This document shows positions 1 through 64,000 of a DNA stretch of 64,000 nt, piece after piece. This DNA is from Mizuhopecten yessoensis (Eukaryota), in contig NW_018405604.1 of NCBI RefSeq assembly GCF_002113885.1, positions 68,830 to 132,829 on the forward strand, written 5' to 3'. The translations under genes were made by a program, and so were the position numbers. How positions within the stretch are numbered: the stretch's first letter is position 1; every line of letters starts with the position of its first letter. A model generated the notes under the pieces. It saw only the letters and a program-made list of their open reading frames with translations. It searched no databases and was not told the DNA's origin.

Positions 1-1500
1 GAAGATACAGTTGTATTGTAGCGTTGTCTGAAGTAGATTCAGTTGAATTGTAGCTTAGTCTGCAGTAGATACAGTTGTATTGTAGCGTTGTCTGAAGCAG
101 ATACAGTTGTATTGTAGCTTTGTCTGAAGCAGATACAATTGTATTGTAGCGTTGTCTGAAGTAGATACAGTTGCATTGTAGCTTTGTCTGAAGTAGATAC
201 AGTTGTAGTGTAGCTTTGTCTGAAGTAGATACAGTTGTATTGTAGCGTTGTCTGATGTAGATACAGTTGTATTGTAGTTTTGTCTACAATTGATACCACG
301 TTTTCTTGTAACATTGTCACCTGATGCATGTTAACATATATTCTTGTCTTCAGTTCTTATGAGTTGTATTGTAGCGTTGTCTGAAGTAGATGCAGTTGTA
401 TTGTAACGTTGTCTGAAGTAGATACGGTTGTATTGTAGCGTTGTCCGAAGAAGATACAGTTGTATTGTAGCGTTGTCTGAAGTAGATTCAGTTGTATTGT
501 AGCTTTGTCTGCAGTAGATACAGTTGTATTGTAGCGTTGTCTGAAGTAGATTCAGTTGTATTGTAGCTTTGTCTGCAGTAGATACAGTTGTATTGTAGCG
601 TTGTCTGAAGTAGATTCAGTTGAATTGTAGCTTAGTCTGCAGTAGATACAGTTGTATTGTAGCGTTGTCTGAAGGAGATACAGCTGTAATGTAGCGTTGT
701 CTGAAGTAGATACAGTTGCATTGTAGCTTTGTCTGAAGTAGATACCGTTGTATTGTAGCGTTGTCTGAAGTAGATACAGCTGTAATGTAGCGTTGTCTGA
801 AGTAGATACAGTTGTATTGTAACGTGGTCTGAAGTAGATACAGTTGTATTGTAGCGTTGTCTGAAGTAGATACATTTGTATTGTAGAGTTGTCTGAAGTA
901 GATACAGTTGCATTGTAGCTTTGTCTGAAGTAGATACAGTTGTATTGTAGCTTTGTCCGAAGGAGATACAGTTGTATTGTAGCTTTGTCTGAAGCAGAAA
1001 CAGTTGTATTGTAGCTTTGTTTGAAGCAGATACCGTTGTATTGTAGCGTTGTCTGAAGTAGATACAGATGTATTGTAGCGTTGTCTGAAGTAGATACAGT
1101 TGCATTGTAGCTTTGTCTGAAGTACATACAGTTGTATTGTAGCTTTGTCTGAAGTAGATCCAGTTGTATTGTAGCGTTGGCTGAAGTAGATACAGTTGTA
1201 ATGTAGCGTTGCCTGAAGTAGATACAGTTGTATTGTAGCGTTGGCTGAAGTTGATACGGTTGTAATGTAGCGTTGTCTGAAGTAGATACAGTTGTATTGT
1301 AGCTTTGTCTGAAGTAGATACAGTTGTATTGTAGCGTTGGCTGAAGTTGATACGGTTGTAATGTAGCGTTGTCTGAAGTAGATACAGTTGTAATGTAGCG
1401 TTGTCTGAAGTAGATACAGTTGTATTGTAGCGTTGTCTGAAGTAGATACAGATGTATTGTAGCGTTGTCTGAAGTAGATACAGTTGTATTGTAGTTTTGT
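1..1500. repeat. 32-bp minisatellite (gaagtagatacagttgtattgtagcgttgtct)n, intronic
   Basis: Unit repeats about 45 times and is interrupted at ~283-360 by a copy of the unique flank also found at 1501-1577. ORFs 39-329, 552-1127 and 632-1546 are translations of this repeat. Confidence 0.95.
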
Positions 1501-1615
1501 CTACAATTGATACCACGTTTTCTTGTAACATTGTCACCTGATGCATGTTAACATATATTCTTGTCTTCAGTTCTTATGTACGGTACTATTTACATTGTGT
1601 TGTCTTTCCATTTAG

Positions 1616-4600
1616 GATGTATCCGATAACAATCTACAGTCTCACGGTGCACAGGCCCTCAGTAACATGCTGCTACATAATGACAGCATCTTGTCTCTCA
1701 AGGCCTCAGGTAGGTGTATATTGTTGGGACATTCTGTCCATCAAAGTTCATGAAGGCCCCAGGTACGTGGCAACCTTCGGGATAGTCTGTCATTAAAGTT
1801 TATCTAGGGTAATGCAATTGGTCTATGGCCTGTTTATCGTGTTCCTTGGATCTCTTGAAACCCTAATTGTGTGAGGGGTAATAAAGTCGGCCAATGACAT
1901 TATTACGTATATGTTTATAACGCGGATCTGCTGTCCCTTAAATCATATAAAATGAGGGGGATTCAGTAGGCCAACGACATGGTTAGACAAGTGTCTACAA
2001 GGGGTATGCTGTCCCTCAAGTCTTAAAGAATGAAGGGAACTACAGTTGACCAATCAACATGATCAGATAAGTGTCTACCGGGGGGGGGGGGGGGGGGGGG
2101 GGTGGTCTGATATCCCTAAATAATTTAGATATGTGGGGTGCTATTACAAGCGGCTTATTACAAGTGTCTACCAGGGGAATCTGTTGTCCCTCTAGTCTGT
2201 ATGTTAGAGGGGTACTTCAGTCGGTCATAGATAGGATACATCAGCTCTGTTTGTAAATGGATCAAAAGCTTTACTCCGACAGCAAAACATTCAAATACAA
2301 AAACCACGTATTTCTCCATTTTTGCGTTTCATTTTGTCTTATCTGTAATCGATATATTTTCAATGCACGCTCTATCCACCGTAGACTGGGGATAACATTT
2401 GATTCGAACTTGGTTTAAAGGATAGTCGTCTCAAAGAGAACAAACGTAATTTAATCATAAAAAACTCTTTGATTATGTGGGCTTTATCAAGAAGATGAAA
2501 CAATGACAGATATGTCGATATTGGCAATTCAGATCATTGTAGACTGCTGTTGATATACCCTATGTCTGACAAATACCTTTTCTGTTCTCGACAGGTAACC
2601 AGTTTAACCGAAATGACGCGCTCCTATTCGCGCAGGCTATCCAGTTTGACGTAAGTAGATACAGTACATGTGTACTGTTAGAATCTCTTTTTCACCACTA
2701 TATATGACTGGTTAACATATTTATTACAAGCCTGTGTGATTAGAATAGTAATGAAAAATGTGTCATCTGATGAAGGTAAAGAGGATGAATTTAGTTGTTC
2801 CCTCTTGCCGATACATACGGTTAAATCAATAAATTGAAAATGTTGGATAAAATATGCACTTAAATCTTCACTGAAAAAAGATTTGATATGAAGCATCTTC
2901 ATGTTCATTCTCTGTTTTAGTATGGTCAGCGTCATTAGTAAATTACAATGTACACAGTCTATACTTATCAGCTGGTTATACGTTACTACAATGTATACAG
3001 TCTATACTTATCAGCTGTATTTACCTTACTACAGTGTATACAGTCTATACTTATCTGCTGTATTTACCTTACTACAATGTATACAGTCTATACTTATCTG
3101 CTGTATTTACCTTACTACAGTGTATACAGTCTATACTTATCAGCTGTATTTACCTAACTACAGTGTATACAGTCTATACTTAACAGCTGTATTTACGTTA
3201 CTACAATGTATACAGTCTATACTTATCAGCTGTATTTACCTTACTACAATGGCATTTTATGGTTTCTTCGCGCCAGTTTGTTAATCAGTCCATCATTGTC
3301 AGTCATGTCAACTACATTAGATAAATCATTCTAGCACTAATTTGAAACATTTACAATTTGTGTTTTGTTGCAGCGGTTTTCCTTACGTGTGTTGGATCTA
3401 AGCCATAACAACCTAGAGACGGAAGGAGGACAGCATCTAGGACCAGCAATTGGTAAGTGGTTGCTCTCTATAATACTTATCTCCCTTTCCAAAGAGTTAA
3501 GCACTAATGACATTGTCTAAAACGTCTGGTGTCAAACCGTTACAGATATTTTCCGTCTTTGCATATTGCAGAGTTATCTGCTCTTGTGAGCAGGTACTGA
3601 TTGTTACGTCATTTGGTTGTGAGAGTAACTCATCAATTTTTGAGAAAACGACGCAATTTTCTCACACAAATCAATGACGTAACACCAATACCTGCTCATA
3701 AGAGAAGATAACTCTGCAATACGCAAAGACGGAATTGTGAAGCACTATTTAATTAGAAATATAATTAAATAGCATTTTGGGCCTTCGTAATCAATTGATG
3801 GTATATTAGAAAAGTACACAAGAGTGTAATGTTATCAACGAGAGGTTGATTCTGAATAATGGGATAATTCACATTAAAGTTCGTAAAGGAGATAACTCTA
3901 TCACTGATCGATGTTATGATATATGGTATAACACAACAATAAAATCGAAGCTCCGACAGACCTGTCGGTTTCGGGAGATCGAAACACGATTAATTATTTG
4001 ATCACATAACAACAGTTCCCCTTTTAGCTAAAACTATTATTTCCTGTCAGTTGGCATACCTGTCAATTGTTATTACCTTTCTGATGCTATTTTCGATTCT
4101 AAAATTACCCCGGTGGGAGTGCGGGAGACAATCATGTCTGCAGGATTAATTTGTGTAGCAGTCCTGGTGGCTTGTGATTTCTCTGAAAGATATCGATGTA
4201 ACAATTTCCTGAGAACACGAAAACGCACTGATGCGTCTACATTTATTTTTGATTGATAGCCACAGAACTTCCATTAAAACAGCAGTACTTTATGTTGCTA
4301 TTGCGGCTTCCCCTGATTCACTTTATTATAATCAGCTTTCCTAGGAAAATGTCACTAACTTTCAACATAAATACTTGTTATTCCATTTTTGTATGTCTGC
4401 CGAAGATAAAATAGGATTGGACAGACTAGCCATTGAAACAGTTAATTGTTTATTGATTACTTCATCTAAGGATATGGCGTATCAAACGTTGCAATATGTT
4501 CATAGTCTTTTAGTGATTTATTTTATAAAACTTGCTTTTCATATTTAATAACATTTTGTATATTCTAAATCTTGTATTTTATTATAAAATTTATTATCTC

Positions 4601-7600
4601 TAATCAAAAGATATTCATATTCATATTCACGGATTTTCTTTATTCGAAATCTTGAAATTTTAATTTCTTATCAAAGAATCAGCAATTACCCATGATGCAA
4701 ATTATATTGAATTTACATTACAAGATTTAGAATATGAAATACTCAATTTTACAACAATTTTTTTTTATTCAAAATCAAAGAATCAGCAATTACGTCAGAT
4801 TACCCATTATATAAATTATATTGATTTACATTACAAGATTTCGAATTTGAAACATATAATTTTACAAAAATAAAGTCACGAAACTTATCAATGATAAATT
4901 ATTACAGGTACTAGAAATACGAAATAAGGAAACACCTACATGTATAGGAATAGTAAGTTTGTCGCTGTAGAAAGCCCAACATAGTAAACGTTTTACAGCA
5001 CTATATGGCTACTAAGTATTTCGTCCCTTTATGCATTATCAGTGGTACTAAAGCTCAAATGAACGCAAGTTAATGGCAATGTGAAATACAGCGAAAGAGT
5101 AGATGCCTATAAAACCCCTTATAACGTTTAAAAATACAATTTCTGGCAGCAACATATAGATGCTACATATCAAATTGTTCTTCAATGATGATTTAAATGC
5201 ATATTTTATCCAACATTTTCAATTTTTGCATTACTATTCTAAAGACTGGCTTGTAATCCCTGTCAAAAAACATTTCAACCCAAAATCATGATTTGTTCAA
5301 ATATTACAACTTTTTAATTGCCTATACTGTTAGCACATGTGGTGGTAAATTGTGCCTTGTAATTTTTCAGTTGTCATATGTCGGTTATTTATAAGGGGAA
5401 AAGATCGTTTGATACAGTTTCCTTAATCTTAACTGTATTATGCCTGACATAAAGAACAGGACCGAAAGCGGAAACGTGCGTTGAACTGTAGACTTCTCTG
5501 TCTTAATAAGTCAAGAATAATCAATATTACGTTGAGAGGGCGTTTGGGAATATGATAATAAAAAAAATGAATATCAATGTTATCTCACAAATCAAGCAAG
5601 TCTATCGATTATGTCAGCTATACTCAAGCATCAATCGCTACATACCTACATGTATCTCGTTCTAGCTGCAAACGACACGATAGAGATCCTTGACATCAGC
5701 TGGAACCACCTTGCTTACGACGGGATCAAGGCCGTGGCGGAAGGGCTCAAGGTCAGCTCTGTTTTGTCTTCTGATGCTAAAACCTTCAAAACACTACCAA
5801 TGTTTGTGCAAGTTTAAACCGTTCAAAGAGCGATCGAGGAAAGCAATGATTTAGTTAGGTTTTATAGAGGTTCACATCCTTTCAACAGCTTAGGTCAGAA
5901 ATGATTTTACAGACATTCAATACGTACGAAACAATATGTCATAATAAAAAATTACATTAAAATAATATAAAAGCATTAGTCTTATAATTATCTTACATAT
6001 CGGTTGCAATTTTAAAAACAATCGTCTGTCAGCAGACTCTTTTAGATGAATGCAATGGTAACCTGGGTTTTAAACTTAATATGATACAGGAGAATACTAG
6101 CATCAAAACCCTTAACGTATCATGGAATGGTATTGGCGACGAGGGCGCCGTCTGTTTGGTACAAGCTGCAACCATCAACGAAACGCTCGAAGTCTTGCAA
6201 ATGGACGCCAATCGGATAGGGCCCATCGGTCTGGCCAACCTTCTTAAACAAACGGCGAGCAACAAAGCCTTGCTCGAACTTAAGGTAAGGGCAAAAACGC
6301 ATACCACCATGGTAACAGAAGGGTCCACTATTTATGTTGTGAGCTTTATAAAATCGAAATCAATTTAAGCAATAAAGCAAGGTAAAAGGTCTCATCCCAG
6401 AAAAGGTTTTCGAAAGTATCAATGTTTTGGCTTATAGTCATGTTCAGTTAATTTGTTAGAGGGGTCGTGATATGTTGGAGCATGCTACAGTTGTAACGTG
6501 ATATGGTTCTTTCATTTTTTCCTTTAAAATACGTGTATGCTTAGTTAAATAGAAAAATAAACAACTGACTGTCACCATGTATACAAGGAATGCAAGGAGT
6601 ATTTCAGCTACAAATGGTGTTGAGTTTGACAAGGCGAATGAGGTCTATAAAAATACCACAGTTATCCTTTGTATTTAACATTTAAACATTTGTTACAGAT
6701 GAGTAAGAACCCAATCACAACCCTAGGGCCAGAAAGTGCCCTGCACGTCATCAACGCCCATCCGGAGATGGGTCTGCAGCTACTAGAGATACAGGTGTGT
6801 CTCGCAGAATCTGTTTCTATAGCACATAGTGTAGTTTGGTTAGGGTAAAATTAGGGTGTCAATGATTACAACTTATGATAGTCCTCTCCATAATACAACA
6901 CGCTATATACATAATGCATGCTTTGATGAGATAACAATTGTAGGTAGATATAGGCTAGTTTATATATCTACAAATATCGAATGACAGGCTCATTGTTTAT
7001 TATGTGATCGCAGTGATATTAAATGATTTCCAGGTTATAGAAGTATTCTTTTCGTTCAAAATCAAGTTTAGTTTTCAGTTCAGGGTCTAATCTCGCCGCT
7101 CTTGATAAAAATGTACCTGTGTATGGTATGAAACAATTTTTTTCTGTATTATCAGTTAACATATAGGGTTAATTTCCTGATCTATTTTTCTGTTTGTTAA
7201 TTCCTAGGACTCTTGGCTGACTAGTGAAGCTTGTAGACTTGTATATGAAATTCAGGAATTGAAACCTAAGTTTAAAGTTGTGCATGGCGGCTTCACGAAC
7301 GCTCACGACCTTATTAAGGCATCTATAAAGAAGCGGGAAGAAAACTGTATGAACGACCCTTTCTTGTTCCTCATCAACTACGTCAATGACAATAGACTCC
7401 GCTGGATGGACCTCTTCAACAGGCTCGACACGGACAAGAACTTTTCCATAAGCTTTGAGGAGTTCCGTAACGGCATGAAAGTAGGTACAACGGGTATGCG
7501 GCATGGATGAAAGATTTGTATTTAAGGCTTTAATATGAGATGTAGAAGGGTCCAGAAAAAAATCTTAATTCTATTAAATCCAGACAATTACGTTTCAAGT

Positions 7601-10600
7601 TGATAACCTAGTCATCTTATACCCCCACCCTTCGTAGAAGATAATCCAGTGATCTTCGTCCCTAGAAGATTTTTCAATCCAGTCATCTTCGTCCCTAGAA
7701 GATAATCCAGCCATCTATGTCCCTAGAAGATAATCCAGTCATCTTCGTCCCTAGAAGATAATCCAGTCATCTTCGTCCCTAGAAGATAAGCCAGTCATCT
7801 TCATCCCTAGAAGATAATCCAGTCATCTTTATCCCTAGAAAATAATCCAGTCATCTTCATCCCTAGAAGATAATCCAGCCATCTTCGTCCCTAGACGATA
7901 ATCCAATCATCTTCGTCCATAGAAGATATATTCGTGCACAGGAGATAAACCAGCCACCTTCGTTACCAGTAGATATTTCATTCTCAGTATTATACCTAAT
8001 ACCTTCTTTCTCAGTAGGTATTCATACTGTCTTCGTTTTGTTTAGATCATCCAATCACATTGGCTCTAAGTAAATAATACATCTGTCTTCTTTTATCTAC
8101 AGCAACAAGGTTAGCAATGACTGTACTAATGAGAGTTCAATTAACTGGATACATCAGAATTGATACTTAAATTGTGATATTTTTCAGGCCAACAGCATAC
8201 CTATATCAGACAAGGACGTAGGAATTCTTATGGAACGTTTGGATGAAGACCACGATGGAACAATCGACTTTGGGTAAATGTTTGTAAACATGTGTATCAA
8301 ACAAATGTTAATACAATACGAGAATTACAAGGCAAATATTTGTATACAAGCTACCTGGCGTTTGTCATAACAAATTTGGTGTAGCTCATATCAAATATAC
8401 GGAAGAACTACGTTCCAATGGGTTTTTTTTTTGTCTTGCGACACGAAATTTTGAAACCATTACAAGAAAATGCATTTCTTGTTGTTTCTGCTTTACCGTT
8501 GATATCATTAGGCATTATATTTTAGTACTGACCGTTTTGTACGCAAGCCCTGACAGATCAGCAGAGATGGTTATTCTATAACTTTGATGATCAGCTGACA
8601 GCTTCTTTCCACAACCTGCATACACAGCCAGATACTCTCTTCGTCGGCTTTAACTATTATTACCTGTGCTTTTCCAATGTCCTCCATCAGGATTTGTTTG
8701 GAATCCGCAGAACCCTACGACTCTTTTATACAAAATAAATATATCGTACGTCTCCGACTTCCTCTAGTAAATGGTAAAACGTACGAATGAAGTCTTTTGA
8801 TTTCCTTCAGTAGTGAAAACGTTAACGTGTATGTGTTAATTGATGAAAACAAGTTATCTGGCCGTATTCTATTCTTAACCATTTCTGAAATTCAGCCTTT
8901 TTCTTTTATCCATTTTCAACAAACACTTGGAGTTTTCCGACTTTCACTGTCCTCTAAATGGTTCAAAACATGATGCATTCCAGGCCTCTTTGTTTCTCGC
9001 ATTGGTGCCTTGAGGCTTTGGATCTCGGTCGATCTCACCACTATCTGATCAGATCCGTATCTAGTTCCCGACTTAACATCGCTTATTTAATTTTTCCAGT
9101 CTATTCTTCGCTCTGTCTGATTTCCGCTTTCTGTGTGATGTTCATCTGTCAAATAGTTAGTATTTCTTCTTGTATAGATGCAGTATCCGGGAATATTTAA
9201 GTTCCGAAAGATATCATGATTATCGACAAAGTTAGTAAACCAACTCTGATAATTTGAAATAATGTCTGAATGCTGATCCAATCTGATTAAAATCATCTGT
9301 TACACGGCTCCGCCTGAACATCTGAATGTGCCGCGGTCAGGGTCACGTTCAAGTGACCTTTAGATAAACCAATCAGAGGCGCGCTGGCAAAAGTTTGCCA
9401 GCGAATCGGAATATCATGGTTGATATATAAATAGCGAGGGGTATCGAACAGATTAGTTTTCCAAAACAAATATGGCGGCGCGAACTGACGTTTCTACGAC
9501 GCAAAGGAAAACGTACCCATTGGGTAATAATTGCGTAGGCAACACCGCCATACAGTCTTTCTTCTCTAATAAAGCTTCGAAAATCTTTTTCTGTTCGGGT
9601 TTCAGACGATCAATCTCAAATAACTTTCGCATTATTCTCATCAATGTCCGCCATATTTATTACGACTCCGAGCGCCCTTTTGAAAGAGGGTCTCTGATTG
9701 GTCAAAATTTAATGATTATTTATAAATATAAAGGTCACCTGAATGTGACCCTGACCGCGGCACACTCAGATGTTCCGGCGTAGTACGAAGTTAACGAAGC
9801 CATGTAAAATATGATTTTAATCAGATCTCGAATACTTTGTTAATCTCAATGCGTTCTCAATGTCCAAACGACACTTCGGGATGAATTTTTTTGTTTTACA
9901 TTGGTTAGGTCATATGTCTATAAAATAATGACCTAGACTAGCAGTGATGACTCTATTATCGTCAGTGTTTGTTGACTATTACTCGTTGAAACTACAGCTT
10001 TTAACCTTGTGCTGTGTAAAGTTCGGCCAACTGTCTCGCTCAATGACTGTCAATGCCAAAAGCAGTCTAATTTTCCCGCTCAGTTGACATACTGAATGTT
10101 GACGTCTTGTTTGCTTCCCTCTTAATCCAGCGAACTGCTTGAAGGTCAAAAGAAGTACTTGAAAAGGTTTGAGAAGGTGATGGGAGTGACCCCTACTTTG
10201 TCAACATCTACACCTTCAACCAGACAGAATTCCAGGCCGTCGTCAAGACAACAGTCACGTCCATCGTCAAGGCAAAAGTCACGGCCGTCGTCAAGGCAAC
10301 AGTCGAGACCAACATCAAGGTAGGGAACTTCTACTAGGTAGTATCAATTTAAACTTCATATGTATGGGTAGTACGTTTTATTTTTTATTCTGAATGACAT
10401 TCTATTTTACTATATATATAGTACTTTACATACTCTTAATATATACATCGACAGAAACAGTATTCATGATGTAAGCTGCTTGGACCGTTACTAAAGGAAA
10501 ACACATATAACGTATGACGGGTAATTTGTTTGTTTCCACGATTAACTTGTTTGTTTTCTATTTAGGTTGATATGTAAGTATACTGGTGTCTGTTGCACTG

Positions 10601-11681
10601 TAGTGAAGGTTGTTCAGTAGTGGTTGCCATGTATAGATATTTTTAAACAGAAAACAACTGCTTACAGTTAAAGTTTAGGTGCAAGTTCACTAATTCACAT
10701 ACTGTAGCAATACTAAACCACCAATAATATTTTCGATTGAATATCAATAGAGATTACATCTTGGTTATTGGTATACCTTCTGATATTATGTTTTACTGTT
10801 TTAGCAGGCATTTATTCCTGCCATAAAATGCTGCATCTTACATAAGTGTTTCTATTAGCTACTTTATAAAATCTGAATGGGAACGGAATATGCACATATT
10901 CTCACCTTGCCTTTACTGTTTGTGAAGTTTTGGCAATTAAAATTAAATCAAGACGTCAATCTTTTTATTTCTCAATTCAAAATTTGACAATGCTTCTTTG
11001 ATTAGAATACAGTAAACCAACAGTCTTACAAACTGTCGTAAATGGGTTATTAGAATAAATCAGGAGGGCGGGAGGATTCTATCAAACAGGAACATTGAAC
11101 ATTTTAGAACTGATGGCAATAAATTGGGTTTCAAATGAAACGATTGATGCTATAATGACGTTCAAAACTTCTTTTGTGTATAGTTTGGTACGAATGAAAG
11201 TGTTATCTCAAGAACAATGGCTGATATTATCTACCCTGGACAGAACTATATAAGAGAGACTATAAAAAAGGCATGAATTACAAACAACAAAGCTATCATA
11301 CATAACCATGTAATGGGTGTTTTACTTAAATAAGCTCCTGAACATACATATCGCTGATTTCATTAGAGTTATCAATTATATATCAAACATGTTTTTATGC
11401 TAAAATACAGGTTCTTATAATATCTGTTTTAAAGCCTATGCTCAATGTAAAATTATATTATTATAGCTCTACTATATAAAACCCTGACATTTTAATGGCG
11501 CGGCGCGCAGATTACAAAGTTTCGGAGTTCTTACCTCGATTCTATGTCTTATTGATCGTGTTTATGTTTTGATAGAACTGACCGGTCCGCCGCCCTAGCT
11601 AGCCAGCAGAAATCAAAGTCGGACATGGAAAGCTACACACGGACGATCCAGTCAGCTCCAGGACTTTCTGTCATATCTTGA
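1616..11681 (+). CDS. LRRC74A/B-like protein (RI-type leucine-rich repeats + C-terminal EF-hand pair), 5' end outside window
   Basis: Phase-compatible GT-AG exons: 1616-1709 (DVSDNNLQSHGAQALSNML), 2595-2650, 3374-3452 (LRVLDLSHNNLETEGG), 5666-5751 (IEILDISWNHL), 6090-6284 (IKTLNVSWNGIGDEGA), 6699-6794, 7208-7480 (LRWMDLFNRLDTDKNFSISFEEF, EF-hand), 8188-8273 (LDEDHDGTIDFG, EF-hand), 10131-10319, 11576-11681 (stop TGA). Confidence 0.85.
2948..3250. repeat. 43-bp minisatellite, ~7 copies
   Basis: Unit tacagtctatacttatcagctgtatttaccttactacaatgta recurs every 43 bp (2996, 3039, ...). Confidence 0.92.
3552..3733. mobile_element. Palindromic MITE (~182 bp), copy 1
   Basis: Long TIRs tccgtctttgc(a/g)tattgcagagttatc... 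/ ...gataactctgcaatacgcaaagacgga. A close second copy lies at 11775-11958. Confidence 0.85.
7640..7930. repeat. 28-bp minisatellite, ~10 copies
   Basis: Unit ccctagaagataatccagtcatcttcgt. Confidence 0.92.
9281..9826 (-). mobile_element. Non-autonomous TIR element carrying a RecQ-like helicase N-terminal fragment (AcademH-like deletion derivative)
   Basis: TIRs of ~80-100 bp (atctgattaaaatcat...gaacatctga(a/g)tgtgccgcggtcagggtcac...gtgaccttt) at both ends. Internal minus-strand peptide RKLFEIDRLKPEQKKIFEALLEKKDCMAVLPT resembles the RecQ Q-motif leading into motif I. No TSD recognised. Confidence 0.6.
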
Positions 11682-11774
11682 CCGACCTTAATTCAGTGCT
11701 TTCACGTCACACAGTGTGAGCGTTTATAAATTGTGTGTGTGACTTTTGACACAATAATAAATTGTGCCCATTCA

Positions 11775-11958
11775 TCCGTCTTTGCGTATTGCAGAGTTAT
11801 CTTCTCTTGTGAGGAGGTATTGATTGTCACGTCATTGGTTTGTGAGAGTAACGTCATCAATTTTTGAGAAAACGACTTAATTTTCTCACACAAACCATTG
11901 ACGTAACAATCAATACCTGCTCACAAGAGAAGATAACTCTGCAATACGCAAAGACGGA
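11775..11958. mobile_element. Palindromic MITE (~184 bp), copy 2, in the probable 3' UTR of the LRRC74-like gene
   Basis: Same TIRs and core as 3552-3733. Confidence 0.85.
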
Positions 11959-14900
11959 CAACGAATTTTTGAATGCCTGTTTCAGCTTAAAGCAAAGTTA
12001 TCCATTAAGATGTGGAACTGTTTACTAACATTTTATTCCATGTATATACCGCCTGTCCCAACCTGTCTATAGTATTTATTTTATGCATCGAATCGCAAAA
12101 GAGTTTTACTGCAATAACGATTGAATCGTTCCCATCCGTTTGGAAAAAGAAGTATTTTTCAGTCCGTCCGTTATTAGCCTCCTTTAAATGACTTTTCAGT
12201 TACTAATAAACAAGTGCTGTTATATAATTTGTCACTGAATGATGGTTGGCTGTAACATATAACTATAGAAATAACATGCAGTGTGTTGGTATTAATTACG
12301 TCAAGTGTTTTCGGTTTTACAGTTGTAATTCTTCAACACGTGTTTACCTTTGTTATGCCATAACGTTAATGACAGCAGAACGTCCCGTCATTGGCTTTAT
12401 TTAGTATATTGGTTACAGGTGGAAATGTTCACGCATGGAAATCTTCACGTTGTGACTTTATAATTAAACTGATCAAGTTGTGGAAATTTTCGCGTTGGCA
12501 ATGGTTTTGAAAATAATTAATTCTATACATCTTTTTTTTAACTATAGATACATTTTCGCGTTTGGATATTTTCGCGTTAATTTACTCACAACGAAAAACG
12601 CGAACATTTCGACACCACAAAAAATCACACTTCATCTGAAAGGACTGTTTTGTGATACCGTTAGTGACCAAGCATAAATGCACGGAAGTGTACATCATGT
12701 GATTAGGACAGGTGTGATAGTATGTGGTTATATTACCTGTAACTGTTTGGGTTCCATGTAAAGGTTTATGTAGGTATGCTTTAATAGTTTCTTTAGGATT
12801 TATCGTGTTATCTCCGTGTGTTTTATATGAACAAGTACGAACTATGACGTTGATATGTGCCAAATACATTTTTATCTTAAAGGGTGAAAACAAAATCTTT
12901 ATTTATAATCCTTAGTCCGCGATAACAGGACTAATATCCAACCTAAAACAACAACATTGCTACATTTTGGTATGTACTATGTATGTATACATCTAGACTT
13001 ACTAAATACATGTAGTACGCATTTCACCATGTCCGTTGCATGTATATCTAGATTATGTTTTTAAAAGTCCTGTATTTAATTGGTTTTCAGATCATGATAT
13101 ATTTACTTTCAAGTTTAACGGCAATACACGTAGCGTTAGTTTTATACAGGTAAATGTGTCAGAATGAGCGATATTGATAAACTGTATTGTTGCAACATAT
13201 AGGTTGAGTGCATGACTAAGGTGTTGGAATGCTTACTGCTACAATGTATTTACCAATTTTATTAAACAATGCTACATTATTGATGACTTTTGTGTAAATT
13301 ACTATGTCACTGTATAAGGGGTTACTTTTACAAGTTATAATTCTCGCATTATCAAATTGACTGTATCACGATGGGCAAGGCAGGTCTGTGATCATGCTGG
13401 ACGTGTCTACATTAATAATCCTTTATGTAATGTTTAGTCATCTCTCTTTGATGTGTGTTTAACAGTTTATCATGAATCTTTCAATCTGCTGTATAAAGAG
13501 AAGATATATTTCCGTAAAGGATATAAGCCTCAAACTGTCCATTATTTTACATAATAGACATTTTGAGGCTTTTATCTTACTTAAAACACACACCCTATTT
13601 GTGTTATTATTGGACAGTTTCAATATCTGTTCAGTATGTGCAATCAACCACGAAGGTTATTGATACAATAAAGGACAATGGTGTCCTTTGCATGCTTTTG
13701 TACAAGTGCATGCATTACTGGTGTGTGAAATATGCCCGGGTAGAATTTAGTCTCATTTGAATAATGTCGTCTTGTGAAGGTGCGTTCCCAACAAAGTCCC
13801 TGTGCAGTACGTTTTGGGCATTAGCATTAAGTATTGAAATGGATTAAATTCTAATAATGTGATTGATTTATTGAAGAAAGCGATTACAGTATATTTCTGG
13901 GATTATATCTGTGAGAGAATGAAATGAAATAATTAAACCACACAATTAAAGTGGGAAAATTCAAGATTTCAACACCACCTATAAAATGTTTTCATCAAAG
14001 ATATATCACAGCTATATATCTGGGATTATACACGAATATCTCAAGGGATGATACGAAAGAAATCTTTTGCACATAAATTGTGGAAAAAAAGTTTTGAACT
14101 GCCCTCAACTCCAACGCGTTATTGCCAAAATTACGAATTCAAAGGAAATTACAAAAAATGCTGGAAATGTGTCTCTCAGTAAAGTGTTTGGATATGTATG
14201 CATCTATATGGATGTTTCATGTGAAAAGAGTGTTCCGTGATTCAAACCTTCTTTCAAGGAAAAATTATATAGTGCATTGGAAATCTGACTATGGGAATAT
14301 AAATACCGGCTATACTTTAAGAATGTTGATATTTAAATTCTGTGTTACATTTAATAAATATGTATTTTCACATTTATTCTATTACTATGTTTTCCATTGT
14401 ATAGCATAAGTATGTGCTCATTCAAAAACTTACCTTTAGCTGTCCATTATGTGAATTATTTTGTGTACATATTGGACAGCTACAGGTAACTTATTGGACG
14501 GCTACATGTGATACCTATGAATTCTGTTGGATATAGTACGCAAATAACAATGGATGACATCACAGCTGTGTTTTAATTTCTGTTATGCAAGGATTAATGT
14601 CATACCATGAAATAAATACAGCACTTTAAGCGGACGTGTTTGACGGGCAGTTTCCACCCACTACGAATATTACCCATTAAACAATATAATAAACTTTAGG
14701 CATGGATCTTATAGTAGAACTTTCAAACATATGATGTCAGTGGCATAACCCACAGCAACTTTATACAGAGCAACTACACTTGCAATGAAAATGAAAAAAA
14801 AAACCAGTTTGATCGTCTTCGATTAATGCAATGTACACTTTAGATATGTGAGCAATCTCACAATGCCCCAATATTGAAAAATATTCTATTATTTATAGCT

Positions 14901-15597
14901 GCAGTATTAGTGACCCTGGGACGACTCCAAAATGCAAATCCTTTCTAGATATTTAAGTACCCGACACTTTCGCCAATTTTAGTGAAGGTATTATCTTAAG
15001 TAAGTTTCCTAGATAACTCGTCGCTACTAATCTCAGGGGTATAAAACATACAACATTGTCTTCACACGAATACAAAGTACATACCACATCGTCAACGTGA
15101 GAAAAACAGTGTAATAACAATAGGAAACAATCGATATGACAAAAAGAGTCCAGAAGGCATCGACATATAAGGTAAGCCATCATGAACCCCAACATAATCA
15201 AAAAGGGGAACCTGGTTTTCCAAAAGGGGTTAGTTTCCAGCAGTAATTAACACAACATTACGGTCGTGACCTGTAAAATCATTCACCAGTTCTCCTATAG
15301 TGTCCAATCCCGTTAATTCACCAACCACTGGTCCGAATGATCTTGTATCAAGCCAGTGTGTTAGGAGACGATTGTACCTTTCTTGATGTTGTGTCGACAG
15401 GACAGCTTTGATTTCAATGCTCCTCTCCGAAGGTCAGTGTCTAACTATATATATATATCGGTACTTCGTCGACTTCTTTGCTTTTGGAAAAAATAATGCT
15501 GTGATAAAATAAACAATCCATCAATTTTTTGTCGCATTACATCTGTATATGATTAAGAGGCAGCGGTAAACACTATAGTAGTAGATGTAATATGTCA

Positions 15598-15957
15598 ATG
15601 CTCAACCTCAATCCGAACCTCAATCCAAGAAAGATTGAGGTTCGGTTTGAGGTTCGATTGAGGCAGATTAAGGCAGATTAGGGTTCGATTGAGGCACATT
15701 GAGGTTCGATTGAGGCAGATTGAGGCAAATTGAGGTTCGATTGAGGTTCGATTGAGGCAGATTGGGCTAGATTGAGGTTCGATTGAGGCAGATTAAGGTT
15801 AGATTGAGGTCAGATTGAGGTTCGATTGAAGTCTGATTGAGGTTTAGATTGAGGCAGATTAAGGCAGATTGAGGTTCGATTGAGGCAGTAATCCTTATAA
15901 AAGGCATCATCTTACTAGAGGTTTCAGTTGTATGACATGGCTCAGAAACAGATTGAA
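15598..15957 (+). repeat. Left TIR of Polinton-like element with gattgaggttc/gattgaggca 10-11 bp subrepeats
   Basis: Reverse complement of 24084-24390. Confidence 0.9.
15896..15930 (+). promoter_or_regulatory. TATA box + TCAGTT initiator within TIR
   Basis: TATAAAAG at 15896, TCAGTT with the A at 15926 (30 nt spacing), ATG at 15937. Mirrored at 24110-24144 and copied at ~21028-21062 on the minus strand. Confidence 0.6.
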
Positions 15958-15959
15958 AA

Positions 15960-16396
15960 GACTACTTAAACAGTTTAAGACTGCAAAACTATCGGATTGA
16001 AAAAAACGAAGAAAAGGCCTATAGGAGAATTATAAAAAAAATCTACTGTGTCTCTCTTATGCATACGTTGTAAATTCAACAATAACAGAACTATTCGTAT
16101 GTTTAGGCTGTGAGAATCATCGAGCTGGTCAACATGAACATGAATGTCTGATGCATTCTACTGCTGTTATTATAGACTTACATTTTGACGAAGCATTGAC
16201 TTTAACAAATCATTTAGAAGTGGAAAAGACTTGGCGTGAGTTTGCCATTCAATCTTGTATACCTTCAGACGCATTACAACGTCTGATGCAAGACGAACGT
16301 TTAAGGGACGAGAACTACGTAAAACAAAGTTATAGCGAAAAGATAAAGAAATACGTTAAGAAGATCGGTAATGTCGAAACCCAGTTATTCAATTAA
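15960..16396 (+). pseudogene. Polinton accessory ORF with CxGC-x9-H-x-C motif (CLGCENHRAGQHEHECLM), disrupted
   Basis: The frame upstream of ORF 16151-16396 carries the Cys/His motif and has in-frame stops further 5'. An inverted paralogous copy lies at 23015-23475. Confidence 0.55.
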
Positions 16397-16428
16397 TATA
16401 CAGATGAATCTATCTACATCATAACCAC

Positions 16429-16818
16429 ATGACAAGTCATACCTGTCGGTTGATGACATTCTTACAGTGGCCATGTACACATCGTCCATACCAGCTGGCT
16501 CGTGATGGATTTTTCTACGAAGGTCATGGTGATTATATTACATGTTATAAGTGTGGTAAAACTTTGAAACATTGTGAATTCAGAAACTTTTCGTGGAGTG
16601 TTTCGATCCTCATTCTATCCTGCCATACCCTTTGTAGATTTGTTAAGAAATTTCTGATAATTGACTCGTCAGATTGCATTAGAATGGACAACCTTTTAAA
16701 ACTAGTATATGCATACCACGTCAGAAAAATCGTAGAAGAGCAACAATGTTGTATAAAGGACGCCTTTAACAGTGTGGATGACATAAAAGTGATACGTGAC
16801 TTTATTCGAGAAACGTAA
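16429..16818 (+). CDS. BIR-domain (IAP-like) protein of the element, degenerate
   Basis: RLMTFLQWP...QLARDGFFYEGHGDYITCYKCGKTLKH...CRFV matches the BIR signature. The Zn-binding His is not at the canonical spacing. Confidence 0.75.
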   Translation: MTSHTCRLMTFLQWPCTHRPYQLARDGFFYEGHGDYITCYKCGKTLKHCEFRNFSWSVSILILSCHTLCRFVKKFLIIDSSDCIRMDNLLKLVYAYHVRKIVEEQQCCIKDAFNSVDDIKVIRDFIRET

Positions 16819-17033
16819 ACTCGAGCATTTCAAGAAGTGTGAGGAATGCCTCCATATCACAGTTATGTAACGTGGAATGGTGAACTCAAAACCAAATGGA
16901 AATGGAAAGACAAAATCAGTCATATGGTCATGTCCATGATTCGTTTAGAGAATAAGTTTAAAAACAAAACGCTGTAAAATATTTTTATTTGTAATAAAAG
17001 AGTATATACATAAATGTTTGTCTCATTATCATT

Positions 17034-17690
17034 ATGTTGATAGAAGATGAAAGAAGACGCATAAATGCGGTGTATTATGACTTTAAGAATGGTGACGCAT
17101 TTCTCAGTCCCACGAAAGTACATCAGATATTAACATTGCAAGGATATAAATCGCCAGGTCTTAAAACTAGACAAAGTCTCGACGATAACAGTTTACAGAA
17201 ACCTCCAAGACGTTCTTTTAAGCGAGCACGACTAGACGTTTCGGGTCCCTTCGAGCAATACGACGTATCTTGCAGACGTTTCCTCCCTTTCAAAGCAGAA
17301 ATCTGGTTATCGGTTTCTCCTTGTTGTCATTGACGTATTCACACGTTTCGTATGGGTTGAACCTGTAAAGACAAAAACAGCCAGAGATGTATTAGATGCC
17401 TTTAAAAGAATTATCGAAAGAGGGAAAATTACCAAAGCGCATGCGTAGTGACAAAGGAACATGAAGTGCACTATTTTACCAGACAGAATGAGACAAAGGC
17501 TAATTATGCAGAAAGAGTAATCAGGACGCTCAAGACGATGATGTACAGATACTTTACAAAATATAGAACTTATCAATACATCGATAGATTACAAGATTTC
17601 ATCATCAATTACAGCGCTACACCTCACAGATCTTTAAACGGGTTATCACCGAGAGACATAAACGATTCTAACAAAGACGATGTATTTGTC
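17034..17690 (+). pseudogene. Polinton-type retroviral-like (rve, DDE) integrase, frameshifted
   Basis: Across frames: LQKPPRRSFKR...YRFLLVVIDVFTRFVWVEPVKTKTARDVLDAFKRI...SDKG...KANYAERVIRTLKTMMYRYFT...YSATPHRSLNGLSP. Confidence 0.9.
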
Positions 17691-17696
17691 AGCCCT

Positions 17697-19075
17697 AAAA
17701 TGACTGGTGTTTGTTTGGAATTACTCACAGACCCAGACATGTACCTGTTTTAGCCAACAATCCCTACATTCCCGAATCGTACGATTCATCCCATCCCGAC
17801 TCGTATATCATGTATACAGACTGTAACAATTTATATGGCAAAGCCATGACAGAACCATTGCCCGTAGATGATTTTCGCTGGGTTGAGGAAGTCGATAAGT
17901 TTGACTTGCTCTCTATACCTAAAGAGGGTGACTTGGGGTACATCCTAGGGGTCTATTTAGAGGGTGAGCGAAAACCGTCTCGGATGAGGAGTTATCTCCC
18001 ACAAGCAAAGCACTGTGGAGAGAGCTTAGTCCGTGCGATAAACATACAGAATCTAAGCTATATGGCCGCGTAAAAAATAGAAAAGTTGATACCAAACCTT
18101 GATAGCAAGACAAAATACATTTGTCACTATAGAAACTTACAACTCTATTTAGATCTGGATTTGAAAGTTACAAAAATCCACAGAGTGTTGCAATTTAGAC
18201 AACTCCCTTGGTTGAGGAAATGCATCGACTTTGATACTGTTAAACGAATGCTCTCGAGCGATTTCGAAAAAGTTTTTTTTTAAATTGATGAACAACTGTG
18301 TTTGGCAAGACCATGGAAAACGTTCGCAACAGAGTCGACTTTAAACTCGCTCACACGACCAAAAAACTTAAAAGGTCCTGTTCAAGACCTTCTTTTCAAA
18401 GATGTACCATATTTAATGAGGATTTGACCGGCATAAAAAACGCCAAAATAAAACTAGTGTTAAACAAACCCATTTACGTGGGTCAAACCATCTTAGATTT
18501 ATCGAAATATATCATGTACGAATTTTACTACAAATATCTCAAACCGAAATATGGAGACGGGATAAAATCATTATTCACAGACACCGACAGTTTTTGTGAC
18601 GACATCTATGTCGACATGTTACATGACAGACATGTGTTTGACTTGTCAAATTATCCGGCGGGGCACTTCTGTTACGATTCCACCAATAAAAAGATACCCG
18701 GTTATTTTAAAGACGAAACCGCAGGCAAACCTATCGCAGAGTTTGTAGGACTTCGCGCCAAAATGTACAGCGTTCGATATGCCGTTCGAGAAACTTTTAC
18801 GTTTAAAAACATGAGAATCACTACCAATTCGTTCAAAGAAAAGCAAGTGGCTAAAAGCGTTGCCAAAGCTGTCATAAAGCACGACTTGCGTCACGAGATG
18901 TACAAAGAATGCCTCTTTTACAAACAAAATATAATGTGCGAAATGCATTCCATTAGGAGCTATAGACACCAGTAATACGTGTATAACATCAACAAATCTG
19001 GATTATGTGCTTTTGACGACAAGCGGTGGATCCTACCAAATCTCTGCGAAAGCTATACCCTCGGTCATTACAAAA
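17697..19075 (+). pseudogene. Protein-primed family B DNA polymerase (Polinton pPolB), 5'-truncated and frameshifted
   Basis: Motifs IMYTDCNNLYGKAM (A), KLMNN.VFGKTMENVRNR (B), LFTDTDS (C), KLIPNL, EFVGLRAKMYS and AFDDKR, spread over ORFs 17711-18975. Confidence 0.93.
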
Positions 19076-21678
19076 CAAAAGACGACATTGTAAACGTTAC
19101 ACCAGTTTAATAGAAATTGTATATGACAAAGGCATTATCTGTAGGAGTTATCTTTATGAATTGTACATTAAAGCCTATGATTGTTATCTTATTCAACTGA
19201 TGTACAATAATAGTAAATATGGCAAGAATGATTTTTCATGTACATTATTTAATTACAATTTGTTCATAACTGACACTGTATATAGTAAAACCCATGTTCG
19301 TTATACTATGTATTCATTTAGTTATTCATGATAATTAAACCTTCATGTTGTACAATTTATAAGTTATCATTTATTTGTAACTATCCATCAATGAAAATAT
19401 AGTCCACTTAATATCGGAAAAAGTTTTATTGTAAAATTATTCAATAACCCATTATGAACCGTACAACACATAGATTCATTTTTACTTACATGGACTTGAA
19501 AGAGATAAATGGTAATAATTTTTATATTAAAGCCTATGGCTGTTATCTTATACCATTATTCAATTGTTGTGCAATTAATGTATTTAGTTATAATAAATTT
19601 CATAATAATAAAAGCTTCATGTCGCGAGTTTAAGTTTACAATATTGTTCAATAGCCGATCATATTATACAACACGTTTCATTTTTACTTGTAATGATTGA
19701 ATGAGACTTGATTGAGCGCAACAACAACAAAAATGTGAAGAATAGCACACTATGAATATTTGGTGTTTGAAATAATAAAATAGTTCATTATGTATATTTG
19801 AGTAGAATAGTTTAACAACTCCGTGACCTTAAGACTAAAATATGTTATATATTAGAAATTTGTTAACATTTTATATAATAATGCAGAATGTTGTTAAAAT
19901 GATATAAGTGTATAGAAATATGTTAAATACGTATATGTGTATAATAAAAATATATAGTAAAGATTTTTGTTCTTTTATTTTACTTTCTGTCGAGGAGCAT
20001 TGTGACAAGGGTATATTTCAGTTAACGTGATAGTACATCAAAACTATTTTAAGAATACTGTGTAATTATATCAATCGAGACAAAAAAATAAATCAAACAT
20101 TTAAAAGAAAACTGTCAATCAGTGATGGGTCAATGTTAGCTTACAAATTCTGACACTAGTCCAACAAATACTTTTTATTAGCAGGTGGTCTGATCATGCG
20201 ACTATTATGTGATTAACTAGAAACACTTCTTTGATTACATTTTACAAAATTGAATGCTATAATATCAGAAATTGTGAATGCATACACAAAAATAACTTCT
20301 TTAAATTAGAAAATTCACAAATAAAAGAGATTATATATATATACCTAAAACTATCATGACCAGGTTTTTTATCATACCTGCTGTCTTTGCAATGTTAATG
20401 TTAGAACGAAACAATGTATGATTAAATAAATACTTGTTATTCATGTCAGAAGAGTTGGTGTGGTTATTCACATATCTTGCTTTACTACACTTCAGTATTG
20501 TTCATATAAAGGGTGACGAAAACCTGTTATCTAGGTAATGACTCTAATCCGACTTAGGCATGGACGGACATTATACAAGTAACTATTTAGGTCACTTAAT
20601 CTTTGCTTTAGGTATTAATAAACATGTACGATTGGTATCTGTGTTTCTGTCAGTTCTACATCTATATTGTTATATGTCTATTGTTACGTTGTCATTCATA
20701 AGGTAACAGTTTGCGAGATTCAAGCGGTGCCTCAATTGTACTTCAATCTATGTTTCCACCACTAACGAGGTCTATTTGTATAACATGTAGAGGACCTTAG
20801 CAGTTTGCGAGATTCAAGTGGTAATTGAAGTAGGGAGACTCTCTTATAAACTAGTATTGAATCAGAAGCATCTGGACAGACGCCTAATGAGATTGTATAA
20901 TGGTATAATGTCCGCCTATACTTTCCTACCCCCACCCCTAAGTACAATTAGTATCATAAGCTTGATGGTCTCAATCGTACTTCAATCTATGTTTTCACCA
21001 CTAACGAGGTATCTGTGCAATGTAATACAACTAAAACCTCTGGTTAGATGATGCCTTTTATAATAGCTTCGTTATTGAGACTCACAGAAACATGAACCTC
21101 ATAAAACTTACTCACAGAAACAATGAGCCTCACAAAAACCAAAACTTGCGGGCTGGATAGTTCCTTACATCAAGATACTCCCAAAATGAGACTCACAGAA
21201 AAATGAGCCCCACAAAACTTGCGGGCTGAGCATTGGCATTTTACAACTTACATTTTAAACCAAAAACACCAAACTACAGGTATACTTTGTATATACTGTT
21301 GGCCGTTTATCATGTAAAATTTAATGATTTAACGCTTAATAACAAACAATAGCTTACAAGGCGGTTATCGAAATTATGTGCAATGTAGATCAAATACAAA
21401 GACAGCTAGACTGCACATTACTTCATAGTTGTTTTTAAAATTTAAGACACCGGCTTACCTCATTTAAATACTATTGGCCAGTATAACCAGTGTTGTTATT
21501 GTTGCTCGATGTAATTCCAGGCAAATGAGTGGTTGATACATCTTGCTCCATTAGAAGAGGGATTGTTGAAATCCCCCAATTCCATGTATCCATAGATGTC
21601 TTCTTCATCCTCGACAACATAGTAGTATTCGACTATTCGAAAAGCATCCACATCATAAAATATTAGATTAAAGTTGTG

Positions 21679-21873
21679 TCAGGCCTCCGTCACCATTTCC
21701 TCTGTCAGGTAGAGTGGCCCTCTATAATCTGGACACTCTGGACTTGTCAAGTTCATGAAATAATTCTGACAAAGTTCGTTTTTACAGACTGAACAAACAA
21801 TAAAATTAGTGTCAATCTTCAGATTGATACAAATATCACATTCCTCTGCCCAGTAAAACTTTCTAGACGTCAT
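21679..21873 (-). pseudogene. Small RING-finger-like ORF within the element
   Basis: ECDIC...VCSVCKNELCQNY...ECPDYRGPL. Two expected Cys positions read TAT (Tyr), one substitution from TGT. Confidence 0.6.
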
Positions 21874-21977
21874 GTTAAAGGTTGAGGTTCGATTGAGGCA
21901 GTGTAATACATGGCTCAGAAACAGATCGACCTCGTTAATGCAAGAAACATCGACATCTGTGAAGTCTCTGCCAACAA

Positions 21978-22197
21978 TATTACCTATCGTGTAGGATTAA
22001 ATCTCACAAACTGTTGCCTTAGGGGCGACTTATTTATAACAATAGACACAGTATTACCTATCGTATAGGATTAAATCTTACAAACTGTTACCTTAGGGGC
22101 GACTTATTTATAACAATAGACACAGTATAACCTATCGTATAGGGTTAAATCTTACAAACTGTTACCTTAGGGACGACTTATTTGTATCAATAGACAA
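21978..22197. repeat. 74-bp tandem repeat x3 inside the element
   Basis: Units start at 21978, 22052 and 22126. Confidence 0.88.
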
Positions 22198-23014
22198 GTG
22201 CCAAATTACGCTAACAGGAATACAGAACTGAAAACCTGTAATACCTCTGGTTTTACTAATGGGTCTACTAATATATTCGAACTTTTTTAATTCACTGACC
22301 TGAATTCAGTTCAACATGGTAAAATAGCCATTTCTAAAATGAATATCCCGACATGAGAGTGGGCCAGCAGGAACTATTTGACAAAGATAAAGAGCACACT
22401 AGCAACATAGGCAATGATAGTTTACTCAACTGTTTACATGGAGGGATTGAAAGGATATTGTTCTGGGGGGGGACAGGATTTTCCCCTTTATATTGAGTTG
22501 AGTGAATTTTCTGTGAGTTACATACACATGTTTAAGAATTGTTGGCCAATGGCCACGGTGGTCCTGTGGTGTTCCTGCTGTTAGCTTTGTCCCCCACTAC
22601 ATTTCTTTGTGGCGGTGGTACATGAAAAGGTGAGTCCTTTTCATGTACCATGTGGCAGGAATTTGCTAACATCAGTTCATTTTGACAATTATAAATACAT
22701 TTTATTTGCATATACGTGGATTGACATAAGTACTTTATGATCATTGGATTCTCCTTGATCACAAAAGACTTTAATTAATTTAATTGACAATTGCTTGGAA
22801 AAAATAAAACATATGCGGCCAGTGAGTGACGCCCTCTTGATGCATATGTGGACAGTAAGTGACGCCCCTTGCTTGAAAAAAATATAAAACATATGCCGGC
22901 AGTTATTGACGCCCTCTTGATGCATATGGGGGCAGTATAGTAAGTGACGCCCATTGCTTGATTAATAAAACACCGTGTCCATTACTGTCAATCTTGTGTT
23001 TGTTGTTTTATTCA

Positions 23015-23475
23015 ATAACTTTGTTTTACGTAGTTCTCGTCCCTTAAACGTTCGTCTTGCATCAGACGTTGTAATGCGTCTGAAGGTATACAAGATTGAA
23101 TGGCAAACTCACGCCAAGCCTTTTCCACTTCTAAATGATTTGTTTAAGTTAATGCTTCGTCAAAATGTAAGTCTATAATAACAGCACTAGAATACATCAG
23201 ACGTTCATGTTCATGTTGACTAGCTCGACGATTCTCACAGCCTAAACTAGTCCGAATTATTCTGACATTTGATAGACTTTTTTATATCGGTCTGACAGTC
23301 CGATATAACAAAAGTCGATCAAACGTCAGAATAATTCGGACTAAGCCTAAACATACGAATAGTTCTGTTATTGTTGATTTTACAACGTATGCATAAGAGA
23401 GACACAGTAGATTTTTTATAATTCTCCGATAGGCCTTTTCTTCGGTTTTTCAAATCCGATAGTTTTGCAGTCTTT
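23015..23475 (-). pseudogene. Inverted copy of the 15975-16332 accessory ORF, interrupted by a MITE
   Basis: High nucleotide identity to the reverse complement of 15975-16332. Confidence 0.8.
23248..23343. mobile_element. 96-bp hairpin MITE, TAG..CTA ends, 9-bp TSD agcctaaac
   Basis: TIR tagtccgaattattctgac / gtcagaataattcggacta. TSD at 23239-23247 and 23344-23352. The empty site is visible in the paralog at ~16100-16112. Confidence 0.92.
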
Positions 23476-23563
23476 TAACAAACAAGTCTGTGTTTAATTC
23501 CATTATCACATGCACGTATTGATAAGATCTTAAATCATGATAACGTAATTCAAAATGTTGTAT

Positions 23564-23860
23564 TTAAATGACGAACATCATCTGTTGAAACAGACAATCT
23601 TTTGACCGTCTCGCGGGCTCCGTTGTGATATCGTCAAAATAGTTCCAGTGCTTTAACGAAACACCGCACATAAAACAAGTAACACAGTCTTCAATGTTAG
23701 TATAGAAAAACCCGTTACTTGCGAGTTGATACAGAGAATGATGATGATGTTTAGGCCAATGTGTAAATGTATCCACACAATTACAACACTGGACCAATGA
23801 TGGATGACGGGGCTGTATAGCGCTTACGGTATGACAAACACTGTCGGTTTCGCATGACAT
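23564..23860 (-). CDS. Second BIR-domain (IAP-like) protein of the element
   Basis: TFTHWP...QLASNGFFYTNIEDCVTCFMCGVSLKHWNYFDDITTEPARRSKDCLF fits C-x2-C-x16-(H>P)-x6-C. The Pro codon CCC is one change from His CAC. Confidence 0.85.
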   Translation of the reverse strand: MSCETDSVCHTVSAIQPRHPSLVQCCNCVDTFTHWPKHHHHSLYQLASNGFFYTNIEDCVTCFMCGVSLKHWNYFDDITTEPARRSKDCLFQQMMFVI

Positions 23861-23861
23861 T

Positions 23862-24103
23862 TTAATTTTCCAGAAACAAATAAACGCACTGTATGCTTTC
23901 CGATTGAAACAGCGATATTTTGAAGAAGTCGACAGTTATTTGTTAACTTTTTCCATCTTCTCGTTAACGAACTTTCAGCTCACCCTTGACTTTCTTGACG
24001 ATGAGTTGCTGCGTTAATCCTATACGACAGGTAACACTGTTGGCAGAGACTTCACAGACGTCGATGTTTCCAGTATTGACGAGGTCAACTGTTTCTGAGC
24101 AAT
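23862..24103 (-). pseudogene. First small (~80 aa) ORF downstream of the TIR promoter (MAQKQIDLVN...), disrupted
   Basis: Reconstructed with one frameshift and two stops. Homologous starts at 15937 (truncated) and ~21910. Its stop abuts the BIR ORF start at 23860. Confidence 0.45.
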
Positions 24104-24390
24104 GTAATACAACTGAAACCTCTAGTAAGATGATGCCTTTTATAAGGATTACTGCCTCAATCGAACCTCAATTTGCCTTAATCTGCCTCAATCTAACCTC
24201 AATCAGACTTCAATCGAACCTCAATCTGCCTCAATCGAACCTCAATCGACCTCAATCTGCCTCAATCGACCTCAATCTGCCTCAATCGAACCTCAATCTG
24301 CCTCAATCGAACCTCAAATCGAACCTCAAACCGAACCTCAACCCGAACCTCAATCTTTCTTGCATTGAGGTTCGGATTGAGGTTGAGCAT
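24084..24390 (-). repeat. Right TIR of Polinton-like element
   Basis: Reverse complement of the left TIR. ORF 23986-24429 is only its antisense translation. Confidence 0.9.
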
Positions 24391-26181
24391 CCACATTTTG
24401 CTATGTTAGTGCGTCATTTATCACGATAGAAGAAATTATCTAATAAGTGTCTCGCATCACAAGAAGAGCTCAAGATTGGAATTTAAATTGAACACTTCGT
24501 CGTTAACATTTATAGTCAAAATCATTTATTTTCGGTAGGAGAACATTCGAACAGACTTACGGTATTTCAATCAGATAACGTTGCATCACTTTCGCCATTA
24601 CCTGCGTCAGCCTTATTTTCACATTCAATTATATTGCTCATGCTTAGTGTTTTATAGACTAGTAACCACATGTATAGCAACTCATTTTTGTCCTCTAGAA
24701 CTTCAAATTAGAGATACCAGACTTTTTTTCTTCACCTCCATTCAAATGTATCTAGGCAGGCAAAATGGATTTGTTTTCTTTGCGAATGACAAGCTAGTCC
24801 GTCTGCACATAAAGTGCAGCTGTCCTACTTAATACTGCAAATGTGGGGACTCATATAACTGTTTACTGAATAGATATTCGATGGTAACAAGTGGACTTAT
24901 TATGGTTTTTTAACCTGCGTGACTGTGACCTACGTCGGTTTTGCAGTCATCATGGCCTAATTTCCGAATAGGGTATTTAGCGTCTACAATGATTCAGTCT
25001 TGTTTATTCGGTTTTAGATCAATAATGACTTGGTTATGTTCCTGTATTGAACGGAAGACATTGTGACGCCTGTCTAAATGTGGCCAGGAAACTATCTCTT
25101 CTCATCTGATGTCGCTTTTGGCATTTATTTCTGGGGCGGGTCCAGTGTCTTTCCTTTGTTTTGGTATCCCAAGCAATCCCTGTTGTCGTATTGTCGTATC
25201 GACTTTCTGTTCCGATTTAGCAGTGGCAATTGTTTTTCTAATTTCTATTTGACCAGATTTTTCCGAGTTAAATCACGTGAAAGATTTATTTTCCTTTGAA
25301 TTTTTCAACAAAATACAAACATGTTTTTTTTCAAGAACATCACACGTTGAGTTCAGTAATTCTGTAACAATAAATTTATGAAGAAAATAAATTCTTACAG
25401 AAGAGAGTTAAATGTTCCTTTTTCAAACTTGTCCTTGTATTTGGCAGATAAATGTATAGTGAAACTTACAGAAAGAACAGACCCGAAGCATGCATGATGC
25501 AACAGGGGTTACACTCACTTTCGCTTTCTGTTCTGCACCCCTGGAATATGTTATAGCAAAATCAAGTCCCAGTGTATACCACCATCTGGATGTGACCAGA
25601 AGACTAGTTTGATACTTTGATGTACATCAACAGAATATGTCAGTCGCGTAACGGCTTTGAAGGGGTGGCGCTCCTCTGTGATCTTCAAAGGACAGGCATC
25701 AGCCTAGCGATTGGTCAGGTGTTTTTTTTTACCGTAGACCAATCAAATGGCCAGCCACGTGACTTGAATTTTGCTATGACATACTCTAGGGATACAGAGA
25801 GCGAAAGTGTTATCCCTGAAGTATCAAAGATGGACCAAAAGGAAATGTGGTGAAGGGGATACTGATCGGCAAAACATACTACATTGAAGAGGATATATAC
25901 GACAACTAGAACACTGACAGGTCAGTAAGGGCCCCGTCTTGTGGCAATATATCCCCCTTAATCATTAAAAACCCCATCTGCCCATATAGCTGAGCTTGAC
26001 GTTTGACATTTAGTTTCAAAATAAATCGCAAGGAAGCAAAATTTACATTTTACATGTACTATGATGCGAGTCTTGTTTCCTTCCACCTCCATATTTGCTG
26101 GGCTAACAGAAATGTAAATATGGGTGCAATACTCATTTGTAAGCTTTGATTTGTTTTATTTCACCTTAAAAACCTCCCCCA

Positions 26182-27556
26182 TCAAGAGCAAGGGTCCAAG
26201 TCAGAGATCTACTTCGTCAAGTTTTCATCAGTGAAAAATACAAAACTTGACCTTGACCCTGAACCTTTGGACCCTGTAACCTGGACCTTTGGTCAGTTGA
26301 CGCCTTGTTAAGTTCTGAACAACTTAACTTCATAAAAACATAAAAAAAATGTTAATCAGTAAAAAAAGATATAGTTATTTGGCCTTCACATTGACCCAGT
26401 GACTTTGACCTTAAGTGAGTTGACTCCTTGTTAAATTCCGACCAACATTGCTTCAGAGTGTCATAACGAAATATTCACCAATGAAAAGATACTAATTTGA
26501 CCTTGACCTTTGACCCAGTGACCTTGACCTTAAGTCAGTTGACTCTTTGTTAAATGACCTTTGACCCAGTGACCTTGACCTTTGGTCAATTGACTCCTTG
26601 TTTAATTCCGACCAACATTGCTTCAAAAAGTCATAAACAAATGTTTACCAGTAAAAAGATATTAAATTTGAGCTTGACCTTTGACCCAGTGACAAATTTA
26701 CCTAAAATCAGTTGACTCTTTGTTAAATTCCAACCAACTTTGCTTCATAATGTCATAACAAAATGTTCATCAGGGAAAAGATACAAAATTTTACCTTGAC
26801 CTTTAACCCAGTGACCTTGACCTTTGGTCAATTGACTCCTTGTTTAATTCTGATCAACTTTGCCTCATCATGTCATAACAAAATGTCCATCAGTGAAAAG
26901 ATGCTAAATTTGACCTTGACCTCTGAACCTAATTACCTTAACCTTTGACCTTGACCTTTAACCTTAGTGTGTATTTTTATGAACTGAACATCTTGACCAA
27001 GTTTCATGTAAATCTGTTAATTAATACCAAAGTTATCAGCCAGGAACAAAATTTGTGGACGGACAGACGGACAGACGGACAGAACTATAGGGACTGCAGA
27101 ACCAAATGATTTTCTATAGACGATAGTGTTAACGTTTACCACTGTCCTGATTAAATGGGGTTATCCACACTGGTTTACCGGCCCTCACTTTGAAGAAAAT
27201 CATCTCACACAACTGTAAATTCTGCCTATTTGAACTTTTTTTATATGGGGGTCGCCATCTTGTATTGAATTCGGCACCAAAAATCGACCAAAATTTACAA
27301 CAAATTACACACTTAATAAACTCACCCAGACAAGCAGACTTGAAAAATTAAAAAAAAATAAAATATGCATATTGTTACAACCCACACATAAAACTTTTGA
27401 AACTTCTGCCACCTAAATATCCAACCAGCAGGCCCCGAGGCATTCACCTTCCTATTAAATCTTCTGCCCAAAAGGGAAAAACCAACAATCTATTTTTGAT
27501 TTGGTTCCGTGGTCCCTATAAAGGGCACACGTATCTCCGATACGGGGCCCTAATTA
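26182..27556 (+). mobile_element. Helentron/HINE-like non-autonomous element with ~120-bp core repeats (tgaccttgacctttgacc)
   Basis: Tandem cores, then a (gacg/gaca) microsatellite at ~27057-27081, then a 3' stem-loop gggcacacgtatctccgatacggggccc. A related copy lies at ~32278-33680. Confidence 0.7.
27088..27518. mobile_element. TIR element (~430 bp) nested in the HINE-like element at a TA/TATA site
   Basis: TIR tagggactgcagaaccaaat / atttggttccgtggtcccta. The uninterrupted site actatagggcac is seen in the paralog at ~33642-33653. Confidence 0.8.
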
Positions 27557-27674
27557 AGTAAGATGGTAAGTTACCTCAACAAGTGACACCATATTGTGAA
27601 CATGAAATTTGAAATAAATAAAAAACAGTTCCAGATTTGTTAAGAATTTTATAACACAATCAATGATCCTACTG

Positions 27675-30600
27675 TTACGTGATGGTTTCTGGTGAACAAT
27701 TCTCTGTCGTCAACTGACTGTCAATGTTCAACTGAATGTGTCCCTCAATGTCTTCTTCATTACTCTCTCGAGATAAAGCAAGGTTCCTCAGTCGCTCTAG
27801 ACACACCTGGGCAACCTCCCCCAGCTCCGGCTGCAGAGACAAAATTACAGGTATGTAAGATAAAGGTGAAGGGACGTAAAGTATAAGTATATAAAATAAA
27901 GGTATACATATCGAAAGTAGGAGTATACTATATAATTACCTGTATGACATGAACCCCACGCAGAGTGACCACAACCATATCGTCCATTCCATCTCCCATT
28001 ATGTCTACTCTGTCTACTCCAACTACTGGACTTGCAAAGCTTCTTTGCCAGAGCAGTTTGTAACAAAGCTTTCTGTCTGATACTGTCTCATTTAAGTCTT
28101 CCTCAGACAATTCTCCCCTCAGTATAGTATCTTGGTTCTTGGGTAATGAGGAACAGAGGTTCTCCTGGGATTTTGCCTTTCTAGGCAAAGTAATGGCCCC
28201 CCGGGGGTCTCTGCCTGTATGTCCGCTTCCTGTCAGGTTTCGCTGTCGTGGGGATGCGGCTGGTTCTCCTCCAATATAACTGCTTATGTTTGCTGGTGAT
28301 GAAATTTTGCTTTTCATTATAGATGGAGATTTTTGAAGCATTGGTATTTGGTCGTCCTCTTGCATCAACTTGTAAGCTAATAGCTCCTGTAAAAATGAGT
28401 ATTAACTCTGATAACTATATTTCTTACTCTTCATAAATTTTGTCACATATATCTTTTAATGTAGCTCAGTATTCAGTTGAAAGATTGATTGTTTAAACTG
28501 ACTACCCTCCAACAGTTCAAATTGAGTAAAATTGTGTATACTAAACAACAACAAAACAACACATATCAACAACTCTAAGACTACTTTCAGTACTCTACCT
28601 GGCCATCCGTGCCCACGACGATCTCGTTACAGCCATCACACATCAACAATTCTAAGACTACTTTCAGTACTCTACCTGGCCATACGTGCCCACGACAATC
28701 TCATTACAGCCATCACATTTCAACAATTCTAAGACTACTTTCAGTACTCTACCTGGCCGTACGTGCCCACGACAATCTCATTAGAGCCATCACATTTCAA
28801 CAATTCTAAGATTACTTTAAGTACTCTACCTGGCCATACGTGCCCACAAGGAACTCGTTACAGCCATCACACATCAATAATTCTAAGACTACTATCAGTA
28901 CTCTCCCTGGCCATACGTACCCAGGAGGATCTCGTTACAGCCATCACAAATCAACCATTCTAAGACTACTATCAGTAATCTACCTGACCATACGTGCCCA
29001 CGAGGATCTCGTTACAGCGATCACACATCAACAATTCTAAGACTACGTTCAGTACTCTACCTGGCCATACGTGCCAACGAGGATCTAGTTACAGACATCA
29101 CACATCAACAATTCTAAGCCTACTATCAGTACTCTACCTGACCATACGTCCCCACGAGGATCTCGTTACAGCCATCACACATCCACAATTCAAGACCACT
29201 TTCAGTACTCTCCCTGGCCATACGTACCCAGGAGGATCTCGTTACAGCCATCACACATCAACAATTAAGACTACTTTCAGTACTCTACCTGACCATACGT
29301 GCCCACGAGGATCTCGTTACAGCCATCACACATCCACAATTTAAGACTACTTTCAGTACTCTACCTGGCCATACGTACCCAGGAGGATCTCGTTACAGCC
29401 ATCACACATCAACAATTCTAAGACTTCTATCAGTACTCTGCCTGGCCATATGTGCCCACGAGGATCTTGTTACCGCCATGACACATGAACAATTTAAGAC
29501 TACTTTCAGTACTCTCCCTGGCCATACGTGCCCACGAGGTTCTCGTTACAGCCATCACACACCCACAATTTAAGACTACTTTCAGTACTCTCCCTGGCCA
29601 TACGTGCCCACGACGATCTCGTTACAGCCATCACATATCCACAATTTAAGACTACTTTCAGTACTCTACCTGGCCATACGTGCCCACGAGGATCTCGTTA
29701 CAGCCATCGAAATCTATGTCAGCCACACAGGCGCACAGAGGGATGTCGTAGTTACAGCTACCAGGCAAGTACAAGGCATTGTCTAGACCATTGGCAAGGA
29801 TGTTTCTGAAATAAAGTTTACAAGCCTAGTGTTAATATATGCAAAAAGGTAGCGCTTATCCATAAACAAATCTTATTTCCACTAAACAGTGGACCAAACT
29901 GATATCGGACCTTCATGATGGCAGATGACTAAGCATTAAACCCTGATAAATTTCACTGAATTATTGCCCATGTATAATTACAAACTATGACATTAGTATA
30001 TGGCAAACTATTTTTGGCAAGCAAATATGTTCACATTTTACTTACTTAACCATAGAAAAAAAATAGACATCCTATTTATTGGAATGTGTCTTTTACCAGA
30101 ACACTTACAGGTCAGCAAGGGCCATATATGTGTTTTACCATGATCCATATCACCAAGCAGACACCTTATAGAAATCATCTTGGAATTCAGAATTGAGAAA
30201 TATGGGTTTCACACATCTATAATCTAACAAGTACAATTACCCACTAAGTATATACATTTATCATTAAAAAGAGCATGATAGCCATATAACATATGTAACA
30301 GCCAGTCAGAAGGGATGGACAGTAGAGGTCTCAGATTTGTAATGCCGAGTAATATGGTGTGATTAATGCATCATGTAAACAAAGTACTGTTTATCATCTG
30401 ATACCTTTCAGGCCATTTTAAAATTGAAGGAAGAACAAATGTTTAGATAACCTATAGACTACTGTCGGTTCCAGAGAACTCATCACCAGCAGATTGTACA
30501 CAGCAGGGGATTCCTCTTGCACAGAATTGTTTTTTCCTGAAATCAAGAAATGCACAAATGCAACTTAAGGAAATCTGTATGCATACAAGTTATACCAGGC

Positions 30601-33600
30601 ATATGACCTCATACTTCTTTTGAACAACTGTAATAACACATCATTTCTAATTGCAACAGTTGGGGTCTTTGTATTTTTCTCTACCCCTAACTACCTTTTA
30701 TTTCCTAGTGCCTTGCTTGGTAATATCTCACTTTTGATTTTAATGTTGAACATTCGCCCAAGTGAGAAAGACAATGGGTTCTGTCTCCATGCCGGGACAT
30801 ACCAAAGTCCTAAAAATGTTAGTTGTTATTCCCTGATAAACGTTCAGCATTTATGGAAATGCCAACAACTAGTTCACCCGATGTCAGTATAATGTGACTG
30901 GGCAGCATAGCTTTGGTGGGTGCTTTGTCATGATATTTCTGTAAGGTAGCACTAAAATGGCATCAGATCTGCGCTATCACAAGGAGGCAAGTACACAAAC
31001 ACATGCACGCTTACACAACACACATGGAGGCAGGTCCTTATATGACCTTAGCTGTTAGTAGGATTTTAAACAACATAATTTTTTCAAAGCTAATTCAAAG
31101 TTTACAAAATTATATTTAACAAGGTATAAGTTTATTTAACAGTGTTCAAAAGTTACTAGTAAACTAACCTTCTGTGTCTTGCATAAACTCAGGAAAGGAG
31201 ACCTGGTTGTCTGGGTTGAAGATCTTCACACATGTAATCGGGCTGTCAAACATCCCCTCCCAACCCTTCAGGACCACTACAACAGGGAAGGTACAAAACA
31301 CACTGAAGTGACTGCACCACTATAGAAACATCCCCTCCCAACCCTTCAGTACCTCTACACCAGGGAGGTACAAAACATCCTGAACCGCTATAGAAACATC
31401 CCCCCCCAACCCTTCAGTACATCTACAACAGAGAAGGAACAAAACACACTGAATCACTACAGAAACATCCCCTCCCAGCCCTTCAGTACCTCTGCAACAA
31501 GGAGGTACAAAACACCCTGAACCATTATAGAAACATAACGCCCAACCCTTCAGTACCTCTAAAACAGAGAAGGTACAAAACACACTTAAGTGACTGCACC
31601 ACTATAGAAACCTCCCCTCCCAACCCTTCAGTTCCTCTACAACAGGGAGTTACAAAACCCACTGAACCACTATAGAGGTACAAAACACACTGATCCACTA
31701 TAGAAACATCCCCGCCAAACCCTTCAGTACCTCTACAACAGAGAAGGTACAAAACACACTGAACCATTATAGAAACATCCCCGCCCAACCCTTCAGTACC
31801 TCTACAACAGAGAAGGTACAAAACACACTGAACCACTCTAGAAACATCCCCTCCCAACTCTTCAGTACCTCTACAACAGAAAAGAAACAAAACACACTGA
31901 ACCATTATAGAAACACGAGGATCTCGTTACAGCCATCCCACATCACCAATTAAAGACTACTTTCAGTACTCTACCTGGCCATACGGGCCCACGACGATCT
32001 CGTTACAGCCATCCCACATCACCAATTAAAGACTACTTTCAGTACTCTCCCTGGCCATACGTGCCCACGAGGATCTCGTTACAGCCATCACACTTCAACA
32101 ATTAAAGACTACTTTCAGTACTCTCCCTGGCCATACGTGCCCACGAGGATCTCGTTACAGCCATCACACTTCAACAATTAAAGACTACTTTCAGTACTCT
32201 ACCTGGCCATACGTGCCCACGACAATCTCATTACAGCCATCACATTCCAACAATTCTAAGACTACTATCAGTAACTAATTTGACCTTGACCTTTGACCCA
32301 GTGACCTTGACATTTGGTCAGTTGAATCCTTGTTTAATTCTGATCAACTTTGCTTCATTATGTCATAACAAAATGTTCATCAGTGAAAAGAGGTAAAGTT
32401 TGACCTTGACCTTTGACCCAGTGACCTTGACATTTGGCCAGTTGACTCCTTGTTTAATTATGAGAAACATTGCTTCAAAGTGTCAAAACGAGATGTTCCC
32501 CAGTGAAATGATACAAAATTTAACCTTGACCTTTGACCCAGTGACCTTGACATTTGGTCAGTTGAATCCTTGTTTAATTCTGATCAACTTTGCTTCATTA
32601 TGTCATAACAAAATGTTCATCAGTGAAAAGATATAAAATTTGACCTTGACCTTTGACCCAGTGACCTTGACATTTGGTCAGTTGAATCCTTGTTTAATTC
32701 TGATCAACTTTGCTTCATCTCCCCTCCCAACCCTTCAGAACCTCTACAACAGGGAAGGTACAAAACACACTGAACCACTAAAGAAACATCCCCTCCCAGC
32801 CCTTCAGTACCTCTACAACAAGGAGGTACAAAACACACTGAACCACCATAGAAACATCCCCTCCCAACCCTTCAGAACCTCTACAACAGGGAAGGAACAA
32901 AACACACTGAACCATTATAGAAACACGAGGATCTCGTTACAGCCATCACACATCAACAATTCTAAGACTACTATCAGTAACTAATTTGACCTTGACCTTT
33001 GACCCAGTGACCTTGACATTTGGCCAGTTGACTCCTTGTTTAATTATGAGAAACATTGCTTCAAAGTGTCATAGCGAGATGTTCACCAGTGAAATGATAC
33101 AAAATTTAACCTCGACCTTTGACCAAGTGACCTTGACATTTGGCCAGTTGACTCCTTGTTTAATTATGAGAAACATTGCTTCAAAGTGTCAAAACGAGAT
33201 GTTCCCCAGTGAAATGATACAAAATTTAACCTTGACCTTTGACCCAGTGACCTTGACATTTGGCCAGTTGACTCCTTGTTTAATTCTGAGCAACATTGCT
33301 TCAAAGTGTCAAAACGAGATGTTCACCAGTGAAATGATACAAAATTTAACCTCGACCTTTGACCAAGTGACCTTGACATTTGGTCAGTTGACTCCTTGTT
33401 TAATTCTGATCAACTTTGCTTCATCATGTCATAACAAAATGTTCATCAGTGAAAAGATATAAAATTTGACCTTGACCTTTGAACCTTATGACCTTTACCT
33501 TTGACCTTGACTTTTTACCTTAATGTGTATTTTTGTGAACTTAACATCTTGACAAAGTTTCTTGTACATCGGTCAATTAATACCAAAGTTATCAGCCAGG

Positions 33601-36600
33601 AACAAAATGTGTGGACGGACGGACAGACAGACAGAGTGATTACTATAGGGCACCCGTATCTCCGATATGGGGCCCTAATGAAGAAATTTTAGCACACTGA
33701 CTCCTTTGGGCCCCACTCTACAGCACTTGGGGTAGGGTTGGCACAAAATGTTCAAAGTATCAAACAGTCAATTCAGGGTTATAGTTCCAATCAAGTTATT
33801 AACATGTAATATTCAAAGTATCATTTGCCATTATAAACCATAATAAATTTTGCCCCTCCTTCCCCAGGGGGTACTGATACTGATAATGCTAACCCAAATT
33901 GAATTACTTACTTCCAATGGAAATTAATTAAACAAATGTTGGTCCAAAATGTGATTTCCCTATATAAACTTTAGTAAAGTTTACCCCCTCCCCAGGGGAA
34001 AAAAGAGACCCCAGGGTCAAGAAATTCACAATTTTGGTAAAGCACCTTAAGACCCTTCCATCTATGAAGAGTTTTTGATTCTTCCATATCTGGGTCTTTA
34101 GAAGAAGATTTTTGAAATTTCAGTCAATTCAACCCTTTTTGGCCCCGCCCCTCAGGCCCCTGGGGGCTGGAGACCAAACCAGCCACTCATTTGTTGACAT
34201 TTGGTCATGGAAGGTTTCTGCAAAATTTCATTGAAATTGATTTCGGGGTTTTGGAGAAGAAGTCGAAAATGTAAATTGTTTATGGACTTTGTCTCAGGTG
34301 ACCTATAAATCTGAAAGAATGTGTACTTTATATTCTCACCTGCTGCCAGGAGAACAAAGCTCAGGGAAATAATTCTCTATGTCCTCTTCTTTGAACCTCA
34401 ACACTGGGGCCACCTTAGTAAAATGAAATATCGATATATAAATAGAATATCTATATCATCTTTACAACCTTTAAAACTTTATTCAACAATATACAAGTCA
34501 ATGGACTATAAACTTTTTAATACTATTCCTTAACAACAAAATAGTTGTGAAGCTCTGTACACTTACATGGTCCTCTCGGTACATGTGGATTTTTTGGTCA
34601 TTACCACTGAGAAGGAACACAGTCTCCATGTCGTCATCCGTTACACACCTACAAACCAGACACAATGTTGTCAGTGACACAGACTACAGTTCCAGTATTA
34701 CACCTGATAGATGAGGCATTAAGTGTCACTGATCAATTAATCCTTAATATCTGAATATATTATAGATCAGAAAAAACAAGTTGATAGGTTACTGATTTAC
34801 GAAGAAGAAAAAGGAAGAAAAACTGAAGAGTCTTAGATTTTTACTTCTAAAGATATACATGTAGATATAGACATGATGTTGGAGGAGGACAATTTGACAT
34901 GACATAATTGTTACAATCTTAATCCCCTGATTAATCAATAGTATGTATGTTAAATAGCTCTAATCACTCTGGTTTAATCACATTTTAATCATACAAGGCA
35001 CAGCATCAAAATGGAAATAACATTTGTAATATGTATATTATTCCAATATCATTAGAAATAGACATTCCTTTCCAAAGTTATAAGTTTATTATAAACTGAA
35101 CAAAGCACTTGAACAGTCAGGCCTAGGTATATAGATATCCTTACTCTGTGTGGATCAACTGGTATGGCATGAAGTCCAATTCTAATGTAACACATGTTTC
35201 TGTGGAAAAAATCAAAAAAATCTTACATTATGGACTAACAAGAGCATCGGACCCCATCCTGATCAAGATTTATTTTATGTAAATAGGAGTATATTGATAA
35301 TTTAATGTAATTAAAACATCATAAATTTGAAATGTAGGTCAACATAAGATTTGTGTAAACAAGAAATGAAAACCTCCCTTTTTTCACAATTCATTAAAAG
35401 AAAGAAATTGCAAAGGTTATATTTGTGCTATTTTAATGAAAAAACGATTTTGTGAAAACAAGAGTGTTCCAAAATCTGCCAAAGATTTTGGAAATGATGC
35501 ATAATATAATGGGAAAGAAACTTCAGAAGAAAAAAGAAAACTGTGCTATGGATAATGAAAATTAGTGCTGACAATACAAAACTAATGCCTGAATTATCCT
35601 CTTGGACAGAAATATAGTAGTTTCACATCTGTATTTAGCTTCAATTTATTCACACGTACGGGCCACACTGTCTACGTAATGGCTGTCTTCCTCAGACTGA
35701 CTAAAGGAATACAGGTTAAGGTACTGCATACATGTGTGTTCCCCATCTTCAGTCTGATCAAAAAAACAAATATATATTTATTAATTGAATCAATTCATAA
35801 TTGACAACCGACAGCTGGTTGATATGAAAGATAACGAAATTCATCTATACAATGTCTATTAAATGGTCTGAAGACTTAACAAGACAACTGATACTTAATT
35901 TTCTCATACTCATATTAAATGCATGTTTACTGTCAACAAAATAAACTTCATTGTAGCAGTAATAATCGAGGAAATCTTCTACTAAGATAACAAATATTCA
36001 AGCGGGTACCATGATACATATGAGATTACCTGGGTCTGCTTTAGGAAGGTGATACCTATGAGAGTACCTGGGTCTGCCTCAGGAAGGTTATACCTATGAG
36101 AGTACCTGGGTCTGCTTTAGGAAGGTTATACCTATGAGATTACCTGGGTCTGCTTTATGAAGGTGATACCTATGAGATTACCTGGGTCTGCCTCAGGAAG
36201 GTGATACCTATGAGAGTACCTGGGTCTGCCTCAGGAAGGTTATACCCATGAAATTACCTGGGTCTGCCTCAGGAAGGTGATACCTATGAGAGTACCTGGG
36301 TCTGCCTCAGGAAGGTTATACCTATGAGAGTACCTGGGTCTGCTTTAGGAAGGTGATACCTATGAGAGTACCTGGGTCTGCTTTAGGAAGGTGATACCTA
36401 TGAGATTACCTGGGTCTGCTTTAGGAAGGTGATACCTATGAGATTACCTGGGTCTGCTTTAGGAAGGTGATACCTATGAGAGTGCCTGGGTCTGCTTTAG
36501 GAAGGTGATATCTATGAGATTACCTGGGTCTGCTTTAGGAAGGTTATACCTATGAGATTACCTGGGTCTGCTTTAGGAAGGTGATACCTATGAGATTACC

Positions 36601-37598
36601 TGGGTCTGCTTTAGGAAGGTGATACCTATGAGATTACCTGGGTCTGCCTCAGGAAGGTTATACCCATGAGATTACCTGGGTCTGCCTCAGGAAGGTTATA
36701 CATATGAGATTACCTGGGTCTGCTTTAGGAAGGTGATACCTATGAGATGTAACCTGGGTCTGCTTTAGGAAGGTGATACCTATGAGATTACCTGGGTCTG
36801 CTTTAGGAAGGTGATACCTATGAGATTACCTGGGTCTGCTTTAGGAAGGTGATACCTATGAGATTACCTGGGTCTGCTTTAGGAAGGTGATACCTATGAG
36901 ATTACCTGGGTCTGCTTTAGGAAGGTGATACCTATGAGATTACCTGGGTCTGCTTCAGGAAGGTGATACCTATAAGAAGTCCACTGCCTTGTTGACTTGT
37001 TCTTGTGGCAACATCCAAGGAAACCAATTCTGCATCACCTGAAGATTTAAAAAGAAAATCATTGCTTACCTATTGCAATGTATTTGATGCAGTTTGTATT
37101 AGTTCCTAATCAATTAAAAAACTATCAAGACAAAAAATGCTGTATGTACTGACGTATAAAATAGTGACAGTCTTTGATATACTCCTTGCACATTATATAC
37201 ATTTAGATGAACCCACATGCATGCCCTATATTTTTTTATAAAAAAAAAGAGCCGCTCTCATTTTCGTATGACAGTTTTTCGATAATCGAGTTTAAATGAT
37301 ACAGTATTAAATGTATGTACGCATGCATGTACACCAGTATGACCGCCTTACCCGGAATGTAGGTAAACTGAACCTCCTTTGTGGACGGTTTCAGTTTTTT
37401 AGCATTTCTCTGGTATTCTACCGACACAATCTTCCCTGTAAGTGACGCTACCAGTAACTTGTTTGACCCCTCCGGCTCTATGACTTTGGCATGTGTGTAG
37501 ACGTTTGTTTGTGGTGTGGTTGTTATACCGTACAATGCTGCCTGTGAAGGTAAACTGCAGAAGTGTGCATCAGTCCACCTCCAACCTCTCTGATCCAT
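27675..37598 (-). CDS. KPTN: Kaptin (KICSTOR complex subunit)
   Basis: Exons 37598-37352 (KLLVASLTGKI...EVQFTYIP), 37038-36944 (DAELVSLD...GITFLK), 35753-35660, 35199-35145 (LELDFMPYQL), 34648-34567 (ETVFLLSGND), 34413-34340 (ENYFPEL), [one exon not found], 31276-31169, 30536-30452 (SSLEPTVVYR), 29805-29670 (DIDFDGCNEILVGTYGQ), 28386-27940 (ELLAYK...LLWQRSFASP...TLRGVHVIQ), 27830-27675. All are colinear with recalled vertebrate kaptin motifs. Confidence 0.92.
28560..29707 (-). repeat. 76-77-bp tandem array (~15 copies) made of a KPTN exon 3' end plus its 5' splice site
   Basis: Minus-strand unit contains gatggctgtaacgagatcctcgtgggcacgtatggccag|gtagagtactga, i.e. DGCNEILVGTYGQ plus the donor. 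Confidence 0.93.
30860..31075 (+). mobile_element. Possible degraded SINE 3' part
   Basis: Segments cagtataatgtgactggg...atgaccttagctgtt...aaac resemble mollusc SINE body and tail from memory. No head with A/B boxes recognised. Confidence 0.35.
31249..31914 (-). repeat. ~77-bp tandem array (~9 copies) made of a KPTN 3' splice site plus exon 5' end
   Basis: Minus-strand unit gtgttttgtaccttctctgttgtag|aggtactgaagggttgggaggggatgtttctatag copies the acceptor and first ~29 nt (VLKGWEGMF) of exon 31276-31169. Confidence 0.9.
31915..33680. repeat. Mosaic of the two 77-bp arrays and the 120-bp HINE core
   Basis: Abrupt junctions: donor-array copies 31915-32272, HINE cores 32278-32718, acceptor-array copies 32719-32924, one donor-array unit 32925-32980, HINE 32985-33680. 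Confidence 0.85.
36022..36972 (-). repeat. 38-bp tandem array (~25 copies) made of KPTN exon 2 3' end plus its 5' splice site
   Basis: Minus-strand unit ggtatcaccttcctaaagcagacccag|gtaatctcata, i.e. GITFLKQTQ plus the donor. Confidence 0.95.
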
Positions 37599-37664
37599 GT
37601 TGATGTTTTCTTGTTTCACTACGCATGCGTACTTTGTACTTCCTCTTACACCACCACGTGAAAA
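37599..37664. promoter_or_regulatory. Ultra-compact bidirectional promoter region between KPTN and PNO1
   Basis: 66 bp between divergent ATGs. Contains NRF1-like tacgcatgcgta (37620), ETS-like acttcct (37638), E-box cacgtg (37655) and YY1-like aaaatggc over the PNO1 start. Confidence 0.7.
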
Positions 37665-40600
37665 ATGGCAGCATCAACAGAAAGTGTCTCTTCACTTCAA
37701 ACATCAAAATCCAGTGAAGATGACGAATTTAAACAGATCAAACGTAGGACAAGGAAACGAAAAGTTCAGGAAGAATCTTCTGAATCACAACCACAAACGA
37801 TGGAGACGTCAGAATCTCCACCAAAGCGGCCAAATTTTCCACCCATAAGTGGTGACAAATTGACAGTAAGTTGACTCAAACATGTCGGTGTACATATTTA
37901 ATCTATAGGGTACAATGAGTTGCTGGATAAGTTAACTTTACATGATTGATCTTATTTACTACAACGATGAAATATAAGAAAAGATATAAGTTAATAAATG
38001 ATCAAATCTGGAACATTTTGGTTGAAACAAAATAACTAGAGGGTTTGTCAAACTTGTACTACAAATACTGAAATAGGCCCATTTACAAAAAACTGATAAT
38101 TTGTAGAATCAAACGCATATATTAATCATAAAGAGGAGCTCGAGGTAGGACCAAATTGGGTCACTTTTTGTGAAAATACTTTTAAATCAACAAAGGTGTC
38201 AAAAGTAGTTCAAATATTTCAATGATGTAGCTTTAGATATAAATTCAGAACTCATAGCCATGCAACCTTTACATTTTCCACATGTACAGATGATTCATTT
38301 TTAAGTTCAAATAACACCTGAAGATGTATTTCAAAGTCAAAATGATTTTTTTTTTACATTTATTCTAAAATTTATGGTGCATGTGAGGTAGCTATATAGC
38401 AGAGTACAGTACTTAGCGTACGGTGGCCATGGTTGATATTTTGTACAATAATAACCCCTGTTATGTTACATACATGAACAGCTGTATCCAAATTAAAAAA
38501 AAAAACAATCAGCACTAAAGATGGCATATACATGATAAGTGGACTATGTGGGCTTCATGATATTATTTTTTTAAATTTGGTTTGAGACTACAGTTTGGCC
38601 ATTTACAAATCTGTGTCTACATGACAAAAGCTAGTTTATACATTATTATTAGAGTAGAATGGCACTGTAAATGAGCAGTTAGTATTACCACAGACTGAGA
38701 TAATCTAATTCCGTGGTATTACAGACTGATAACAAGCAGACTACCAGTGCCAAGTAAATGATATTCTATACACACAAACAAAGAAGACTATATATGCATA
38801 TTTCATCCAGAATGAGGGCCGACTTTTTGGGATTATTTAATTTTTGCAGATATTTGTTGGCTTGGTTAGCCAGTTAATGATCGTATGAAAATTACTAGAA
38901 AATAAGTCCTATAACTAATCTAACTTTAATTAAATATAGTCAGTATTCTTTAGTTTCCTTGTGTCTAAACCAGTTCATGACGCATGAACTTGACCATAGT
39001 AGGTTTTGATCCCTGACACTTTGTATTCAGATGCCTGCCCAATGCCAAAACTGGAATACATTATTTTCATTTCAATTAATTGTACACAATTTATTCTTCA
39101 GGGAGGAAAAACAGACACGAGGAAAATACCTGTTCCTAACAATCGTTACACACCTCTGAAAGAAAACTGGATGAAAATATTCACACCAATAGTGGAGCAC
39201 TTACATCTGCAGATCAGGTTTAATCTCAAAACCAGAAATGTAGAAATCAAGGTAATCAGATGAAGATTTTTCTTTTTTGATACTGCGTTATAAACAGTTA
39301 CATGTTGATGTTGATACAAACTTTCTGAGAAGCTGCATTTAAGCACATACCATAGTTTAATCCCCGAAGTATACATGTGTTTATACGTCGGTAATGGATG
39401 AAATTATATACAAATGTATTACATAATGTAGAAGTTCAATTCAATGATAATTTTTCATGATATTAATTCAAAGTAAAACTATATGTAATAGCAAATTAAC
39501 TTCAGCTTGGATTCATATCATTTATATGCATGGTTCTAATTACAAATCATGTTAGTTGTTTGTTTTGTTTAATATGATGTAATCTGTCTTGCAGTCATGT
39601 AAAGACACCAAGGAAATAAGTGCTCTACAGAAAGCTGCCGACTTTGTCCGGGCATTTTGTTTAGGTTATGAAGTAGATGTGAGTATCAGTTTGTTTTGGT
39701 GTTGATTATAAATTCGATGTACCAAGTGAAAACACATTTGGCCTAATGGCACACCACATCCATTTATACTCGTATATATATATATATATAATACATATTT
39801 ATAGTTGCATTAACTTGAAGGAAAAAAGATTTTTTGTTGGAGTTACTTCTCTATAAATATTTTTGATTAAGGTTATTTCTTAATACTGTGAATTACCGAA
39901 TTGTTATTGATGCATGCATCCTTGTGTACATTATAAATTTCATCAATTCTGGAGTGTCTTGTGATTGTGTCATCAGTTCTTGTGTACCTTTCAAACATGC
40001 ATGTAATTGATTAAATACCATACATAAAATATACTTTTCATGTTTCTTATTGTTAAACTGTTTTGGAATGGACGTTTATGTCACAGAAAGTTAGTATTTC
40101 CTAGGTCCTTAAAGTTTCAGCTGCAGATATGTTACCCTGATCTTTATAAACTATATATATATATAAACCAGCAAATCATTTCAAGTGCTGAACATCGTTT
40201 TCAAAATGTATATGAGTTCCAATTACTAAGAGTAAGATAAGCATCTCAATAGAGTCACAATGAAAAACTAAAATATCTGGGTCCCAAAAATCACTGCTAT
40301 ATCTAGAAACAGAATTTCAAGCTAGATGATTCTCTCACATTTAACTGGCACAGTTTTCAGCTTCATATGCCGTTTGATATTCCTTGTAGGGATATATTTT
40401 AGTACATGTATGATCACATTTTTAAAAGTAGACAGGTTACCTGTCCTGTAAGGTAAAATATCACCAGTTATGTGTTAAAAGTGATTAGGAAGCAAGATAC
40501 TTCTTATGAAGCTGATGAAGTTGTTATATATAATTATCTAATGTGGACTTTTAAGTGTACATGGTTATATTTAGAAGGGAAGATTTTAAACTTTATCTAG

Positions 40601-42981
40601 AAGTTTACTTCATGTTAGTGTAGACACCTTGCTAAACTCTGATGTAAGTTCAAATACCTAGTTAAATTCTGATGTAAGTGAAGACGTCTTGTTAGTTAAA
40701 TTCTGATGTAAGTGTAGACGTCTTGCTAGTTAAATTCTGATGTTAGTGTAGACACATTGCTTAACTTTGATGTAATAATATCTGTTCTAATACAGATTTT
40801 CTTTTCATTTTCCAGGATGCTCTTGCTCTAGTAAGATTAGATGATCTTTACTTAGAGTCGTTCCAAATACAGGATGGTGAGTAGGATAGGGTCCTGTGTG
40901 TGTGATTATCACACTCCTTTTAACTTACATGTACTCATTATACTTCAATGACTGTGGGAATAAAGATAGAGTCATATATCATATGATGATCAATGCTCTA
41001 TTTTTCTATTATTTCACCTTTCCTGCTTTGAATATTGAAGTATGTTTTTCCCTGATCAATGAAGCAAGATTCAGTATACTGTTAAGTATAATGTCTCTTT
41101 ATCACAAGTGAATATATAATGCATGTAACAGTACTAGTGTAGAGAGAGATTTTTAATCTGTTTAATTTAGGAATTTCTGCAGGAAAATGAAGTTTCAGTT
41201 CTATTGGGAATGAGGTTAGATTGAGGGGGGAAAACACTGGGATAAAGTGGGGATTGCTTCTGCAGCCGATAGGAGAATGATTAATTTCACTATAAACAGC
41301 CAGTATTTTATATGTTATGTTAATTTACACTAATTTTAATGATTAATACCATAGGGAGATTATTATACTTCTTGGCCTTTATAATTATTTTAAAACAAAT
41401 TCACATATGAACTTTCAATTTAACAAGTTTTGAGTTAAAATGATTAAAAACAAATAGGCAAAAATATGTAAGTAAAAAGTTAATTCCCTCTAGTAGGAAG
41501 GTAAACAGACTTTTAAAATTACATAATTATGATATAAATACTGAGTATACTAACTTTTTAGTCACCCTCATGACTTCATTTAATATATTTTGCCAAGTAA
41601 ACCTAAAATGTCATTCCTTCGGTATTATTTATCATTAAGAATAATTTTCCATATCTTTATCAGTGAAGCCACTCAAGGGAGACCACCTGGCTCGAGCCAT
41701 TGGCAGATTAGCCGGCAAGAATGGAAAGACGAAGTTTACCATAGAAAATGTCACCAAGACAAGAATTGTCTTGGCAAATAAGTAAGTTTCAGTCTCAAAG
41801 GTATGAATTTTATATAGCATTTAAGACTCTTTACAAACCAGTTATTAGTAATGATACATTTTGAATATATAGCAACAATGAAATAACGAGGTGATAGGTT
41901 TGTGTTAACTTTTTTTAAATGTTAATACGTATTGAAAATTTGCTGTTTACATTCATAATGTGTTTTATATTTTCAAATGGCATTAAGTGACCAGGGTATA
42001 CCTTCTGTATATATATTAAAACAGTATTCAAACTATTTTGTCAGATGTAGCAAAAATTTCAATTAAAATCATGTTATAAGTTTACATTAGTCTTGTTTTG
42101 GTTTCTGTTTTGAGAAATATTGTAAAATGTAAGGTGATGGACTTTGAGAACAAATTTGCCCACTTCTATTGATTCTGTATATATATTTTTTACTCACTAT
42201 TGAATTGTCTTTTTGTTAAAACAGAGCAACGTTTGTTGTTATGTAAAAGTAAAGTCAAACTTCAGATGAATTGTTTTCATTTCAGCCATATACACATATT
42301 AGGATCCTTCCAGAATATCAAAATTGCAAGAACAGCAATATGCAGCTTGATATTAGGTAAGTACACTATGAACAGTTACAGCAGTGTTTTCTCTAGTAGG
42401 GGGATCCCCATACGTTTTTACCTAACGTGCTTGCTACATTACTACCAATGTCTGAGGAGCCCTCTAGAAAACTCAGTTTTATATAAATTAATGTAATAAG
42501 TAGATATACCGTCGAGTGTAGTGCATTGTGTTCAGGAAATATTGTTAAGCTGGTCACCACCTCAATCTCTTTAAAAATTCATGTTATTCTATTTTGTCTT
42601 ATTTCTGACTTTATATTTTGACAAAAACTTGTCCTGAGAATGATATGTTTGTAACAATCAGCACATTGTCGAGATTAAAATAATTATCTTGTACCATATG
42701 TTGTACACTAGTGATAGTGATAACTTATTAACCCTTTCACCACTGTAGACCTAATGGACTCTTCCAAATTAATGCATGGTCGAGTTCACTCAAGTTACAT
42801 AGGGGTGAAAGGGTTAACAATGAAATATCCTCTAATAATTTCTATTAGATTAATTATTCATTATATTAGTGTATTCTGTTCCATTACTCATAATGTGCTG
42901 TTTATCTTTACAGGGAGTCCCCCATCAAAAGTGTATGGTACGATGCGCACTGTAGCATCAAGATCTGCCGAGAGATTTTAG
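37665..42981 (+). CDS. PNO1: RNA-binding protein PNO1 (partner of NOB1, KH domains)
   Basis: Seven in-phase exons: 37665-37865, 39102-39251 ([28 protein letters not shown]), 39595-39678 ([12 protein letters not shown]), 40816-40876 ([16 protein letters not shown]), 41664-41781 ([37 protein letters not shown]), 42286-42356, 42914-42981 ([22 protein letters not shown]). Confidence 0.97.
40612..40775. repeat. Degenerate ~30-38-bp tandem repeat (ttaaattctgatgtaagtgtagac), ~5 copies
   Basis: Direct inspection; lies just upstream of PNO1 exon 4. Confidence 0.7.
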
Positions 42982-44206
42982 TTATTAAATATTGTTATAA
43001 AGTAATTTTGATTCTCTCTTCTTCCTTTTTTCACAAGACATATCAATTTGTCTTTAAATCAAAAAGTAACGGATAAACAAGAAGTACCAGAAAGATACAT
43101 ACTTCTATATGGGCCTCAGGTTTTCGAAAAACACATTTGCTTGCAAATGAGATGTTTAAAGGCATACTGAGCAATACATTCTTCATTGGAGCTTGTCCCT
43201 TACCTATAGAGTTCTAATTAAAGCTTGTTGAAATCCAAAAGACATATTAGTGATTAAGTTACTGTAAACATGACTGATTGATGGGATTGCTAATCATTCT
43301 AGTGTAACTTCTAAGTATGAAAACTGACTAAACACCAATTTCTATACATAACCCCAAGGTCACCAGAGAGAAAGATGTACAGAATATAGCATATATCAGG
43401 TAATTCTCACAAACATGAAAAATTGGCTTTATTTGAAAGATTGCAAGAAGAGGAAATTGAAAAGTTATAAATACAGAACGTGAACTTTTGGTCACCAATT
43501 GAATAATTTCATACACAAGATTGTAATAGCATGTAGACAAAAACTGAAAAAAACTTCAAATGCAAACATTTGATTTTGAAAAATTTACATTGTGTGGAAA
43601 TAACCTGATATACTGTATAACTTTTTCAACCTTTCATTTCAAGGTCATACGAGACGGGATTTACTTCAGTGTTTTCTGCAAAGGGTTGATGAATGATTCA
43701 CAATATACCAAAAATATAAAACATCAATAATCATCAGTTCTGACATAATTTTACTTAACAATACAAAGACATTGAACACAAAATAACACACAGTCACAAT
43801 TACTACATCACCTTACTCCCATACACGTCCAAAAGATAATTTATAAACTTTAAGGAACAACTTCTATAAATTCTTCATATTTTGGTAGATATATTTTGAC
43901 AAACAAAATAGTTCTTTCGCTTGTTGATGCACTGTATAACGTGCATAATGGGTCTATTATAAACACCTGTATTTATTGTGTTGCATCAACATTTAATCAG
44001 ATTGGTTTTGTTTGGGATTAGGCCATTCCATACATGCATGCCATTATGTGATGTCAATGATGCGGTATCCTACCAACTACCTAGGTATAGCTGAATACAC
44101 CACTTCTCTAAGATTGTAACAGACCAAATGTGACAGGCATGTTGAAGCAGGTTTTTCATGTAATACTCTTCTTATATATATATCATTTGGTCTACATCTG
44201 TAAAAG

Positions 44207-44345
44207 CTTGGAATAAGAGTATTAAAACAATGTAATTTTGTTAATGCTCACGTCTTGGAATAAGAGTATTGGAACAATGTAATTATGTTAATGCTCACTC
44301 TTGGAATAAGAGTATTAGAACAATGTAATTATGTTAATGCTCAGT
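44207..44345. repeat. ~46-bp tandem repeat x3
   Basis: cttggaataagagtatt..aacaatgtaattatgttaatgctca repeated three times. Confidence 0.85.
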
Positions 44346-44762
44346 CTTATCATTACAGAATCTCATGATGATCAAACAATGGCTGACTGAACACATACAG
44401 AGCAAATGTACTTTATATTACAGTGTAGCATTTAAAAACAAAAATCAGTATTGGAGGATATCTAAACATCTATACCGGTATTTTACACAAACCCATTTAT
44501 ACAATCCATACACGTATGTGCACATCATTTTTATTTTATTAATAAAATAAATTAACCACCTTTCATTAAATTAAGTACATATAATTGAGCACAATCTAAT
44601 TATTCTGACAAAGAGTAGTGGACATGACTGAAAAAAGTTCTCGCATCGTTTCTAATACACTACATCTTACTACATCCCATATTCAAATCAAAGCCACATG
44701 CTTTTCTCTACTGACATGGGCATTTATCTATGAAATAATGTTTTACTTCTATAAATATATAA

Positions 44763-46876
44763 TCAGCTGTTTGAGCTTGAAGTTTCTGTCTCTTTTGTCT
44801 TTACTGTCTGGATTTCCATGGTTTTCAGATCGACACGCTGCGAAACATGTAAGTACTTCTGTAAACAATTAGATGCGCATGAAGTCTGAAAATATAAAAC
44901 AGATTGACATTAGCAAACAAACATGTTATATATCATTGATACAAAATACCTAAATCAAATACTTGCTAAATAGTATGAAACAATCTGACATGTAATTTTG
45001 TTTTGTATATATATATCCATCTCTGCTGTTTGTCGAGTGGATATTACAGTGTCCCAACAAGACAGTAAGGGGGATACAGGTACGGAACACCAATACAAGA
45101 CTGAAGTGTCTGCCCAACTTTTTCTATAGTTGTATCCAAACAGAAGTTAAGGGGAGATTACTGTATAGGAACAAGGGTACCACGAAAGCGGAACGAGCAG
45201 TTGTCTGTATGGTTGTACTTAAAGGGCCATAACTCCATAAATTACAGACCGATAATTGCAGGTATTGAACTTGTCTGAGCTATCATGGCAATGAACCTTC
45301 CTATGAAGTTTGAAGCTTTTAGCAATTGAATAAAGGGACGTAACTCCGTAAATTACTGTAATCGAACTTGTTCAAGCCCTCGTGGTTATGAACCTTCCTA
45401 TGAAGTTTGAAGTTAATCCATAGAAAATTACTCGAGATATATCGCGTGGGCACTGTTTTGGCAATTGAATAAAGGGCCATTACTCCGTAAATTATGGTCC
45501 AATAATTGCGGTTATCAAACTTGTCCAAGCTATTATGGCAATGAACCTTCCTATGAAGTTTGAAGTGAATCCGTTGAAAACCACTTTTCAGTATATTTTA
45601 ACACAACATTCTGACCTCGTCACATAATTTAAGAGATTAACAAAGTTGGTGTTAGCAAAGAATCCATCTTTGAGTATGAAAACAGTTTCATGAATACAGA
45701 CAACGAATGATGATACAAGACCCAAGATGTCAGGGATGATAAGGGAGACCAAGATATCCTGGACGATGGTACAGGACAACAAGTGTGGAATGATGACATA
45801 CATGTACAAATGTAGAACATCAAGTTGAAGACCTCTGATATCTAGAAGCTGTACAGGGATGATGAAAAATGAGCTAACAAATATTTTGATCTCTAACTAT
45901 AACTTCAGAACAAGAGTTCAATGTAGTTTTTGTTAGTTCAGATCAAATTTAATGTTCTTCATATTTCAAACTGTAGTAAATACCTGTTTACATTTAGTTT
46001 TACTGAAGAGTTATGCCTGTTCATTTAACTGACCATAATTACAGAATACAAAATTCTGACCAGTTGTCTGTTCATAAACATGTCTGAAAAGAATTTTAAT
46101 GCCAATTTGATAATGGTCACTTTCAGTACCTATGTGCATTTCAGTACTAGATAATTCAGAAATTAAAAGTTACGGATGTTAAAAACATGTTTTGCCAACT
46201 ACCTCTATCTGTGAGACTTTCCGTGTGGAGAAATCATGCACACAATCCAGGAAGCAATGCTCTGTCACTTTGTTATATGTTGAAAGAAATGCTTTCCACT
46301 GCAAAGTAAAAGTGAATTTGTTTTAATTAATTTCGTACTGTGATAGTCTTATTTACGAAAAACAGAATTATAGTTTTATAAAATTCACCAATCTTATCTA
46401 ATTATATTATTACAAATACAAATGTATGAACGTAAACCCCATTATGATTTTTTTTCCATGAACCATGGCATCAATTTTCATCAAAGTAAAATAATATGCT
46501 AATTATTGTATAAATACACTGATTGCATGTGTAATATCACATGTTGTGTATTTGAACAGTAAAACATTTATCCCTGAATTTACAAATCATTAACAGTATA
46601 AGGAAATCTTTATTTAAAATTATTCAACCTGATTAAAATCAGATCTTTTATTTCACTCTGATATTTTGACAGGTCAATGTAGACTATCAGAGTGGATTTA
46701 AAGATCTGGTTTTAATCAGGTTTAAAAATTAAAATTCTTATTGTGATGTTTTAAATACCTACTGAAACAAATTGATCATGCATTATATACTACAATGAAA
46801 ATACTTGTAAATATTAACAGATTAAGTGGATTCCTACATTTCCCTCCATCATCATATTTGGATCTATACCAGCCAT
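44763..46876 (-). CDS. TIMM9: Tim9-like small TIM chaperone, paralog A (85 aa)
   Basis: Exons 46876-46838, 46298-46203, 44885-44763 give [66 protein letters not shown]..., with twin CX3C motif. Confidence 0.9.
45090..45590 (+). mobile_element. Truncated HINE-like element with aaagggccataactcc core repeats
   Basis: acaag-type start and 2-3 degenerate cores (gaaccttcctatgaagtttgaag). Confidence 0.55.
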
Positions 46877-47319
46877 GGCACACACTTCAGATTTCACCTC
46901 TCACCTGCAAAATGGAAAACTAAATAAAACAATACCATCATTTATTAACACTCAACACTAAGGAAATATAAAATGTACAACAGTTGGTGTATATACAAAT
47001 TATAACAGTTTGAGGAATAATCAATGCAACATAACGTTCCCGTTGGACCTCAAAATCTTCAGATATACCTGTATGATCAAGTCAAACAATGTATGCTATT
47101 TGTTCACCAACGACTGACCTAATTCCTGATCCGTTACACTCTGATCATGATGTGTCTTTCAGTCTCTGAACATACACTTTTCATTAGGTTTATGCACAGT
47201 GGCACGGTTCAATTTATCAATTTATATCTAATAATAATATAAGGCGTACTTGTTTAACATACATTATGTATGGTAATATAAACATAAGGAGGCCTCAGAT
47301 ATAATTTGATAAATTGAAC

Positions 47320-47713
47320 CACAAGGGTTCGTTATTTGTCACAGAAATAGCTCCACCAAGCTAATAGTTGTATGTTTATGGTATGGGACGTTAAATAAAT
47401 ATTCTTTTGTTACAAATATCTGAAATACACATACATACTTGTATGCTATACTGATATGGGTCACAGCACACATAAACATAGTGTTTGTATATGCTGACTG
47501 TGACCCTAATATCTAAAGGAACTCTATCTAAATTAGAAATTTATAACAATAGTTATAAATCTCTTGATTCGAGTTCCTACAGGAATTAACTCATACCTGG
47601 GACCCATATGTGAACCGTCACAACACACATAAACATACACTATGTTTATGTGTGCTGTGACCCATATCAGTATAGCATATGTGTATTTCAGACATTAGTA
47701 ACGAACCCCTGTG
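47320..47713. mobile_element. TIR element (CAC..GTG ends, 7-bp duplication attgaac) inserted in the TIR of an older MITE beginning ~47201
   Basis: TIR cacaagggttcgtta / taacgaacccctgtg with long internal inverted repeats. attgaac occurs at 47313-47319 and 47714-47720. Confidence 0.65.
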
Positions 47714-47736
47714 ATTGAACGATGCTCCTGTGGTTT

Positions 47737-48516
47737 ATAAGCTCACCTGGCCTGAAGGGCCAAGTAAGCTTATGGCATGATGCGGCGTCCGTCTTCCGTC
47801 CGTCCGGCATCAACTTTTTACTTTAAACAACTTCTCAGTAACCAAAAGGCCTAGGGTGATGATATTTAGCCAGAAGCATGCTGGGATGAAGGGCTAACAA
47901 GTTTGTTCAAAGAAATGACCTTCATCAATTTTTAAGGTCACAGGGGTCAAATATGTTAAAAAATTTAAACAAATTCTTCTGAATAACCAAGAGACCAAGG
48001 ATAATGATATTTGGCCAGTTACATGCTGGAATGAAGGGCTACCAAGTTTGTTCAAATGAATGACCTTGAATCATATTCTAGGTCACTGGGGTCAAATATG
48101 TTGAAAACATTTAAACAACTTCTTTTGAATAACCAAGAGGTCTATGGTGATGGCATTTGGCCATTAACAGGTTGCGATGAAGGGTTACCAAGTTCTTTCA
48201 AATGAATAACCTTCACCCATATTCAAGGTCACAGTGGTCAATATATGTTTAAATCTTTAAATGGTTTGCTATATGTAACCAAAAAGTCCAGGGTAATGAT
48301 ATTTTGCTAGAAGCATGCTGGGTTGGAAGACTATAAATTCTGTTCAACCTAATGTCCTTGTTCGACATTCAAGGTCACGGGTGTCATATGTTTAAATGTT
48401 TTAATAGGTTCTTGTTAATCAAACACTGATATTCTGCCTGTAGTTGTATTTTAGTCCACTTTTATGATAACAAGTGTGAAATTATGAGGTATTCAGGCCC
48501 ATTGGGGCACTTGTTT
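47737..48516 (-). mobile_element. Helentron/HINE-like element with ~145-bp core repeats
   Basis: Stem-loop agctcacctggcc...ggccaagtaagct, (cgtc)n microsatellite, four cores with gctgggatgaagggcta, ends cttgttt. A second copy lies at 53546-53990. Confidence 0.72.
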
Positions 48517-48640
48517 CTGAAATTATATCTCATTGTCGTGATAAGATTTATCCTCTCTTGAGCGTTAAATAATTCATTTGATGGTTATGCTGTGAACAAA
48601 GACTATCCTTTTCTCTGTATTAACATGCCTCAACGAAAAG

Positions 48641-48927
48641 AAAACATACCCACGTGTGTAGAAAGTCATGTTGATCACAACTGGATATATTTATCAAAAC
48701 TTGGATGTTGTAAAAACAATACATGATTAGATGAACATGGCATTTAATTATAAATCCCATGGAGAAATATTCCAACTATTTACGATACATAAATGAAAGC
48801 TACATTGAAATTTAAATAATAATAATAATAATACATCTTGTTAAAATTGTTATATTTTACGACATATAAACTATGGTACATACACTTCCGGTGGCGGCGA
48901 TGACTTTCATACACGTGGGTATGTTGT
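48641..48927. promoter_or_regulatory. Shared divergent promoter / non-coding first exons of Tim9-like A and B (imperfect inverted duplication)
   Basis: atgacttt..tacac(ac)gtgg|gtatgtt occurs on minus at 48643-48669 and on plus at 48900-48926. ETS-like acttccggt at 48884. A third copy lies at 58879-58906. Confidence 0.7.
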
Positions 48928-49975
48928 TTACAATATTGTCAATAAGGAATCGAAGGCTGCAGATAACAAAAATAACTGTTATCAGACGGCCAATAGATTT
49001 TAAAACAGATTATCTGGCTGTAACGATGTATATTTGTTTGTCAATGTGACAATTATTTTTGCCAATGAGTGAATGACGTTCTCAGTTTCTGTCATTGAAG
49101 TGTCAACGATTTTGTTGTAATCCACACACATGTAAAGATATTTCACTGCACTCTTAAACAGTTATTTCAAACAATCCAATCAGAGACGTGTTATATACGT
49201 CTCTGATCCAATTAAAGTTCTGACCCCGGCCGATTAAAGATTACTTTCAAAAATTGTCTTGATAATATCTCTGATTTAGATAGAGTTCCTACAGGAATTA
49301 ATCAAAACCATAATGCATACATATGAATGAAGACCCCGCTCTCCCCATAACATATTTACGAAATTAAGCTGAAATGATACAGCATATATATCCAAATTCA
49401 CTAGGTGGTATTCTTTAAATTTATTGGCAATAAGTTATGTAAATGCCGGGATAATTTCCCTTTTCAGGGGAGAATGTCACAGTGGTCAAACTAGTTGTTT
49501 CGTTTGACATGTAAATATTTTAGTTTGATTTCTATTTCATAAGTACTTGCACTGTGTGTGTGCATGTCGGTATGTATGTATATATCTGTCATGGTGTGTG
49601 TAATTGACCTGTTTTATATCAGGTTGTTATTGTGACATGTGAGAGATGAGAGATACATGAAGATTGGCTTCGAAAGACACTTTGACCCTGCATGAACCTG
49701 TATGCTTTTCGGAGCCTCAGCTAAGCGCTCCACGTGTACATGTATCTCAACACAAGTCGGCACGGCATGTTAACCCTATAGGCCTGTAGGGATCAATATG
49801 AATATATGTAGCCCAGGTGTGCTTAACAGCCAGAGTAAATTAAGTCGCTGTCTACTTGTATACGATAAACATGCATCATTTGTGAAAATGTCTGGGAGTG
49901 TTTTATAACAGAAGACAGGAAAACCCATATATACATATATACATGTAGCGGAACTGGACTGGGTCGATCGTCGGC

Positions 49976-50060
49976 GACCAGGTAGCTCAATTGGTAGAAC
50001 GTCCATCTTAAGTTTTGAGGGTTCCGGGTTCGAACCACAGTCTGGCTGTGCATTTTTCCA
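49976..50060 (+). mobile_element. tRNA-derived SINE head / tRNA pseudogene
   Basis: A box tagctcaattggtag and B box gggttcgaacc at tRNA-like spacing. The stems are imperfect, so it is not called a functional tRNA. Confidence 0.6.
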
Positions 50061-50279
50061 TTTCCTGTTACATTTATAACCACTCGTGTGACGCAACACT
50101 AGTACCTGGAACCTCAATTTTGGCAGGATTTTTCCAAACACCTGTCTTTAAATAACTTGATCTGTTACAATGACCTTACCAACAAGTATTGGTATGCTCT
50201 TTTGCTGATGATGGCATGACTTTATTGTTTTGTTTTTGTTTCTGTTGCAGGGTAAAAGGTGAAGTTTGTAATTAGCACC

Positions 50280-62280: not shown

Positions 62281-64000
62281 ATGGCACAGTCTAGTATGCT
62301 AGAGTTGCTGGCCCTCACAGACGCAGCGGTCAAGGGCCTGGACAAATCTGTGAGGTCTTCCTCTGCCAGTAGTCGTTCTTCACGTGGATCAGTTGGAAAA
62401 GCTGAACATTATGACTCACCAAGTCATGACAGTGGTATATGTAAAACCAATACTGTAACGGAGAAAAATAGAGGCCCACCTTTAGGTCACCTAATTCATG
62501 ACTCAGATGAGAGCACTACAGCAAGTGATGTTTTGATAACATCCACCACTGTTGATCCTGACCAAAGGAGCTTTATGTTGCAGGATGGGGAAAACTTGAG
62601 TAATGTTTCAAAATGTTCCAAAATATCAATTGGATCAGAAAATTTTAATACTTCTGGAGCACAAAAAGTAAAAATTTCAACCAAGAGACTGAGAGAAATT
62701 AAGTCCCCTTTTGAAACAAGTCCAAGAGGCAGAGAAGATAAAGAAAACGATAAACAAAGTGCCCCAGCTGTTAGGAAAGCACCTATTAAACCAGGTGAAA
62801 GATCAGTGGATGCCTCAGGTATGAACAGTGATGACAAAAATTTAAGTAAGAATGCCATTGCCAAACCTGTGGTTTCAAAAACTAGCAATTTCAAAGTACA
62901 GTCTGCACCTAGAGGTCTCAGTGAGATCACAAAAAGAGACAACAAGGAAGACGACCACTTCTTTTCACCAATGCAAACTCAAAGATCTGACACCTTTGAT
63001 GAGTTTTCTCCTCGAGATGAAGGCAAGGAGTTAATAGAAAGAAAAGGAATCAAAACACACGTAACCCCATCAAACACTTCGGATCCTTACAGAGTAAGTA
63101 AACAAAAGGCTGCAGGGGTCATTGTGGAGAGGCATACACCGAAAAAGATGATTCAGCCGGAGAGGAAGAAACATCTGGAGGAATCCCAGAGTGACCATGG
63201 AAAAGATCCAACATTAGACCTCAGTGGTAGTGTTGATCTGCTTGAAAAAGAAGGTATGCTTATGGTCTAACACACTTTATAATCTGTCTGAATATATTTA
63301 CATACTACAAATTTAATTAATTTGTTCATATTATCACAAAAATAATCAAAAACAAATTCAATAGTACTTGTATTTATATGCTTGTGCAAGAGGTTTTGAT
63401 GCAATTAAATTATAGTTTAGCTTCAATATATTGAAATTGAGAATTCAGTCTAAAATGATTTTGAATCAATAAGATCAAAATGTTTGACTTTTCAGTGTTA
63501 TTTGTTAATATACAAAATTTAGAAGGGAACCAAACAGTATTGGCATGGTATATGATTTGACAAATGTTTTTCTCTTGTAGTTGCCTCCCCTGTTCTAAAT
63601 GTAAGTGGGAGTAGTCAACCAGAGATAGTCACAATAAAGGAGAGGATTGTCACAGTGTCAGCACGTACATCACTGTCAACAGACGCCTCTCTCAGTGATA
63701 CCGGGCCACTGGAACAGGAGGAAGAAAGGGTCCCACCAATGCTGTCTGCCAGATATCAACTAGGGTCAAAGGTCATCTTATTAGATATTTACTATGCTTC
63801 TAAATATGTGATTTCTATGACACTCCATTTTTAGCAGTAAGAAAGTTAATACCATCACTAATTTCTAGGTTTTAACATATTTGAAATTTATTCTTGGAAG
63901 TATAATTAAATTTGACTAATACAAATATTCATTATATAATAGTAAGCTCATAAAAGGTTGTAACTTTTTAACAGATGACTGGTGGAGGTCTACGTCAGGG
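62281..64000 (+). CDS. Probable TALPID3/KIAA0586-like centriolar protein, N-terminal exons (continues beyond window)
   Basis: Acceptor at 62272-62273, Kozak-like accATGG, 973-nt coding exon to a donor after 63253, in-phase exon 63581-~63771, next acceptor ~63974. The protein is low-complexity. QKVKISTKRLREI resembles recalled human KIAA0586 KKIKMPVKRLREV, and the gene is head-to-head with a Tim9 gene as in human. Coding status is more secure than the identity. Confidence 0.6.

What the first reader, a model, noticed from the sequence alone, without database searches (positions are those of the whole stretch)
15598..24390. Polinton/Maverick-type endogenous virus remnant carrying two distinct BIR (IAP-like) genes and a RING gene
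Seen: next to integrase and pPolB relics, each arm encodes a different stand-alone BIR protein read inward from the TIR, and a separate small RING ORF lies internally. Known: BIR+RING IAPs are anti-apoptotic factors of baculoviruses and other large DNA viruses, they are not Polinton core genes, and bivalves have expanded IAP families. Inference: this lineage had an early anti-apoptosis module with BIR and RING on separate genes, and such elements may contribute to host IAP counts.
Basis: partly seen in the sequence, partly recalled or inferred. Interest (0 to 1): 0.72.

Follow-up and report, generated by a model that had tools for sequence, protein, structure and literature searches.

The report
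Decayed Polinton carrying duplicated BIR genes
This is a broken, rearranged copy of a virus-like Polinton element whose family carries two small cell-death-inhibitor-like (BIR) genes side by side at one end, likely once used to keep host cells alive; such copies supply many of this genome's BIR matches and would inflate host inhibitor-of-apoptosis counts.

Summary
The element, both BIR ORFs and the RING-like ORF are real, but the layout was misread. In sibling copies both BIR genes sit in tandem at the left end: TIR, BIR-A, X, BIR-B, Y, integrase, virion module, pPolB. X follows BIR-A in 27 and BIR-B in 26 of 30 loci. In the window the left arm has lost BIR-A, and the right arm is an inverted duplicate of the left end (96-97% identical). 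All three ORFs are damaged here. Across the family the cargo shows purifying selection (dN/dS 0.13-0.28). The element BIRs form one clade apart from sampled host BIRs, so one capture and an internal duplication are likely. The RING is an N-terminal eight-cysteine type found only in a sub-branch, so a split IAP is not supported. IAP homologues in adintoviruses are already in print (PMC8502044). The useful part is quantitative: 62-75 of the 150 listed BIR matches in this genome are element-borne. The published 'retroposed' intronless IAPs of the hard clam may therefore be Maverick cargo, which is untested.

The parts
15580..15956 (+). Left TIR: AGTAGATG terminus, subterminal 10-11-bp tandem repeats, TATA-like box at 15896, start of the first small ORF
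   Evidence: Terminus like sibling termini; repeats; TATA motif positions
15956..15977 (.). Junction of a ~610-bp deletion that removed BIR-A from the left arm
   Evidence: Left arm matches the right arm on both sides (24399-24085 and 23474-23344) but lacks the stretch between
15978..16396 (+). Gene X, 5'-truncated; family form 148 aa, all-helical, conserved C-x2-C-x9-H-x-C cluster, function unassigned
   Evidence: confident model pLDDT 88.8, no clear fold match
16429..16593 (+). BIR-B, front part only; frame runs on into gene Y
   Evidence: Pfam BIR positions 1-55; siblings have BIR-B (about 80-97 aa) and Y as separate ORFs
16660..16959 (+). Gene Y relic (family form about 106-113 aa, no Pfam or PHROG match)
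17034..17688 (+). Integrase relic, frameshifted (sibling: rve E 2e-14 plus weak chromodomain)
17697..19111 (+). C-terminal third of pPolB, frameshifted, joined directly to the integrase relic; the virion module and pPolB N-terminus are deleted
19353..20616 (.). Family right-end non-coding DNA
   Evidence: 92% to the matching part of G000:C2442
20862..21140 (.). 279-bp insert holding another inner-TIR piece (TATA motif on minus at 21062); skipped in contigs of 4 of 4 DNA runs laid
21499..21873 (-). RING-like gene relic; family form about 144 aa with an N-terminal eight-cysteine finger and a ~90-aa tail
21880..22340 (.). Original right subterminal segment, locally inverted relative to siblings
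   Evidence: Opposite orientation to the RING when compared with C2015, C5551, C1165, C1331
23015..23503 (-). 5' part of gene X in the duplicated arm, interrupted by a 96-bp hairpin repeat at 23248-23343
   Evidence: the hairpin bin has depth in the thousands in 4 DNA runs
23564..23860 (-). BIR-A, 98 aa, BIR-only; this copy lacks the conserved Arg and the zinc-binding His
24085..24399 (-). TIR of the duplicated arm (TATA motif at 24144); outermost bases not matching the left terminus

Best explanation
This is a decayed, rearranged copy of a Polinton/Maverick family that carries two BIR-only genes in tandem at its left end, which likely arose by one capture plus an internal duplication and likely served to block host cell death while the element was active. 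SHOWN: family order TIR, BIR-A, X, BIR-B, Y, integrase, four virion-module ORFs, ATPase, two small ORFs, pPolB; loss of BIR-A from the left arm; an inverted left-end duplicate as the right arm; damage to all three ORFs; dN/dS well below 1 across the family; type II residues in family BIR-A. INFERRED: the cassette is transcribed inward from the TATA box in the TIR; BIR-A binds IAP-binding-motif N-termini and acts as a RING-less decoy for IAP antagonists or processed caspases (about 0.55); BIR-B, with an altered fourth zinc-ligand region, took another partner; the RING gene is a separate viral-type ubiquitin ligase gained by one sub-branch. The duplicated arm most likely arose by recombination or template switching between the ends of this copy before the left arm was deleted.
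For: Of the 30 best BIR-A loci, X follows on the same strand in 27, BIR-B in 26 and Y in 24. The full order to pPolB holds in 9 of the 10 elements fetched at 20 kb, the tenth having BIR-A joined to the integrase. Window arms are 97.2, 95.9 and 96.6% identical in three unique segments, against 90-94% to the nearest sibling, C2015. 4 of 7 siblings tested have 6-bp target-site duplications, lengths 15.7-17.1 kb. dN/dS for pairs with dS >= 0.6: BIR-A 0.13 (79 pairs), BIR-B 0.28 (58), X 0.25 (31), Y 0.24 (54), RING 0.28 (7); controls: putative minor capsid 0.16 (10), protease 0.21 (5). 21 element BIRs form one clade, 97/92, against 23 host BIR domains from 19 loci. Family BIR-A has E-H-x2-W-x3-C, the type II signature in PMC8917759, and aligns over the whole domain to XIAP, DIAP1 and NAIP BIRs.
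Against: No function was tested. dN/dS pairs are not independent, only open frames were used, and saturated pairs were dropped (42 of 136 for BIR-A). Trees rest on 64 columns; the BIR-A/BIR-B sister grouping is 86/83 and unresolved. Only 13 of the 30 best BIR-A loci pass a strict pattern for an open frame with Arg and all four ligands. The 3-6 point identity gap does not exclude a second, close sibling as the source of the right arm. The major capsid is assigned by position and size only (no hit). The BIR-B model failed (pLDDT 45).
Confidence: 0.8

Rival explanations
1. Split IAP: the element encodes BIR and RING on separate genes that act together as one BIR-RING IAP.
For: BIR-A, BIR-B and RING co-occur in the window, C2015, C5551 and C5349. 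The RING shows dN/dS 0.28 in distant pairs (7 pairs). 13 of 24 RING matches lie within 8 kb of a listed pPolB match.
Against: The RING was found in only 2 of the 10 elements and in none of the 6 single-BIR subfamily elements mapped to pPolB. It is N-terminal with eight cysteines and a ~90-aa tail, whereas IAP RINGs are C-terminal RING-HC (PMC8917759). The nearest Atlas clusters are all viral, score 0.92 with low recognition. No PDB hit under E 0.05; cIAP1 RING only at E 0.5.
Confidence: 0.12
2. The right arm is the left end of a second, closely related element that inserted head-to-head, not a duplicate of this copy's own end.
For: A 674-bp stretch (22341-23014) with no match of 90 bp or more in the 20 long sibling stretches separates it from the original right-end piece. 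Six inward-facing BIR pairs within 25 kb exist elsewhere among 103 loci, all in the single-BIR subfamily.
Against: The arms share the same subterminal repeat type, which differs among siblings, and are closer to each other (96-97%) than to any fetched sibling. No second terminus or target-site duplication was found.
Confidence: 0.2
3. The BIR genes are passive host retrocopies carried along without function.
For: The host has single-exon BIR-only genes of 89-93 aa on C107 with no element marker within the 10-kb stretches fetched. Most element copies are broken.
Against: dN/dS is close to that of the core-gene controls. Position is fixed across subfamilies whose synonymous sites approach saturation. 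C107 is not placed inside or firmly beside the element clade (78/53, unresolved).
Confidence: 0.07
4. BIR-A does not act on cell death but, like survivin-type BIR-only proteins, on cell division or signalling.
For: It is BIR-only and about 100 aa. Intronless single-BIR oyster genes are classed BIRC5-like in PMC8917759.
Against: The best PDB matches are NAIP, XIAP BIR2, DIAP1 and cIAP; survivin is not among the 60 rows shown of 82.
Confidence: 0.2

Closest known systems
Beta-type adintoviruses / animal Polintons (Starrett et al. 2021, PMC8502044)
   Same: AGT-type termini, integrase at the left followed by a virion module and a pPolB that scores poorly to PF03175. The paper states that IAP and Bcl2 homologues were observed; in the text of its Fig. 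S2 'IAP' labels stand next to the Mytilus and Pinctada rows (label placement read from PDF text).
   Different: Here there are two BIR-only genes with two unassigned ORFs (X, Y), a diverged BIR-B and an optional RING gene. The passages read give no architecture, selection or copy count for adintovirus IAPs.
Vertebrate Mavericks (Barreat and Katzourakis 2021, PMC8097293)
   Same: Module order integrase, minor capsid, PW, major capsid, protease; TIRs; 6-bp target-site duplications; accessory regions at the ends; most copies degraded.
   Different: In this family all core genes lie on one strand, and the accessory region holds BIR genes.
Baculovirus IAPs (BIR-BIR-RING; recalled) and OsHV-1 ORFs 42, 87, 99, 106 (PMC5436676)
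   Same: Virus-borne BIR proteins described as putative apoptosis inhibitors.
   Different: These are single-BIR proteins without an attached RING on a ~16-kb integrating element; no viral IAP sequence of known name was placed in my trees.
Hard clam IAP clade 1 (Song et al. 2021, PMC7831173)
   Same: Dispersed, intronless, BIR-only, mostly silent: 42 of 49 intronless, DNA transposons enriched around IAP genes; 11 of the 28 clade-1 rows seen have a 408-bp single-exon CDS with near-zero FPKM.

Membership tests
Polinton/Maverick | TIRs with AGT-type termini and 6-bp target-site duplication | tested here: met
   Siblings: 4 of 7 tested have a 6-bp duplication, 5 of 7 have AGTAG at both ends. The window has the left terminus only.
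Polinton/Maverick | Retroviral-type integrase | tested here: met
   Sibling ORF rve E 2e-14; window relic matches it.
Polinton/Maverick | Protein-primed family B polymerase | tested here: met
   1385-aa open frame in a sibling; polymerase motifs visible in the window (motif identity recalled); PF03175 only E 0.25, as expected for the divergent Beta class in PMC8502044.
Polinton/Maverick | Packaging ATPase and adenain protease | tested here: met
   Siblings only: P-loop ORF with Pox_A32 E 0.014 and Peptidase_C5 E 0.001, both under cut-off but in the expected order. Deleted in the window.
Polinton/Maverick | Double-jelly-roll major capsid and minor capsid | tested here: inconclusive
   440-aa and 141-aa ORFs at the expected positions; no capsid hit in Pfam, PHROGs or PDB sequences; not folded.
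Type II BIR (family BIR-A) | C57, C60, H77, C84 with E/Q76 and W/H80 (PMC8917759) | tested here: met
   pattern in most of 17 aligned copies. Not met in the window's own copy.
Canonical BIR (family BIR-B) | CCHC zinc ligands with canonical spacing | tested here: not met
   after C-x2-C most copies have E-C-x3-H in place of E-H-x6-C; Pfam covers only positions 1-57 of 70.
BIR-RING IAP (single or split) | C-terminal RING-HC acting with the BIRs | tested here: not met
   RING is N-terminal, eight-cysteine and absent from most mapped siblings.
IAP by function | Inhibits caspases or cell death | not testable with these tools
   Needs binding and cell-death assays.

The most novel reading that the evidence does not exclude
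A large part of the reported bivalve IAP expansion, specifically the dispersed, intronless, silent BIR-only class attributed to retroposition (hard clam clade 1), is viral cargo of Polinton/Maverick elements, with a BIR lineage that may itself come from other viruses rather than from the host.
Probability: 0.4. Interest if true: 0.72.

Novelty: new variant of a known kind. Interest (0 to 1): 0.5.

Why it matters
IAP expansion is widely read as a host adaptation to stress and infection. In this genome 62-75 of the 150 listed BIR matches belong to a mobile element, so counts made by domain search can be inflated by viral cargo, most of it dead. That gives a cheap test on published gene lists: look for integrase, capsid and pPolB beside the intronless BIR-only genes. 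Mavericks are the largest DNA-transposon class by bases in the hard clam table (1.7-1.9% of the genome, PMC8905726). The conserved cassette also suggests that these elements had to suppress cell death, as an infecting virus would.

Tried and rejected
Homologue search with one BIR-A copy in the 5.8-billion set: no candidate; with the RING alignment: none at E <= 0.001. Viral-contig scans with BIR-A, X, P0113 and P0109 and a metagenome scan with X: nothing confirmed, so the context of the unnamed two-BIR proteins is unknown. BIR-B fold: pLDDT 45, unusable. X as a Bcl-2-like protein (suggested by the Beta map in PMC8502044): the confident model has no Foldseek match at E <= 0.001 and a best Z of 5.8 among unrelated helical proteins, inconclusive. 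Atlas search with X: no usable hit. BIR-A plus RING complex: score 0.00, 'no answer', alignments not used by the tool; no evidence either way. RNA: four runs, three only guessed as RNA, gave short family-like contigs over BIR-A, X and non-coding parts alike; no claim of expression. Major-capsid profile against PDB gave only unrelated weak hits. The C107 BIR-only cluster as donor or domesticated copy: no element markers nearby, weak tree support. Three look-ups of earlier findings were empty. Two preprints searched for BIR or apoptosis had no occurrences.
Full report
OBSERVATION. The window holds inverted arms, an integrase relic, the C-terminal third of a pPolB, two ORFs with Pfam BIR hits and a Cys-rich ORF. 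Contigs from other individuals cross both host-element junctions (no contig spans the whole element). The reading of its layout is not.

THE FAMILY. Searches of the own genome gave about 150 listed matches each for both BIR ORFs, pPolB and gene X; these lists are capped. I fetched ten elements at 20 kb and further ones and mapped each stretch with natural family proteins. The order is TIR, BIR-A, X, BIR-B, Y, integrase, 141 aa, 160 aa, 440 aa, protease, ATPase, 100 aa, 143 aa, pPolB, on one strand. BIR-A, X, BIR-B, Y, integrase and pPolB stand in this order in 9 of the 10 elements, some with internal deletions; the tenth has BIR-A joined to the integrase. Among the 30 best BIR-A loci (1.5-kb flanks) X follows in 27, BIR-B in 26 and Y in 24. 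A second subfamily has one BIR, X and a Y-like ORF before the integrase. Siblings have AGTAG termini and 4 of 7 tested have 6-bp target-site duplications. The order matches the integrase, minor capsid, PW, major capsid, protease module described in PMC8097293 (passages) and the Beta map of PMC8502044. The capsid assignment is by position only.

THIS COPY. The right arm (23015-24399) carries TIR, BIR-A and the front of X, which is the family's left end. It is 96-97% identical to the left arm in three unique segments and 90-94% to the nearest sibling. The left arm lacks about 610 bp including BIR-A. The original right subterminal piece lies at 21880-22340, flipped relative to siblings. The virion module is deleted between 17688 and 17697. 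BIR-A here lacks its conserved Arg and zinc His, the 129-aa ORF is a BIR-B/Y fusion, and the RING ORF has lost two cysteines and is cut short. 'One BIR per arm' is therefore a product of decay.

THE CARGO. Pairwise dN/dS among natural open frames is 0.13-0.28 for BIR-A, BIR-B, X, Y and RING in distant pairs, against 0.16 and 0.21 for two core genes; close pairs give higher and noisier values (0.31-0.84), as post-insertion decay would (pairs not independent, saturated pairs dropped). Family BIR-A has the type II signature given in PMC8917759 (passages). BIR-B keeps the front of the domain but not the canonical last two ligands. In a 64-column tree 21 element BIRs form one clade (97/92) against 23 host domains. 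Adding 26 library domains keeps the clade (SH-aLRT 95, one unnamed library protein inside) with unnamed two-BIR metagenomic proteins as sister (90). One capture and an internal duplication are likely; the donor is open. The RING was seen in 2 of the 10 elements, in C5349, C1331 and a few more, and 13 of its 24 genome matches lie near a listed pPolB match. It is N-terminal and eight-cysteine, and its nearest Atlas clusters are viral (weak). I read it as an independent, optional viral-type E3 rather than the missing half of an IAP. X folds confidently but matches nothing clearly.

SHARE OF BIR MATCHES. A PF00653 search found 392 candidates and scored 150. Of these 58 lie within 1.5 kb of X, 41 within 20 kb of pPolB, 62 meet either test, and 75 do so when sequence type is added; 72 of the 120 whole-domain hits are element-type. 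This is not a genome-wide fraction of IAP genes: single-exon BIRs are favoured by the search, the lists are capped, many element BIRs are pseudogenes, and no gene annotation was available. Most of the 19 other loci sampled look like ordinary host IAP exons; two belong to the C107 single-exon cluster.

MECHANISM. Most likely the cassette was read inward from the TATA box in the TIR (motif shown, use inferred), and BIR-A bound IBM-bearing proteins as a RING-less decoy to delay death of the cell in which the element replicated. This rests on the conserved groove signature, purifying selection and analogy to viral IAPs; none of it was tested.

WHAT IS KNOWN. PMC8502044 (passages, one section part, text of Fig. 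S2; Fig. S1 not readable) already reports IAP homologues in adintoviruses, with labels beside Mytilus and Pinctada. PMC7831173 (passages, 28 of 49 clade-1 table rows) reports 42 intronless BIR-only, mostly silent hard clam IAPs and calls them retroposed, with DNA transposons enriched around IAP genes; 'maverick' and 'virus' do not occur in its text. PMC13159474 (passages) also attributes intronless IAPs to retrotransposition, and 'polinton' does not occur. PMC8905726 (passages) lists Maverick as the largest DNA-transposon class in that clam. Six searches showed no paper linking host IAP counts to Polintons; the library lacks most subscription journals, and preprint supplements were not seen.

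VERDICT. A real but decayed element of a known kind with known-type cargo in a new arrangement. Interest 0.5.

Noticed in passing
G000:C107:1757635-1990586 (L130, L131, L141-L146): Cluster of at least six single-exon BIR-only ORFs of about 90 aa without Polinton markers in the fetched flanks; they lack the type II Glu before the zinc His.
   Followed up: partly
G000 C76432, C4383, C5508, C942, C76728, C123 (L101, L103, L113-L116): Dead BIR copies of the single-BIR subfamily, several sharing the same in-frame stops, some in inward-facing or palindromic pairs: amplified after inactivation.
   Followed up: partly
P0110; P0109, P0113, P0128: An unnamed 100-aa protein falls inside the element BIR clade (61% identity over the domain); unnamed 226-256-aa two-BIR proteins from metagenome assemblies form its sister group (SH-aLRT 90), hinting at a non-host donor.
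   Followed up: partly
L097:1149-1763 and L089:919-1476: In two copies the first small ORF after the TIR TATA box is in frame with BIR-A (205 and 186 aa); in most copies BIR-A has its own start.
   Followed up: no
sibling TIRs: Subfamilies share the AGTAG terminus but carry different subterminal tandem repeats.
   Followed up: no
window 23248-23343: 96-bp hairpin repeat with depth in the thousands in all DNA runs laid: a very high-copy MITE-like element.
   Followed up: partly
L068, L079, L080 (C4470, C5094, C3910): Longer RING-gene relatives with no other family marker within 8-10 kb.
   Followed up: partly
L103:2714-3316: Tyrosine-recombinase / DUF3504 (Crypton-like) ORF lying beside the pPolB end of a Polinton copy.
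   Followed up: partly
window 60883-61482 (+): 199-aa frame that looks like a Tc1/mariner transposase N-terminus (recalled, not searched).
   Followed up: no
window 62248-63270 (+) and 27928-28401 (-): Long low-complexity frames without a Pfam match, possibly host exons.
   Followed up: partly
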